Assembly: GCA_028713045.1 (NCBI GenBank) | Contig: JAQTOY010000001.1 | Span: 1,523-65,522 of the forward strand | DNA length: 64,000 bases | From: Candidatus Nanoarchaeia archaeon | GTDB lineage: Archaea; Nanobdellota; Nanobdellia; Pacearchaeales; GW2011-AR1 | Direction of reading: 5' to 3' | Shown here: one piece after another, positions 1-64,000 of the stretch | Layout: each line of letters opens with the position of its first letter | How positions within the stretch are numbered: position 1 is the stretch's first letter | The notes under the pieces: model-generated | Told to the model about the DNA's origin: nothing | The model's input: only the letters and a program-made list of their open reading frames with translations | The model's database searches: none | Program-made: the position numbers and the translations under genes

Positions 1-60
1 CATATCAAAATTAAATTTAAATAATCCGCTTTACTAATAGTATTAAGAAAAAGAGGAAAA

Positions 61-345
61 ATGGCAATTTCAGAAAAAAAATATGACATGTTTGTAATCT
101 CCTGGGTTGTTGTCTTATTGTTATTGTTATTGTTTTTTGGTTCTTTTAGTTTTATTAAGGAAATGAAAAAGAACAATGCCATAACCGGTTTTGTAACATC
201 CGGAGATACAAATCAAACCAAGCCTCAAGAAGTCTATTCAATAAAATCCTATACCATCTTTTATCTCAGCGTGATTTTCTTGATAATAGCAGTTGCAATC
301 ATCTCTTTGATATTGATTGTTCCTAAGATAAAGAAATATACTTGA
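61..345 (+). CDS. small hydrophobic protein, hypothetical
   Basis: 94-aa ORF with two poly-Leu/Ile hydrophobic segments; no recognisable motif. Confidence 0.3.
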   Translation: MAISEKKYDMFVISWVVVLLLLLLFFGSFSFIKEMKKNNAITGFVTSGDTNQTKPQEVYSIKSYTIFYLSVIFLIIAVAIISLILIVPKIKKYT

Positions 346-374
346 AAATTTTTTATGTAAATATCATTTCTGCA

Positions 375-1067
375 TTAAGGATTCTCGCTAGCCAACTCTT
401 TTCTTACTTCTCTTGCATATTTTCCTGCAAGATGCATTGGCTCTGGCTTTTTATGTGGAAGATGAATTAATTGCTTTGATAATTCGTAAGAGCTTTCAAC
501 CGAAATTAAACTTCCAGGGCTGATATACATAGGATTACTTTCGGGCTTGCTTTTCAAAAGTTTTCCTACTTTTTTTCCATCTTTTAAGATATCTTCATCT
601 TTAATCTCGCAATCAATAAAAGAATCAGAAACCCCTATGCTAGGAACCCCGGTTGACAAGCTAAAATGACTGGCCAATCCTAATCTTGGGTGTATGATTC
701 CCTGACCCGGAACAAAGACAACGTCGGGTTTTTCATGTAGATTATTGAATGCAATAATCATTGCAGGAAGCTCACGATAACTTCTAAATCCAGGAACATA
801 CGGAAATCTTACTTTCTCAAAGGCATAGGCTCGGTCTATAATCTCAAAATTTTTATCACAAACAATAATACAAGACAGCAATTTATTGTTTATAAAAATA
901 TTATCGAAAGCTCCGAACCGGTCCGATAGAGAGAAATCTATCTTGTTTTTTATTGAAAGTTCTTTTGCAAGTTTCAACTGCTCTTTTTCTAGCTTGTCAA
1001 AATCAATCCCATATTTAGCAGCTAAATCTTGTTTTCTAGTTTTAATGTCGTGATTTTCTTTTTCCAT
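375..1067 (-). CDS. nfi: endonuclease V (deoxyinosine 3' endonuclease)
   Basis: Motifs FPYVPGFRSYRELP and HPRLGLASHFS are typical of the EndoV family; 230 aa. Confidence 0.75.
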   Translation of the reverse strand: MEKENHDIKTRKQDLAAKYGIDFDKLEKEQLKLAKELSIKNKIDFSLSDRFGAFDNIFINNKLLSCIIVCDKNFEIIDRAYAFEKVRFPYVPGFRSYRELPAMIIAFNNLHEKPDVVFVPGQGIIHPRLGLASHFSLSTGVPSIGVSDSFIDCEIKDEDILKDGKKVGKLLKSKPESNPMYISPGSLISVESSYELSKQLIHLPHKKPEPMHLAGKYAREVRKELASENP

Positions 1068-1436
1068 ATTTAAACCTCTTTGTATTTTACTAAAAATTAT
1101 ATATATTTTTAGAATACTTATGGTTTAAAAAGCTTTTTGATTACTTTATTTGAAATTTATTCTGCTTTCAGCAAGCCTAAATTTCTTTTATTATCATTAG
1201 TGTAAGTATAAAATAAGGCGGGGAGAGTGAATATGATTAGGATTATACAATTCAAGCAAAAAACTTTTAACTCTCTTCTTACTTTTTCAATTTAATCTTA
1301 ACAATTAAGAAGAAATTTTGCATTGCCAAAGGCATGTAAAATTTTAATACATTTAAAAATCCGATTATTCTTTCACGCAAAATTAATTAAAAAATTATCC
1401 AAAAGATATTTAAATCAATTTTTACTTAAAAAAAAT

Positions 1437-2075
1437 ATGTTTAAGAAAAAATGTGGTAGATGTGGTGAAAAAATAAATAAAAATTTTGATTTTTGTCCTG
1501 TCTGTGGTTCCGATCAAAAATCCAAAAATTATAAGGAGGATTTTGGATTATTGGGTAAAAGTGATATTCCAGATGAACCTTTGTTTAGAACGGGAAATTC
1601 TTTTATGGAAAAAATGTTTGAAACCGCATTCAAAGTTTTGGAAAAGCAAATGAAGAACATCCCAAATGATTCTATGAATCCTCCAGCAACTTCACTTCCT
1701 AACAACATGCATATACAATTTTTCGTGAATGGAAAAAGAGTCCTTCCGGATAATTTCAACAATAAGCAGGCAAAGCCGATTGTCAAAAAAATAAAAAATG
1801 TTATTTCTGAAGATAGATTGAGTGAAATCTCAAAACTTCCAAGAGAAGAACCTTCTTCGAAATTAAAAAGAATGTCCGGAAAAATTATATATGAATTTAA
1901 TGTTCCAGGAGTCAGAAATATAGAGGATATAATAATAAATAAACTGGAAAATTCTGTTGAAATAAAGGCCCTTGCAGAAAACAAAGTATATTCTAAAACT
2001 TTGAACATCAAACTTCCGGTTCTGGGCTATAAATTGGTAAATGGAAATCTTAGTGTTGAATTCTTAGGGCAATAA
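1437..2075 (+). CDS. zinc-ribbon fused to Hsp20/alpha-crystallin-like domain protein
   Basis: N-terminal CGRCG...CPVCG zinc ribbon; C-terminal block (IIYEFNVPGV...IKALAEN...LNIKLP...) resembles the alpha-crystallin fold; the ORF-track start at 1323 reads through AT-rich upstream, so the likely start is the ATG at 1437. Confidence 0.55.
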   Translation: MFKKKCGRCGEKINKNFDFCPVCGSDQKSKNYKEDFGLLGKSDIPDEPLFRTGNSFMEKMFETAFKVLEKQMKNIPNDSMNPPATSLPNNMHIQFFVNGKRVLPDNFNNKQAKPIVKKIKNVISEDRLSEISKLPREEPSSKLKRMSGKIIYEFNVPGVRNIEDIIINKLENSVEIKALAENKVYSKTLNIKLPVLGYKLVNGNLSVEFLGQ

Positions 2076-2179
2076 TCTCTAGAAATTTTTAAAGATAATT
2101 TGCTTAATTTTATAATTAATGTTTATGCAGGATTTAAGAGTAAGTAAGATTGGAACACTAAATAATCCTTTGAAAAAAT

Positions 2180-2205
2180 ATTAAAAATTAAATGAGGCTG
2201 CCAAG
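2180..2205. repeat. direct repeat of the tRNA-Ile 3' end plus flank (copy 1)
   Basis: attaaaaattaaatgaggctgccaag is identical to 2282-2307, which spans the T-stem 3' strand, acceptor 3' strand and 13 nt of flank of the tRNA-Ile gene. Confidence 0.7.
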
Positions 2206-2294
2206 CCCTCAAGAATCTATATTCGATTCTTGGTGACTTAAACTCTCCTCTATCGAGTTTAAGTATTTGAAAAATCTTGGCATTAAAAATTAAA

Positions 2295-2403
2295 TGAGGC
2301 TGCCAAGATTTGAACTTGGGACCCCGGCCTTTCTGAATTAAGATTCAAATTGAACCTATATTTATATCAGAGCCGTGCTCTAACCGGGCTGAGCTACAGC
2401 CTC
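2295..2403 (-). tRNA. tRNA-Ile(GAT) with ~36-nt intron at canonical position 37/38
   Basis: Reverse complement folds as acceptor gaggctg/cagcctc, D-arm gctc..gagc, anticodon stem cggct/ggccg with loop ctGATa[intron]a, T-arm ccaag-ttcaaat-cttgg, discriminator a; no encoded CCA. Confidence 0.8.
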
Positions 2404-2514
2404 ATTATTAATATTTAATAAAATGCTTATTTAAAACTTTCTTTAAAATAAATTTTGTATTTAATTATTTTGATTTATCACAACCTTTAAAAAGCAATTT
2501 TATTTAATGAAATC

Positions 2515-3087
2515 ATGGTACAAGGACTTTATCATCATCTAAGGCAGGCATGGAGGAATCCAGATTCAATAAGACTCAGAGAACTCATGACTAAATGGCG
2601 TTCTGAACCCGTAGTTTTTAAAATTGAAAAACCGACAAGATTGGATAAGGCAAGAGCCCTTGGTTATAAGGCAAAAAAGGGTTTTGTGATGGTTAGAGTA
2701 AGAGTTAAAAGAGGAGGAAAACAAAGAGAGAGAACAAACAAAGCAAGAAAGCCTAAAAAACATACAATAAGGCTGATTCTTAAAATGAATTATAGATGGG
2801 TAGCTGAACAAAGGGTTCAAAAGTACTTTCCAAATCTGGAAGTTCTTAATAGCTATCCCGTTGGAAAAGATGGAAAGTATTATTTTTTTGAAGTCATAAT
2901 GGTTGATTATTCGAAACCAGAAATAATCAATGATAGGACCATAAACTGGATTTGTAGTCCCTCAAACAGGAATCGTGTTTTTAGGGGATTAACTTCTGCT
3001 GCAAAGAAATCCAGAGGACTTAGAAAAAAATCAAGGAACATGAAAGTACGTCCTAGTCTAAGAGCTTGGAATAGATTGGGGAAATAA
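2515..3087 (+). CDS. rpl15e: 50S ribosomal protein L15e
   Basis: Strong similarity to the L15e family (RLDKARALGYKAKKGFVMVRVRVKRGG, LNSYPVGKDGKYYFFEVIMVD). Confidence 0.9.
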   Translation: MVQGLYHHLRQAWRNPDSIRLRELMTKWRSEPVVFKIEKPTRLDKARALGYKAKKGFVMVRVRVKRGGKQRERTNKARKPKKHTIRLILKMNYRWVAEQRVQKYFPNLEVLNSYPVGKDGKYYFFEVIMVDYSKPEIINDRTINWICSPSNRNRVFRGLTSAAKKSRGLRKKSRNMKVRPSLRAWNRLGK

Positions 3088-3141
3088 AAAGATATTTCTT
3101 AATGACAAAATTCTTTTAAATAATATTCTGAAAATATTATC

Positions 3142-3705
3142 ATGTTATTAGTGCCTAGCTCTAGAACTTTAGAACTGATTGGTTGGGATGAAAACTCCTT
3201 TTGTAAATGGACAGAGATTCAAGTTGATGGTTTTTCCCCTGTAGCAAGGGAATTAGGATTTATTTCCCATGTAGCGGGATATGTGTTGGGATTACCAGAA
3301 TTTTATAGCACCGTGCATAGGATAATTTTGAATGAACAATTTATGAAGAGACATCATTTTGATTTAGTAAATGATGCTCTTAGAAATGCTTTGGAACATG
3401 GTTCAGTTGAAACAGGTAAAAATACTCCCTATTGTCATGGAGTATTTTTTGGAAGTAAAGGGATATGTAATGGATTTCAGGATCAAGGAGGTTATTATAA
3501 AAGACCAGAAATAAAAAGAATATTTGAAGCAAAAAACTGGCGACTTCTGCAAGACTTGCAACCAAGAATAGGGTATGGAGTTCAATTTATTTGTGATCTT
3601 TCAGATTTAGTTGAAGTTGATACAGAAAAAGGTATTCTTTATTGCAGTCAATTAATAAAACCCGAACATATTGAAAGAAGAATTGAAAGGGATAAGAAGG
3701 ATTAA
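3142..3705 (+). CDS. hypothetical protein (possible HEPN-like Rx4H motif)
   Basis: 187 aa; LRNALEHG contains an R-x4-H arrangement; amino-acid composition is less K/I/N-rich than the host. Confidence 0.35.
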   Translation: MLLVPSSRTLELIGWDENSFCKWTEIQVDGFSPVARELGFISHVAGYVLGLPEFYSTVHRIILNEQFMKRHHFDLVNDALRNALEHGSVETGKNTPYCHGVFFGSKGICNGFQDQGGYYKRPEIKRIFEAKNWRLLQDLQPRIGYGVQFICDLSDLVEVDTEKGILYCSQLIKPEHIERRIERDKKD

Positions 3706-3763
3706 TAAAACTTTTAATTATTTTTACAATAATTAATATATACTCTAAAGTTCAGTTTTTTTA

Positions 3764-4114
3764 ATGAAAAGAAATAATGCCAAGACTAGATTGTTTGTTA
3801 ATCTAAGAACAATTTATTTTGAACAGTTTAGAAATAGAACTAAACGTTATGAAATAAGGTCTTATGGTAAAGGTTTTAATGAAAAGTATGTTTATACAGA
3901 CAGAGATGTTGAATTAAGAAATGCCTGGAATAGGGGCTCTTTATTTGGAACAATTGGCGAGGTTGTTATAGGATCTCTTGATAATATTTTAGATAAAGTT
4001 GATTATAGGTTAATACTTTCTGAAAGTAATTCAAGAGAAGATGCGAAAAGAACCATTACAGAGATTCTTGGAACTTGTGACAAATATGTTGCTTTTGAAG
4101 TTATATTGGATTAA
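3764..4114 (+). CDS. hypothetical protein
   Basis: 116-aa ORF with no recognisable domain. Confidence 0.35.
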   Translation: MKRNNAKTRLFVNLRTIYFEQFRNRTKRYEIRSYGKGFNEKYVYTDRDVELRNAWNRGSLFGTIGEVVIGSLDNILDKVDYRLILSESNSREDAKRTITEILGTCDKYVAFEVILD

Positions 4115-4161
4115 TCTTGAAGCTAATTTTGATTAATATTTTTTCCTTTAATTTTTAAGCT

Positions 4162-4638
4162 TCAACAGTTTTCCGTTAAGTCTAGTTTTGATAAGGCATA
4201 TCTTTGAAAAACTTCACCTAAATCATGAACTTTTGCATAATCTTGAACTATTTGTGCATTTATTACAACTTCATCCACTGAAGTTCCATGCCTTTGTGAC
4301 TCAAATCTTCTTAATTCTCCTTCAAAAGGATTCTCACCATCATCATCTTTGGAGTCTTCGGCGAATAATGCACCAAAAAAATAAGTAGTTATCCATGTTT
4401 CTCTATCTGCAATTCCATGTTCTCTGCGAGCATCATTGAACAAATAGCTATCCATGCTCTTTGAATTAGAATTTTCTGGAACAGATCCCCTTTCCCTAAG
4501 AGAATATGCTCTTGCTATAAGATAATCAACTGTCGCTGGGACGCCTACGTCATAACCTAGTTGTTGACTATGAAGATGTTTTTCATCACGAATCCAACGA
4601 AAAATCCTATCATAATGCACTCCGAGTTTGTCATTCAT
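4162..4638 (-). CDS. hypothetical protein (acidic, GC-richer)
   Basis: 158-aa ORF whose composition (R/G/D/E-rich) differs from its neighbours. Confidence 0.4.
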   Translation of the reverse strand: MNDKLGVHYDRIFRWIRDEKHLHSQQLGYDVGVPATVDYLIARAYSLRERGSVPENSNSKSMDSYLFNDARREHGIADRETWITTYFFGALFAEDSKDDDGENPFEGELRRFESQRHGTSVDEVVINAQIVQDYAKVHDLGEVFQRYALSKLDLTENC

Positions 4639-4794
4639 TTAATTAATTATCTCAAATAATTTTTAAAGATTATTGCATCTAAAAATATATTTAAAAATCT
4701 TTGTCTATCTTATAAAAATAGAATCAATTTTTTCTTCATAATAACCTTTAATAACTTCTATTTTTTATTATGAATGTAAAAAGAAGGTTGATAA

Positions 4795-6504
4795 ATGTTA
4801 TATAAAGAACTTTGTGAAGTTTATGAGGAGCTTGAAAAAAATCCTTCTAGACTGAAAAAGACTGAGATTTTAGCTAATTTTTTGAAAAAGCTGAAACATG
4901 AGAAGCATCTGGAAATTATTTATCTTTTGCAGGGAAAGACTTTTCCAGATTATTCTGAAAAAGAGTTTGGAATCTCAGAGCAGTTATGTATAAAGGCTCT
5001 AGAAAAATCTTCTGGAATTTCAGCAAAAGATATTGTATTAAAATGGAAAAAGTATGGAGATTTGGGATTGGTTGCGGAAAATGTTATATGGGGCAAAAAA
5101 CAAAACACGCTTTTTTCAAAAAGACTTACAACTGAAAAAATTTTAGAGAATTTAAAAAAACTTCCAGAATTGGTTGGAAAAGGCACTGTTGATAAAAAAC
5201 TTGCCTTAATTTCAGAATTATTGACAAGCGCTTCTGGAATTGAAGCCAAGTACATTATAAGGACTTTGTTAAATGATTTAAGGATAGGTGTTGCATCAGG
5301 AACAATAAGAGACGCTATTGTTGAAGCAGTTTTGGAAAAAAATAATGAGAACCTTGAAGCAGTCCAGCAATCATACGATAAAGCAAATGATTTTGCTCTT
5401 GTTTTTGAAAAAGCCATTAAAGGAATAAAAGAACTTCATAAAACAGAATTGGTTCCAGGACATCCATTAAAGGTTATGCTTGCTTTGAAAGCAGAAAGCA
5501 TTGCAGATGGTTTTGAAAGGGTTGGAAAGCCGGCATGTTTTGAGTATAAATACGATGGATTCAGGATGCTTATCAATAAGGATGAAAAAGGGAATATTAA
5601 GATTTTTACAAGAAGACTTGATGAAGTTACAAAACAGTTCCCCGATGTTGTAAAGTACATCAAGGAGAATATAAAAGCAAAATCTTTTATAATAGATTCT
5701 GAATCCGTAGGCTATGATCCAAAAACTAAAAGATACAAGCAATTCCAGGATATTTCTCAAAGAATAAGAAGAAAATATGACATTGACAAATTGATAAAAG
5801 AGCTTCCTGTCGAAATCAATGCATTTGATATTTTATATCTAAACGGAAAATCTCTGATAGAAGAGCCTTTTGAAAAAAGAAGCAAATTATTAAGGGGAAT
5901 AATTGATAATAAAAAATATCATCTGCAGGCAGCAGAACAATTAATAACTTCTGATGAAAAAGAAGCGGAAAAGTTTTACAAACAGGCATTGAAGGATAAT
6001 CAGGAAGGCGTGATGATAAAAAATCTTAATTCTAAATACCAGCCCGGAGCAAGAGTCGGGCATATGCTAAAACTTAAGCCTGTTGAAAATGAATTTGATT
6101 TAGTGATAACCGGTGCTGAATATGGAACAGGAAAAAGAGCGGGAATACTTTCATCTTATACTCTTTCATGCAGGAATGAAAAGACTGGAGAGCTTTTGGA
6201 AATAGGAAAAGCCTCAACAGGATTAAAGGAAAAAGAGGAAATGGGATTGTCTTATACTGAAATAACAAAAAAAATCAAGCCACTGATAACATCAGAGCAT
6301 GGAAGGGAAGTAAAAGTTAAACCAAAGATTGTTGTAACTATTATTTTCCAGAACATTCAAAGGAGCCCGACCTATGAGTCTGGATTCGCATTACGATTTC
6401 CAAGGGTAACTGCTTTAAGACCAGATAGGACTGTTCATGATATTGCAACATTGAAAGAAATTGAAGATGAATATAAGAGGATGGAGTTGAAGATACATTA
6501 CTGA
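4795..6504 (+). CDS. lig: ATP-dependent DNA ligase
   Basis: Adenylation motif I EYKYDGFRM (KxDG), 569 aa, archaeal/eukaryotic ligase architecture; SD-like gaaggttga sits upstream. Confidence 0.9.
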   Translation: MLYKELCEVYEELEKNPSRLKKTEILANFLKKLKHEKHLEIIYLLQGKTFPDYSEKEFGISEQLCIKALEKSSGISAKDIVLKWKKYGDLGLVAENVIWGKKQNTLFSKRLTTEKILENLKKLPELVGKGTVDKKLALISELLTSASGIEAKYIIRTLLNDLRIGVASGTIRDAIVEAVLEKNNENLEAVQQSYDKANDFALVFEKAIKGIKELHKTELVPGHPLKVMLALKAESIADGFERVGKPACFEYKYDGFRMLINKDEKGNIKIFTRRLDEVTKQFPDVVKYIKENIKAKSFIIDSESVGYDPKTKRYKQFQDISQRIRRKYDIDKLIKELPVEINAFDILYLNGKSLIEEPFEKRSKLLRGIIDNKKYHLQAAEQLITSDEKEAEKFYKQALKDNQEGVMIKNLNSKYQPGARVGHMLKLKPVENEFDLVITGAEYGTGKRAGILSSYTLSCRNEKTGELLEIGKASTGLKEKEEMGLSYTEITKKIKPLITSEHGREVKVKPKIVVTIIFQNIQRSPTYESGFALRFPRVTALRPDRTVHDIATLKEIEDEYKRMELKIHY

Positions 6505-6585
6505 AAACTAAATCCTAAATTCTTACCATTTTTAAGCTCTAATCCTTCTCCTCGAGAAAAATACAAAGCTTTATAAAGGCAAAAG

Positions 6586-6598
6586 CTTTATAAATGCT
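6586..6598 (+). promoter_or_regulatory. TATA-box-like element upstream of tbp (tandem aaagctttataaa motif)
   Basis: aaagctttataaa occurs twice (about 6566-6579 and 6585-6598); the second copy lies about 30-40 nt upstream of the TBP ATG. Confidence 0.35.
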
Positions 6599-6626
6599 AT
6601 AACTATAACCATCTTCTAAAACAACA

Positions 6627-7199
6627 ATGGCTAAGAAAACATCAGCGAGCTCTAAGGGTTCTTTAAAAATACAGAATATAGTAGCAACGACTTCTCTTGG
6701 AAAGGATGTTCCTTTGACTAAATTGGCCAAAACTATAGCTAATACAGAATACAATCCCGAGCAGTTTCCAGGCTTGGTCTTAAGGATTAAACAGCCAAAA
6801 TCTGCAGTTCTAGTATTTTCATCTGGGAACCTTGTATGCACTGGAACAAAATCAATAGCTCAGGTCAAGGAAGTGATTGAACAGGTTATCAAAACATTAA
6901 GAAAAATCAATGTAGAGATAACAGACAAGCCAAAAATAACTGTCCAGAACATAGTTGCCTCTGGAAACATAAATATGATGCTAAATTTAAACTATCTTGC
7001 ACTAGAATTAACAAATACAGAATATGAGCCGGAACAGTTTCCAGGATTAGTGTATAAGTTAATAGAGCCCAATGCTACTTTCCTTTTGTTTTCAAATGGA
7101 AAATTAGTATGCACAGGAACGAAAAACAATCAGCAATTGGAAGATTCTATGGATCAGCTGATTAAAACTTTGAAGCAGGCTGAAAAAAACAAGGAATAG
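6627..7199 (+). CDS. tbp: TATA-box binding protein
   Basis: Two TBP repeats (NIVATTSLG...EQFPGLVLR / NIVASGNIN...EQFPGLVYK). Confidence 0.95.
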   Translation: MAKKTSASSKGSLKIQNIVATTSLGKDVPLTKLAKTIANTEYNPEQFPGLVLRIKQPKSAVLVFSSGNLVCTGTKSIAQVKEVIEQVIKTLRKINVEITDKPKITVQNIVASGNINMMLNLNYLALELTNTEYEPEQFPGLVYKLIEPNATFLLFSNGKLVCTGTKNNQQLEDSMDQLIKTLKQAEKNKE

Positions 7200-7229
7200 T
7201 ATTAAAAACCTGATTGTTCTAGTAAAATT

Positions 7230-7892
7230 ATGAATTCCGAGAGTATTTATGGAATAATAAGATTAAAATCTAGACAATTGGCTAAAGACATCGGGGAATA
7301 TAAATTTTATATTTTTTTAAGCTTGATTTTTCTTGTTGTTTCATTGATGCTTAATTTTTTTGCTGGAAGATATACGACTAAGGTGGGGAATGCGGTAAGT
7401 GGAGACATTATTTTAGATAACATACCGGTTTTTAATTTAAGTTTTTTTTATAGTTGGGGGGCAACGATCATTATTTTGATAATGATTTTTTATATTATAT
7501 TTTTTAGAACAAACAAATTTCATTTGTATATTGCTCATTTTTCTCTGTTGATTTTAGTTAGGAGTTTTGCAACTTGTTTGACTCATCTGAAAGTCCCAAC
7601 AGATACTGTTTATGTCTATTCAAACCTGCCTTTTCTTTTAAGATATTTTTCCTTTCAGAACGACTTGTTTTTTTCAGGGCATGTTGCTTTAAGCTTTATT
7701 GGCTTTCTTTTTTTTAAAGATTCAAAAATAAGGTGGTTTTTTTTATTAGGTTCAATCCTAATGGCAGTTACTGTTCTTTTAATGCACGCCCATTATTCAA
7801 TCGATGTGTTCAGCGCTTATTTCATCACCTATGGAACCTTTGTTTTAGGTGAAAAACTTTTTGGAAGGATATTTAAGAAAAAATCTTTTTAG
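7230..7892 (+). CDS. PAP2-like (acid phosphatase/sphingomyelin-synthase-like) integral membrane protein
   Basis: Multiple TM segments; the FFSGHVA and HAHYSIDVF motifs resemble the PAP2 C2/C3 motifs. Confidence 0.45.
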   Translation: MNSESIYGIIRLKSRQLAKDIGEYKFYIFLSLIFLVVSLMLNFFAGRYTTKVGNAVSGDIILDNIPVFNLSFFYSWGATIIILIMIFYIIFFRTNKFHLYIAHFSLLILVRSFATCLTHLKVPTDTVYVYSNLPFLLRYFSFQNDLFFSGHVALSFIGFLFFKDSKIRWFFLLGSILMAVTVLLMHAHYSIDVFSAYFITYGTFVLGEKLFGRIFKKKSF

Positions 7893-8653
7893 ATTTCAAT
7901 TTTAGAAAAAAGATAACTTCCTATTGATAGGATGATTAAAGAAACTATTAAAAGAATAAAAAAATCCATAAAAATTCCAAGACTAGAAATTCCGGTTAAA
8001 CATGCCCTTATGCCATCAACACCATAAGAAAGAGGATTTATTTTTGTTACTATCTTTAAAGCTTCTGGCAAGCTTTCTATTGGGAAAAGCGCTCCCGATA
8101 AGAAGAAAAGCGGCATTATTATAAAATTCATTATTAATTGAAAGCCTTGCATATCTTCAAGTCTTGAAGCAATTGCAGTTCCAAGGGCTGTAAAGAGAAC
8201 AGCAATCAAAAACATGAATATAAAAGATATTAAAATCATTGACAAGTTTACAGGCCTAAATCCTATAAGAAGGGAGATGATAAAAACAATTATTCCCTGA
8301 ATTAGTGCAACAGTTGCACCCCCTAAAGTTCTTCCTAGCATTATGCTGTATCTTGAGACTGGAGCAACTAAAGTTTCCTTTAAAAAACCAAATTGCCTGT
8401 CCCATATTATCTCTATCCCATTGAACATTGCAGTGAATAAAATGCTCATAGCAATTATTCCTGGAGCTAAAAATTCCAGGTAACTTCCTCCGCCTGCTTT
8501 TTGGAATATAGGGCCAAAGCCAAATCCTAATGCAACTAAAAATAATATCGGCTGTGCTAAACTACCGACTATTCTTGCTTTGCTTCTCCAGTACCTTTTC
8601 AATTGTCTTAACCACATTATGTATAAAGGAGAATTCATCTTCTTCCCCCCCAT
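7889..8653 (-). CDS. ABC-2 type transporter permease
   Basis: Six-TM profile, overlaps the upstream ATPase gene, ABC-2 family-like. Confidence 0.7.
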   Translation of the reverse strand: MGGKKMNSPLYIMWLRQLKRYWRSKARIVGSLAQPILFLVALGFGFGPIFQKAGGGSYLEFLAPGIIAMSILFTAMFNGIEIIWDRQFGFLKETLVAPVSRYSIMLGRTLGGATVALIQGIIVFIISLLIGFRPVNLSMILISFIFMFLIAVLFTALGTAIASRLEDMQGFQLIMNFIIMPLFFLSGALFPIESLPEALKIVTKINPLSYGVDGIRACLTGISSLGIFMDFFILLIVSLIILSIGSYLFSKIEI

Positions 8654-9441
8654 ACCCTGCGCCCCATTCTCATATGATCCTTGGCTGTTGCATGTTCTTC
8701 TCTTATTACATGACCGGTCAATTTAAGGAATGCCTCTTCCAAAGAACTGGAATTTGTCTGTTTTTTTATTTCATTAGAAGTCCCTATTTTAACTATTTCT
8801 CCATGGTCTATGATTGCTATTTTATTTGAAATTCTTTCAGCTTCATCCATATAATGGGTTGTTAAAAAAACGGTCATTTTCTCTTTTTTATTCATTTCAA
8901 CTATATACTTCCATAAAAAATTTCTTGTCTGAGGATCTAATCCTATAGTGGGCTCATCCAAAAATAAAATCTTAGGATGATGTATCAATCCCCTAGCGAT
9001 TTCTAGTCTTCTTTTCATTCCTCCAGAAAAATGTTTTACTTGCTCATCTTTTCTGGCCCAAAGTTCAACTAAGTTTAATAATTCTTCAATTCTTTTTTTT
9101 CTTATTTCTTTATTTATTCCATAAAAAATAGCATGGAATTCCATATTTTCATAAGCCGTTAATTCATCATCTAGACTGGGATCCTGAAAAACTATTCCAA
9201 AAGAATGTCTTACTCTATCTGTATCTTCAACTGGAGAAAAACCATTAATTTTTACTTCTCCTAAAGTGGGCTGCAATAGGGTTGTAAGAATCTTTATGGT
9301 TGTTGTTTTTCCAGCACCGTTTGGCCCAAGAAAAGCAAAGATTTTTCCTTCTTCAACATCAAAAGAAATATTATTGACTGCAATGAAATCACCAAATTTT
9401 TTTACGAGATTCTTGACTTCAATAATCTTTTTATTATCCAT
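8635..9441 (-). CDS. ABC transporter ATP-binding protein
   Basis: Walker A GPNGAGKTT, signature LSGGMKRRLEIA, Walker B ILFLDEPT; likely start at MDNKKIIEV (ATG 9441) rather than the ORF-track start. Confidence 0.85.
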   Translation of the reverse strand: MDNKKIIEVKNLVKKFGDFIAVNNISFDVEEGKIFAFLGPNGAGKTTTIKILTTLLQPTLGEVKINGFSPVEDTDRVRHSFGIVFQDPSLDDELTAYENMEFHAIFYGINKEIRKKRIEELLNLVELWARKDEQVKHFSGGMKRRLEIARGLIHHPKILFLDEPTIGLDPQTRNFLWKYIVEMNKKEKMTVFLTTHYMDEAERISNKIAIIDHGEIVKIGTSNEIKKQTNSSSLEEAFLKLTGHVIREEHATAKDHMRMGRRVWGGRR

Positions 9442-9557
9442 GGAGTAGAAATAGGATTTTAAGTGTATAAATAGATTTCTTTTTGACAAACAACTTAAAA
9501 GTAATAACCACATTTTAAATACGTATTCTAATTTATATCAACCCTATAGATAAATAC

Positions 9558-9570
9558 TTATAAATAAAAA
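9558..9570 (+). promoter_or_regulatory. TATA-like element upstream of mcm
   Basis: cttataaataaaaa lies ~55 nt upstream of the MCM ATG; SD-like aggtgag sits 8-14 nt upstream of the ATG. Confidence 0.3.
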
Positions 9571-9623
9571 TACTTTTTTTAGTGTGCAAAACACAGAGGT
9601 TGAGAAAAAGGTGAGTTTGTAAA

Positions 9624-11651
9624 ATGACTGATAAAAAAAAGAATACAGAAGAACTGATAATAGAAGCAAAATCCTTTTTTGAGGTTTATAAAAAAGAAAT
9701 AGGAGAAAGCAGAAGAAAAGGAAGAAGAGTGGTTTTTGTGAATTTTGATGATTTATCCTCTCATTCTCCTGTTTTAGCAGAAGCATTGATAAGCAGTCCT
9801 GAGGAGATAATGACAATTTTGGAGACTGCCTTGGAAGAGACTGGAATAGGATTGAAAAATACAAGAATTCGGTTTAACAATCTTCCAGAAACACAAAAAG
9901 TTAAAATTCGGACAATCAGGGCCCAGCATTTGAATCAGTTCATTTTTTTTGAAGGACTTGTGAGACAGGCATCTGATGTAAGGCCTCAAGTCATTAATGC
10001 AAAATTTGAATGTCCATCCTGCGGAACAGTTATTTCTGTTCTTCAGATTGAAAAGAAATTCAGGGAGCCAACTAGATGTTCATGCGGAAGGAAAGGACAG
10101 TTTAATCTGCTTAGCAAAACAATGGTTGATGCGCAAAGATTAGTTATAGAAGAATCTCCAGATGCTTTGATCGGAGGTGAACAGCCAAGAAGGATGAGTG
10201 TTTTTTTAAATGAGGATTTAGTTGAACCGGTTATGGAGGAAAAGACAACTCCTGGAAGCAAAGTCAGAATTTTGGGAATTCTTAAGGAAGTTCCTGTTCC
10301 TCTGCCTTCAGGTTCAATATCAACTAGATTTGATTTGGCTGTTGAGGCAAATAATCTTATTCCATTAGAATCAACCTATGAAGACCTTGAAATTTCAGAG
10401 GAGGATGAAAGACAGATTTTAGAGATTTCTCAAGATCCTGAGCTCTTCAAAAAATTAAGAGAAAGCATTGCTTCAAGCATATGGGGTTATGAAGAAATAA
10501 AAGAAGCCTTAGTATTGCAGATGTTTGGAGGAGTTAGAAAAATTTCTCCAGATGGAACTACTAGTAGGGGAGATATTCACTTATTTTTAATAGGTGATCC
10601 TGGAGTCGCTAAATCGGTTACGCTTAAATTTATTTCGTTGATTGCTCCGAGAGGAAGATACATAGTTGGAAAGGCTGCCACTGGGGCAGGAATCACTGCA
10701 ACAGTTGTGAAAGATGAATTCCTTAAGGGCTGGGCCTTGGAAGCAGGAGCAATGGTTTTAGCAAATAATGGAGTGGTCTGCATAGATGAGATTGAAAAAA
10801 TGGATGCTCAGGACAGGAGTGCGATGCACGAAGCTCTTGAACAGCAGACAGTAACAATCTCAAAGGCTAATGTTCAAGCATCTTTAAGTGCCAGAACCTC
10901 GGTTCTTGCAGCAGGAAATCCAAAATATGGAAGATTTGAACCAACACAATCAATAACTGAACAAATTGATCTTCCCCCCACTCTATTGAACAGGTTTGAC
11001 TTGATTTTTGTTTTAAGAGATTTGCCAAATAAAAATCAGGACAATGCAATAGCAACCCATGTTCTTAATATCCATCAAAGGAAGGATAAAAAACCTGAAA
11101 TTGAAAGAGAGTTGTTCAAAAAATATGTGGCTTATGCAAAACAGAAAATAGAACCGAAATTAACAGATGACGCTGTTGAAGAGATAAAAAATTTTTATGT
11201 AAAGCTTAGAAATCATCAAGCATCCGGAGATTCCCATTCAATTGCAATTTCAGCCAGGCAATTGCAGGGATTGGTGAGATTAGCAGAAGCCCATGCAAAG
11301 TCAAGATTATCTTTAACAGTTGAAAGGCAGGATGCACAAACCGCAATAAGATTAACTACTTATTATCTTATGCAGGTTGGTTATGACCCTGAAACAAAAA
11401 AATTTGACATTGACAGGTTTACTACAAGAATTTCTTCAAGTCAGAGAAATAAAATTCTCATGTTAAAAGAAACTCTTAAGAAAATGGAGGAAAGATTTGG
11501 AAAGCAGATTCCAATTGAGGATTTGAGAAAAGAGATTGGTGAAGAGATGACTGACCTGGAATTTGAAGAGGCGATTGAAAAATTAAAAGAAAAAGGTGAT
11601 TTATTCCAGCCCAAGCAGGGATTTCTTCAAGAAATTTCGGGAAGAGGTTAA
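9624..11651 (+). CDS. mcm: MCM replicative helicase
   Basis: Zn motif CPSCG...CSCG; Walker A GDPGVAKS; Walker B/arginine-finger region; 675 aa. Confidence 0.95.
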   Translation: MTDKKKNTEELIIEAKSFFEVYKKEIGESRRKGRRVVFVNFDDLSSHSPVLAEALISSPEEIMTILETALEETGIGLKNTRIRFNNLPETQKVKIRTIRAQHLNQFIFFEGLVRQASDVRPQVINAKFECPSCGTVISVLQIEKKFREPTRCSCGRKGQFNLLSKTMVDAQRLVIEESPDALIGGEQPRRMSVFLNEDLVEPVMEEKTTPGSKVRILGILKEVPVPLPSGSISTRFDLAVEANNLIPLESTYEDLEISEEDERQILEISQDPELFKKLRESIASSIWGYEEIKEALVLQMFGGVRKISPDGTTSRGDIHLFLIGDPGVAKSVTLKFISLIAPRGRYIVGKAATGAGITATVVKDEFLKGWALEAGAMVLANNGVVCIDEIEKMDAQDRSAMHEALEQQTVTISKANVQASLSARTSVLAAGNPKYGRFEPTQSITEQIDLPPTLLNRFDLIFVLRDLPNKNQDNAIATHVLNIHQRKDKKPEIERELFKKYVAYAKQKIEPKLTDDAVEEIKNFYVKLRNHQASGDSHSIAISARQLQGLVRLAEAHAKSRLSLTVERQDAQTAIRLTTYYLMQVGYDPETKKFDIDRFTTRISSSQRNKILMLKETLKKMEERFGKQIPIEDLRKEIGEEMTDLEFEEAIEKLKEKGDLFQPKQGFLQEISGRG

Positions 11652-12023
11652 TTATTTTTTAAATGCTCCAATAATTCCAGTTATTATTATTCCTTCAAGG
11701 ATTCCCATCCATAAATAAATATCTGCGAAGAAAGAATAATTAAAGTTCATAAATAATGGAATTGTTATTATTGCATCTAAAATAACTCCAATTATTGCAA
11801 AAATTATTCCTACTAATAAGCCTTTTGCGAATCCTCCCTTGACTTTTCCTCTAAAATAAACAAAAGCAACAATTAATGCAAGTATCCCTGTTAAAATGTA
11901 ATGGAGAATATAATAATTAACACTCGAAGCGCTTAATTTAAATCCAAACATTAAAATACTTACTTCAAAAAATATTAACACCCATAATAATGCACCGCAT
12001 AATATTGCTCTTTTCCAATTCAT
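11652..12023 (-). CDS. small integral membrane protein
   Basis: 123 aa with 4 predicted TM helices. Confidence 0.4.
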   Translation of the reverse strand: MNWKRAILCGALLWVLIFFEVSILMFGFKLSASSVNYYILHYILTGILALIVAFVYFRGKVKGGFAKGLLVGIIFAIIGVILDAIITIPLFMNFNYSFFADIYLWMGILEGIIITGIIGAFKK

Positions 12024-12078
12024 TTGATAATAAGCTGAAAGAAGTATTTAAAGATTGTTAGAACCTAAACAATTTGTT

Positions 12079-13548
12079 TTATTTTTCTTCAGATTTCCTA
12101 GCATATTTTTCTTTCCATATTGGAAGGCTTTTGTCTGAAAGTTCTTTATCAAATTTTTTTAAGACTTTCTCATAATCTTTTGAAGTTAAAGCATATTTTG
12201 CAAATTTGTCTTCAGGTTTTGTTTTTTTAGTAACTATATTCTTTTTAAAATTAATAAAATGATCTCTAATGGCGCAAGGCATAAGCCAGTTGTCAGGATC
12301 ATGTTTTAAAAATCCATAATCCTTCTGCCATTTTCTTCCATTCACAAATAATTCTGAAAACAAACTATCTGTCAATTTTTTCCCTTCATTATATAACTGT
12401 ATTATATTATCTTCAAAAAATGGAACAAAGGTGCAGGGAGTTATATTGCCATTCCAATCAATGTACAAATATCCAGATCTTCTTCCAAAGGCAATACAGC
12501 CATCTGTCAGAACTCCAGAATTCCAAAAGTCGGCAATGCAATATTTTTTTTCTTCTAATAAATGTACCCATTTATTATAAAGTTCAATTCTTTGTTCAGG
12601 ATTTATCATGCAGTTTCTCATATCACATGCTTGCCCTATAGGCATTAGCTGAAACATCCACATATAGACCGCTCCTAGCTCATTAAAAACAAAATCGTAA
12701 AATTTATCATCCTTTAAAATATCAAAATTCTTTGAAGTTGCAGTTACTGAAATTCCAAATGGTACTCCTGCTTTTTTAAGATTCTTCACTGAATTTAGCA
12801 TTTTTTCATAAACACCTTTACCCCTTCTTTCATCAGTTTCTTTTTCATAACCCTCAATTGAAATAGCTGGAGTTACATTGCCAAGTTTTGCTAATTTTTT
12901 TGCAACTTCTTCTGTTATTAAAGTTCCATTTGTATAGAACAAAAAGAACATGTCATTATATTTCTCCCATAAATCAAATAAAGTTTTTCCATTGCTGTTG
13001 TACATTAATGGTTCCCCTCCAGTGATTGTCATAAATCTTGAGCCCCATTCATCATGTATCTCACCAGCGATTTTGTCAATAATGTCATAGGGCAGAGTTG
13101 GAGCATTATACTTTGAAGAAGCATAACATCCCTTACAGGTTAAATTACATTTTTGAGTAGGTCCCAAAACAATAAACGCAGGAGGCATGTCTCCATATTT
13201 TTTTTTGAACTCATTGCATGTGGACATTAATTCTTCCGAATGAATAAGATTTTTTCCTAGAGTCTTGAAAGCTTTTTTAGCTACCTCAGGAGAAATAAAT
13301 CCTTTTTTTAAAGTTCTGTCAACAGAATCCAATAGGGAATTTATAAATCGATATTTTTTAATTTGGACTTCTCTAGGCGATCCAAATGGATTTTTCAGTA
13401 CTAAGTACTCATAAAAACTCTTTTTAACTTTATCAAAAAATAATTTTCTTAAAAGAGGATAATTAAGACAGGTAGTTATTATTTTAAATCCTGCTTCTTC
13501 TTTTAAGTTCTTTTTATTTTCTTTGTTAAGCAAAATTTCTGATTGCAT
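12079..13548 (-). CDS. radical SAM enzyme with SPASM/twitch-like C-terminal Cys cluster and ~125-aa N-terminal extension
   Basis: CNLTCKGCYAS (CxxxCxxC) with GGEPL downstream; C-terminal Cys-rich segment CIAFGRR...TPCTFVPF...MPCAIRDHF. Confidence 0.8.
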   Translation of the reverse strand: MQSEILLNKENKKNLKEEAGFKIITTCLNYPLLRKLFFDKVKKSFYEYLVLKNPFGSPREVQIKKYRFINSLLDSVDRTLKKGFISPEVAKKAFKTLGKNLIHSEELMSTCNEFKKKYGDMPPAFIVLGPTQKCNLTCKGCYASSKYNAPTLPYDIIDKIAGEIHDEWGSRFMTITGGEPLMYNSNGKTLFDLWEKYNDMFFLFYTNGTLITEEVAKKLAKLGNVTPAISIEGYEKETDERRGKGVYEKMLNSVKNLKKAGVPFGISVTATSKNFDILKDDKFYDFVFNELGAVYMWMFQLMPIGQACDMRNCMINPEQRIELYNKWVHLLEEKKYCIADFWNSGVLTDGCIAFGRRSGYLYIDWNGNITPCTFVPFFEDNIIQLYNEGKKLTDSLFSELFVNGRKWQKDYGFLKHDPDNWLMPCAIRDHFINFKKNIVTKKTKPEDKFAKYALTSKDYEKVLKKFDKELSDKSLPIWKEKYARKSEEK

Positions 13549-13813
13549 CTTACTATTTATAAATAAAATCCTTTTTTAAAGGTTTTTGATTAAACAGTAT
13601 ATACTTTCAATCGAACCCTTCCTGATATCATTAATATCAAAAATTTCTTGAGGTATCTGTTGCCTAAAGACCGAATTTTTAGCTATCTAAACATTTAAAA
13701 CCTTAAAATTATTTTTTTAAATAATTTTAGTGATAGAAAATATAGTATATTTTCTGTAACTACAAAATTTTTAAACCCTGTTAAGTTTTGTAGGATATAA
13801 AAGAGGTAAAAAA

Positions 13814-14449
13814 ATGCCGGAACAGAAAAAGAGAGAAACTGCCCATAAATTGAGAATCCTTGATTTATTGAAAGCGAATCAGATTTTTGAAGAGAATGAA
13901 AATCTTGATAAAAGATTGAAGCATGTTGAATTGGGAAATCGAAAGATAATTCGTGTAAACATAATCGCGAATGTAATTGACAAATATCAAAGTGAAGGGG
14001 AAAAAAGATTTGCAACAATAACCCTTGATGATGGAAGCGGGCAGATAAGGGCAAGGGTTTTTGCAGATGATGTTTTGCTTTTCTCTGATTTAGTTCAGGG
14101 GGATACTATTTTGGTTATAGGGTTTGTAAGATTTTTTAATCAGGAATTGTATATACTTCCAGAATTAATAAAAAAACAAAATCCAAAATATCTCTTGATA
14201 AGAAAATTAGAGATAGAAAAATCTTTTCAGCCAATACTTACAGATACCAAGAAAAAAGAAATTAGAGCATTGAGGGACGAATTAATAATAATGATAAAAG
14301 AAGCAGAGGCAAAAGAAGGCATTGATAAAGAAGAGATAATAACCAAACTAAAATCTCCCCCTCAATTAATAACCCAGGAAATCCAGAAACTTCTTGAGGA
14401 TGGAGTGATTTATGAGCCAAAACCTGGAAGAGTCAGGTATTTAGGGTGA
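13814..14449 (+). CDS. OB-fold nucleic-acid-binding protein (RPA/SSB-like)
   Basis: ANVIDKYQSEGEKRFATITLDDGSGQIRARVFADD is typical of tRNA_anti/RPA OB folds; 211 aa. Confidence 0.5.
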   Translation: MPEQKKRETAHKLRILDLLKANQIFEENENLDKRLKHVELGNRKIIRVNIIANVIDKYQSEGEKRFATITLDDGSGQIRARVFADDVLLFSDLVQGDTILVIGFVRFFNQELYILPELIKKQNPKYLLIRKLEIEKSFQPILTDTKKKEIRALRDELIIMIKEAEAKEGIDKEEIITKLKSPPQLITQEIQKLLEDGVIYEPKPGRVRYLG

Positions 14450-14639
14450 AAAAGATTAGGTAATTGATCCATTTTTGTACAAAATGAAAATTCATAAATC
14501 ACTTTAACTACCTCTTTACTTATTATAAACACCAAAACAATTACTTGTAATTGTTGAACTAATTTATAACCTTAATAATTTTAAGGGTTATGGGACAATT
14601 AAGCAAAAAAGTTGGTGTAGATTTACACTATCTCCAAAT

Positions 14640-15860
14640 TCAAAATAATTTCATTTGACCTTTTCCAAATTTTTTTCCTGAACCATAAGCTCTTACTTTT
14701 ACTCCTTCAAGTTTTACTAATTCATCTCTTGGAAAAGTTATTCTTGCATCTTCAATTGTACATTTATCACAATATTCTGTCTTTCCTATTCCTCCGCAAA
14801 ATCCAATTCCTTGTTCCATTAATCTTTGAAAATCCGGATGCAAATATTTTGGAATATAATGGGCCCCATATTTTTGGTAAAGAAGTCTTTCAGTTCCATC
14901 CTCACATAATGCTCCAGGACTCTGAAAATGATCCATTACTCTGCAACCTTGTGAAGCTCTTTGAATAGCGTACCAACCCATAGCATACAAGCGGTCTGCT
15001 GCATCGGGTTTATATGCTCTTAATGGAAGAATCCTAATGGGTATTCCAGTTTTTTTACGGGAATTTAATGCTTGATCTAATGCAGATCCATGCTCTAAAT
15101 TTGATTCTATAGATTGAGCAACATCGCAAGTGACTGTCAAACAAGTATTGATTCCCTTTTTGTAAAATCGTTCTGCTTGGTTAATTCTCCATTGATTAGA
15201 AAACCCTTGAGAAACCGCTCCAGGTTCTGCATGATTATATCCGATACTGTATGAAAGAAGCCCAATAACCGGTTGAACATTTTCTGCAAGATCTTTTCCA
15301 GAAGGTATTTTCATTTGTTCCGCTAGATTTCCTACTGCAGGATTATTATCTCTAGCGAATCTTGCAGTTTCTTTTGCGCCTTCTATTCCAAAAGGCAACA
15401 TTTTTGTTGTTATAATAACTCTTGAAGAAAATTCTTTACAAAGACCAAGAAAATCCATTAAAGTTCCATAATAATAGGGATGTCCGGGATCTGTTGAAAC
15501 TCCTATTCTTATTATTGCAGGATAACCGTTGTCTGCAAAACTTTTCCTTGTTTTTTTATTTACTACCTTTGGTCGGGTATTGCCTTCAACAGTAGTTGCA
15601 TAACAATAAATGCATTTTTGTCCTAATAATCCCTGATTCGCATATTTTTTTAGGTTCCCTTCAGCGTAATAACCGTTATTCCTAACCACTTCCTCTAGCA
15701 TTTCCACTGGGACCTGGGAAATGCAACCTCTTGCAAAATCAGTCGAATACCATATTAAACATACTTCTTCAACTGTCCCATTGTCTAATTGCCTTTGGAC
15801 GGTTCTTGCTTTTCCTCCATATCTTATTATAACAGATTCAATTCTTTTTTTCATTGTCAA
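14640..15860 (-). CDS. hypothetical Cys-rich protein, compositionally foreign (possible degenerate radical-SAM/SplB-like)
   Basis: 406 aa, Q/R/G/A-rich unlike the host; QKCIYCYA resembles the CxYCY end of a radical SAM motif but lacks the first Cys; further Cys pairs (CLTVTC, FCGG...CDKC). Confidence 0.45.
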   Translation of the reverse strand: MTMKKRIESVIIRYGGKARTVQRQLDNGTVEEVCLIWYSTDFARGCISQVPVEMLEEVVRNNGYYAEGNLKKYANQGLLGQKCIYCYATTVEGNTRPKVVNKKTRKSFADNGYPAIIRIGVSTDPGHPYYYGTLMDFLGLCKEFSSRVIITTKMLPFGIEGAKETARFARDNNPAVGNLAEQMKIPSGKDLAENVQPVIGLLSYSIGYNHAEPGAVSQGFSNQWRINQAERFYKKGINTCLTVTCDVAQSIESNLEHGSALDQALNSRKKTGIPIRILPLRAYKPDAADRLYAMGWYAIQRASQGCRVMDHFQSPGALCEDGTERLLYQKYGAHYIPKYLHPDFQRLMEQGIGFCGGIGKTEYCDKCTIEDARITFPRDELVKLEGVKVRAYGSGKKFGKGQMKLF

Positions 15861-15947
15861 ATTAAATTGTGATTATTTTTTAGATTTAAAAAGAAATAGT
15901 TGTTTGATTATCATATTCTTTATATAACTTAATTTAATTCCTGAAGT

Positions 15948-16904
15948 ATGACTGCTGATAGAAAAAAATTTCAAGTGCTGATTAATGAAAAAAAAGCAAT
16001 AGAACTTTCACAAAGATTATTTCAGATGATGGATGAAAGAGTTCCGCCTTATGATAGAGAGGGAGTTTTTCCCGATGCTATTGTTCCAGAAGGCATGGAA
16101 ATCGGAGGTTTAGAGCATAGACTTTTTTTATTTTATTCAGGATCAATTGATGGAAGAACTTCTTCGCCGCAGGTTTATCAAGAATTAAGAGATTTAAGTG
16201 CCAACGCGGTTAATGGAATTCAATTGTTATTAAAAATTGTAGATCCTGAAACGATTAAATTAAAATTATATGGCCCTCTAGAAAGTTATTTATTACAATA
16301 TCTTCCAAAAACACTGGGGGCTTCGGAAGAAAGTGAAAGAATAGCTGAAGTTGCAGACAATATAAAATTTAATTCACGATTATTGCTCGAAAGATATTCT
16401 GGTGATCCTAAAAATATTCTTGTTCCAGATTCTGTTGAGGAGACTCATTTAAGATTATGCAGGTTTAAAGGAATAGGCAGACATAAAGGCGCATTGATTA
16501 TGAAAAACTATGTAAAATTTGGAGTCTGGCCTTTTAATGAATATGAAATTCCAATGAAAGTTGATAGGCATACTTTCAGAATACTCTATGGGACTGGAGT
16601 AATGGAAATCACTAGAGATGGAGAACCTCTTGAAGATGGTGAACAAATTTCAACAAAATTCTCTTTTGGTCCTGTGCAAGATCAATTACGAGGAATTACT
16701 TCTAGAAATAGAATTTCTGCAATAAAATTTAATGATGGTTTATGGAGTCTTGGTTCAAGATCATGCAGAAGAAATGATTATGTTTTTTGCCAGGTTAATT
16801 GTTATGTTGGCTGTTATTCAAGACCAAATACTCCTGAAAGTGTTAGTTATTTAATTGTAGGTTCTGATACAAGAAAGAATAGAATGCAAGGGGTTTTATT
16901 TTAA
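15948..16904 (+). CDS. HhH-GPD superfamily DNA glycosylase-like protein with C-terminal Fe-S cluster loop
   Basis: HhH-like LCRFKGIGRHKGALIM followed by VDRHTFRI (compare EndoIII VDTHVFRV); C-terminal C-x7-C-x3-C-x3-C; foreign composition. Confidence 0.5.
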   Translation: MTADRKKFQVLINEKKAIELSQRLFQMMDERVPPYDREGVFPDAIVPEGMEIGGLEHRLFLFYSGSIDGRTSSPQVYQELRDLSANAVNGIQLLLKIVDPETIKLKLYGPLESYLLQYLPKTLGASEESERIAEVADNIKFNSRLLLERYSGDPKNILVPDSVEETHLRLCRFKGIGRHKGALIMKNYVKFGVWPFNEYEIPMKVDRHTFRILYGTGVMEITRDGEPLEDGEQISTKFSFGPVQDQLRGITSRNRISAIKFNDGLWSLGSRSCRRNDYVFCQVNCYVGCYSRPNTPESVSYLIVGSDTRKNRMQGVLF

Positions 16905-16910
16905 GTCTAT

Positions 16911-16998
16911 AGTGAAAGTCATAAATATTTTACGTACTCTTATGACTTTCACTTGATAGCAAAGGCGCAACTCAGGAATTATCAGCGTCCTTTGCTAT
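16911..16998. terminator. two consecutive perfect hairpins (13-bp and 10-bp stems) between convergent genes
   Basis: agtgaaagtcata/tatgactttcact at 16911-16953 and atagcaaagg/cctttgctat at 16956-16998. Confidence 0.5.
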
Positions 16999-17001
16999 AT
17001 T

Positions 17002-18087
17002 TTAAAACTCGGGTTGTTCGAAGGTTGCAGGATCAAAGGAAGTATCTTCTAGTTCTCCCAATCCTAATTTTGTTTGGAACAACCAGTCGTGAGCTAAGTT
17101 AAGATTATTTAAAAATTTCCTTTGTCCTTCTTCGGTCATTTCTACTTTTGTTATATCAAATCCTTTTACTGGGAAATTTCTATAAATCCCCATTGGTCTA
17201 CAAATTAAACTAGGTGGCCTGAATCTTTTAATTGTTAAATGTTCTAGTCCTAGAAATCTATATAATTCAGGATCGTAATCTTCTCCTAAGAGTTCTTCAA
17301 TTGTTCCTACTGGTTTAACTAACCTACTTCCATTTGTACGTCCACCATTTAAAAGGGTGTTTAATCGAGTTGAAATCTGAAATTCGTAGGCAGAGTCATA
17401 TCCGCATAATGAGGATTCCTGATCAAACTTTTTTTCTAGTCTAAGCAAGTGACTCCTTAGTAATCCGAATAGCAGGTTTATAGGGATTATCACTTCTGTC
17501 CTCACGTCTTGAGTTAGATTTTTTGTCAGACAACTATTATCACAATGATGTTTTCTTCCATTACGGCTTTTCCCATTTCGGTCACAGTGGTAACTGTCAT
17601 AATCTCTTCTTCTTTGTCCATAGGTGAATAATAAATAATTAACTCCTGGAGTCCAATCTCCAAATTCTATTCTTTCTAATAGTAATTGTGTGTGTCTTTT
17701 TAATTGTCTTAAGGGAATCCAATATTTACTTGATTTTGTTAAGCTAGCTTTACATTCTAAGTATACTACTCCTTGTTCATAAACTCTTACTGAATCTGGA
17801 TTAGAAGTAAAGCCATTAGTTTCTTCCCTAAGGTAATCTTTTGGGTTTAGATTAGGTAATTCTTTTCCTTGATAGTCCGGAGGAGAATATGTACAATCTC
17901 CTAAGGCAGTAAAGAAATTTGATAAGTTATCTTTTTTGGCTTTTGCTAAAGCTTCCTGTTAAGATCCTAACTGAAAGTTCGTCTTGGGTTTGTCTGGTAA
18001 CCTATTATATAATGGTCTAAATACTACAGAATCTTCAGATATTTGATTTAAACCTGGAATATTTCTTTGACATGTTCCTCTTTTCAT
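17002..18087 (-). pseudogene. disrupted gene: PD-(D/E)xK-like plus Cys/His-cluster nuclease-like protein with in-frame TAA
   Basis: A continuous minus-strand reading frame runs from ATG 18087 to the stop at 17002, with a single in-frame TAA at 17959-17961. There is a PD...ECK motif (NPDSVRVYEQGVVYLECK) and HCDRNG...HHCDNSC. The ORF track shows only the distal 167 aa. Confidence 0.45.
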
Positions 18088-18195
18088 GAATCAATTATAA
18101 TTCTTGTTCTTAAAAAGAAATCGGATTCTGTAAAATATATTATGAAGATTTATTAAAAAGGGTTTGTCTTTCAAAATTATTAAAGATTATTCTTT

Positions 18196-18882
18196 TTAAG
18201 CTATTTTTCTTTTTAATCTTTCAATTGATCTGGTTCTTGCCCTTTCTATTTCAGCTTTTATTTCAGAACCAAACTCGGTTATTTCTCCAGGAGCTATAAC
18301 TACAATGTCTAGTCCTCCTGTGTACAAATCTTGGGAAGCTTTATCTAAGCTTGATTGTGCAAGATCAACAGCTTCTTCTAAACCTAGGTAATGAGGTATT
18401 AATTTTCCTTGTTTTGAAATATGTTCTAAAGCAAATTGTGAGCCAGAACCTATCGAAGTCCAATTTCTTTCTTCTACTTTTCCAAGGGGAAAACATGTGT
18501 ACAATTTAGGTCTGTTGTCAAAACGGGTTGCAACTAACAAACCATTGTATAATTCATTTTCAGGAACTTTTCCTCCCCATCTGCTTAAGGTTAAATTAGC
18601 TAATTCTGGAAAAAATTCTTTTTCAACGGCCTTTTGAAAATCAATCTGTCCTTTCAAAATTCCTGACAAGAAATCAATATAAGGTTGGTCATAGATTCCT
18701 GACATGCAAACCGCCAACTGTCTAGAATCATCTACATAAATTTTTTGTCCTTCAAGTTTTGTTTGTTGTCTATAAGCAACATCTCCTTGAGGACTCCAAA
18801 CTGTTTTTGTTTGACTTAAATCTGAGGCAAGAACAACTCCTTCCTTTACTTGTCCTGCCCTTATACCCACTAAAGTTGTCAT
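18196..18882 (-). CDS. psmB: proteasome beta subunit-like (Ntn hydrolase)
   Basis: N-terminus MTTLVGIRAGQVKEGVVLASD matches the proteasome beta TTTVGI..DGVVLAAD; 228 aa; composition is GC-richer than neighbours. Confidence 0.6.
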   Translation of the reverse strand: MTTLVGIRAGQVKEGVVLASDLSQTKTVWSPQGDVAYRQQTKLEGQKIYVDDSRQLAVCMSGIYDQPYIDFLSGILKGQIDFQKAVEKEFFPELANLTLSRWGGKVPENELYNGLLVATRFDNRPKLYTCFPLGKVEERNWTSIGSGSQFALEHISKQGKLIPHYLGLEEAVDLAQSSLDKASQDLYTGGLDIVVIAPGEITEFGSEIKAEIERARTRSIERLKRKIA

Positions 18883-18942
18883 GCATTTAGTTAAAATGAT
18901 TCATTTATAAATCTTTTTAAACCTCCTTTATCTTCTTTATTC

Positions 18943-19353
18943 ATGGAAACTTACGAACAGCTATTAAATCAAGCGCATGAAAAAATAAAACCTATCTCGC
19001 ATAGCGGAGAAAGGTTTGAAATACCTAAAATAGAGGGGCATTTGGAGGGAACCAAAACCGTCCTTAGCAATCTTCCGCAGATTGCTTCTTATTTGAGAAG
19101 GCCTGTTGATCATTTCTTTAAATTTTTACTAAAAGAGCTTGCAACACCCGGAACTTTCAAAAATAGCTTAGTGGTTCTTCAAAGAAAGATATCCTCACAA
19201 AAGATTAATGAAAAAATAGAGGAATATGCAAAAGAGTTTGTAATCTGCAAACAATGCGGAAAACCAGATACAGAAATAATCAAAGACAAGGGGTTTACTT
19301 TTATGCATTGTTTAGCATGCGGTGCGAAAAATTCAATCAGGGCTAAAGTATAG
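18943..19353 (+). CDS. eif2b: translation initiation factor 2 beta subunit (aIF2-beta)
   Basis: C-terminal zinc ribbon CKQCGKPDT...CLACGA; eIF2-beta/eIF5 core. Confidence 0.85.
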   Translation: METYEQLLNQAHEKIKPISHSGERFEIPKIEGHLEGTKTVLSNLPQIASYLRRPVDHFFKFLLKELATPGTFKNSLVVLQRKISSQKINEKIEEYAKEFVICKQCGKPDTEIIKDKGFTFMHCLACGAKNSIRAKV

Positions 19354-19360
19354 ATTAAAA

Positions 19361-19753
19361 TTATAATCTAACCATCTCATGTAATTTGTAACCTAACCAT
19401 TTCAGATTTAAAGCTTCTTCTTTTTCTGTTTCTTGCCCTTTAAAGACATCCCTATAAAAATCTGGGGAATTTAAAGTCTCTTCTGCTTGAAGTACATAAG
19501 CACGTGGATCTCTTCTATCGCATAACTCATGTTCTACTCTAAAATTCATTTCACTTATATGAACAACTGAGCATAAATCGACTTTTCCAGTACATGCAAG
19601 AAATTTATTTATGATATGGTTAGCTCTCTCTAGATCTCCGCTGTCTTCAGCTTCCATAGCTTTGCTTATTTCTCTATAACCATCTGCACATTTTAATGCA
19701 ACAGGTTTTACTTCTCTATCCCAAAAATCTTCGATTTCTTTAAGTGTTGCCAT
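19361..19753 (-). CDS. hypothetical protein
   Basis: 130-aa ORF, no recognisable domain. Confidence 0.35.
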   Translation of the reverse strand: MATLKEIEDFWDREVKPVALKCADGYREISKAMEAEDSGDLERANHIINKFLACTGKVDLCSVVHISEMNFRVEHELCDRRDPRAYVLQAEETLNSPDFYRDVFKGQETEKEEALNLKWLGYKLHEMVRL

Positions 19754-19939
19754 TTTTAATATTTTTTAAAAATTTTATTGTTTAGCGCAATAACTAACCC
19801 TTTAAAAACCTTTTGAATTTTTTTTTAACTAACATAAAGCTTTATAAAACAGGATTTCATAATGAAATTAATTCATAAAAATGAAAAATTGGATAATAAG
19901 TTCAATTGCGTTATAATCTAATAGAAAGGAGGCTTAAAA

Positions 19940-20083
19940 ATGACTGAAGCATATTGCGTTAAATGTAAGAAAACAGTTACAATGAAGGACGGAAAAGAGT
20001 CAAAGACGAAAAGAGGAACAACTATGATGAAAGGAAAATGTCCTAATTGTGGAACTACTGTCTGCAGAATAGGCGGTAAATAA
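19940..20083 (+). CDS. small zinc-ribbon protein (47 aa)
   Basis: MTEAYCVKCKK...KCPNCGTTVCRIGGK carries two CxxC pairs; strong SD aaggagg lies 7 nt upstream; not in the ORF track (<60 aa). Confidence 0.5.
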   Translation: MTEAYCVKCKKTVTMKDGKESKTKRGTTMMKGKCPNCGTTVCRIGGK

Positions 20084-20110
20084 ATTTATTTAAATTTTAT
20101 ATTTTTTATT

Positions 20111-20407
20111 ATGCAATTAAAGATTCATGAGGCTTATAGAAAGATTGTTGCTTTGGCTGATACTAGTTTAATTGGTAAAACATTCTCAGAGGGAATTAAA
20201 CAGATAGAGATTAAACCTGGTTTTTTCCAGGGAGAGGAAAAATCCCAAAAAGAGGTCTTGAAAATATTAAAAGACATGGAAAAAGAAGATGCTACTTTTA
20301 ATATAGTTGGCAAAGAAGCAATTGAAACCGCTATTGAGGCAAGAATAATCTCAAAAAACGGAATAATTGAAATTGACGGGATTCCCATTGCCTTGGGATT
20401 GATGTAG
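20111..20407 (+). CDS. DUF424-like archaeal protein
   Basis: 98 aa; pattern (LIGKTF...KEAIETAIEARII...IDGIPIA) resembles the archaeal DUF424 family. Confidence 0.45.
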   Translation: MQLKIHEAYRKIVALADTSLIGKTFSEGIKQIEIKPGFFQGEEKSQKEVLKILKDMEKEDATFNIVGKEAIETAIEARIISKNGIIEIDGIPIALGLM

Positions 20408-20495
20408 GAATATATTCTAGATTAAATAAACTTTTATTAATCAAATTGCAAAAAATCATCAGTACATTTAAAAACAATCTTTCTTTTAATCTTTC

Positions 20496-20849
20496 ATGCA
20501 AAAATTTAAAGATAAATCCAAAAAAAATAAAGGATTTGCTCCTCAACAAGCACCACAGGAATTTACAAGAGTCCGAATTCCAAGAAATAAAGAGGTTATA
20601 GGAATAGTTGAACAAAGAGTTGGAGCAAACAGGATGATTGTAAAATGCCTGGATGAAAAAGAAAGAAATTGCAGGATTCCGGGTTCTTTGAGAAGAACTT
20701 TATGGATAAGGCCTGGTGATACAGTAATTGTTGAGCCATGGGAATTTGAGGGAGATACAAGAGGGGATATATTATTCAAATACACGCCGGCAGCAATAGA
20801 ATGGCTGAAAAGAAAAGGGTTTATCAAAGAAACTAAAAATGAGTTCTGA
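20496..20849 (+). CDS. eif1a: translation initiation factor 1A (aIF-1A)
   Basis: S1-like OB fold: RVRIPRNKEVIGIVEQRVGANRMIVKCLDEKERNCRIPGSLRRTLWIRPGD. Confidence 0.9.
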   Translation: MQKFKDKSKKNKGFAPQQAPQEFTRVRIPRNKEVIGIVEQRVGANRMIVKCLDEKERNCRIPGSLRRTLWIRPGDTVIVEPWEFEGDTRGDILFKYTPAAIEWLKRKGFIKETKNEF

Positions 20850-20912
20850 TAGAAATAATTAAAAACTTTAATGAATTAATTTTAGTCTGTACTTATCTCA
20901 ATAAAATTTAAA

Positions 20913-21455
20913 ATGACACAAGAAATCTACATTGAAACCATCCCGCAGGTAATTGCTAATAAGAAAAAGCTTGAGAAAGAATTGGATGTTAAAATAACGA
21001 ACAAAGGAAAGCTTGTATTTGTGGAGGGAGAAGGGGATAAGGAATATATTGCATTAAAGGTTCTTGAAGCAATCAACCTGGATTTTTCAGTTCAAAGGGC
21101 TCTTTTATTAAAAGATGAAAATGTTATTCTTCAGGTCATGCACATAAAAGATATTACAAAAAGAAAAGATTTGCATGTGATAAAATCAAGGATAATCGGA
21201 ACAAGCGGAAAAACCTTGAAAAATCTTTGTCATTTGACTGATTGTTTGGTTTCTCTAAAAGATAATGAAATAGGAATAATTGGAGAAGCTGACTTTATTG
21301 AATTTGCAATTCAGGCATTAACATCTTTGATTAAAGGCAGCAAACAAGCTAATGTTTATGCAAGGCTTGAACGGGAAAAAAAGAACCGAAGATTAAACCC
21401 CAAAAGTTATCAGAGTTTTAAAAACGAATTGGATAGAGAATTAAGAAAATTCTAG
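20913..21455 (+). CDS. KH-domain RNA-binding protein (Dim2/Pno1-like)
   Basis: Two KH-like segments (IIGTSGKTLKNL, IIGEADFIEFAIQAL); 180 aa. Confidence 0.55.
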   Translation: MTQEIYIETIPQVIANKKKLEKELDVKITNKGKLVFVEGEGDKEYIALKVLEAINLDFSVQRALLLKDENVILQVMHIKDITKRKDLHVIKSRIIGTSGKTLKNLCHLTDCLVSLKDNEIGIIGEADFIEFAIQALTSLIKGSKQANVYARLEREKKNRRLNPKSYQSFKNELDRELRKF

Positions 21456-21499
21456 GAACAAATACTTTTAAATATACTATTTTTCTAAAGTTTGTATGA

Positions 21500-21572
21500 G
21501 TCCCTGTAGCTCAGCTGGTAGAGCATTCGACTGTTAATCGAAGGGTCGGAGGTCCGAGTCCTCCCGGGGACG
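21500..21572 (+). tRNA. tRNA-Asn(GTT)
   Basis: Cloverleaf: acceptor gtccctg/cggggac, D-arm gctcagctggtagagc, anticodon stem ttcga/tcgaa with loop ctGTTaa, T-arm ggagg-tccgagt-cctcc, discriminator g. Confidence 0.9.
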
Positions 21573-21600
21573 TAACCTTTTTATACTTTTAAAGGATTAT

Positions 21601-21783
21601 TTGTTTATGGTTGATACAAATCCTTTTTCAATGACAAATGTTTTCGGGGGAGTATTTGAACCCTTTAAAAGCTGGGCTCTTCCAGTTGGAATAATCCTGA
21701 TACTAATAGTAATTTTTTTAATAATTAAATCTATACAGAAAAAAAATTCTGAAAGAAATATAGATTTGATTAGAAGAGGGTGA
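21601..21783 (+). CDS. small membrane protein, hypothetical
   Basis: 60 aa with one TM helix. Confidence 0.25.
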   Translation: MFMVDTNPFSMTNVFGGVFEPFKSWALPVGIILILIVIFLIIKSIQKKNSERNIDLIRRG

Positions 21784-21823
21784 AAATCAAAACCCTTTTA
21801 TACTTCTGTTAATTGATTTAATT

Positions 21824-22393
21824 ATGGAATTCAATGAAGTTATAAAAAAACGAGCATCTGTAAGAAATTATGGTACTAAAAAACCGGATGTGGAATTAGT
21901 GATAAAAGCAATAGAATCTTCAAATTTGGCGCCTTCTCCTGGAAATCTTAATATAATAAAATGGATAATTGTTGAGGATAAACAAAAGATTGAGAAAATT
22001 GCAGAAGCTTCCCAGCAGGAATTCATAAAACAATCGCAGATTTTGGTTGTTTTTTGTTCAGATCCAAAAAAAGCAGAATCTATTTATGATGACCGAGCAG
22101 ATAGATATGTAAAACAGCATGCAGGAGCTGCAATTGAAAATTTCCTTTTAAAAATAACTGAGTCAGGATTATCTGCGTGCTGGATAGGCGCTTATGTTGA
22201 TGAAAGCATAAGAGCAATTCTAGGAATTCCTGAAAATATTGAAGTAGAGGCGGTTTTTCCAATTGGCTATCAGGCAAAATTATGTAAAACCAAGCAAAAA
22301 CAAAAAGTGTCTATTTTTGAAAGAGTCTTCTTTGAAAAATGGAATAATAAGTATCATTTTCCTCTTGAAAAAGTCAGAAGAGAGGATATTTAG
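21824..22393 (+). CDS. nitroreductase family protein
   Basis: RASVRNY...PSPGNLN pattern typical of the NADH/FMN nitroreductase fold. Confidence 0.7.
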   Translation: MEFNEVIKKRASVRNYGTKKPDVELVIKAIESSNLAPSPGNLNIIKWIIVEDKQKIEKIAEASQQEFIKQSQILVVFCSDPKKAESIYDDRADRYVKQHAGAAIENFLLKITESGLSACWIGAYVDESIRAILGIPENIEVEAVFPIGYQAKLCKTKQKQKVSIFERVFFEKWNNKYHFPLEKVRREDI

Positions 22394-22722
22394 TATAACT
22401 TTACTCCAACTGGAGCATCTTTATCTGGTTTAATTAAAAGACATTCCTTATTTTTATCTGGAACTCCTAAAGTTAGAACTTCGGATAAAACTTGACCTAT
22501 TTGCCTTGGTGGAAAATTAACAACACAAAGAACTAATTTTTCTTTTAAATCTTCTTTTTTATAATTTTTAACAATCTGGACACTTGATTTTTTAATTCCT
22601 ATTTCATTTCCAAAATCTATTGTTAGTTTATATGCAGGTTTCTTTGCTTCTGGAAAATCTTCAACATATATAATCTTACCAACCCTAATATCCAGTTTTT
22701 GAAAATCTTCAAATGTTGCCAT
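22390..22722 (-). CDS. tRNA-binding protein (CsaA/Trbp111, EMAP-II-like OB)
   Basis: MATFEDFQKLDIRVGKII...FPEAKKPAYKL is typical of tRNA_bind domains. Confidence 0.8.
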   Translation of the reverse strand: MATFEDFQKLDIRVGKIIYVEDFPEAKKPAYKLTIDFGNEIGIKKSSVQIVKNYKKEDLKEKLVLCVVNFPPRQIGQVLSEVLTLGVPDKNKECLLIKPDKDAPVGVKLY

Positions 22723-22723
22723 G

Positions 22724-23497
22724 TTATCTTTGCGAATAATACCTGTCTAATTCAAAATAAGAACAACCGCTACCTCTGTATCTTTCTTGGCTCATTCTGT
22801 ATTGCCTTTGGCGACCATTCTCACGCCATTCATCTGCTAAATCTTTTCTTCCAGCCTTTGCAAATAATTTTGCAGCTTTGTTAAAGAATTTATTGCCTTT
22901 TGCATTATCTCTACTCCTAATAGCATATGATCCTGCTCTTATGTACCAATCCGCAATATCACAGAGATCTGTTTGTTGCCTAGCAAAATAAACTGCAAAT
23001 TTGCATGCATCATTAGGCTTTCCGGCAAGAGCAGCCATATTTGATGCAAATTTATAATTTCTTGACCTACGAAAATAATCAAAAGCCCTTTTTTCAAGTC
23101 TTTCGTCTATAAATTTAAACGCTCTTTCAGCCCCATAATTAAACATACAAATATCATGGCTTGTGAAAGCCGGATGAATTTCATTTCTATAAAAACATGC
23201 CCTATAAATAAAAAAAGCAAATGCTTCTTCAAGATTCTCATCTTTTTCACTATCAAAAGAATATATTACTTCTCTAACTTCCGGCGAGTTCATTAATTCT
23301 GGTTCTATTGATTCTTTTAGTCTTGAGACTAAATTTCTATCTAAAGGATTAATTTGATTAGCTAAAAAGGGTATTACTCTAGCAACTAATTCTGAATGTT
23401 CTTTTTCAGCTTTCCTTCTACCTTCATCCCATTTTCTATTGTATTCTTTCCAAAATTCATCTGAAAATAAACTTGGAGGTTTTATTTGGTTAGTCAT
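22724..23497 (-). CDS. hypothetical protein
   Basis: 257 aa, no recognised motif. Confidence 0.35.
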   Translation of the reverse strand: MTNQIKPPSLFSDEFWKEYNRKWDEGRRKAEKEHSELVARVIPFLANQINPLDRNLVSRLKESIEPELMNSPEVREVIYSFDSEKDENLEEAFAFFIYRACFYRNEIHPAFTSHDICMFNYGAERAFKFIDERLEKRAFDYFRRSRNYKFASNMAALAGKPNDACKFAVYFARQQTDLCDIADWYIRAGSYAIRSRDNAKGNKFFNKAAKLFAKAGRKDLADEWRENGRQRQYRMSQERYRGSGCSYFELDRYYSQR

Positions 23498-23616
23498 ATT
23501 TTTCTATTCTCACAGAACTCTTTTTCCCTTAGGATGACTAATCCTAGAAAAAATCTTTTATTTAATTTATACCGAACAGGTTCGGCTTTTAGAATTTAGA
23601 TTTAATATTCTTAGAT

Positions 23617-24288
23617 TTATTGTTTGATATTTTCTTCAATTATGATAGGAAGAAGTTTTAATTCAGCTTTTCTTAAATGCTCTTGAAAAGTTGATTTTGC
23701 AATACCAGAAAATTTAGCTAATTTTTGTATTGTAATCTTTCTTGGATAATTATAATATCCATTTTTATATGCGATTTCAACAGCTTTTTTTTGCTCTTTT
23801 GAAAGTGAAGGAGAAAGTACTGGAAATCTTATTTCATTAATATCTGATTGTTCTAATCGCATAATCTCACATCCATCCATATGCTTTTCTTCTTCTTTAA
23901 TAAATTTTTCAAGAATTTTTCTGTTCCATGCGGCAATTTCCCAATATTCGTGCCCGTCAAAATGATTAACAGTGGGTTTTACAAAAAATATTTGATGATT
24001 ATAATATAGCATCACATGTTCTCCTTTTTTTCCAAGATTAATTTCATAAACAAAATTATCTCTAGAAACTTCAACTTTTGTTATTCTTTTGTCAGACCTT
24101 AAATCTTTAATAAACGCTTTTTTTGCTTTTTCATCACTGCATTGAAAATAACAAATAGTAGTGGCGTATTTGTTTCCATTTCTTTCATACCAAATACTTG
24201 GATAAGAAAGAACAATTAGATTAAATTTAATGCATCTATTAACAATCGGGCAATCATTATGATAAAGCTTTAATTTTGTAATCCACAT
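23617..24288 (-). CDS. HTH_10 (Bat-type) family transcriptional regulator
   Basis: C-terminal LSKEQKKAVEIAYKNGYYNYPRKITIQKLAKFSGIAKSTFQEHLRKAELKLL matches the HTH_10 helix-turn-helix. Confidence 0.6.
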   Translation of the reverse strand: MWITKLKLYHNDCPIVNRCIKFNLIVLSYPSIWYERNGNKYATTICYFQCSDEKAKKAFIKDLRSDKRITKVEVSRDNFVYEINLGKKGEHVMLYYNHQIFFVKPTVNHFDGHEYWEIAAWNRKILEKFIKEEEKHMDGCEIMRLEQSDINEIRFPVLSPSLSKEQKKAVEIAYKNGYYNYPRKITIQKLAKFSGIAKSTFQEHLRKAELKLLPIIIEENIKQ

Positions 24289-24347
24289 AAGAATTAGGAT
24301 AATTTTAAGTATTTAATTTTTAGTAAATCTATATTTTAAGAAAGAAT

Positions 24348-24638
24348 TTAATCTTCTCTTTTAACCGTCAAGTCTACTAATTCTAATCTTTGTCTTCTTT
24401 TAACTTCTTCCATAGCGGAATCTGCAACTTCTCTTGTTCTTTTAAGAAGCCTTTGATCTGTGGATTCCCTGTCTGCAGCATTTCTATGATCAGAAATACC
24501 ATAAACTTTCCACCTATCTCTTTGCGTAGATCCAAATCTTTCCTCTAGTAAATAATGTTTATCTAATTCTCTGGCAGTTACTTCATAAACAACCTTTCTT
24601 CGTTCTAATAGTCCACTTGAGAAACTCGGTAACCCCAT
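24348..24638 (-). CDS. hypothetical small basic protein
   Basis: 96 aa, R-rich, GC-richer than its surroundings. Confidence 0.3.
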   Translation of the reverse strand: MGLPSFSSGLLERRKVVYEVTARELDKHYLLEERFGSTQRDRWKVYGISDHRNAADRESTDQRLLKRTREVADSAMEEVKRRQRLELVDLTVKRED

Positions 24639-24798
24639 TTTTCGGGTTCTTGAATTTCTAAAGGTTCAATTCTTATTTCCATAAAATAATCTTCCAATAA
24701 TCCTTTATAAACATTTATATTATATTTTTTTAAGAATATAAAAAACACCCCTCAAAAAACAAAGGGGCAAATAAATTGATATAATTAATTTAACTAAT

Positions 24799-25893
24799 CT
24801 ACCATCTATCTCGTACGACTTCAATTCCGAATTCTGAGAATTCAGAGGCAGCGCCTCTTGACTCAGTTTCTCTGAATCTTTGTTTTCCTAAGATATATGG
24901 GCTTGATACACCAGTCATGATTGTAATAACTCGGACTTTTCCCTCAAATTCTTTGTTAATTCTAGCTCCGATAATAACCTGAGCTTCAGGAGATATGTTG
25001 TCTGTTACAAGTTTACCTATTTGGCTGAATTCTTCAAGTTTCATGTCCGGACCGCATGTGATATGGATTAAAGCTCCGTTGGCACCTTTGTAGTCCACGT
25101 CTAACAATGGATGTGTTAAAGCCTGCCTTACAGCTTCATTTACCCTATCACTAGAGTCTGCTTCACCAATTCCGATAACAGCTACTTCTCCTTTTTTCAT
25201 TATTGAGGATACGTCTGCATAGTCTAAGTTGATTAAAGATGGAAGAGTGATTGTTTCAACAATTCCTTTTATCATTGTACTTATTAATTCATTTGCAACA
25301 GCAAAAGCTTGTTGAATAGGCAATTGTCCTGCAATATCAACAAGTCTGTTGTTATCAATAACAATAACTGTGTCAGAATTGTCTCTTAATTCTTGCAATC
25401 CAAACTCTGCCTTGTCAATTCTTGCTTTCTCACATTCAAAAGGCATTGTAACAACTCCAATAACTACTGAACCTGTTTCTTTTGACATTTGAGCTACAAC
25501 TGGCATTGCTCCTGTTCCTGTTCCGCCGCCTTCTCCGCCTAATATGAAAATCATATCTGCTCCAGAGACAGCTTTCTTTATTTCTGAAAGAGATTCTTTT
25601 GCAGCTTCTCTTCCAACTTCTGCCTTTCCACCTGCACCAAGACCTCTTGTAAGTTCCTTACCAATAAGAATCTTATCATCAGCCTTTGTGATGCTTAAGT
25701 GTAATGCATCAGTGTTCATTCCATAAACAGTTGCTCCATTAATGCCCTTGTTGAATAACCAAGTGACCGCGTTGCATCCTGCTCCTCCACAACCGAAAAC
25801 TTTAATGTTAGCTTTTCCAGCTTTCAAATCATCAAAGTTTATACTATGTGTATCGATATTTTCTATCGCTTCTTTTGCAAAGTCTAAAACCAT
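24799..25893 (-). CDS. ftsZ: cell division GTPase FtsZ
   Basis: Tubulin/FtsZ signature GGEGGGTGTGAMPVVA; GCGGAG nucleotide-binding N-terminus. Confidence 0.9.
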   Translation of the reverse strand: MVLDFAKEAIENIDTHSINFDDLKAGKANIKVFGCGGAGCNAVTWLFNKGINGATVYGMNTDALHLSITKADDKILIGKELTRGLGAGGKAEVGREAAKESLSEIKKAVSGADMIFILGGEGGGTGTGAMPVVAQMSKETGSVVIGVVTMPFECEKARIDKAEFGLQELRDNSDTVIVIDNNRLVDIAGQLPIQQAFAVANELISTMIKGIVETITLPSLINLDYADVSSIMKKGEVAVIGIGEADSSDRVNEAVRQALTHPLLDVDYKGANGALIHITCGPDMKLEEFSQIGKLVTDNISPEAQVIIGARINKEFEGKVRVITIMTGVSSPYILGKQRFRETESRGAASEFSEFGIEVVRDRW

Positions 25894-26226
25894 TTTTTTT
25901 ACCTCCTTTCATTACTTTTAAGCAATACCAAACAATTTAAATATTCGGGTTTCTCTCTATAAAATAAGGAGTAAACTAATAACTAAGAAAAGCTTTTTAA
26001 TTCACCTTTTTTAATCAATTTTAATCTCTGCAAAGATTAAAATTGTTTTTTTCTTTTGAATTTATAAAAATTATTACAATTCTTTCTTTAAAAACATTTC
26101 TCATGACAGAAATATGTAATGAATTGTATATGTTAGGTTAAAAAAACAATGATTTCAGATAGAAAAAATTCCGTCAATAATCTTGTCCTGTTTTAACTAG
26201 CGGATACATTGTCTGAATTTTTATGG

Positions 26227-26270
26227 TGTTAACTACTTATATGTTCGGGATTTTAATCCAAAGTAGTTAA
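26227..26270. terminator. 11-bp perfect inverted repeat spanning the taw3 stop codon
   Basis: gttaactactt...aagtagttaac with a 22-nt loop. Confidence 0.35.
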
Positions 26271-26840
26271 CATTAAAGAATTCAATTTTTCTATTTTTTT
26301 CCAGGTCAATTCAAGTTTTTTGTTGGCCTCTTTGACTAAAAATTTTAAATAGTTGTCATCAACAAGGACTTCCCCATTGTTAATGATAGGGAGACTAATA
26401 TTTTCGGCACTTATTAATTCAATTATCAATCTTTTGTCAGTTGAGATTATTCCAGATTTTTTCCATCCATTGTTTCTTGCTATGTCAAACAATTTTTTTT
26501 GTGATTCTGAATTTCTGCATGAGACAACTAACAAACAAGGTTCTTGCTTGAAATAGACAATTCCTGAATCATCTTTGGCAAATTTTGAATTCTCTAATTG
26601 TAATTTCAATTCCCCAAAACTAGTTTTTTCATGAGTTCTCCAAAGAAACAATCCTGGAAGTTTTTTTGTATTATCCTTTACAAGAGTTATTCTTCCAGAA
26701 CAGCTACTTGTTGTATAATAATCCTTCATTGAATTTATCTTATCACATAAACTTTTTATTTTTTCATCAGTATCTCCGATGCTACTTTTGTCTTTCTTTC
26801 CTAAAACATCTTGCTTGTATTTATCAAATGATGTTACCAT
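26253..26840 (-). CDS. taw3: tRNA wybutosine-synthesizing protein 3 (Taw3/TYW3 methyltransferase)
   Basis: TSSCSGRI motif characteristic of the TYW3 family; 195 aa. Confidence 0.7.
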   Translation of the reverse strand: MVTSFDKYKQDVLGKKDKSSIGDTDEKIKSLCDKINSMKDYYTTSSCSGRITLVKDNTKKLPGLFLWRTHEKTSFGELKLQLENSKFAKDDSGIVYFKQEPCLLVVSCRNSESQKKLFDIARNNGWKKSGIISTDKRLIIELISAENISLPIINNGEVLVDDNYLKFLVKEANKKLELTWKKIEKLNSLMLTTLD

Positions 26841-26891
26841 AGAAAAATTAAAATAAAGAGATTTTTAAACTCTTTTCTTCTCACTACATAA

Positions 26892-27941
26892 ATGGAAACC
26901 CCCTATTTCCTATTCAAACCAAAAATTCTTGTTCAAAATTATTTGGAATTTGAAAACCTTTGCCAAAGATGCTTTCCTAGTTTTAAGATATGCTACTCAG
27001 TAAAAACTAATAGTTTTTCAGGAGTGATTAAGACTCTTACAAAATTAGGGAGCAGTTTTGAGGTTGCTTCTTTAAATGAGATGAAATTGGTTCCAAAGAA
27101 ATTTGTTGTTTTTAATGGTCCCTGTAAAACAGAAGAAGAACTGAAAATAGCAATTAAAAATAAATTTCTTATTAATGTTGATTCTAAATCAGAGATAAAT
27201 AAGATTTACAACTTGGCAAGAGGAAATAACTTGGAGATTGGTTTAAGGGTTTCTTTTAAAGAATCAAAATTTGGTTTTGATGAAAAACAATTAATAGATA
27301 TGGTTGATTATGCTGTTTCTAAAAATCTTTCTGTATCCTGCATACATTTTCATCAGGGAACTCAGATGAATCTTTCCGAATACAAAGCTAATTTAGACAA
27401 GCTTTCAATATTCATTTATTTTCTTGATAAAAAAGGGATAAAATTAAAATATATAGATATTGGAGGAGGTTTTCCAGATAAAGTACAATTAAAAAATCTG
27501 AGTTTAAACTTGGAGAATTATTTTAATGCTATAAATCAATATCTCAGTAAATTTAATTTGACAATAATTCTAGAACCTGGAAGAAATTTGGTTTGCGATG
27601 CATTTGAATTAATAACTCAGGTGAATGTAATAAAGGAGAATTTTGGAAGGACTTATGCTGTTTTGGATGCTGGAATCAATCTACTGCCAAAAATAACACT
27701 TTCAACTTATAAATTTTCAAAGTTAAATAAAGAAAATTTAAATCCAAAAAATAAAACCTCTCAAAGAGGCGAATATATTTTAGCTGGACCTTTGCTTTTT
27801 TCCAATGATATTTTAGGAAAATTCTTTGGAAATTTAAAAGAAGGTGATTTAATAAAGATAGAGAATGTTGGAGCTTACTGCTATAATCTGGCATGGGAAT
27901 TGAGCTACAAGAAGCCGCGGATTGTGGCTGAGAAAAATTAA
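26892..27941 (+). CDS. PLP-dependent decarboxylase, fold type III (Orn/DAP/Arg decarboxylase family)
   Basis: KICYSVKTNS (Lys-PLP region), EVASLNE, GGGF and C-terminal beta-domain pattern. Confidence 0.7.
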   Translation: METPYFLFKPKILVQNYLEFENLCQRCFPSFKICYSVKTNSFSGVIKTLTKLGSSFEVASLNEMKLVPKKFVVFNGPCKTEEELKIAIKNKFLINVDSKSEINKIYNLARGNNLEIGLRVSFKESKFGFDEKQLIDMVDYAVSKNLSVSCIHFHQGTQMNLSEYKANLDKLSIFIYFLDKKGIKLKYIDIGGGFPDKVQLKNLSLNLENYFNAINQYLSKFNLTIILEPGRNLVCDAFELITQVNVIKENFGRTYAVLDAGINLLPKITLSTYKFSKLNKENLNPKNKTSQRGEYILAGPLLFSNDILGKFFGNLKEGDLIKIENVGAYCYNLAWELSYKKPRIVAEKN

Positions 27942-27966
27942 TAAATCCTAATAATATACAAATAAA

Positions 27967-28620
27967 ATGACAAGAGTTTGTTTAATAGGTCCGGGAGATG
28001 TTGAATATCATTATCAAGAATTATTGGGATTTTCTAAAGGAAAATTAGATTCTGAATTAGAAAAAATAGCTCAGAGTCTTGTAGACTCTGATTCTGAATT
28101 GACTTTTTTACCTGATGGAGGCGTTTCTTTGGAAGTTGCAAAAAAATTCAGAGCTTTAGGAGGAAAGAAAATTATTGGATTAGTTCCTTTAAGCGATAAA
28201 CATCCGGGAATAGGGCATTTGAGACAATATATGGATACAAGCGTTGATGGAAAACCTTTGTTTGATGAATTTATTGATACGGGAGATTGGGCAAAACATG
28301 ATTTGACCATGGCTTTGTTTGGAGATGTTGTTTTATTTTTAGGAAAAAGCCCTGGAACAGAAGGAGAAAGAAATTATGGGATTTATATGTATAAAATAGT
28401 TACAGGAAGAAAAAAAGGAGTTAAGCAGCCAATAGAAACAATTCATGCTCAAGCAAGAGCAGGAAAGAATTTTCCTTATACTATAATGATATATTCCCTA
28501 TTTTTAGCTGATAAAAAATTATCTCCTGAGGATGAAGCTTATATGAAAAAATTTGGTATTAATTTATCTTATATTATCAGCCCAGAAAATTTGAAAAAAG
28601 AATTGAAAAAATTGCTTTAA
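27967..28620 (+). CDS. Rossmann-fold SLOG/LOG-like protein
   Basis: LIGPGDV...GKSPGTEGE resembles the LOG PGGxGTxxE motif; 217 aa. Confidence 0.35.
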   Translation: MTRVCLIGPGDVEYHYQELLGFSKGKLDSELEKIAQSLVDSDSELTFLPDGGVSLEVAKKFRALGGKKIIGLVPLSDKHPGIGHLRQYMDTSVDGKPLFDEFIDTGDWAKHDLTMALFGDVVLFLGKSPGTEGERNYGIYMYKIVTGRKKGVKQPIETIHAQARAGKNFPYTIMIYSLFLADKKLSPEDEAYMKKFGINLSYIISPENLKKELKKLL

Positions 28621-29481
28621 TCAAAAAATTTTTGTATCAATCACATAATGGTCCATTTTAGGAGCATAACCTTTGACTCTTTTTGCTAGAAGTAACTTTG
28701 CTTTAAATCCTTCAACAGCAGCTGCATCTGAAATTAGATTCATTGCTTTTTCAACATCTTCATCAACATGCTCGGTTCTTATCAAATCTTCATAGTGCAG
28801 AAAACCATTTTTCTTTATTATTTTCATTGCAAATGGTAAAAATTCTTTTGGAGGAGGCAGATAACCCATTAAAACCCTGTCTGTTTTAATGCCCTTTTCA
28901 ACTAATTTTAGAACCTCTTCTTTGGAATCTCCGTTTATTGTTTCAACAATATTTTCTATCTTGTTCAAGATTATATTTTCCTTTAAAAATTTAAAAGAAA
29001 CAGGGTTTAATTCAATTGCATATATTTTTTTAGGTTTTCCTAATTTTGCATTAGGAACTGTGAAATAGCCTATACCAGCAAACATATCCACAATCACTTC
29101 ATTATGCTTAATTTGCTTTGCAATCCTTACTCTTTCAGAAAGATTGCCTTTCGCAAACATAACCTTCTTTATATCAAATTTATAATAACATCCATTCTCA
29201 AAATGAGTAACTATTGTGTTCTTATCTCCTGCAACAACCGAGATTTGAGGTTCCCTGAACTTTCCAGTTATTCCTCCTTCTTTAATGCAAACACTCCGGA
29301 CTTTAAAGTTATCTAAAACGATTTTCCCTATTTCCTTTTTATATCTTAAAACTTCTTCATTTAAGTTCAATATGATTATATCTCCGATTCTCTGGAATCC
29401 TGAAGGAAGATATTGAAGTTTATCTTTATCAATCTTGTCTTTTAACTTATCAATTAAAATCTGTTTGAATGTCATGAACAA
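28621..29481 (-). CDS. trm5: tRNA (guanine37-N1)-methyltransferase Trm5/Taw2 family
   Basis: Met-10+ like: VVDMFAGIGYFTVP, KIYAIELNP and a SAM-binding fold. Confidence 0.8.
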   Translation of the reverse strand: MFMTFKQILIDKLKDKIDKDKLQYLPSGFQRIGDIIILNLNEEVLRYKKEIGKIVLDNFKVRSVCIKEGGITGKFREPQISVVAGDKNTIVTHFENGCYYKFDIKKVMFAKGNLSERVRIAKQIKHNEVIVDMFAGIGYFTVPNAKLGKPKKIYAIELNPVSFKFLKENIILNKIENIVETINGDSKEEVLKLVEKGIKTDRVLMGYLPPPKEFLPFAMKIIKKNGFLHYEDLIRTEHVDEDVEKAMNLISDAAAVEGFKAKLLLAKRVKGYAPKMDHYVIDTKIF

Positions 29482-29598
29482 TTAACAAAATTAAAGGTTT
29501 TAAGGGTTTCTTTTTTAATCGGGTTTCCAATCATCACAGAAAATTTTAAATACCCTTTTAATGAATATTTTTTATATAAATTTATATAATAATTTAAA

Positions 29599-29874
29599 AT
29601 GTCAATAAAACCTCTTGGAGAAAGAATTCTCATTAAGCCAATAAAAACAGAAGAAAGAACTAAGGGCGGTATTTATATTCCAGAATCTGCAAAGGAAAAT
29701 CAAAAACAAGGACAAGTTATTGAATTTGGAAACAGCAAAACACAGGAGATTGGACTTAAAAAAGGAGATATAGTCATTTACGGCGGTTATTCACATGAAG
29801 AGATTGAAATCAACAAGGAAAAGTTTATAATCGTTGAATTAAAGGATGTTTTAGCAAGGGTGGAGGAAAATTAA
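29599..29874 (+). CDS. groES: co-chaperonin GroES
   Basis: MSIKPLGERILIKPIKTEERTKGGIYIP matches the Cpn10 mobile loop and roof. Confidence 0.9.
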   Translation: MSIKPLGERILIKPIKTEERTKGGIYIPESAKENQKQGQVIEFGNSKTQEIGLKKGDIVIYGGYSHEEIEINKEKFIIVELKDVLARVEEN

Positions 29875-29875
29875 A

Positions 29876-31790
<1,915 letters not shown>

Positions 31791-31869
31791 TTCCTTGTTT
31801 TTAAGAATTCTTGAATATTTTTAAATAGAATATCTAAACATTTATAAGAAATAATTAGTTCATTTAATT

Positions 31870-32586
31870 ATGAAATATAAAATACTGCTAATAAATCTAG
31901 GTTATTTTAGTGGATTAAATGGATCTCTTTTTGATTACATTTTTAAGAGTTATAGATATATTTTTCCATCCAGAACTGCAATTAAAAAAATAATTGAAAA
32001 TTTAAAGAGAATAATCTATCTAGAAGAACCCGATATCATTTGTATAGTAGAAATAAGGAAGAATCAGATTAAAGCACTTATTGATAGAGAATATAATTTT
32101 TATGATATTGAAACAAAATATCTTCCAAAAAGTATGGCTAGAAAAATTCCAATTCTTAAAAACCAAAGTAACGCTTTTATTTCAAAAAAAAGAATGAATT
32201 TTAAAAAGTTTTTTATAAAATATGGTTCAAAAAAATTAGTCTACAATATAGAACTTCCTAAAAAAATAAATCTTATATTTTTTCATTTCGCTCTTGGTGA
32301 AAAAACAAGAGAAAAACAATTTAAAGACATAAGAGAAATGGCAAACAATCGTGAAAAATCAATAATCTGCGGTGATTTTAATACTTTTAAAGGGATTTCA
32401 GAAATAAATCCTTTAATTAAAAATTCCTGCCTTGAATTGCGCCAAAAAAATCCAACTTTTCCTGCATTTAGACCAAAAAAAGCATTTGACATATTCATAA
32501 CTTCAAAAAACCTTAAAACTAAATCTAGAGTAATAAATTCAGAGGTATCAGACCATCTTCCAGTCATGCTGGAGATTGAACTTTAA
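31870..32586 (+). CDS. endonuclease/exonuclease/phosphatase (EEP) family protein
   Basis: ICGDFNTF and C-terminal SDHLPVMLEIEL catalytic motifs. Confidence 0.7.
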   Translation: MKYKILLINLGYFSGLNGSLFDYIFKSYRYIFPSRTAIKKIIENLKRIIYLEEPDIICIVEIRKNQIKALIDREYNFYDIETKYLPKSMARKIPILKNQSNAFISKKRMNFKKFFIKYGSKKLVYNIELPKKINLIFFHFALGEKTREKQFKDIREMANNREKSIICGDFNTFKGISEINPLIKNSCLELRQKNPTFPAFRPKKAFDIFITSKNLKTKSRVINSEVSDHLPVMLEIEL

Positions 32587-32625
32587 ATTTATTTTAAAAA
32601 AGGAGGATTTTTATAAAAACCTAAA

Positions 32626-33186
32626 ATGAACAAAATTAAGGAATTTTCTTTAAGGATAACAAGTAGGATAAAAGGAAACAGAGACATTATGTTTCTTCCG
32701 ATATCCAAATTATTTAATTCTTTGGGGTTTACTCCAAATGGTTTGACAATAATCTCCTTGTTATCAGGAATTTTAGCGGCAATATTTCTAAATATTTCAA
32801 AAGACCTGTTTCTTCTTTTTATATTTCTTCATTTTTTATTTGATTTATTTGATGGCTCTCTTGCAAGATACCAAGGATTAAAAAATAAAAAAGGATGGTG
32901 GATAGACTATGCAACAGATAGAATAGTTACGATATCGGTCCTATTTTCCGCAATCTTTTTAGTCACAGAAAAAATTATTCCAATCCTAGCATTATTCTTT
33001 TATGTTTCTGGCCATGCAATCTACCTGATAAAAAAAAGAGAGTATCAGTTATTTTATTATGCCCTTATTTTTTATATCTTGATTTATTTTAATCCTTATA
33101 TTGCAGTAGTGTTCTTTTTGATAATGGCAATCTTGAATTTAGTGCAGGTGATGATTCAAATAATCTTTATAAAAAAGGGTGTTTAA
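32626..33186 (+). CDS. CDP-alcohol phosphatidyltransferase
   Basis: DLFDGSLARYQGLKNKKGWWIDYATDR matches D-G-x2-A-R-x8-G-x3-D-x3-D; multi-TM. Confidence 0.75.
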   Translation: MNKIKEFSLRITSRIKGNRDIMFLPISKLFNSLGFTPNGLTIISLLSGILAAIFLNISKDLFLLFIFLHFLFDLFDGSLARYQGLKNKKGWWIDYATDRIVTISVLFSAIFLVTEKIIPILALFFYVSGHAIYLIKKREYQLFYYALIFYILIYFNPYIAVVFFLIMAILNLVQVMIQIIFIKKGV

Positions 33187-33219
33187 TTTGAGGTATTTAG
33201 GTATTTAATCCTAAGAATA

Positions 33220-33888
33220 TTACCTGGTTCTTAAAAAACTCTTGAATCTGTTAAAAACAGGGAATCTTTTTTTCCCATAATATTTGATCTTATTTTTTAA
33301 TATAGCTTCTTTTAATGTGTATTTATCTTCAAATAAAACTAATGAGTTCCCTACTTCTGATAAAAAATGGGCATCACTTCCAGCAACCGCGGTTTTCTTG
33401 TATCTTTCAGCAAGTTTTCTGGAAAGTTCAATTTCTTTTTTAAACAAATATCTTGAATTAAATACTTCAATTCCATTAAATTCTTTAATAACCTCATTTT
33501 CAGGGTCTATTGTGCCCCTCAAATTTTTAATTTTAAAGATTTTTGTCATTATACTTGATAGTATATTATAGGGGTGGGCAAGCACAACAACGGCTCCTTG
33601 TTTTTTAGCCTCTTTGAGAATATCTTTTATGTTTCCAGGGCTTATGCTTTTTTTTAAATAATAAACTAAAATGTGTCCAATATTGCTATTGATTTCTTCT
33701 CCAATAATCACCTCAAAGTTTTTATCTTTGTTCAGCTCTTTGACTTTTAAAGCTCCATCAATAGTGTTATGGTCTGTAATTGCAATGCCGTTCAGTCCTA
33801 GAATTTTAGCTTTTTTTAGGACATCTTCTGGTTTGTTATTACTACATTTTGAAAAATTAGTATGAAGATGAATCTCGAACTTTTTCAT
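33220..33888 (-). CDS. PHP-domain metal-dependent phosphoesterase
   Basis: N-terminal FEIHLHTNFS...AITDHNT His motifs of the PHP fold. Confidence 0.75.
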   Translation of the reverse strand: MKKFEIHLHTNFSKCSNNKPEDVLKKAKILGLNGIAITDHNTIDGALKVKELNKDKNFEVIIGEEINSNIGHILVYYLKKSISPGNIKDILKEAKKQGAVVVLAHPYNILSSIMTKIFKIKNLRGTIDPENEVIKEFNGIEVFNSRYLFKKEIELSRKLAERYKKTAVAGSDAHFLSEVGNSLVLFEDKYTLKEAILKNKIKYYGKKRFPVFNRFKSFLRTR

Positions 33889-33938
33889 ATCATTATAAGA
33901 ATAATCAAATTTATAAATATTTATTCCAATATTATATA

Positions 33939-34478
33939 ATGGAGTTCATAGAATTGATAAAAATCTTTTGGTTTTTTCTGCCTGCGGGGATTGCAAATAT
34001 GAGCCCGGTTCTATTTAAATTTATAAAATTTTTAAATTATCCAGTTGACTTAAATAAAAAAATAAAAGGAAAATCAATTTTTGGCAAAAATAAGACCTAT
34101 AGAGGATTATTCTTTGGGATTCTTTTGTCAATAATATTTGTATATATTCAAAGTTTTGTTTTTCCTTTTACTAATAGAATATCCTTGATTAATTATCCAG
34201 AAGAAAACCTTATCTGGTTGGGTTTTTTATTGGGTTTTGGGGCTTTATTTGGGGATTTGATTAAAAGTTTTTTTAAAAGGCAATTAAATATTTCTCCAGG
34301 GAAATCATGGATTCCTTTTGATCAGATAGATTGGATAGTCGGAGCGGTTATTTTTGTTCAAGTCTATGTCCATATTAGCTTAATTCAGTCTATCATTGCA
34401 ATAGTCTTTTTTGCAATTCTTCATCCAATAATAAACATTTTAGGTTATTTATTAAGATTAAAGAATAATGTTTTTTGA
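33939..34478 (+). CDS. carS: CDP-archaeol synthase
   Basis: LPAGIANMSPVL...GKNKTYRGLFFG corresponds to the CarS (DUF46) family. Confidence 0.75.
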   Translation: MEFIELIKIFWFFLPAGIANMSPVLFKFIKFLNYPVDLNKKIKGKSIFGKNKTYRGLFFGILLSIIFVYIQSFVFPFTNRISLINYPEENLIWLGFLLGFGALFGDLIKSFFKRQLNISPGKSWIPFDQIDWIVGAVIFVQVYVHISLIQSIIAIVFFAILHPIINILGYLLRLKNNVF

Positions 34479-34524
34479 AGGTTTAATTGGTTAAGAATAT
34501 AAACCAAAGTTTCTTCAATAAATT

Positions 34525-35130
34525 ATGAATTTCAAAGAGAATTACCCCAAAATCTTGTTGTTTATTTACATTCTTTTCTGGATATGGATGGCAATAAACC
34601 CAAAGTATAGGGGAGTTTGGATTGATGAGAATATACTTCCTCCGATATTCCTTTTATTATTAATCTTTACTTATAAAAAATTCAGATTTTCTAATCTAAG
34701 CTATACATTTATTTTTATATTTATGATATTGCATGCAATAGGAGGGCATTATAGCTATGCAGAAATGCCTTTATTCGAGGTATTAAAACAAATTTATAAC
34801 CTTTCAAGAAATCATTATGATAGATTAGTCCATTTCTTGTTTGGAGTCTTATTTTTTATTCCTATTTACGAAGTATTAACAAGAATTTTTAAGGTTCCAA
34901 AAGGTTGGAGAGCTTTATTTTTAACAACTTTGGTGATATTAAGCACTAAAGCCGGATTCGAGATATTAGAATATGGTTATACGGCCATAAGACACAATAC
35001 TTTGACAACTGCTAATTATTTAGGGGAACAGGGCGATTCTTTGGATGCAATAAAAGATATGGCTCTTGGATTTACAGGAGCAATAATAAGCTGGATTATT
35101 TTTGGTATTGCCAGTTTAAAGAAGAAATAA
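34525..35130 (+). CDS. DUF2238-like integral membrane protein
   Basis: Multi-TM protein with a HAIGGHYSYAEMP motif similar to YjdF/DUF2238. Confidence 0.4.
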   Translation: MNFKENYPKILLFIYILFWIWMAINPKYRGVWIDENILPPIFLLLLIFTYKKFRFSNLSYTFIFIFMILHAIGGHYSYAEMPLFEVLKQIYNLSRNHYDRLVHFLFGVLFFIPIYEVLTRIFKVPKGWRALFLTTLVILSTKAGFEILEYGYTAIRHNTLTTANYLGEQGDSLDAIKDMALGFTGAIISWIIFGIASLKKK

Positions 35131-35134
35131 TCGA

Positions 35135-35977
35135 TTATCTGTTTAAATTAATATTTTTAGGTTCTGATGTATATGATACATTTATGCCTCCAAGTAATGC
35201 ATCAGGAATTTCTTTGCTTAAACCAAATTGATAAGCAATTTTTGGTTTAACATTAAAAGCCCCTAATTTAAAAGTATAGTCTAAAGAAGGAGTTACATGC
35301 ATAAAACCTGCTGGAAAAACTCCTCCTCTAAAACTATCAGAGTATACAAGACTTGTCCCAAGATTAAAACCATCAAAAACTTTATGGGCACAGGATCCAA
35401 TTATCAATTCTCCACCATCATTTAAATCAAAAACAGTTCTAGCTCCAAAAGTTGAATCTGATATTTTATAAATTCCTCCTAAAGTTGCAACAGAAACATG
35501 ATTATGATTTAATAATTCCCAATCTTGGATTGATGTTTGCAGGGTAAACTCCGGTGATAAGCGATAATCTAACCTAATTCCTCGATCAGTTTCAGCAGTT
35601 TTACCATCATTGTTTAATGCAGTCCATTGAAATGGAGTAATAGTTAAATTATCATAATTTAATCTAATTCCTGCTTCAGTAGATAATGAAGGAAAAGGGC
35701 CGATTAATTTACCTGAAGGCAATGCATAACTTCCTCCAAAAACCTCACCATAAACACTAGTCTTTAAATCCGTATTATCTGCCTTAACTTCAGGTTTAAT
35801 CGAAGTTTGTACTTGAGGTTCAGAACAATTAGGATTCTTTGATTCAGATAGAGATTGTGTGATTGGCGGATTATGAGTATTATTAACATTAGATTCTAAG
35901 GTTTTACAACCGCCATTGAATAAGGTAGTTGCAAGTATAACTCCTGCTCCAAGGTAATTTAATAGTGTTTTTTTCAT
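35135..35977 (-). CDS. secreted/lipobox-bearing beta-rich surface protein
   Basis: Signal peptide ending LFNGGC (lipobox-like), then a Gly/Ser/Thr/aromatic alternating beta-strand-like sequence; 280 aa. Confidence 0.45.
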   Translation of the reverse strand: MKKTLLNYLGAGVILATTLFNGGCKTLESNVNNTHNPPITQSLSESKNPNCSEPQVQTSIKPEVKADNTDLKTSVYGEVFGGSYALPSGKLIGPFPSLSTEAGIRLNYDNLTITPFQWTALNNDGKTAETDRGIRLDYRLSPEFTLQTSIQDWELLNHNHVSVATLGGIYKISDSTFGARTVFDLNDGGELIIGSCAHKVFDGFNLGTSLVYSDSFRGGVFPAGFMHVTPSLDYTFKLGAFNVKPKIAYQFGLSKEIPDALLGGINVSYTSEPKNINLNR

Positions 35978-36097
35978 TTCAACTTATTATTATTTACTTT
36001 AAAGTAGTATCCAATATATTATCTATATAAATATTATCCCCTCCTTAGGGAGGATAAAAATGAAAAGAATTATATATCCTAAATAGATGTATTAATA

Positions 36098-36859
36098 ATG
36101 GAAATAAAGAACATAGGATTAGAACTTGAAGAAATCGGCCTTACAAAGTCAGAGATTAAAGTATACTTATCATTATTAAAATTAGGACCTTCAACTACCG
36201 GCCCCATAATTAACGAATCAAAAACCTCAAATTCCAAGATTTATATTGTTTTGGATAAGTTAATAGATAAAGGGCTTGTGACTTTTTTTACTGATAACAA
36301 TTTAAAACATTTTAGGGCAGTTGAACCAACACATTTATTAAAATATCTTAAAGAAAAACAAGAAGAAATCAAAAGAAATGAGGGTAAAATTAGAAGTATA
36401 ATTCCTGTATTAATGTCTATTGCAAAAACAGAAGATGAAAATGAAGCATTAGTATTCAAAGGAGCAAAAGCAATAAAAACTGCATTTAATGATGTTGTAG
36501 ATAGCCTAAACAAAGGTGATGAAGTACACATTATGGGGATTTATGATTTTAAAGAAGAATTTTTAAAATTAGGCCTAAACTTTCATAATAATAGATCAAA
36601 AAAAGGAATTAATGCAAGAGTTTTAATAAATAATAAAGCAAAGAGAATTGCTAAATTATTCAGTCAATTTAAACCAATAAAGATTAGACTAATGAAAAAA
36701 GAAATTCAAACTCCGGCAGTATTTTTAATATATAAAAATAAGGTAATAATAAGCCTAGGAGATGAGATGGTCTTTTTTATGATTAAAAGTGAAAGTTCTG
36801 CAAAAGCATTTAATATTTATTTTGAGGAAATGTGGAAAAATTCTCGCGAATATAACTAA
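36098..36859 (+). CDS. TrmB-family transcriptional regulator
   Basis: N-terminal wHTH LTKSEIKVYLSLLKLGPSTTGPIINESKTSNSKIYIVLDKLIDKGLV. Confidence 0.7.
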   Translation: MEIKNIGLELEEIGLTKSEIKVYLSLLKLGPSTTGPIINESKTSNSKIYIVLDKLIDKGLVTFFTDNNLKHFRAVEPTHLLKYLKEKQEEIKRNEGKIRSIIPVLMSIAKTEDENEALVFKGAKAIKTAFNDVVDSLNKGDEVHIMGIYDFKEEFLKLGLNFHNNRSKKGINARVLINNKAKRIAKLFSQFKPIKIRLMKKEIQTPAVFLIYKNKVIISLGDEMVFFMIKSESSAKAFNIYFEEMWKNSREYN

Positions 36860-36922
36860 AATTATTATCTATCTTTTACACCCTATCAAAACTCCTATAA
36901 ACTCTGATTTGATATTTATCTT

Positions 36923-38629
36923 ATGAAAAATAAAATAGAATTACTCTTACCTGCAGGTTCTTTAGGAAATCTCAAGGCTGCTGTTGCTAATGGCGCAGAT
37001 TCTGTTTATATAGGGCTTGATAAGTTTAATGCAAGAGAATCTGCGACTAACTTTAGAGGAGAATATTTTAAGGAAGCAATTAAAATCTGCAAGTCAAATA
37101 ATGTCCGAGTTTATTTAACAATGAATACCCTGATTAAAAATTCAGAGATAAAAGAATTTTTTAAACAATTAGTTTATGCATATGAACAAGGAATTGATGC
37201 GGTTATTATTCAAGAACCTTCTTTTATCAGTATAATAAAGGAATCTTTTCCAGATTTGTTTATACATCTTTCAACACAGGCCGGAATAATGAATTCTGCT
37301 CATGCTAATATATTCAAAAATATAGAAAGAATTATTCTTGCAAGGGAATTAAATAAAGAAAAACTAAAATGTCTGCGCAAAAATGTTAACAAAGAGCTAG
37401 AAGTATTTATTCATGGAGCGCTATGTGTATCTTTTTCAGGTTCTTGTTTATTTTCAAGCTTTTTAGGTGGAAGATCTGGAAATAGGGGCAAATGTGCCCA
37501 GCCCTGTAGAAAGATCTATAATAATTGCTATTATCTTTCAACTAAAGAATTATGTTTAATTAAAAAGATTCCAGAACTTATAGAACTTGGAATTGATTCC
37601 TTAAAAATTGAGGGAAGGATGCGTACCCCTTATTATGTTGCAACTGTCGCTTCAATATATAGAAAAGCTATTGATGATTATTACAAAGGGGATTTTAAGA
37701 TAACTGATGAAATAATCTCAAAATTAAAAACCGCTTTTTCGCGTGAATTTACCGAAGGAAGTTTTTCAAGCGAATCTGTATTTAACAAAATGAAAGCTCA
37801 TGGTTCAAGTGCGCCTGAAATCAAAGAATATATTGTTAATACTAAGGATATAAAACTAGAAAAAAGGGATTATGAATTAAAAATTCCGGAGATAAAAACA
37901 AAACAATCCAAAGAAAAGCGCTTGCTTGTTAGAGTCTACAATAAATCTGATGCGGTTTTGGCAGCAGAAAATGGTGCAGATATAATTTATTATGATATTT
38001 TTGCTAAAGATTTTTTAGAAACTCAAAAATTAATTTCAAAACCTGTTTATGGAGTTACTCCAAGAATAATGTTTGATTCAGATATACCAAAAATAACTGA
38101 TGAAATAAAAAATAAAAATCCCTCGGGGATTTTAGCAGGTAATCTTGGTATGATAAATCTTAATCTTCATTTACCAATTCATCTTGACTACAATTGTAAT
38201 TGTTTCAATGATATTGATTTAAAATTTTATGAAGAAAAAGAAGCCTACCCGATAATATCCCCCGAACTTTCTATAAATGAACAGACCGAGTTTAAGAATA
38301 AAAATTTTGCATCGTTTGTGCATGGTAAGATGAGATTAATGACAATAGCCCATCAATTACAAGAAGGCTGGATAAATGATAATAAAGGAAGGTTTAAAAT
38401 AAACAAAATTAATAATGGGGTGGAGATACTGAATGAAAGAGAACTTGGTCTTTTTAATAAGGCCAAAAATCTTCTCAAATCTGGGATAAATAATTTTTAT
38501 ATTGATACGGATATTAAAGTAGGAGAGATAACCAAAATATATAGGCAGATACTAGATGGAAAGACAGTTGATGTTTCTAAAATTAAGCAAAATTATGTGT
38601 TAGGGTGGAGTGAAAAAGGGGTTTTATAA
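36923..38629 (+). CDS. peptidase U32 family protein
   Basis: ELLLPAGSLGNLKAAVANGADSVYIG N-terminal signature and conserved Cys cluster; 568 aa. Confidence 0.8.
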   Translation: MKNKIELLLPAGSLGNLKAAVANGADSVYIGLDKFNARESATNFRGEYFKEAIKICKSNNVRVYLTMNTLIKNSEIKEFFKQLVYAYEQGIDAVIIQEPSFISIIKESFPDLFIHLSTQAGIMNSAHANIFKNIERIILARELNKEKLKCLRKNVNKELEVFIHGALCVSFSGSCLFSSFLGGRSGNRGKCAQPCRKIYNNCYYLSTKELCLIKKIPELIELGIDSLKIEGRMRTPYYVATVASIYRKAIDDYYKGDFKITDEIISKLKTAFSREFTEGSFSSESVFNKMKAHGSSAPEIKEYIVNTKDIKLEKRDYELKIPEIKTKQSKEKRLLVRVYNKSDAVLAAENGADIIYYDIFAKDFLETQKLISKPVYGVTPRIMFDSDIPKITDEIKNKNPSGILAGNLGMINLNLHLPIHLDYNCNCFNDIDLKFYEEKEAYPIISPELSINEQTEFKNKNFASFVHGKMRLMTIAHQLQEGWINDNKGRFKINKINNGVEILNERELGLFNKAKNLLKSGINNFYIDTDIKVGEITKIYRQILDGKTVDVSKIKQNYVLGWSEKGVL

Positions 38630-38675
38630 AATAGCTAAAAAACTAAGTAACATGCTTTACTAATTCTTTATCTTC

Positions 38676-40004
38676 TTACTCAAATCTCTTCGCCACTTCC
38701 AAAAGGAAATTATCATTTCCTTTCTTAGCCAATATCTGTATTCCAACAGGAATTCCGTTTATCTTTCCGCAAGGAACTGAGATTCCTGGAATTTCAGCAA
38801 GATTAGCCAATACTGTCAAGGTGTCGTAATTATACATATCCTCAAGAGATATCTGCTCCCTAAATTTATGAGGCAATCTTGGAACAGTAGGCATAACGAG
38901 AACATCATATTTTTCAAAAGCTTTTTCAAATTCTTTTTCTATTATTTTTTTTGCTTTCAAAGCCCTTCGGTAGTATTTCCCTGCAACCTCTGCTTTTGAG
39001 ATTTCTTTTCCCCCTAAAATTCTTCTCAAAACTTCTTCTCCACAGGAGTTTTCTATCTTATGCCCATATTTTCTTCCATCAAATTTTCGGGTTCCAGAGA
39101 AAAATTCAACATAGTTTATGGGATAATAGGTCTGTATCCCTAAATCAATATGGTTTAGTTTGCAGTCTTCAATTTTCCATTTATTTTTATTTCCAACTAG
39201 CTTAACTTTTTGTCTTATTACCTCCCATATTTCTTTGTTTGCACCAATTTCAGGGATGCCTATTTTCACTTGATGGTTTTCTGAAAAATCCTTGCTTGTT
39301 AAGTTCCTGCTTATTGCATCTCGTTCGTCTTTTCCTTTTATGATATCATACACCAATTCGCAATCATTCACAGAATTAGCCATTGGTCCAATGACGTCAA
39401 AACTCATTGTAGAGTCTATTAGACCATATCTTGAAACGGCTCCATAGCTTGGTTTTAATCCAACTATTCCGCAATGTGAGGCCGGGTTTCTTATGCTTCC
39501 TCCGGTATCGCTTCCTAATGCAAAATCACAAAAATTAGCAGCAACACTTGCGGCACTTCCACTAGAGGTTCCTCCCGGAATCCTGTCAATTGCAACTGGA
39601 TTTTTAGTTGTTCCAAAAGCAGAACTTTCTCCACTACTGCCCAACGCAAACTCATCCATATTAGCCATGCCTAGAACAATAGCATCTTCTTTTAAGAGTT
39701 TGTTAATGACAGTTGCATTATAAACTGCCCTGTAGTTTTCTAGAGTTTTTGAAGCACAATTGCAAATCAATCCTTTAACATTGATGTTAGACTTAACAAT
39801 AAAACCTAATCCAGCTAGTTTTCCGGCAGTTCCATTTTTAATTTTTGCATCAACAATCCTTGCTTGTTCAATTGCATTTGGATTAATATGCAAGACTGCA
39901 TTTATCCTTATATTATCATCCTGTATCTTTTTTAAAAAATCTATTATGTTTCTTTCTGCGCTTAAATCTCTTCTATTTATCTTATCGAGTTTTTCTTTTA
40001 GCAT
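38676..40004 (-). CDS. gatA: Asp/Glu-tRNA amidotransferase subunit A
   Basis: Amidase signature GGSSGGSAAAVA...GSDTGGSIRNPA. Confidence 0.9.
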   Translation of the reverse strand: MLKEKLDKINRRDLSAERNIIDFLKKIQDDNIRINAVLHINPNAIEQARIVDAKIKNGTAGKLAGLGFIVKSNINVKGLICNCASKTLENYRAVYNATVINKLLKEDAIVLGMANMDEFALGSSGESSAFGTTKNPVAIDRIPGGTSSGSAASVAANFCDFALGSDTGGSIRNPASHCGIVGLKPSYGAVSRYGLIDSTMSFDVIGPMANSVNDCELVYDIIKGKDERDAISRNLTSKDFSENHQVKIGIPEIGANKEIWEVIRQKVKLVGNKNKWKIEDCKLNHIDLGIQTYYPINYVEFFSGTRKFDGRKYGHKIENSCGEEVLRRILGGKEISKAEVAGKYYRRALKAKKIIEKEFEKAFEKYDVLVMPTVPRLPHKFREQISLEDMYNYDTLTVLANLAEIPGISVPCGKINGIPVGIQILAKKGNDNFLLEVAKRFE

Positions 40005-40264
40005 GATATTCCTTTTGATTTTTTAAATATAATCCGGTAAATATTCTCTATGAACTTTTTATCTAAATTTCCGAATCTTTTAATCTTGTTGCTTATAATC
40101 TCATTTTCTCTTCTTAAATCTGTCCGAGGTATATTAAGCTTATTCTTTTCCTTCATTATTTTTTTTGTTATCTTGAATCTTTTAACAAATAAAGCGAAGA
40201 TTCTATTATCAATCTTGTTTATTTCCTTTCTTAATGTTGATATTTTATTCTTCATTTTTAACAT
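39998..40264 (-). CDS. chorismate mutase-like (AroQ class) small protein
   Basis: LRKEINKIDNRIFALFVKR...IPRTDLRRENEII follows the AroQ helical pattern; overlaps the gatA start by 7 nt. Confidence 0.45.
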   Translation of the reverse strand: MLKMKNKISTLRKEINKIDNRIFALFVKRFKITKKIMKEKNKLNIPRTDLRRENEIISNKIKRFGNLDKKFIENIYRIIFKKSKGISC

Positions 40265-40267
40265 AAA

Positions 40268-40531
40268 TCATTTTTTCCAGGATCCTGTTTCAGCAATTAT
40301 AAATTCTCCATCATTAGCTGGAGCATTCTCCAGAATCCTTTGCTTAAGATTGTTTAAGTTATCTTTAGCAAATTTTGAATCCTCTTTTGATTTATCAAAA
40401 GAGCTTGCTATTTCATCCCTTTCAAATTCTTCCCTTTCCACATAGAAATCAACCTTTTCTTCATCAATGCTTTCAAGTGCTTTTGCAAACTTATCCAAAA
40501 TCTGCCTTGTTTCTTTTTCTATTTTTTCCAT
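40268..40531 (-). CDS. gatC: Asp/Glu-tRNA amidotransferase subunit C
   Basis: C-terminal ENAPANDGEFII matches the GatC NAPe..gyf motif; 87 aa; sits in an operon with gatA. Confidence 0.55.
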   Translation of the reverse strand: MEKIEKETRQILDKFAKALESIDEEKVDFYVEREEFERDEIASSFDKSKEDSKFAKDNLNNLKQRILENAPANDGEFIIAETGSWKK

Positions 40532-40654
40532 AATAATCTAAAGAATTAAGATGTATTTAAAATTAATTAAAATTAACTATTTTATGTCTGCAACGCCTAA
40601 GTTATAAATTTCCGATATAATAAACTTTAAAAAGTTATAAATTATTCTTAAAAA

Positions 40655-40927
40655 ATGAGTTTTAATTTAAGAAATGGAAGAGATTATTCTTTTGATGATA
40701 CTTTGCCTAGAATTATTGGCGGAGTAATTGTAGGGGGGTTATACGGATTTTTTACTGGTTATTTTTCATTACGTTTCTGTGAGAGATTATATGAAAGATT
40801 TACTCCGGACAGAGATGAGGAATTTCTTTCAAGAAGGCAATTTTTGAGTTTAGTGGTGGGAGCTACTGCCGTAGGGGCAGTAGGTGGAGCAATTACTCAG
40901 TATTCAGGTTCTAAGAAAGCTAATTAG
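40655..40927 (+). CDS. small Gly-rich membrane protein, hypothetical
   Basis: 90 aa with two hydrophobic glycine-zipper segments. Confidence 0.3.
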   Translation: MSFNLRNGRDYSFDDTLPRIIGGVIVGGLYGFFTGYFSLRFCERLYERFTPDRDEEFLSRRQFLSLVVGATAVGAVGGAITQYSGSKKAN

Positions 40928-40936
40928 ATTTTATTT

Positions 40937-42244
40937 CTACGGCGTTAATCTATCTCGGTCTCTTGGGAAAAGGACTGCTTCTCGGATATTGGGTAATCCC
41001 ATTATAAGCATTGTCAATCTTTCAACTCCCACTCCCCATCCTGCGTGGAAAGGAGCTCCGTATCTGAAACTGTCAATGTAATCCTTGAAATCTTTTGGAT
41101 TGAGTCCCTTTGCTTTTAATCTTTCTATTAACAAGTCTGGGAGGTGGATTCTCTGCCCTCCGGAGGATATTTCCATGCCTTTGTAAATTGCATCAAAACC
41201 TTTTGATAATTGTTCTCCATCTTTATTCTTCTTTTCACTTGGCATAATATAAAACGGCTTTCCACATAATGGCCAATCATGAACAAAAACAACCATGTCT
41301 GGAAATAATTCCCCTAATTTTTTTTCAGCTTCTGGGCTTAGATCATCTTTGCCAACATGACATTTATATTGTTTCATCATCTCTTTTACTTCTTCAAAAG
41401 TCAAATATTTTATATGTGGAACTTTTAATTCAATCTTAAACATTTCCAATTCTTTTTTATGATTTTGAATTACTGTATTAACAATGTATTGAACACATCT
41501 TCCTAGAACATCCATAACAATCTTATCATCTGAAAAAGCCATTTCAAAATCAAATTGTCTTGCTTCATTTAAATGCCTTATGGTGTTATGTTTTTCAGCC
41601 CTCCAGACAGGAAAAACGGCAAAAACTTTTTCCATTGAACATGCAAGCATTTGTTTGTATAATTGACATGATTGAGAGAGGTAAGCTTCTTTTTCAAAAT
41701 ATTTCATTTTAAATAAATTAGTCCCGCCTTCTGAACTTGCTCCAATCACAGATGGAAAAAGACATTCAAAAGCTCCTTCTTTTATCATAAAATCTCGGTA
41801 TGCCTGAATTATTGTTGACTGGACCTTAAAAATTGCTTGAGTCATCTCTCTATGAAGATCCAAAAACCGATAATCCAATCTTTTTGGTAGTTCTGTTTTT
41901 GAATAATCCGAAACATCAATTGGAAGAGGATGTTCTGCAATTGCAATCACTTCCAAATCTTTTATCAAGATTTCTTTTCCTCCTGGAGCTTGTTTAGAAT
42001 CTTTTAATTCGCCTTTTAATCTTATGACACTTTCCCTTGGAATTTTTCCTATTAATTCAAAGACTTCTGGCATTGAATCCCCTTTTACAGCCAGACTTTG
42101 TATCCTTCCAGTAATGTCCCTTAGAATAAGAAATCTTATTTTGCTCAGATCTCTGACATCATGCACCCATCCAAATAATTCTACTTCTGAATTTGCTTTC
42201 ATTGAAAAAGCATCTTTGACATAGGTTCTTTTTGATAGATCCAT
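40937..42244 (-). CDS. aspS: aspartyl-tRNA synthetase, archaeal type
   Basis: Class II motifs; C-terminal GLGVERLTM...FPRDRDRLTP; 435 aa (no GAD insertion). Confidence 0.9.
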   Translation of the reverse strand: MDLSKRTYVKDAFSMKANSEVELFGWVHDVRDLSKIRFLILRDITGRIQSLAVKGDSMPEVFELIGKIPRESVIRLKGELKDSKQAPGGKEILIKDLEVIAIAEHPLPIDVSDYSKTELPKRLDYRFLDLHREMTQAIFKVQSTIIQAYRDFMIKEGAFECLFPSVIGASSEGGTNLFKMKYFEKEAYLSQSCQLYKQMLACSMEKVFAVFPVWRAEKHNTIRHLNEARQFDFEMAFSDDKIVMDVLGRCVQYIVNTVIQNHKKELEMFKIELKVPHIKYLTFEEVKEMMKQYKCHVGKDDLSPEAEKKLGELFPDMVVFVHDWPLCGKPFYIMPSEKKNKDGEQLSKGFDAIYKGMEISSGGQRIHLPDLLIERLKAKGLNPKDFKDYIDSFRYGAPFHAGWGVGVERLTMLIMGLPNIREAVLFPRDRDRLTP

Positions 42245-42288
42245 AAAAAAATTATCAATTCATGATTTAAAAATCTATTTATTTTGAT

Positions 42289-43326
42289 TTACCTCGTTGT
42301 TACTATTATTTTTCCCTCTTTTGTTTTTATGAAAGTATGTTCTGACTGGCTGACTGGTTGGCGGGATTTTTCAATTAATTGGGGGAAGTTATGTACTGCG
42401 CCTATTTGCTCTAATTCCCTTAAACCTAACCTTGCCATTGGGCCAAACTTTTCCTGCATTTCTCTTAATGAGAATGGAAGGGTTTTATATTTTTCAGCAA
42501 CATATTCGAGTATTTTTCTTGCAGTTGGGTTTCTTGGATTTTTTGGAGTTGTTATTTTGAATATGTTGCTTGACTGTCCATCAATTACCTTACCTTCACC
42601 AGTTGTTACAAAGGGTTCAATTGCATAAGCTCCATTCTCTAATTTTGTATTGTTGTTATTTCCATAATTTGGGATTGTCAAACCTGCATGAACATCATAT
42701 TGTTTTAACTCATGTCCAGATAAATTTATTATTGGGGAGAAACCTTTTTTTTCAGCAGTTTCCTTTATTATTTTTCCTATCTCATTTAAAGAAGGGTTTT
42801 TATCTAAAATTCCTAAGGCATTATCCAAAGCTTCCTCGCTTGCTTTAATTAATTCTTTATATTTTTTTTCAGGAGTTAAATCCATGGAAAAAGCAGTATC
42901 TGCTATAAATCCGTTTATTGCTATTCCAATATCAACTTTTAATAATCCCTCTGCAGTTTCATTGTCTTCCAAACTTGGATGATAATGAGCTGCTATTTCA
43001 TTTTTAGAGAGATTTACTGGAAATGCAGAAATTGCTCCATAATTTTCAATCTCCTGCCCTATTTTTTTTGCGATCTCCAAAAGGGGCATCCCCGGTTTTA
43101 TTAGATTTCTTGCAAAATCCTTTATTTTAACAGAAATTTCTCCGGCTTTTTTGTAGGATTCTTCTTCTGTTAAATTATCAATCTCCTTGTTTTTAGGATT
43201 TTTTGTTTCTGCTGATTTTTTAGAAACATTTTTATTATTAATAGATTGAACTTTGCTTTTATTTTTAATGGTTTTTCCAGAATGCTCTCTTACTCCATTG
43301 TTCCCGCCGTAGGATTTTTCTGTCAT
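42289..43326 (-). CDS. map: methionine aminopeptidase type 2 with Lys-rich N-terminal extension
   Basis: M24 pita-bread core (AAHYHP, C-terminal EHTFIKTKEGKIIVTT) preceded by a ~60-aa K/N-rich low-complexity segment. Confidence 0.75.
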   Translation of the reverse strand: MTEKSYGGNNGVREHSGKTIKNKSKVQSINNKNVSKKSAETKNPKNKEIDNLTEEESYKKAGEISVKIKDFARNLIKPGMPLLEIAKKIGQEIENYGAISAFPVNLSKNEIAAHYHPSLEDNETAEGLLKVDIGIAINGFIADTAFSMDLTPEKKYKELIKASEEALDNALGILDKNPSLNEIGKIIKETAEKKGFSPIINLSGHELKQYDVHAGLTIPNYGNNNNTKLENGAYAIEPFVTTGEGKVIDGQSSNIFKITTPKNPRNPTARKILEYVAEKYKTLPFSLREMQEKFGPMARLGLRELEQIGAVHNFPQLIEKSRQPVSQSEHTFIKTKEGKIIVTTR

Positions 43327-43377
43327 ATTCTTCTTAAATTACAAGGGTATATAAATTAATCCAAAAACGTGAGCGTT

Positions 43378-44097
43378 TTATCTTATCTCATAGACAATCA
43401 TTACATTCGCATTGATATTGACATCTCTTGGAAGGACTGTTGCTGATTCTTTGACAGCAGCGGCTCCTGCAACATCATTCATTGAATAAGTATATGGATA
43501 ATAATTAAAATTGGATTCGGATATGGATTTAACCCTTAATATTTTAGCTCCGGAACCGGTAGCCATTGCTTCTGCTTTATCTCTTGCGTTTTTAGTTGCA
43601 TCTGCAATTGCCTGAGTTTTATATTCTGCTTCTTTTTCAGGACTTAAATAAAATTCAATGTTATTAATCTGATTTGCTCCATTAGTTACACCTATATCAA
43701 CAATCTGTCCTATTTTTGAAAAATCACTTGTTTTTATCTTTAAGGTTTGTGTTGCTCTCCAGCCATTGGATTTTTCTCCGGTTTGAGTCCAAGTTTTATC
43801 TTCGTACAAGCTGATATCCTCGGTCTGGATATCTGCTTCAGTTATCCCCTTGTATCTTAAGCCATCTATTATAGCATTAGTTATCCTGTTGGCTTCATTT
43901 TGAGCATCCTGTGCATTTGGTTTTAAGATTGACACTCCAACCCAGACTCTTACCATGTCGGGTTTTTCAATTAATTCAGATGCTCCTTGAGCACTTAATG
44001 TGCTAGTATTTCCAGAATCGATAAACTGAAATCCTAAAATTGCAATGATTACAAGTGCTGCAATTGCGATTCCAATCCAGATTTTTTGCGAATTCAT
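43378..44097 (-). CDS. SIMPL/DUF541 domain protein
   Basis: N-terminal TM anchor, then the periplasmic immunogenic protein-like pattern. Confidence 0.75.
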   Translation of the reverse strand: MNSQKIWIGIAIAALVIIAILGFQFIDSGNTSTLSAQGASELIEKPDMVRVWVGVSILKPNAQDAQNEANRITNAIIDGLRYKGITEADIQTEDISLYEDKTWTQTGEKSNGWRATQTLKIKTSDFSKIGQIVDIGVTNGANQINNIEFYLSPEKEAEYKTQAIADATKNARDKAEAMATGSGAKILRVKSISESNFNYYPYTYSMNDVAGAAAVKESATVLPRDVNINANVMIVYEIR

Positions 44098-44237
44098 AGT
44101 ATCTATATAAAATTAAAGTATATAAATGTTTTTTAGAGTTCAATTTGAGTTGAAGCTATAATTTTTTTAACAAAAAATTAAATGAGTATTTTATAGTATG
44201 ATAATCATTATAAATTGATTTTGTTAAAATAGTAATC

Positions 44238-44702
44238 ATGGGTGACGAAACATTAGAGCCGGTAAATAATATTTGGTGGATTCCGATAATTGTTGCAAGT
44301 GGAGTCGCTGATGATGGAGCATTAATAGGTCCCCGCCCATCTAGTTTTTTAGTTGAAGGAAATACCTCTGAACAAGCTAGTGCAACTGCAAGGACTTTTC
44401 TCGGATATATTGATAATTATGTGCCTTTAGATGCCGGTAAAAGGGCGAAGCTCAAACCTTTTAGATTAAGTTTAAGAGGAATTGCTGAAAAAGTAAGGGT
44501 TTGTGATCATCGATTTAAGAATAGAGATGGAGCATATACCTGTGGAAGACCTATTTATTCTATAAGGGGGCATAGGGACAGAGATGATGAAGGATTTAAT
44601 ATGAATGGAGAGCATGGAATGTGTTGTTTAGAAGGATTTGATCCTCCCGAGGGCTTAAATTGTCCTTATAAAACAAAAACTTTAGAAGATGATTTAGAAT
44701 AG
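44238..44702 (+). CDS. hypothetical Cys-rich protein (GC-richer)
   Basis: 154 aa; C-terminal CDH...CGRP...MCCLEG...CPY cysteines; composition is atypical for the host. Confidence 0.35.
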   Translation: MGDETLEPVNNIWWIPIIVASGVADDGALIGPRPSSFLVEGNTSEQASATARTFLGYIDNYVPLDAGKRAKLKPFRLSLRGIAEKVRVCDHRFKNRDGAYTCGRPIYSIRGHRDRDDEGFNMNGEHGMCCLEGFDPPEGLNCPYKTKTLEDDLE

Positions 44703-45146
44703 TCACTTCACTCTTCTTTCCTTTGGCATGTAATTTGCAATTTTTATTCCTGTTGATTTTCCACATCCAATAAATTCATTATTATATCTCAAGATTTTGA
44801 ATCCTCTTTCTGCATCAGTCTGAATTTCATTCCCCTTCAGCCAATCATCTGCCTGCTCCTTATTTAATTCTAAAATATTTTTTGTAATCTGATTTTTAAA
44901 AATTTGGATTCCATCAAAGGTCAGCCTTATTCCATCAACTTCCTGTTTTGCAAAATACAATCCAATATTTTCTATTCTTAACTCTTTGTCAAGAATGGAT
45001 AACTCTTTTTTTTCAATGCTTCCTGAAAAAATTCTTATTTTTTCCTCTCCGAATTTTATTAATTCAAATGGAATATCTGATATTCCATACTGCTTATTTA
45101 ACTGCTCTAAAATTTTCTTCTTTTCTTTAGTTTCTAAGATTTTCAT
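44703..45146 (-). CDS. PUA-domain protein (NIP7/UPF0113-like)
   Basis: 147 aa; C-terminal FIGCGKSTGIKIANYMPKE resembles a PUA fold; overlaps the downstream Nop2/Sun gene. Confidence 0.4.
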   Translation of the reverse strand: MKILETKEKKKILEQLNKQYGISDIPFELIKFGEEKIRIFSGSIEKKELSILDKELRIENIGLYFAKQEVDGIRLTFDGIQIFKNQITKNILELNKEQADDWLKGNEIQTDAERGFKILRYNNEFIGCGKSTGIKIANYMPKERRVK

Positions 45147-46117
45147 AATTTTTTCTCCTTCTTTTTATCGCTCAACTTTTGTATCTTGCATAAAAAGAAA
45201 CCTTCCATATCATTGTCATGATGATAGATTCTTACAGCTTTTGACATAGACTTATCAAAGGTTTTTCCTTTCCATTCCAGTATTCCCGGTCTTGTTATCA
45301 ATGGAAGTTTTATTGGAAGGATTTCAATATCGTAATTATCTAATAAATGTTGAACTACTTCCTCATTTTCTTCAGGAGCATGAGTGCAGGTTGAGTAAAC
45401 CATCTCTCCATTGACTTTTAAAAGCTCTAAAGCAGAAGAGGCTAATTTTTTCTGTTTTTTTCCAAACCTTTCAAGCATTCCCTCGCTCCATTCCAAAAAA
45501 GTTCTTGGAGACAATCTTATGTTACCTTCTCCTGAACAAGGAGCATCAACAAGGATTTTACCAAATTTATAATCTAATCTCTTTAATCTATTGCAAAGCT
45601 CTAATCCATCATGAAGTGTAACTATTGTATTTGTAATTCCACATTTTTCTAAGTTAGAAGAAAGAATAGTTATTCTTCCAATAGATACATCGTTTGCGAT
45701 TATTGTGCCTTGATTATTCATTTTTGCAGCGGCTTGAGTTGTTTTTGAACCAGGACTTGCACATAAATCTAGGAGAGTTTCATTTGCTTTTGGATCTAAT
45801 GCAAGGATAGGCATCATGCTGGTAATCTCTTGTATATAATAATAACCCAGGATGTGCTCTTTTGTTTTTCCTAGTTCTCCAGGCTCTAATTCACTTCGAA
45901 CTTGGATTATTTCTGGATGATTTTCTATTTGTTTTAGATTCCAATTATATTTTTTTAATCTGCTTATCAATTCATTAGGAGAAATTCTTAGAGTATTAAC
46001 TCTGAAAGATTTTTTTGGTTTTGTTTTTGATACTTCAAAAAAATTTTTAACATCTTCTTCATCTTTGAGAAGAAGTTTCATCCGTTGCATGAATAAAGGT
46101 TTAGGCTCGTAATTCAT
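45143..46117 (-). CDS. NOL1/NOP2/Sun family RNA m5C methyltransferase
   Basis: DLCASPGSKT SAM motif, DAPCSGEG catalytic Cys motif. Confidence 0.85.
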   Translation of the reverse strand: MNYEPKPLFMQRMKLLLKDEEDVKNFFEVSKTKPKKSFRVNTLRISPNELISRLKKYNWNLKQIENHPEIIQVRSELEPGELGKTKEHILGYYYIQEITSMMPILALDPKANETLLDLCASPGSKTTQAAAKMNNQGTIIANDVSIGRITILSSNLEKCGITNTIVTLHDGLELCNRLKRLDYKFGKILVDAPCSGEGNIRLSPRTFLEWSEGMLERFGKKQKKLASSALELLKVNGEMVYSTCTHAPEENEEVVQHLLDNYDIEILPIKLPLITRPGILEWKGKTFDKSMSKAVRIYHHDNDMEGFFLCKIQKLSDKKKEKKL

Positions 46118-46245
46118 AGATAAAAAAAGAAAAAAGGTTAATTAAACCTTTTTGTTAAACCTGTTTTCAACTAATCTAATATTACTGTTGAACATATATT
46201 TTAATTTTCAGTATTGTTTATAAGTTTAGGAGATTTTTTTTATTA

Positions 46246-47523
46246 ATGGGCATGAAAATAGGGATTATTGGTGGCAGCGGGCTTGATGATCCTAAAATTT
46301 TGGAAGATTATGAGGAGAAGGAGATTGAGACTCCTTATGGCAAACCTAGTTCAAAGATTACAATTGGAAAACTTTCAGGTGTTGAAGTTTGTATCCTGGC
46401 ACGCCATGGAAAATCTCATTCAATACCTCCGTCACAGGTAAATTATAGAGCAAATATCTGGGCATTAAAAGAATTGGGATGCAAGGTAATTTTAGCGACT
46501 TCTGCAGTAGGAAGTTTAAGAGATGAAATCAAGCCTGGAAATCTTGTTTTTCCAAATCAGTTCATTGATTTTACAAAACAAAGAAAAATGAGTTTTTTTG
46601 ATGGAGAAGTGGTACATACTGCGATGGCCGAACCGTATGATAAGAAGCTAAGAGAGATTTTTTATCAAATCTGCAATGAATTAAAATTTCCATACACTAA
46701 GAATAAAACCATGGTTGTTATTGAGGGTCCGAGATTTTCAACTAAAGCAGAAAGTCATATGTTCAGGCAGATTGGATGTGATATAATCGGGATGACAGGT
46801 TGTCCAGAGGTTATATTGGCTAATGAACTGGGAATTCCCTATCAGACAATTGCGATGTCTACTGATTATGACTGCTGGAAAGAGAATGAAGAATCTGTCA
46901 CTTTTGAAATGATTTTGCAAAGAATGAAAGAAAATGCAGATAAAGTTGAACAATTATTGTTGGTTGCCATTTCAAGGATTGCAAACGCAGATTCGGATTT
47001 TATTAAGAATAAGATAAGGGCTATCCCAGATTGGCCGAAGCCAGGGATAGTTTTTAGAGACATAACCACTTTACTGAAAGATAATGAGGGTATGAATAAG
47101 GTCATTGAGATATTGTGTAATCGTTATAAAAACGAGGAGATTGAGATTATTGCCGGAATTGAGGCAAGAGGATTTATACTCGGAGGAATTCTTGCAAATA
47201 AATTAGGGAAGGGTTTTGTGCCAATTAGGAAAAAGGGAAAGCTGCCTCATGAAGTTGTACGAGAAGAATACGATTTAGAATATGGGAAAGATTCAATAGA
47301 GATTCATAAGGATGCTATTAAATATGGACAGAATGTTTTGATTATAGATGATTTGATTGCAACAGGAGGTACTGCTTTGGCTGCTTGTAATCTTGTAAAA
47401 CGATTAGGTGGAAGAATCCATGAATGCTGCTTTATTGTTGACTTGCCGGAATTAAAGGGAAGGGAAAAGCTAGAGAAGAATAATTACAAGGTTTTTTCCT
47501 TGGTTGAATTCGAAGGAGAGTAA
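46246..47523 (+). CDS. fusion protein: 5'-methylthioadenosine phosphorylase (PNP family) plus adenine phosphoribosyltransferase
   Basis: Residues 1-245 are MTAP-like (IGIIGGSG...ARHGKSH...GMTGCPEV); residues ~250-425 are APRT ([18 protein letters not shown] motif [13 protein letters not shown]). Confidence 0.8.
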
Positions 47524-47531
47524 TCTTTTAT

Positions 47532-47987
47532 TTAGAATAACATCACAATCAGTAAAATAAGTATGGCAATTTGGATAAATAACCCTAGTTTCCAGTTCGC
47601 ATCTTTTTGTATCTTAGCATGAAACTTTAAATAATTCATAAAATGGCGGTTCCTTTTTAATTTTGTTGCATATCCCCATTTAGCAATATCTGGAACTATC
47701 GCAGCTATGGCTCCGATAAGCATAAGCTTGCTGTGAAACTCTTTGTATAAGAAAGTCATTAAAAAAATACATACAATCAAATCAACAACATGCACTATTG
47801 TGCTTAGTTTTCCTACAAACACCATTCCAGTCTTATGAAACAAACCTTTGTCAAAATCTCCCCCGTCCCAATGGGGAATCATGTCAATAAAAAAATGGCT
47901 TGCTATGCTTAATAATATGATGAATAATACCGAATGAAAATAGTCTCCAATCAGTCCTCCGATTAAGGTATGGATAAGCATGAACAT
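47532..47987 (-). CDS. integral membrane protein, hypothetical
   Basis: 151 aa with multiple TM helices. Confidence 0.35.
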   Translation of the reverse strand: MFMLIHTLIGGLIGDYFHSVLFIILLSIASHFFIDMIPHWDGGDFDKGLFHKTGMVFVGKLSTIVHVVDLIVCIFLMTFLYKEFHSKLMLIGAIAAIVPDIAKWGYATKLKRNRHFMNYLKFHAKIQKDANWKLGLFIQIAILILLIVMLF

Positions 47988-48104
47988 TTTTTATTAAAAC
48001 TCACTTTTTTATATAATCATTAATAAAAAAAGAGTTTTTAAATATATGTAGCCAGTTTAATAAAAATTCATAAAGTTTATAAATAAAATTTCTTATTTTT
48101 ATTT

Positions 48105-48701
48105 ATGAAAAAGCCGATTACCGAAGAAAAGAAATTAAAAAAAATTGAAGAAACTTTGATTCAGGTTGGTTTGAGAATCGCCAAGCGCGGGGAAGGCGCT
48201 CTTTTTGTAGTAGGAGATGCAAAATACAAGCCGTTAGTTAAACAGTCAGTCCCTCCTTTTGAGATTACAAAGAATCCAAAATTACTGGAATCTCTGGCAT
48301 TGATTGATGGGGCAGTAATAGTCGATAAAAATGGTATAATGAAAGCTTATGGAGTTATGATAAAATCTACCCGGACTTTTAAGAATTTTGGAACAAGGCA
48401 TTCTGCAGGACTAAGCGCTGCAAAAGGAGATAATCTTGTTGTTTTAATTTCAGAAGAGGATAAAAAAATAAGAATCCTTAGAAATGGAAAAATGGTAATG
48501 CAAATTGATGCATTGCAAAAAAATGTTGAGGAATCGGTTCCTTATGCAGTTGAATTACTGGAATCAATTGGTGCGGGAACAATTGGAGCAATAGGAACAA
48601 GCCTCTTACTTCCTGCTTTGGGAATTACCCTTCTTCCTGGAATAATTGTTTTTGGTTCGGCTTATTATCTTGGAAAGATGTTGACAAAAAAATGGCGATG
48701 A
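48105..48701 (+). CDS. dacZ: diadenylate cyclase (DAC domain) with C-terminal TM anchor
   Basis: DGAVIVDKNG and GTRHSAGLSAA match the DisA_N DGA / RHR motifs; C-terminal hydrophobic helix. Confidence 0.75.
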   Translation: MKKPITEEKKLKKIEETLIQVGLRIAKRGEGALFVVGDAKYKPLVKQSVPPFEITKNPKLLESLALIDGAVIVDKNGIMKAYGVMIKSTRTFKNFGTRHSAGLSAAKGDNLVVLISEEDKKIRILRNGKMVMQIDALQKNVEESVPYAVELLESIGAGTIGAIGTSLLLPALGITLLPGIIVFGSAYYLGKMLTKKWR

Positions 48702-48707
48702 TTCATA

Positions 48708-48810
48708 CAGAGTAAAAAACTACATAAGTTATGATGCAGTTAGATACTGTAGTTTTTCACTCTGTTTTTAATAGCATCTTTTATTTATTATTCATTACTA
48801 AGATGCTATT
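48708..48810. terminator. tandem hairpins (17-bp and 11-bp stems) between convergent dac and rhomboid genes
   Basis: cagagtaaaaaactaca/tgtagtttttcactctg at 48708-48764, followed by ttttta, then aatagcatctt/aagatgctatt at 48770-48810. Confidence 0.55.
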
Positions 48811-48872
48811 AAAAAGTCTCATAGAGTATTAAACAATACTCCACCTTTAAATGTGGGTAAAATTCAAATACT

Positions 48873-49496
48873 TTATGATTTTAAATATCTGTTTTCCCAG
48901 GCTCTAGCATAATCCTCTGGAATCTTTATTTTTTCAGTTTTTTCTTTTTTAGATTTATATCCCCATAATAAAAATCCAAAAATAAAACCTATGAAAATTC
49001 CTGATAAATGTGCCATATGCGCAACATCATTTGGAAAAAATAAACCCAATATGTCTCCGAAAATCCATATTACTGCAGCAATAAACATTGGAACTATTAT
49101 TCCAAAAACCCAGACTCCCATAAATGGAGCAAGCATAGTTAAACATCCTAAAATTCCGTAAATAGCTCCGCTTGCGCCTAGACTAGAGTTGTAGAAATTG
49201 ACTGCAATCAGATTTGCCAGGACTCCAGAGGATAAAAAAACAATTAAGAAATTTCTGCTTCCAATTTTATTTTCTAGGATAAATCCGAATATTAGGAGTG
49301 CAAGCAGATTATACATTAGATGCACAATGCTCGCATGCAAAAAAATGGCGGTTAAAAATCTCCATACCTGAAATCCATATAATGCCTTGATATTCAATAT
49401 AAATAAATCTGTAAAACCCCTTATAGATAATTGCAGTAAAAAGATAATTACACATATAAAAACTAGGGTTATTGAATAATATCTGAATTTTTCCAT
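48873..49496 (-). CDS. rhomboid family intramembrane serine protease
   Basis: GASGAIYG (GxSG) and AHMAHLSG (catalytic His) across 6 TM helices. Confidence 0.8.
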   Translation of the reverse strand: MEKFRYYSITLVFICVIIFLLQLSIRGFTDLFILNIKALYGFQVWRFLTAIFLHASIVHLMYNLLALLIFGFILENKIGSRNFLIVFLSSGVLANLIAVNFYNSSLGASGAIYGILGCLTMLAPFMGVWVFGIIVPMFIAAVIWIFGDILGLFFPNDVAHMAHLSGIFIGFIFGFLLWGYKSKKEKTEKIKIPEDYARAWENRYLKS

Positions 49497-49500
49497 AGTC

Positions 49501-50154
49501 TCAAATCAGCAACATTATCATTATTCCAAGGCTATTAAAAATGAAACTTAATGCAGAAAAAACAAAAGGTTTTATCTTAGTGACTCCTGCCAACATCAGG
49601 ACCCCTATTTCATCTGGCAGTGGGCTCGCTATTATGACCCCTGCAAAAACATAGATAAAATAAACGCTTATTTTATGCCCTAAACTGATTTCTATTAAAC
49701 TAGAAATTTTTTTTATGAGTCTGGTTTTCTCTAGTCTCTTAAACTCGTCTTTAAATGAAAATCTAATAAATTTAAATATAAACAAATCGGAAATTAAAGC
49801 ACCAAAACCTCCTAATAATCCGGTTAAGATTGGATTTTGTGGATTTAAAATTATGAAAAATCCTATAGCAAATGGAGTGGTAAATCCAAATGAAAAAAGC
49901 ATCCCTGCCAAGAAAACTCCCAAATAACTCCAATTATTAAGATGAGAAACTAACCCGTTTACAGCCGGGTTTCTAAACATATAATAGGCGATAATTATTA
50001 GAATTATCAAGAGAGTTATTTTTGGATAATGAAAATGATGCATGAACCTAAATAATCTGTGTGAAAGTTTTTTTTCAAAAGTTATAAAACTTTTAGGTCC
50101 TTTGCCGAATCTTACAATATGTACTCTCTTTTTTGTTTCTGAATCAAGATTCAT
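49501..50154 (-). CDS. integral membrane protein (possible DedA/VTT-like)
   Basis: 217 aa, multi-TM. Confidence 0.35.
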   Translation of the reverse strand: MNLDSETKKRVHIVRFGKGPKSFITFEKKLSHRLFRFMHHFHYPKITLLIILIIIAYYMFRNPAVNGLVSHLNNWSYLGVFLAGMLFSFGFTTPFAIGFFIILNPQNPILTGLLGGFGALISDLFIFKFIRFSFKDEFKRLEKTRLIKKISSLIEISLGHKISVYFIYVFAGVIIASPLPDEIGVLMLAGVTKIKPFVFSALSFIFNSLGIMIMLLI

Positions 50155-50206
50155 ATTAACTTTAATTAATTAATATTTATAAATATTGAGAAGAATTTTT
50201 GAGTGT

Positions 50207-50443
50207 CTAACCAGCTTTCTTTTCTTCTTTTGCAGTCTCTTTTTCTAGACTCAAATCACCAGCACTTTCAGATATTAAAACCCCTGATTTTCTAACCCAG
50301 TTGATTTTTCTTGGATCTCTTTTTAATTCTGCGTTTCTCCGGCATTTACTGGAGCAGAAGTTTATTGCTTTTCCATCAAACGTGAATACAGATAATCCTC
50401 TTGGTTCTTTGAACATTTTTTTGCAGAACGAACATGCTGGCAT
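50207..50443 (-). CDS. rpl24e: 50S ribosomal protein L24e
   Basis: CSFCKK...FCSSKC zinc motif and a PRKINW pattern. Confidence 0.85.
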   Translation of the reverse strand: MPACSFCKKMFKEPRGLSVFTFDGKAINFCSSKCRRNAELKRDPRKINWVRKSGVLISESAGDLSLEKETAKEEKKAG

Positions 50444-50444
50444 T

Positions 50445-50741
50445 TTAATACGCTCCTTTGGTTAATTTAGTTCTTAATCTTCTTGCTTCAATTTGTGTTT
50501 CTCTTAACATTAAAATATCTTTTTTTCTCACTGCGCCTTTTACATTTCTTCTCATTAATTTTCCTTTGTCATAACCCTGCAAAATTCTGCATTTAACTTG
50601 GGTTACTTCTCCTCTTGCGCCGGTTCTTCCTAGAATACCCTCAACGACCGCTGGCACTGCTGTCTCAGATAGAATTGATTCTGCTCCCCTTGCAGCTGAC
50701 TGCTGCTGCACTTGTTTTTTTTGCTTTCCAGACCCTCCCAT
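50445..50741 (-). CDS. rps28e: 30S ribosomal protein S28e (with N-terminal extension)
   Basis: [21 protein letters not shown]...RNVKG matches S28e. Confidence 0.85.
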
Positions 50742-50750
50742 TTTGGATTA

Positions 50751-51065
50751 TTACTTCTTGCTCCTTACAAAACTTTCAAGATCTTTTTCAGCATCTCCGG
50801 CATTAATCACGCAAACAGAAGCACAGGGAACTCCAATACCTACTGCAATTCCAAGTTTTTCTTTTTTGTCTGCTTCAAAACAGGGTATGTTTTTTTCTTT
50901 GCAAAGCAAAGCCAAGTGTTGGACAATTTCTTTGGGATCAACATCTGCTGCATAGGCAACTAATTTTGCAGTCCCTCTTTCAATTGCCTTTGTAACTTCG
51001 TTTGTTCCTTTTTCAATTTTTCCAGTCTTTCTTGCCTTTTCTATTATGTCATATACTGAAGCCAT
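50751..51065 (-). CDS. rpl7ae: 50S ribosomal protein L7Ae (kink-turn binding)
   Basis: KGTNEVTKAIERGTAKLVAYAADVDPKEIVQHL is typical of L7Ae; sits in the conserved L7Ae-S28e-L24e cluster. Confidence 0.9.
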   Translation of the reverse strand: MASVYDIIEKARKTGKIEKGTNEVTKAIERGTAKLVAYAADVDPKEIVQHLALLCKEKNIPCFEADKKEKLGIAVGIGVPCASVCVINAGDAEKDLESFVRSKK

Positions 51066-51156
51066 TTTATTTTTTACAAGACTAATTAAGAGAACTATTT
51101 TGCCCTCCCAATTAAGGTCATTGGATAATATCTATGAATAAAAAGGGTTTATAAAA

Positions 51157-51996
51157 CTATCTGCTTTGTTGAATTTCTTCAAAATTCTCTTTATACCATT
51201 TAAAAGTCTTTTTAACTCCATCTTCGATGCTGTTTCTTGGATTAAAACCTAATTTTACCATTGCAGAAATGTCCAATTCAACTTCTTGGGGTTGGGCTAT
51301 TTCAGGTTCATAAAAATTCCTCTTTCCTCTCCCTGCTAACTGAATAATTAAATCTGCAACATAGACTAATTTAGTCCCTGTTCCAGAAGAAATATCAAAG
51401 GATTTATTTTTTTCTTTCATTGCTATTAAAAATCCATCTATGAAATCATCAATATAAGTGAAATCCAGGGTTTTGTTTTCATCTCCATATATCTTTAATT
51501 CTTCGTCCCTTAAAGCATTTAAAATCCAAATATCTATAAGTCGTTTTGTTTTATCATTGAAAGGGCCATAAACAGTTGAGGGTCTTATAATAACATAATC
51601 CATTCCGTAACATTGAGAATAGCCCTTAACAAGTTCTTCCCCGTATATTTTGCTGGCGGTATATGGATTCTTTTCCTTGCTCAATATTCTGGATGATGAT
51701 GTGAAAATAATCTTTGGTATTTTATTCCTTTTGCAAAATTCCATAATCTTCTCTATTCCTCTAGAGTTATTTTCAAAAGTAAAATCCGGATTTTCTATTA
51801 TCTTATTGATTTTGCAGAAAGAAGCTAGATGAATAAGAACATCAGGCCTTTCTTTTAATTCATATTTGTCAAGATCTAAAATATTCATTCCTTCTCTAGC
51901 ATCAATCAATAATGCAGGTTCATCTCCTCTTTCAATCAGTTTTTTAAGCAAAAAACTTCCAATCAGTCCTTTATGTCCAGTCATCACAAATTTCAT
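51157..51996 (-). CDS. NAD-dependent epimerase/dehydratase family protein
   Basis: N-terminal TGHKGLIGSFL Rossmann motif and a YxxxK region. Confidence 0.75.
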   Translation of the reverse strand: MKFVMTGHKGLIGSFLLKKLIERGDEPALLIDAREGMNILDLDKYELKERPDVLIHLASFCKINKIIENPDFTFENNSRGIEKIMEFCKRNKIPKIIFTSSSRILSKEKNPYTASKIYGEELVKGYSQCYGMDYVIIRPSTVYGPFNDKTKRLIDIWILNALRDEELKIYGDENKTLDFTYIDDFIDGFLIAMKEKNKSFDISSGTGTKLVYVADLIIQLAGRGKRNFYEPEIAQPQEVELDISAMVKLGFNPRNSIEDGVKKTFKWYKENFEEIQQSR

Positions 51997-52042
51997 AATC
52001 TAAGAATATAAACGCTTAATTTAAATATTTATGTGATACTAA

Positions 52043-53020
52043 TCATTTCCAATTTACTTCCACCATATCAGTCCTTTCTCTTGGATTAATATCTAAATTC
52101 TTGAAGTTTTTTACATCAACTTTTATTCCATAATTAAACATTATTTCTCCTAAGTAAGCTATCATGGCTCCATTGTCAACAAGCAAAGAGTTTGGCGGAC
52201 AGAAAAAATTGCATCCTCTTTCACTGCACATTATCCGGCACATCTCTTGCAACCGGGTATTGCAGGCGACACCCCCTCCTAATAAAAGCTCTTTTTTTCC
52301 AGTATGAGCTAATGCTCTTTCACTTGCTTCTATCAACATTGCAAATGCAGTCTCCTGTAGAGAATAGCATAGGTCATTGACAGATGTTTTTTTATCATAT
52401 TTTTGTTTTAGATTTGTGAGTAAGCCGGAAAAAGCAACATCCATGCCTTTTATTGAATAGGGTATTTCAATATATTTACCTGATTTTGCTAACTCCATAA
52501 TTTTAGGTCCTCCTGGAAAGCCTAATCCAATGTGTCTTGCAAAATTATCAATAAAATTTCCAATTCCAATATCAAGGGTTTCACCAAAGACTCTGTATTT
52601 TCCAGCAGCATAGGCTATTATCTGGGTGTTTGCTCCAGAAGCATAAAGGAGAACGGGATCTTTTGCTCCTGTAATTCTTCCAATTTCAAGATGTGCAATA
52701 CAATGGTTTATAGGAATAATTGGAACATTTAAATCAGTTGCTTTTTTCTTTGCAAATTTCATTCCTTCAAGAAGGCAAGGAGCTAAACCAGGGGCCTGTG
52801 ATATCGCAATTGCACAAATGTCTTTTTCATTTATTTTGGCTTCTGCCAAGGCTTTTTCATATACTTTTTCAGCGCAATCATGATGATGTTTTGCGCTTTC
52901 CATTGGAATAATCCCTCCTTTTTCAGTGGTATAGCTATCTTTCACATTACAAAGAATTTTACTTTCTTTAACAATTCCTATTCCAAAAGTGTGTGCTGTT
53001 GATTCTATGCCTAGTATCAT
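52043..53020 (-). CDS. kae1: tRNA t6A synthase Kae1 (Kae1/TsaD/OSGEP family)
   Basis: ILGIESTAHTFGIGIV N-terminus, HCIAHLE metal-binding motif, ASKH fold. Confidence 0.9.
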   Translation of the reverse strand: MILGIESTAHTFGIGIVKESKILCNVKDSYTTEKGGIIPMESAKHHHDCAEKVYEKALAEAKINEKDICAIAISQAPGLAPCLLEGMKFAKKKATDLNVPIIPINHCIAHLEIGRITGAKDPVLLYASGANTQIIAYAAGKYRVFGETLDIGIGNFIDNFARHIGLGFPGGPKIMELAKSGKYIEIPYSIKGMDVAFSGLLTNLKQKYDKKTSVNDLCYSLQETAFAMLIEASERALAHTGKKELLLGGGVACNTRLQEMCRIMCSERGCNFFCPPNSLLVDNGAMIAYLGEIMFNYGIKVDVKNFKNLDINPRERTDMVEVNWK

Positions 53021-53072
53021 CGTAAGAATTAGAATTAAAGTTTATTAAAGATTATGGTTAATAGATTTAATC

Positions 53073-53276
53073 TTAATGAGGTCTGTAAAGAATTCCTTGA
53101 TTATTTGAAGTAGATTCATAAGCAAATAAAGGCCTTCCCTCTTCTTCAGCAGCAGCCTCATTTGAACATGCAGGCTCAGATCTTCCATGATTCCATCTTT
53201 TTCTTGCTCTCGCCACCATTCTTACAAGAGAACCTTCTTGAAGACATTGATTTAATAAATTTTCAAACTCATCCAT
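53073..53276 (-). CDS. hypothetical small protein
   Basis: 67-aa ORF with GC-rich codons; no motif. Confidence 0.2.
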   Translation of the reverse strand: MDEFENLLNQCLQEGSLVRMVARARKRWNHGRSEPACSNEAAAEEEGRPLFAYESTSNNQGILYRPH

Positions 53277-53329
53277 AATTAATCAGACTCTTTAATTATT
53301 TATATAGTTTTATATTTTAAAAAGTATAT

Positions 53330-54067
53330 TTATTCGCTCCAAATTCTATTTGCCTCATTATAGGCATCTATTGTTCCAATATCATATAATCTGCCTTCAA
53401 ATAAACACCCATGAACTTCATCATTCTCACAAAAATGTTTTATAAGATTGCCAATTTTATCAACATCTTTCCCAGATTTTTTATATTCTGAAATTTTTGG
53501 AACTTTTTCTCTTGGGAATATATACACCCCTATACTTTTGATGTTGGATTCCGGGTTTTCTGGTTTTTCTTCAAAAGCCATAATCCTTGAACCAGATATT
53601 TTGACAACTCCGTGCCTTTTTATTTTTTCTTTGTCATTTTCAAGAAATATTCCATTCACAATTTTTTTTCTTTCATTGAAGATATCTATTGCTTGATTTA
53701 ATGAAAAATCAAAAAGATTATCGGTATTCAAGACTATTATATCATCATCTACTTCTGCTTTTTCCAATCCATATATGAGATCTCCAACAGTTCCAAGCTT
53801 TTCAGTTTCATCATTTGTCGTGTCATTTAAAATTTCTATCTTTTTAGAAAATTTTCCCTTATTTTCTGTATTCCATTTTATAAACTGATTATAAAACTTG
53901 TTATTTGAGACTATTATTATTCTATCTACCTGGTTTATATCTTCTATTTTTTTTATTACATATTCAATTATTGGCTTTTCTTTAACCTTCAACAGAGCCT
54001 TGGGCTTATCCAATGTCAAAGGATACATTCTTACCGCATAGCCTGCAGAAATTAACATTGCTTTCAT
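53330..54067 (-). CDS. sugar-phosphate nucleotidyltransferase
   Basis: N-terminal MLISAGYAVRMYPLTLDKPKALL matches the NTP_transferase G-x-G-x-R-L motif. Confidence 0.8.
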   Translation of the reverse strand: MKAMLISAGYAVRMYPLTLDKPKALLKVKEKPIIEYVIKKIEDINQVDRIIIVSNNKFYNQFIKWNTENKGKFSKKIEILNDTTNDETEKLGTVGDLIYGLEKAEVDDDIIVLNTDNLFDFSLNQAIDIFNERKKIVNGIFLENDKEKIKRHGVVKISGSRIMAFEEKPENPESNIKSIGVYIFPREKVPKISEYKKSGKDVDKIGNLIKHFCENDEVHGCLFEGRLYDIGTIDAYNEANRIWSE

Positions 54068-54351
54068 AAGATTATATAAAACGCATTATATTTAAATATA
54101 CTAAGCAAAAAAAGATAACTACCCTCTTTAGGATATAGATTATTTTACCTCTTTTTTAGCTTGGTATCCTAAAAATAAGTGCCTGTAATGAACTCGTACT
54201 TAAAACTGCGGGTGGCACATTGTTTTTTTGATATACGAAAATTACCCGAACAAAATTTAATAACATAAAAAATTATTAAAAATAAAAAATAGAAAATATC
54301 ACCTCTCTATCCCCAGAAGATATGAATATAATTTTTCAACCTTCTCAAAAA

Positions 54352-54474
54352 TTATCTTTTTTTCTTTTTTCCGCCTCTTGCCATCTTTGCCTCGCAAACA
54401 TTTCCTTTACCATCTACATAGTAAAGATATCCTGGCTTTCTTTTAACAGCGTTTTTTACAATAACTGATCCCAT
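54352..54474 (-). CDS. small basic protein (40 aa), hypothetical
   Basis: MGSVIVKNAVKRKPGYLYYVDGKGNVCEAKMARGGKKKKR; strong SD aaaggagg lies 5-7 nt upstream; not in the ORF track. Confidence 0.35.
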   Translation of the reverse strand: MGSVIVKNAVKRKPGYLYYVDGKGNVCEAKMARGGKKKKR

Positions 54475-54599
54475 ATTAACCTCCTTTATGTTTGATTATG
54501 AAATAATTAAATTTATTTAATCGAATATAATTATATTAAAATACATAATTAAGTATTTAAACCTTTCTAATCACCGACGGCAAAATTTTCCGTCGAGTG

Positions 54600-54932
54600 T
54601 TACTTTTGAATTAATACTTTTAGCAGGCCAAAATTCACGTCTCCCTCTGGAATTTCCAGAAGTTTGTTGAATTTTTCTTTTGGTTTTAAAGAAATCTTCC
54701 AAGGTTTCACGTACCTAATATCAATAATTTTTTTTTCGTCAAACCAAATCGCAATGAAGGGAATGCAAAAAAAAGAATGTATCGCCTGCCTGTTCAATTT
54801 ATCAAACAAAAAAAGCAAGGGCTTGCTTTTTTTTCTGAACATAATCCCTCTTGCCCTTGAAAAATAATTATCACAAATTTCTGCATCAATATTAAAGTTT
54901 TTTCCTTTGTAATTGAAATTAAATTGAGCCAT
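54600..54932 (-). CDS. DUF192 (COG1430) family protein
   Basis: RARGIMFRK...IPFIAIWFDEKKIIDIRYV...LEIPEG pattern; likely start at MAQFNF (ATG 54932). Confidence 0.5.
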   Translation of the reverse strand: MAQFNFNYKGKNFNIDAEICDNYFSRARGIMFRKKSKPLLFLFDKLNRQAIHSFFCIPFIAIWFDEKKIIDIRYVKPWKISLKPKEKFNKLLEIPEGDVNFGLLKVLIQK

Positions 54933-54972
54933 TTTTATATAGTTTTTTAAATTAAATATTATTATTAAACTT

Positions 54973-55434
54973 ATGGAAAATAAAAAAATAATTGTAAAAG
55001 AAACAAAAGATATGGGCAATGGAGTACTGGCTATTGATAATATAAAAAAAGGAGAGATAATCGTAGACTTTTCTGATGGAATAATTTATCAAGCAGAAAG
55101 AGCATCAGAACTTCCAGATGCTGTTAGAAATCACGCCATTCAGTTTGAAGAAAATAAATGGATAGATACCACCGGAATTGGAAGATATTTTAATCATTCA
55201 TGTGAACCAAACTGCGGTATTAAAGGTAAATTTCAAATTGTTGCTATGAGGGATATAGGTAAAGGAGAATGGCTAACTTTTGATTATGAGATGACTGAAA
55301 ATTCAGATTGGAGAATAGAATGCAAATGCAATTCAAAATCCTGCAGAAGATTAATTGGAGCTTACAAAAATATGCCTTCAAATCTTAAAAAAAGATATAA
55401 GGATTATACTTCTCAATACTTAATTAACAATTAA
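54973..55434 (+). CDS. SET-domain lysine methyltransferase
   Basis: RYFNHSCEPNC with FDY and a post-SET Cys cluster ECKCNSKSCRR. Confidence 0.8.
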   Translation: MENKKIIVKETKDMGNGVLAIDNIKKGEIIVDFSDGIIYQAERASELPDAVRNHAIQFEENKWIDTTGIGRYFNHSCEPNCGIKGKFQIVAMRDIGKGEWLTFDYEMTENSDWRIECKCNSKSCRRLIGAYKNMPSNLKKRYKDYTSQYLINN

Positions 55435-55437
55435 AGA

Positions 55438-55950
55438 TCAGAACCACCATTTCTTTTTTAGAGTTTCCATTTCAACCCTTTCAGAAACTTCCCTGGCTTT
55501 TTCAGAGCCCTCTCCATTCAATATTGAATTGACAAAACCTTCCTTTTTCTTTAAATTTATATATTTCTGGAACATTATTTCAACATTCTTTTCATGCACA
55601 ACGTCGTGATGGATGAAACCCCCTCCGAAAGTTTTGGGAATGTGCATAAGCTCATGAATTAAAGTTTTAGTTTTTTCAATTTCAGTCATTTTGTCAAATC
55701 TTCTTGAGATGACTTCAATAACATAAAATCCCTTTCTTCCCAAGGCCAATTGCATTGCTTTCCCAAGTGCATGGCATCTTGCTATTGTGCCTCTTGATGA
55801 ACTTCCATGGCTTCTTAAACATACAACAGAATCAAGTTTTACATGAGGAAACAGCAATTCTGCTATTTCATTAACCTGCTGCTGCAAATCTTCTGCTAAT
55901 TCATATTGAATTCCCATTTTATCAACTTTTTTAAACCTTATATTAATCAA
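55438..55950 (-). CDS. putative HExxH zinc metallopeptidase
   Basis: LIHELMHIPKTFGGGFIHH motif; 170 aa. Confidence 0.45.
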   Translation of the reverse strand: MINIRFKKVDKMGIQYELAEDLQQQVNEIAELLFPHVKLDSVVCLRSHGSSSRGTIARCHALGKAMQLALGRKGFYVIEVISRRFDKMTEIEKTKTLIHELMHIPKTFGGGFIHHDVVHEKNVEIMFQKYINLKKKEGFVNSILNGEGSEKAREVSERVEMETLKKKWWF

Positions 55951-55962
55951 TAATTTAAAAAT

Positions 55963-56388
55963 CTATTGGGAGAGAGGTGGAGGATCGCCTCGCTTCCACC
56001 AGTCATCAGTATAATCTTCAACGTCATCATATTCATCTTCACATGCAGATTCTAGTTCATTTACTTCATCAAATTCGTCTTCGCAATATCTAAAAATAGA
56101 TTCCGATACTTTGAGAATTTTTTCCATTTTTTTCCCTTTAGAACAAAGTTTTCTTAATTTTTTTAGCCTTTTATCAGGTATATCTACAACATAAACATCC
56201 CAGTTTCTCTCTTCGAGTATTTCTCTGCTTATTTTTCCTTCCTTTAGTAATAAGGTCATTCTAGCTAAAAAACTAGGATCAAAGCGAAAATTTACTTCAT
56301 TGCGGGTTAAGGAGTCATATGCAAATAAATTAAATGGCACATATAAAAAATATCTACCAGTATTGCTTTCACAAAAATATCCGCGCAT
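55963..56388 (-). CDS. hypothetical protein with acidic C-terminal tail
   Basis: 141 aa; C-terminal E/D-rich segment. Confidence 0.3.
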   Translation of the reverse strand: MRGYFCESNTGRYFLYVPFNLFAYDSLTRNEVNFRFDPSFLARMTLLLKEGKISREILEERNWDVYVVDIPDKRLKKLRKLCSKGKKMEKILKVSESIFRYCEDEFDEVNELESACEDEYDDVEDYTDDWWKRGDPPPLSQ

Positions 56389-56396
56389 GTTTATTT

Positions 56397-56609
56397 TTAT
56401 TGATTTATTTCAATAATCTTATTCCTACTTCTAGCCCCTTTAATAATATTTATATTTTTTTTGAAATAATCTTTTAATAGCTTCAAGAGTTCTATATTCG
56501 CTCGATTATCTTCTGGAGATTTTTTCAGATAAACCTTATATTCAGCTTCAGAGATTTTTATTATCTCCTCTCTGCCAGATTTTGGGAAAACTTTTATTTT
56601 AATTATCAT
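56397..56609 (-). CDS. DUF167 (YggU/UPF0235) family protein
   Basis: KIKVFPKSGREEI...DNRANIELLKLL...GARSRNKIIEI follows the DUF167 pattern. Confidence 0.55.
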   Translation of the reverse strand: MIIKIKVFPKSGREEIIKISEAEYKVYLKKSPEDNRANIELLKLLKDYFKKNINIIKGARSRNKIIEINQ

Positions 56610-57475
56610 AACAATCTCTTATATTTTTCCAAATTTTTTAAAACTTTTTCAGGGGTTAATTTTTGCAACTTTTTTACAGTATCTTTCTTGTTTAAATCTT
56701 CAATTGAAACAGGAACACAGAGCCCGTCATAAGTCTGCCAGTCTTTGATATGCAATGAAAAAGGGGTTCTGGCTAATTTTCCAGATGGAGTATTGGAACT
56801 ATCTAAAATAATGAATTTTTCAGATTTTTCATGTCCTGCTGAAACAGGAATGTTAGTTTCATTTGTTATTTCTTCAGCCCATTTCGTTATGAAACTTTTT
56901 TCTTTCCTCATCCCGTAGGAAAGATATTTATTGTAAAAATTCAGATTGATTCTTTTATTTAGTAATATAATAATATGAAAACTCCCTCCAGTCCATAGAA
57001 CAATTGTTTTTTTGATCCTAATCTTTTGATTAAAATCTCTGTCTTTTTTAATCAAATTAATAAGATTTAATGCAACAATTCCTGCTTCTTCTGGGCTATG
57101 TTTTTTCCTGTCAATATCAATAAAAATCCTTTCAATTGGTTTTCCAACTCTTTCACCATTGGTTGCGTAAAAAAACTGAACAAATTTTCTTGGAACGAAA
57201 TACTCCCAAATAAGAATCTGCTTTTCATTAAGCCTATTTTTAACATCTTTCAGGTGATTTTTTCTCAGAGATAGCATTTTTGAATCAATAGATGAAAAAT
57301 CCGCTATAAAAATTGGTTTTTTATTTGAACCCCTGTTCAAAAAGAATAACTTTTCAAGATGGACTTTTGAAGCAAGAGGTTTGTTTTTCAAAAACCCAGC
57401 AAGAGCAGGTGAAACTTTGGAATAATATGGTAAAACATCCAGCTCTCCGGTCACATATAATATCCCCTTTTTCAT
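56606..57475 (-). CDS. archaeo-eukaryotic primase (AEP) superfamily primase-polymerase, LigD-PolDom-like
   Basis: Motif I FIDIDR, motif II WTGGSFHIIIL (SGxxGxH-like), motif III FIILDSSNTPSGKLARTPFSLH. Confidence 0.55.
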   Translation of the reverse strand: MKKGILYVTGELDVLPYYSKVSPALAGFLKNKPLASKVHLEKLFFLNRGSNKKPIFIADFSSIDSKMLSLRKNHLKDVKNRLNEKQILIWEYFVPRKFVQFFYATNGERVGKPIERIFIDIDRKKHSPEEAGIVALNLINLIKKDRDFNQKIRIKKTIVLWTGGSFHIIILLNKRINLNFYNKYLSYGMRKEKSFITKWAEEITNETNIPVSAGHEKSEKFIILDSSNTPSGKLARTPFSLHIKDWQTYDGLCVPVSIEDLNKKDTVKKLQKLTPEKVLKNLEKYKRLL

Positions 57476-57525
57476 TGATTATAAAGGATAAAAATCTATT
57501 TAAAACTTGTTTAATTTATAAGATT

Positions 57526-58080
57526 ATGAAAGTTTATTTAGTACATGGATGGGGAGGAAGTTCAAAAAGTGAGGGATGGTTTGATTGGCTTAAAAAAGAA
57601 TTATCTACGAATAATATTGATTTTAAATTTTTTGATATGCCTAATACTAATTATCCTAAAATAAACGAGTGGGTTGAATTTTTACAAAAAAATATTAAAG
57701 ATATTGATAATGAAACTTATTTAATCGGGCATAGTATAGGTTGTCAAACAATTATGAGATATTTAGAGGATCTTCCTGAAAATCTTAGGTTTAGGGGCGT
57801 TATTTTTGTAGCAGGATGGTTTAATCTAATAAATTTAGAGACTGAAAAAGAAAAAGAAATAGCAAAACCTTGGTTAGAAACCCTGCTAAATCATAATAGG
57901 ATAAAAAAACATTGTAATAACTTTTTATCTATTTTTTCAGATAATGATGAATGGGTTCCATTATCCGATTCCGAACTGTTCAAGGACCGGCTAAATTCAA
58001 AGATAATAATCAAGCATAATGAAGGTCATTTTAATGAAACTAAGGAAATAAGGGAGATAATGTATTTTATTAAACAATGA
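57526..58080 (+). CDS. alpha/beta hydrolase (RBBP9/YdeN-like serine hydrolase)
   Basis: LVHGWGGSS...IGHSIGC (GxSxG) ...HF; likely start at MKVYLVHG (ATG 57526); the upstream part of the ORF-track ORF overlaps the AEP gene. Confidence 0.65.
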   Translation: MKVYLVHGWGGSSKSEGWFDWLKKELSTNNIDFKFFDMPNTNYPKINEWVEFLQKNIKDIDNETYLIGHSIGCQTIMRYLEDLPENLRFRGVIFVAGWFNLINLETEKEKEIAKPWLETLLNHNRIKKHCNNFLSIFSDNDEWVPLSDSELFKDRLNSKIIIKHNEGHFNETKEIREIMYFIKQ

Positions 58081-58298
58081 ATAAATTAAGTTCTATTTTT
58101 AAAAATCAAAACTTTTACATAGCAGTGATTTCCCTAGTCATATTTTTATTTACATTAATAAAATATCTTCCATTGGTAATTTTAGGAGTATCTATTGGGG
58201 AGGATATGGCAACGCCAATAATAGTTTTAGTCCTATTGGGTTCTTTAGTTTCTTTAATAATCTCATTAAAGAATATAAATGCGAATAATCATCTTTAA
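58077..58298 (+). CDS. small membrane protein, hypothetical
   Basis: 73 aa with two TM helices. Confidence 0.3.
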   Translation: MNKLSSIFKNQNFYIAVISLVIFLFTLIKYLPLVILGVSIGEDMATPIIVLVLLGSLVSLIISLKNINANNHL

Positions 58299-58322
58299 AA
58301 ACTAGGGGCATTATTTATTAAA

Positions 58323-58937
58323 ATGAAACTAATATTTATCGGTCCTCAAGGTTCTGGCAAGGGAACTCAGGCAGAAATAATCTCCGAGGAACTTGGTATT
58401 CCGCATATTTCAACTGGAGATTTATTCAGGGAAGCTGAAGGCGAAGTAAAAGGACAGGTTGATTTATATATGCAGTCTGGAAAATTAGTTCCAGATGAAC
58501 TTACCTTAAAAATATTGAAACAAAGGATTTCCCAGCCGGACTGCAAAAAAGGTTTTATACTTGATGGTTTTCCAAGAAATATAAATCAGGTAAACCTGTT
58601 AAAAACAATAACAGAGATAGATAAGGTAATTGAAATAACTCTTTCAGATTTTGAAGCATTAAAAAGGCTTGAAGGCAGAGTCAGTTGTGAGAAATGCAAA
58701 GAAGGATACAATCTTTTTACAGAGCCAAAGCCAAAAAACCCACTTCATTGCGACTTATGCGGAGGAAGGTTGGTCAGAAGAGATGATGATAATGAGCAGG
58801 CAATAAAAAAAAGATTAGAGATTTATCATAAGGAAACAGAACCAATCTTAAATGAGTATAAGGATATTTTGATAAAAATCAATGGCGAGCAGAACATTGA
58901 GAAGATAACTCAAGATATTTTGAAGGCTTTAAGATAA
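58323..58937 (+). CDS. adk: adenylate kinase (long bacterial type with zinc lid)
   Basis: P-loop GPQGSGKGTQ; LID with CEKCKEGYN...CDLCGG. Confidence 0.9.
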   Translation: MKLIFIGPQGSGKGTQAEIISEELGIPHISTGDLFREAEGEVKGQVDLYMQSGKLVPDELTLKILKQRISQPDCKKGFILDGFPRNINQVNLLKTITEIDKVIEITLSDFEALKRLEGRVSCEKCKEGYNLFTEPKPKNPLHCDLCGGRLVRRDDDNEQAIKKRLEIYHKETEPILNEYKDILIKINGEQNIEKITQDILKALR

Positions 58938-59055
58938 CTTGTGGTAATTTATTACTAAGAATATATCATTAATGTTATGCAGTAAGAGATTTGGATAATA
59001 AAGCGAGAGATGTTTCAATCATAGACAATTTGTTCCAAACCTGGGTAATGAAAGA

Positions 59056-61836
59056 TCAATTATTCATTAAACACTCTTCAACAGCTTTTGGATTTATCTT
59101 CTTGTGCAATTCTTTTTCCAATTCATCAACTGAGATTTTATCTCCGAATTTATTCTTGATTTCTAGGATGGATTCCTGAATTATTTTCTTGTATGCATTC
59201 TCTTCAATTTTTTTCTTCTCTTTTATTGAAGCTTGAGCTCCTGCCAAACGCGCAATTGGTACTCTGAATGGTGAGCAGGATACATAGCTCAAACCTATTT
59301 TATAACAAAATTCAATTGTTTCTGGATCTCCTCCATGTTCTCCACAAATTCCTAGTTTGAGGTTCTGCCTTATTGGTTTTGCTTTTTGGATTGCAATTTT
59401 CATAAGTTCTCCAACACCCTCTTGGTCAATTGTTTCAAATGGGTCTCTTTTATAGATTCCTAGCTCAACGTATTCTTTTAAGAATTTTGCAGAATCATCT
59501 CTTGAGAAACCACATCCCATTTGTGTTAAATCATTTGTACCAAATGAAAAAAATTCTGCCTTTTCAGCTAATTTATCAGCAGTGACTGCTGCTCTTGGGA
59601 CTTCTATCATGGTTCCGACTTTGTATTCAATTACGATATTGTTTTCTTTCATAACTTTCTCAGCAGTTTCATCAACTATTTTCTTTTGATGTTCAAATTC
59701 CTTTAAATTCCCAACAATTGGAATCATCACTTCAGGAATAATAGATTTTCCTTCTTTTATCAGTTCTGCAGCTGCTTCAAAAACCGCTCTGGATTGCATT
59801 TCAGTTATTTCTGGAAAAGTAATCCCTAATCTGCAACCTCTATGCCCTAACATGGGATTAAATTCATGTAACTCTTCGGTTTTTTCTTTTAAAAGTTCTT
59901 CACTAACACCCATTTCCCTTGCTAATTCTTGAATTTTATCTTTTTCTTTTGGCAGAAATTCATGCAGAGGAGGATCTAAGAATCGGATTGTAACAGGCAT
60001 TCCATTCATTATCTGAAATAAAGAATAAAAATCTCCTCTTTGCATTGGAAGCAGTTTAGCCAGTGCTTTTTCTCTTTCTTGTTTGTTATTTGATAAAATC
60101 ATTTCCCTCATTGCTTTTATCCTTGACTCCTCGAAAAACATATGTTCGGTTCTGCATAATCCAATTCCCTCTGCTCCGAATTTTACAGCGGTTGAAGCGT
60201 CTTTTGGAGTGTCAGCATTGGTCCTTACGCCAATTTTTCTATGCTCGTCTGCCCATTGCATTATTTTTCCAAAATTTCCAGATAATGCAGGTTCAACTAA
60301 CTCTAGTTTTCCTAAAAATACCTCTCCAGAACTTCCATCTAAAGTTATAAATTCTCCTTCTCTAATTCTCTTTCCATTAATTTCAATTATTTTTTCAGCT
60401 TCATTTATAATCAAATCTGAACATCCTGCAACACAGCATTTTCCCATGCCCCTTGCGACTACTGCAGCATGGCTAGTCATTCCGCCCCTTCCAGTTAAAA
60501 TTCCTTGCGAAGAATGCATGCCTTCAATATCTTCGGGGCTAGTTTCAAGTCTTACTAAAACAACTTTCTCTCCTTTCTCAGCCCATTCATAAGCATCTTC
60601 TGCATTAAAAACAATCCTTCCAACAGCAGCCCCTGGGGATGCAGGAAGTCCTTTTGTTAATAATTTCCCGTTTCTTTTTGAATTATTGTCAAGTTGTTTA
60701 TGCAATAGCTGGTTCAAGGAACTTGGTTCTATCCTTAATAAAGCAGTTTCCTTGTTTATCATGCCATTTTCAACCATTTCAACAGCAATTCGTACGGCCG
60801 CAGGACTCGTTCTTTTTCCATTCCTTGTTTGTAAAATGTAGAGCTTACCTTTCTCAATTGTAAATTCAATATCTTGCATATCCCTATAATGGTTTTCTAG
60901 AATTTTTCTTATGTTAATTAATTGAAGATAATTTGAAGGCATTACTGTTTCCAATTCTTCAATTTTTCTAGGAGTTCTTATACCTGCGACAACATCTTCT
61001 CCCTGAGCATTCATTAAAAATTCTCCATAAAACTTGTTTTCTCCTGTTGAAGGATTTCTAGTGAAACAAACCCCTGTTCCTGAATCCTCCCCCATATTTC
61101 CAAAAACCATTGATTGTATATTAACGGCAGTCCCCAATAATCCAAAAATATTATTCAATCTTCTGTAAGTTATTGCCCGATCATTATTCCAGGAATTAAA
61201 AACAGCATCAATGGCCATATCTAACTGCTCATGAACATCCGAAGGAAACATCCGGTTAGTTTTAATTTTTATCAGTTGTTTGTACATTTCAACCAATTTT
61301 TTCAAATCCTCAGAATTTAATTCATTATCAAATTTTACTCCTTTTTGCATTTTTGTTCTTTGAAGTATCTCCTCGAAAAATTTATGCTCAACTCCCATAA
61401 CAACATCTCCAAACATCTGAATAAATCTTCTGTAAGAATCGTAGGCAAAGCGGGAGTTTCCGGTTTTAATTGATAATCCTTCAACAGTCTCGTCATTTAA
61501 GCCTAAATTTAATATAGTGTCCATCATCCCAGGCATTGACGCTGCTGCTCCGCTTCTAACAGAGACTAATAATGGATTATTCCTCTCTCCTAATTTTTTT
61601 CCAGTGTCTCTTTCTAATTCATTTAGTTTTTCAAGAATCTGTTCCTGAATCTCTTTGGATAATTTTTTGTTGTTTTTATAATAAAACTCACATGCTTTGG
61701 TAGTTATTGTAAAGCCATTTGGAACCGGCAAGCCTATAGAAGTCATATCCGAAAGAAACGCCCCTTTTCCTCCAAGCAATTCTTTCATCTCTTTATTTCC
61801 TTCTTTAAATGAATAAACAAATTTTTCAACAACCAT
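59056..61836 (-). CDS. ppdK: pyruvate phosphate dikinase
   Basis: 926 aa; N-terminal ATP-grasp (KFVYSFKEGNKEM...GGKGAFLSDMTSIGLPVP), phosphohistidine domain GGMTSHAAVVARGMGKCCVAGC, C-terminal PEP-utilising TIM barrel. Confidence 0.9.
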   Translation of the reverse strand: MVVEKFVYSFKEGNKEMKELLGGKGAFLSDMTSIGLPVPNGFTITTKACEFYYKNNKKLSKEIQEQILEKLNELERDTGKKLGERNNPLLVSVRSGAAASMPGMMDTILNLGLNDETVEGLSIKTGNSRFAYDSYRRFIQMFGDVVMGVEHKFFEEILQRTKMQKGVKFDNELNSEDLKKLVEMYKQLIKIKTNRMFPSDVHEQLDMAIDAVFNSWNNDRAITYRRLNNIFGLLGTAVNIQSMVFGNMGEDSGTGVCFTRNPSTGENKFYGEFLMNAQGEDVVAGIRTPRKIEELETVMPSNYLQLINIRKILENHYRDMQDIEFTIEKGKLYILQTRNGKRTSPAAVRIAVEMVENGMINKETALLRIEPSSLNQLLHKQLDNNSKRNGKLLTKGLPASPGAAVGRIVFNAEDAYEWAEKGEKVVLVRLETSPEDIEGMHSSQGILTGRGGMTSHAAVVARGMGKCCVAGCSDLIINEAEKIIEINGKRIREGEFITLDGSSGEVFLGKLELVEPALSGNFGKIMQWADEHRKIGVRTNADTPKDASTAVKFGAEGIGLCRTEHMFFEESRIKAMREMILSNNKQEREKALAKLLPMQRGDFYSLFQIMNGMPVTIRFLDPPLHEFLPKEKDKIQELAREMGVSEELLKEKTEELHEFNPMLGHRGCRLGITFPEITEMQSRAVFEAAAELIKEGKSIIPEVMIPIVGNLKEFEHQKKIVDETAEKVMKENNIVIEYKVGTMIEVPRAAVTADKLAEKAEFFSFGTNDLTQMGCGFSRDDSAKFLKEYVELGIYKRDPFETIDQEGVGELMKIAIQKAKPIRQNLKLGICGEHGGDPETIEFCYKIGLSYVSCSPFRVPIARLAGAQASIKEKKKIEENAYKKIIQESILEIKNKFGDKISVDELEKELHKKINPKAVEECLMNN

Positions 61837-61969
61837 TTTTTAATCACTTTATTAATATAAAATTATAGAATTAATTTATAAACATACTTGAATCTAAAAA
61901 CATATTTTATAAAATAATCAATAAAAAGAGATTCAGCAGTTTTTTAAATTATCCTGATTTAATCAGAAT

Positions 61970-62692
61970 ATGAAACTTGGTGTAAAAACTTATGATGATG
62001 GAAATTTCCTTAAGGCATTTGAAAATTCCGCAGATTTTTTTGAGGTTCAGGCAGTCCAAAAAAATAACTACGATTTTTTAAAAAAAGTTTCAAGGCCCAT
62101 TGTAATTCATGCCGAACATTTTTCTCTTGGAGCTAATCCTGCGGATAAAACCCTTTTTGAAAAAAATTTGAAATCTGCTAATTTTGCAATTGAATTAGCG
62201 AATCAGACAAATGCAAAAAAAATCATCCTCCACCCTGGAAACTTAATAAATAAGGACTGTTCTGAAGAACAAGCAGTCCATTTTTTTAAATTCCTGAATG
62301 ATAAAAGGATAATAATTGAAAACTTATCTGGAAACAAAGGATTATGTTTAATTCCTAAGGAGACAAAAGAATTTTTGAAGTCAATAAATAAGAATCTTTG
62401 CTTTGATGTTAGCCACTGCATAGCCTCTTCAAATATTTTAGGGATTGATTATAAAAAAACTTTAAAAGAATATCTAAGATTAAATCCTATCCATTTTCAT
62501 ATTAGCGGCCAAGATGTAAATTTGAAGTTTGATAATCATTTCTCTTTTTTTGATAAAAATTCAAATATTTCCATTAAAGAAATATTAAGTTTGTTTCCGA
62601 AAGATGCAGAAATAACCTTGGAAGTTACAACCGATATTGAGAAGACAAAGAAAGATTTAGAATTTATTAGAGAGATAATAAAAGAGCTATGA
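61970..62692 (+). CDS. xylose-isomerase-like TIM-barrel protein (sugar phosphate isomerase/epimerase or AP-endonuclease-2 family)
   Basis: Pattern of His/Glu/Asp metal ligands (IVIHAEHF...ILHPGN...FDVSHC...). Confidence 0.5.
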   Translation: MKLGVKTYDDGNFLKAFENSADFFEVQAVQKNNYDFLKKVSRPIVIHAEHFSLGANPADKTLFEKNLKSANFAIELANQTNAKKIILHPGNLINKDCSEEQAVHFFKFLNDKRIIIENLSGNKGLCLIPKETKEFLKSINKNLCFDVSHCIASSNILGIDYKKTLKEYLRLNPIHFHISGQDVNLKFDNHFSFFDKNSNISIKEILSLFPKDAEITLEVTTDIEKTKKDLEFIREIIKEL

Positions 62693-62700
62693 TTATTTTA

Positions 62701-62895
62701 TTAATCATCAATACTTTTATCTGCTAGCTGTTCCAATTGATTACAATCTCCCAAATATCCAAGTTCTAAGTTTCTTTCAAAATAATCTCGCTCTTCAAAT
62801 ACTCTCTGTAGATCAAAATCTTCTGGATAAAATCTATCACTTTCTGGGATAATTTCATCAGGCGGTTCTCTATAGTCTAAATATTCATTATTCAT
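62701..62895 (-). CDS. small acidic hypothetical protein
   Basis: 64-aa ORF. Confidence 0.2.
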   Translation of the reverse strand: MNNEYLDYREPPDEIIPESDRFYPEDFDLQRVFEERDYFERNLELGYLGDCNQLEQLADKSIDD

Positions 62896-62950
62896 TAAAC
62901 TTGAATTAATAAAATGTTTAAAAGAATAATTAAGATAAGAAATATACTTT

Positions 62951-64000
62951 TCACCTAGTTATAATTTCTAATCCATCTCTGTGTTTTAATTTATACTCTT
63001 TTCCAACAACCATTTTGGTTTTTGCATTAACTGCTCTTATGAAATTCTTTCCTAAGTCAGTATGGATTGCAAATGCAAAATCAAGCGCAGTTGAGCCGTC
63101 TGGTAATAAAAAACAATCTGGGAGAATATTTCCCTTTGAATCTGCAAGCTTATGGGCTCCGGCTGGAAAAATAGCTATGTATTTTAACAGATCAAAAACA
63201 ACCTTGTTAAGAACTTCCTGTATTCCAGTGCTTCCGTATACATCTAGAACATTTTCTTTTATTGAGTTTAGGGCCTCTTTTTGCTTTTCAGAAAGTTCTT
63301 TTAAAAATTTAAAATGATTTTCTCCAGGAACATATTCAATAAGTCCGGCATTATTGGCTAGTCTTAAGGATAATTCAGAATCTGCTGAACAGGGAACTAT
63401 CATAATTTCCGGATAGGCTTTTTTTAAATTTTTTAAATTTTCAGGAGCATCTGGCCTATCGCATTTGTTTGCAGCAATTATCATTGGTTTTGTCAGATGT
63501 CTTAGTTCGTGTGCAAAATTCCTTAAATCATTATCTGTCCATTCAGATGGTTTTTCAATATTATAGTTTCCTTTAATCAAAATCTTTTTTACGTCATCTT
63601 CTTTTACTTTTAGTCCTGAAAATTGAGTTGTTATTGCTTTATGAAGTTCTTGTTTTGTATTTTGAACAAGTCTTGCAAATCCTTTCCAGACTTTGTTTAA
63701 GATTCCAAGATACCATAAATCAAGTTCGTTTTCCAGCATTTTGACGTCATTTACTGGATTATATCCTTTAGCCTCTTTACCTCCTGCATCGGTCTCTCCG
63801 CTTATATCAACAATATGAATCAAAGCGTCTGCAGAAGTCAGATCACTTAAGAATTCATTTCCTAATCCCTTTCCTTCTGAAGCTCCTTCAACTAATCCTG
63901 CAACGTCCAGCAAATCAATTGGAACAAATCTTTTTCCATTGATACAATAGCCTTTATGAGGATTGCATTTTACATTGAATTCCTTGTCAATGCAATCAAT
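62951..64000 (-). CDS. Obg/YchF-family GTPase with C-terminal TGS domain (5' end beyond window)
   Basis: G3/G4 region DVAGLVEGASEGKGLGNEFL...NKCD and C-terminal TGS-like RAVNAKTKMVVGKEYKLKHRDGLEIITR; the reading frame stays open to the window edge, and the track start at 63913 is a TTG. Confidence 0.65.
   Translation of the reverse strand: MDCIDKEFNVKCNPHKGYCINGKRFVPIDLLDVAGLVEGASEGKGLGNEFLSDLTSADALIHIVDISGETDAGGKEAKGYNPVNDVKMLENELDLWYLGILNKVWKGFARLVQNTKQELHKAITTQFSGLKVKEDDVKKILIKGNYNIEKPSEWTDNDLRNFAHELRHLTKPMIIAANKCDRPDAPENLKNLKKAYPEIMIVPCSADSELSLRLANNAGLIEYVPGENHFKFLKELSEKQKEALNSIKENVLDVYGSTGIQEVLNKVVFDLLKYIAIFPAGAHKLADSKGNILPDCFLLPDGSTALDFAFAIHTDLGKNFIRAVNAKTKMVVGKEYKLKHRDGLEIITR

Follow-up and report, generated by a model that had tools for sequence, protein, structure and literature searches.

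Radical SAM enzymes paired with glycosylase-fold partners have been described in bacteria and in phage. The bacterial models TIGR03916 and TIGR03915 cover a "putative DNA modification/repair radical SAM protein" and its family-4 UDG-like partner. In phage M6, the radical SAM enzyme gp53, which resembles spore photoproduct lyase (SPL), works with the HhH glycosylase-like aGPT-Pplase on DNA (PMC8989533). SPL and M6 gp53 were then the only known DNA-associated radical SAM enzymes (PMC8989533). The locus described here lies in a 64,000-nucleotide stretch of contig JAQTOY010000001.1 (the window), from the genome of a Candidatus Nanoarchaeia archaeon (GCA_028713045.1). It holds three genes, A, B and C (Table 1), and on balance these probably belong to a module that is coupled to PCNA and uses radical chemistry to repair DNA or modify its bases. 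A literature search for the A/B/C module found no paper.

Table 1. Features of the A/B/C locus (window positions)
Feature	Positions	Strand	Description
Gene A	14640..15860	-	406 aa; radical-SAM-fold Fe-S enzyme, non-canonical Cys motif, basic tail
A/B divergent intergenic region	15861..15947	.	87 bp, AT-rich, read from sequence; presumed shared promoter region
Gene B	15948..16904	+	318-aa ORF; HhH-GPD superfamily (EndoIII/AGOG-like), C-terminal 4-Cys loop
Hairpin 1	16911..16953	.	Between B and C, which converge; perfect 14-bp stem 16911-16924/16940-16953, loop of 15 nt
Hairpin 2	16956..16998	.	Perfect 10-bp stem 16956-16965/16989-16998, plus 3 further pairs
Gene C, pseudogene in this genome	17002..18087	-	One frame, 362 codons, one TAA
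In-frame TAA, codon 43	17959..17961	-	Disrupts gene C

All three reading frames that the earlier note had placed here are present, as are the motifs it had read in each protein, and these motifs are conserved across homologues. The database copy of protein A has 404 aa, which would match translation from the second ATG (15854). A TATA-like TTTATATA lies approximately 21-28 nt upstream of the start of B, and TTTTTAAAT lies upstream of A, consistent with a promoter region that A and B presumably share. The three genes are flanked by RPA and proteasome genes. Between B and C, both stems of the strong hairpins previously reported at 16911-16998 were verified as perfect; the folding energy of the pair is -34 kcal/mol (z=-6.5), and they are likely 3'-end or terminator structures. 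Hairpin 1 has no second copy elsewhere in the window. A comparable pair of tandem hairpins separates two other convergent genes of the window (48715-48815), so the hairpins are a general feature of the genome and no mark of the module.

A, B and C, or a fourth gene D in place of C, form a conserved gene module of DPANN archaea. A and B are neighbours in 15 distinct loci; 12 loci contain C and five contain D, in the orders C> <B A>; C> A> <B; A> C>; <B A> D>; D> <B A>; and A> D>. The divergent arrangement of A and B recurs in eight loci (L001, L004, L006, L010, L022, L027, L028 and L035). The co-localisation that the earlier note had proposed to check was borne out: A, B and C adjoin across many independent contigs, and one natural fusion protein (P0187) joins A to B. 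D, which is not in this window, is a protein of ~660 aa with two ParB_N domains and HTH_ParB (Pfam E down to 3e-25). C and D never occur together in the sampled loci, and D often stands in where C is missing. Housekeeping flanks differ by locus and include AlaRS, TrpRS and LeuRS, with clade-level synteny to AlaRS in seven loci. In six loci A stands alone beside Kae1/TsaD, which counts against the favoured reading, as does the frequency of tRNA-related genes among the neighbours of the module. One module locus is flanked by IS66 fragments.

Searches with the three window proteins against Pfam, NCBIfam, PADLOC and phage sequences gave nothing at threshold, and relatives of A and B match Pfam and NCBIfam models only weakly. 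The profile searches that the earlier note had suggested were thus negative for all three proteins against Pfam and NCBIfam, and positive for the B family profile against the PDB, where it matches EndoIII.

Protein B had been read as an HhH-GPD/Fe-S glycosylase-like protein with a VDxH motif and a 4-Cys loop, and its family profile agrees. The family comprises 404 representatives at E<=1e-3 (~400 at 50% identity), and its profile matches EndoIII (9nzc_A, E=1.1e-6) and AGOG (1xqo, E=1.5e-5). In these alignments the HhH, the catalytic Asp of VDxH and the four Fe-S-loop Cys all pair; against 9nzc_A, FkgfGp..aaLl pairs with LPGIGRKSANVVL and iKiDrH with IPVDTH. D206, within a K204-x-D206-x-H208 motif conserved across homologues, is invariant in 89 sequences, and H208, W266, G269, C273, C281, C285 and C289 are at least 90% conserved in the same set. 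D206 aligns with D172 of AGOG, the catalytic residue of that enzyme. The 4-Cys [4Fe-4S] loop is of the EndoIII/MutY type, with a different spacing. The HhH Lys is not conserved (K174 and K180 of B vary across the family), so B is expected to be monofunctional, if it is a glycosylase at all. The window protein itself matched no Pfam or NCBIfam model, including at the HhH-GPD/AGOG thresholds; Pfam AGOG matches 5/12 and 11/89 relatives (best E=9.2e-7), and the fusion protein scores 23.5 bits against a Pfam cut-off of 26.1. An AF2 model of B built from 3 sequences is unusable (pLDDT 38.9), so the fold assignment rests on sequence profiles. A single relative of B has a weak aGPT-Pplase3 match, another carries a P-loop kinase of the thymidylate-kinase type as a fusion partner, and a single relative has a weak Q_salvage match.

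Protein A is confidently assigned a radical-SAM fold, closest to that of SPL. Its radical SAM core is a partial TIM barrel, (beta/alpha)6; Foldseek TM-scores of only 0.3-0.4 count against the favoured reading. The CxYCY motif and Cys pairs from which a radical-SAM-like protein had been guessed are conserved, and the guess at the fold held up. In 30 aligned sequences the motif reads C83-x-Y-C86-Y, C34 and C46 are also invariant, and a second group (C141, C355, C364 and C367) is near-invariant. The first Cys of CX3CX2C is absent in 30/30 sequences and in the fusion protein. One of the invariant pair C34 and C46 could supply the third cluster ligand, and QueE-type enzymes tolerate long inserts within the Cys motif. 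Y85, the aromatic residue before the last cluster Cys, is at least 90% conserved; in canonical radical SAM enzymes the residue at this position stacks on SAM. Invariant polar residues (R118, G120, E124, S205, E212, Q218, D246, S250 and N254) lie at the ends of barrel strands, which points to an active site under selection. The window protein does not reach the Pfam gathering threshold of PF04055 (Radical_SAM), and only 4/30 relatives match that model, weakly (best E=0.0025).

Gene C, suspected to be a disrupted PD-(D/E)xK-like gene, is knocked out in this genome by one nonsense codon, so that A and B remain. The 42 codons ahead of the TAA can still be aligned to homologues (316-394 aa, adjoining A/B in 11 other loci) at their N-termini, and no in-frame ATG, GTG or TTG follows the stop before 17505. 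With residues numbered from the first after the stop, F15, P54, D55, E68, K70, Q85, Y113 and G114 are invariant in nine sequences of 18-23% identity. Q-x-x-x-Y is present in 6/9 aligned sequences, and the window copy has H instead of Y. A Cys/His-rich insert (HCDRNG…HHCDNSC) is found in only some members, and the C-terminal half, of ~150 residues, has no recognised fold. Neither C nor its relatives matched Pfam, PHROG or PDB profiles. The invariant P-D…E-x-K…Q thus upholds the suspected PD-(D/E)xK nuclease at the level of motifs only.

The C-termini of A and B suggest a partner for both proteins. A ends in GQMKLF and B in RMQGVLF, both of the form QxxLF. Within the last 10 residues, the pattern [QN]xx[LIMV][FYW] occurs in 9/201 ORFs, all nine being A or B; it is found in 9/30 A proteins and 21/89 B representatives and is absent from many members. 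RNase HII (Pfam RNase_HII) of the related locus L032 ends in GQKKLF, and archaeal RNase HII binds PCNA. The tail shared with this PCNA client of a related genome suggests that A and B may dock on PCNA in the same way. The canonical PIP box Qxx[LIM]xx[FYW][FYW] is not found near the C-terminus of A or B, whose tails are shorter; an Nre protein in locus L001 has the canonical QTRLNKWF.

The locus had been described as a compositionally foreign island that was acquired horizontally and carries a restriction/repair module, a description now very improbable. In its favour, the GC content of the region is a little over that of the window (0.338 against 0.316), and the module sits at differing genomic positions across lineages. 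However, the GC of A, B and C (0.357/0.331/0.338) is within ~1 SD of that of the 65 window ORFs (0.323 ± 0.032), and their GC3 (0.19/0.18/0.22) lies below the mean rather than above it (0.24 ± 0.047). This comparison largely refutes the foreign-island description. Low K/I/N and high Q/R/G/A/P contents in the three proteins deviate by 1-2 SD from the mean, a bias common to the adjacent proteasome gene. The claim of horizontal acquisition fares no better: named relatives of A are all from DPANN archaea, no relatives of the module were found in viral contigs or phage genomes, PADLOC defence models matched A, B and C with 0 families at E<=1, and the window shows no mobile-element genes beside the module. 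The module is instead probably maintained vertically in DPANN archaea, as part of the explanation we favour as a whole.

A closer rival, which we consider somewhat unlikely, is that A keeps the radical-SAM fold but is catalytically degenerate, does not cleave SAM and carries an Fe-S or Zn site ligated entirely by Cys. The four invariant Cys (C34, C46, C83 and C86), in a family that lacks the first Cys of CX3CX2C throughout, could together make up a fully ligated cluster or else a Zn site, neither able to bind SAM, and the missing Pfam Radical_SAM match of the window protein fits such a site. The retained SAM-stacking aromatic of C-x-Y-C-Y, the invariant polar residues at the strand ends and the long Cys-motif inserts allowed in QueE-type enzymes argue for a working enzyme. 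As a degenerate protein, A would serve the glycosylase B as a partner in DNA binding or redox chemistry, and the module would amount to ordinary base-excision repair in a divergent form; this, too, is rather doubtful. It overlaps with the favoured explanation in everything except radical chemistry.

Two further readings change the purpose or the substrate of the module. It may be a DNA base (hyper)modification system with a restriction or exclusion part, in which B would be a base-flipping transferase or an enzyme of glycosylase fold, A a radical-SAM isomerase or modifier of DNA, and C or D the component that discriminates or targets unmodified DNA. ParB-like proteins go with DNA modification systems, e.g. 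DndB and DpdB, and the part lost here is the nuclease, as is typical of decaying restriction-modification systems. The same fold pair operates in phage M6 (PMC8989533), and the relatives of B with an aGPT-Pplase3 match or a kinase fusion, the variable genomic position and the IS66 fragments at one locus also fit. Nevertheless, neither M6 gp53 nor any other M6 ORF is similar to the module in sequence, the neighbourhoods lack a kinase or PLP enzyme, PADLOC matches and viral relatives are missing, the module sits amid housekeeping genes with AlaRS synteny in seven loci, and the tails resemble that of RNase HII, a replication/repair enzyme. We regard hypermodification as unlikely, and a shade less probable than a degenerate A. 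Quite improbable is a module acting on RNA or free nucleosides, in tRNA modification or 7-deazapurine salvage, with a Q_salvage-like B and a queuine-lyase/QueE-like A. Frequent neighbours such as AlaRS, TrpRS, LeuRS and Kae1/TsaD and the single Q_salvage match speak for it, but translation genes are probably common anyway in small DPANN genomes. EndoIII and AGOG, both DNA enzymes, align with B over its entire catalytic domain, the DNA-binding HhH and the Fe-S loop included; the partner proteins carry either a PD-ExK motif or ParB_N and HTH_ParB domains; and A and B have clamp-type tails. The module most likely acts on DNA.

For the favoured PCNA-coupled repair or base-modification module, the core would be the two Fe-S enzymes A and B, whose genes diverge from a single short intergenic region, with a variable third partner that is either C, with its nuclease motifs, or D, with its two ParB_N domains. 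The proposed order of events would begin with A and B held on the sliding clamp PCNA by their C-terminal Q-x-x-L-F. B would then bind duplex DNA, flip the target base and either cut the glycosidic bond as a monofunctional enzyme or hand the base to A. In A, a [4Fe-4S] cluster bound by C83, C86 and either C34 or C46 would cleave SAM for radical chemistry on the nucleotide, by which a lesion would be reversed or the nucleotide rearranged or modified. Finally, C might incise or process the strand; alternatively, D might scan or clamp the DNA. A modification system fits the ParB_N partner and the lost nuclease as well as repair does. A more specific version, in which A and B form a PCNA-tethered, DPANN-specific radical-SAM DNA repair/modification pathway and A, with a third ligand from its N-terminal Cys pair, acts on a base flipped by B, is tentative, possible rather than probable.

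If the favoured reading holds, A would be a further DNA-linked radical SAM enzyme after SPL and M6 gp53, in archaeal chromosomes (PMC8989533), and the module would point to a new route to repair or mark DNA under anoxic conditions. The carrier DPANN genomes are very reduced, and how they maintain their DNA is poorly understood. With its uniformly altered Cys motif, A is a natural test case of cluster re-ligation in radical SAM enzymes. Since B alone has ~400 representatives, many uncharacterised proteins would gain a functional context.

Each component departs from its nearest described counterpart. A shares only 16% identity with SPL/SplB (PDB 4fhc/4fhe), with no sequence-level match between them. 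SPL has the first cluster Cys, which the whole A family lacks; unlike SPL, A has an additional pair of Cys near its N-terminus and a C-x8-C-x2-C group near its C-terminus. Its hosts are DPANN archaea, which do not sporulate, and its gene is linked to that of a glycosylase. The SPL family has an H-atom-donor Cys (C140/C141) and a Tyr radical relay, and the near-invariant C141, Y85 and Y87 in the A alignment may be their counterparts. B has ~100 more N-terminal residues than EndoIII and AGOG, its own motifs (PD..P.G…H..FLF and GDPR) and a QxxLF tail that sets it apart from both. Its Cys spacing is C-x7-C-x3-C-x3-C, against C-x6-C-x2-C-x5-C in EndoIII. Like RecB/Cas4-type nucleases, C has an invariant P-D, E-x-K 13 residues on and then Q (often Q-x-x-x-Y); it differs from them in the absence of a profile or structure match, in the ~150-residue C-terminal half and in the Cys/His insert of some members. 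The TIGR03916/TIGR03915 pair resembles A and B in that a radical SAM enzyme is genetically paired with a glycosylase-fold Fe-S protein, but the partner there has the UDG fold and here the HhH-GPD fold; no NCBIfam model matched A or B at E<=1. Thymidine hypermodification in phage M6 pairs the same two folds as the A/B module. HMMs of A, B and C gave nothing significant against all M6 ORFs, and the module neighbourhoods contain neither a 5-hmU DNA kinase nor a PLP enzyme. The M6 pathway is viral, whereas the A/B module is cellular and archaeal.

Genes A, of radical-SAM fold, and B, of the HhH-GPD type related to EndoIII and AGOG, directly adjoin each other in 15 distinct loci. The comparison covered 35 loci retrieved around homologues of A and B, and their ORFs were searched with HMMs that started from the window proteins and were refined in iterations. 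A homologue of C, the frame with a PD-(D/E)xK motif, is present in 12 loci (316-394 aa). Between the window and locus L001, C is 27% identical (E=2e-8) and B 31% identical (E=2e-52). Gene orders vary, with C> <B A>, C> A> <B and A> C> all represented, and the flanks differ by clade: AlaRS in seven loci, TrpRS in five, and RPA and proteasome genes in the window. These changing flanks around A, B and C are the hallmark of functional linkage rather than frozen synteny. The pair also occurs as a natural fusion, P0187 (793 aa, P0042 cluster), whose residues 161-491 are a divergent A (E=5e-22) and residues 508-788 a B (E=3e-50); it is found on two contigs.

Positions of genes A, B and C in the window and of D, a protein with two ParB_N domains, in other DPANN loci
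Feature	Source	Position	Strand	Remark
A	window	14640-15860	-	ORF
B	window	15948-16904	+	ORF
C	window	17002-18087	-	362 codons in one frame, with a single internal TAA
D	L006	3043-5013		
D	L022	7294-9300		L022/23
D	L028	7154-9157		
D	L032	5842-7797		
D	L035	5872-7833		

The third partner is exchangeable. In five loci without C, A or B adjoins D, a protein of about 650-670 aa with two ParB_N domains and an HTH_ParB region. D is thus the alternative to C as third component, and the two never occur together in the sampled loci. Two ORFs beside B, of 376 aa in L028 and 354 aa in L033, do not belong to the C family. A shorter A subfamily, in which the stretch matching about residues 158-195 of the window A is missing, stands without B, C or D in six loci (L019, L020, L021, L025, L029 and L034), always divergent from Kae1/TsaD; the gene cluster beside A in these loci, considered as a divergent B, is Kae1/TsaD instead. 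Other genomes show signs of decay or mobility: in L012 (5779-6919) B has been broken into two ORFs, A is split into 348 and 61 aa in L030 (6001-7214), and IS66 transposase fragments flank A in L031 (1-5843).

The three genes lie exactly where the earlier note had placed them, but its description of a compositionally foreign island does not survive calculation against 65 window ORFs. The window is a stretch of a low-GC archaeal contig (31.6% GC), and the GC of A, B and C (0.357, 0.331 and 0.338) compares with 0.323 ± 0.032 for those ORFs, while GC3 (0.19, 0.18 and 0.22) falls under their mean of 0.24. A compositional island is rejected on these host-like GC and GC3 values; the slightly raised GC follows from an amino-acid content that the adjacent proteasome gene also has. 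Housekeeping genes flank the module, encoding an RPA-like OB-fold protein, a proteasome subunit and a putative translation initiation factor, the last suggested by sequence. The sole tRNA gene of the window, tRNA-Asn(GTT) at 21500-21572 (+), is not adjacent to the module, so nothing points to integration targeted at a tRNA. At 12079-13548 (-), two genes away from the module, lies a gene for a radical SAM protein of canonical type (Pfam Radical_SAM E=4e-24) whose C-terminal region is SPASM-like; considered as a module part, it is not kept beside A in other loci and is therefore probably unrelated.

The window proteins A, B and C match nothing in Pfam, NCBIfam, PHROGs, PADLOC or PDB sequences. 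Among their relatives, those of A and B match Pfam or NCBIfam models weakly, those of C not at all. Proteins identical to A and B are encoded in a 'Candidatus Nanoarchaeia archaeon' MAG. A yields 30 homologue clusters, of which the named ones are all Pacearchaeota, Woesearchaeota, Nanoarchaeia or unclassified archaeal MAGs. B yields three clusters in a word-indexed search and 404 representatives at E<=1e-3 in an HMM scan of 1.84 billion representatives. A direct homologue search with the window C returned nothing, and its homologues came solely from neighbourhoods of A homologues. No relatives of A or B turned up when viral contigs were scanned and phage genomes searched by tblastn, a PHROG scan of the C family gave nothing consistent, and a BFVD viral fold search with A returned weak generic radical SAM matches only. 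Literature searches yielded no account of such a set of genes in DPANN.

Neither the profile of A nor that of C has a meaningful match in the PDB. An AlphaFold2 model of A from a 30-sequence alignment (pLDDT 88.4, pTM 0.89) retrieves LipA at rank 1 and spore photoproduct lyase (SPL) at ranks 2-4 in Foldseek, at TM-scores of only 0.3-0.4, and a weak Pfam Radical_SAM match is found in 4 of 30 relatives. The motif C83-x-Y-C86-Y is invariant across the alignment and resembles the C-H-Y-C-Y quoted for SPL (PMC8989533); the first Cys of CX3CX2C is absent from all 30 members. Upstream C34 and C46 are invariant, as are many polar residues at predicted strand ends, and a second Cys group (C141, C355, C364 and C367) is near-invariant. 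On its fold model and its altered but conserved Cys pattern, A is an SPL-like yet divergent protein of radical SAM fold whose metal site has been rewired and which may still cleave SAM.

For the predicted fold of B, sequence profiles are decisive; an AlphaFold2 model from three sequences reaches a pLDDT of only 39. A profile of 89 representatives matches EndoIII in the PDB over nearly the whole chain (9nzc_A, E=1.1e-6) and Pyrobaculum AGOG (1xqo, E=1.5e-5), and 11 of the 89 match Pfam AGOG (best E=9e-7). In the profile alignments the four C-terminal Cys pair with the Fe-S loop of EndoIII, and the HhH and the catalytic Asp of V-D-x-H align as well. D206 is invariant among representatives of the family, and H208, W266, G269 and the four Cys are at least 90% conserved. 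Because the family does not conserve the HhH lysine, B is expected to be monofunctional. In P0144 (481 aa) a B-family domain follows a thymidylate kinase domain (Pfam E=2e-20) at the N-terminus, a fusion that hints at a nucleotide- or thymidine-related substrate.

C is disrupted in this genome, as the earlier note had it: one TAA at 17959-17961 breaks the frame, and no canonical start follows until 17505, downstream of the conserved PD...ExK. Across nine homologues at only 18-23% identity, P-D, E-x-K and Q are invariant, with the Q often part of Q-x-x-x-Y. This is the PD-(D/E)xK pattern classical for RecB/Cas4-type nucleases; neither profile nor structure matches back up C as a nuclease. The Cys/His-rich clusters remarked on earlier are present in the window protein as an insert that only some family members carry. 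With the nuclease-like partner inactivated, only A and B can be functional here.

Two strong hairpins at 16911-16998, confirmed here, separate the convergent 3' ends of B and C. Comparable tandem hairpins at 48715-48757 and 48765-48815 (z=-5.1) sit between convergent genes that end at 48701 and 48873. This second pair mirrors the first, which suggests that tandem hairpins are the usual terminator structure of convergent genes in this genome; they look like ordinary 3'-end structures. A MITE or repeat family was rejected because the arms have no further copies in the window, and an Rfam scan of the region gave chance-level matches only.

The C-termini of A and B may tie them to the replication clamp. 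Both carry a basic linker followed by Q-x-x-L-F, as in GQMKLF, GQKRLF, QLSLF and RMQGVLF. Among 201 window and locus ORFs the pattern [QN]xx[LIMV][FYW] falls within the last ten residues of nine, all A or B; 9 of the 30 A proteins and 21 of the 89 B representatives have it. The RNase HII of archaea is a well-established client of PCNA, and that of L032 (10377-11057) ends in GQKKLF, matching A-family tails. By this analogy we infer that A and B dock on PCNA, and the GQKKLF-type tail may be the shortened form that a PCNA-binding motif takes in these archaea. A longer, canonical PIP box is present in them too: Nre of L001 ends in QTRLNKWF. C proteins differ, ending in a conserved D-[DG]-[IV]-P-F (e.g., L001 6091-7053), with EQPEF at 17002-17016 in the window.

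An EndoIII-like, base-flipping B, an SPL-like A, a nuclease- or ParB-like third partner and clamp-type tails together support a module that acts on DNA. As a whole, it has host-like composition, no viral relatives and no match to a known defence model (PADLOC). The favoured overall model, held at slightly better than even confidence, is that a damaged base is processed in a manner coupled to replication or repair. A role in RNA metabolism or nucleoside salvage, suggested only by tRNA-related neighbours and weak similarities to QueE, queuine lyase and Q_salvage, is unlikely.

The main rival to damaged-base processing is a DNA base-modification system, which we consider possible but doubtful. 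Its precedent is phage M6, where thymidine hypermodification uses an HhH glycosylase-like enzyme, aGPT-Pplase, and an SPL-like radical SAM enzyme, gp53, pairing the same two folds (PMC8989533). However, A, B and C show no similarity to M6 ORFs, including gp53, by HMM or hhalign comparison, and the module lacks the kinase and PLP partners. The folds are already known, and a radical SAM and glycosylase-fold pairing on DNA has precedents; the Cys motif of A departs from the canonical one in an interesting way.
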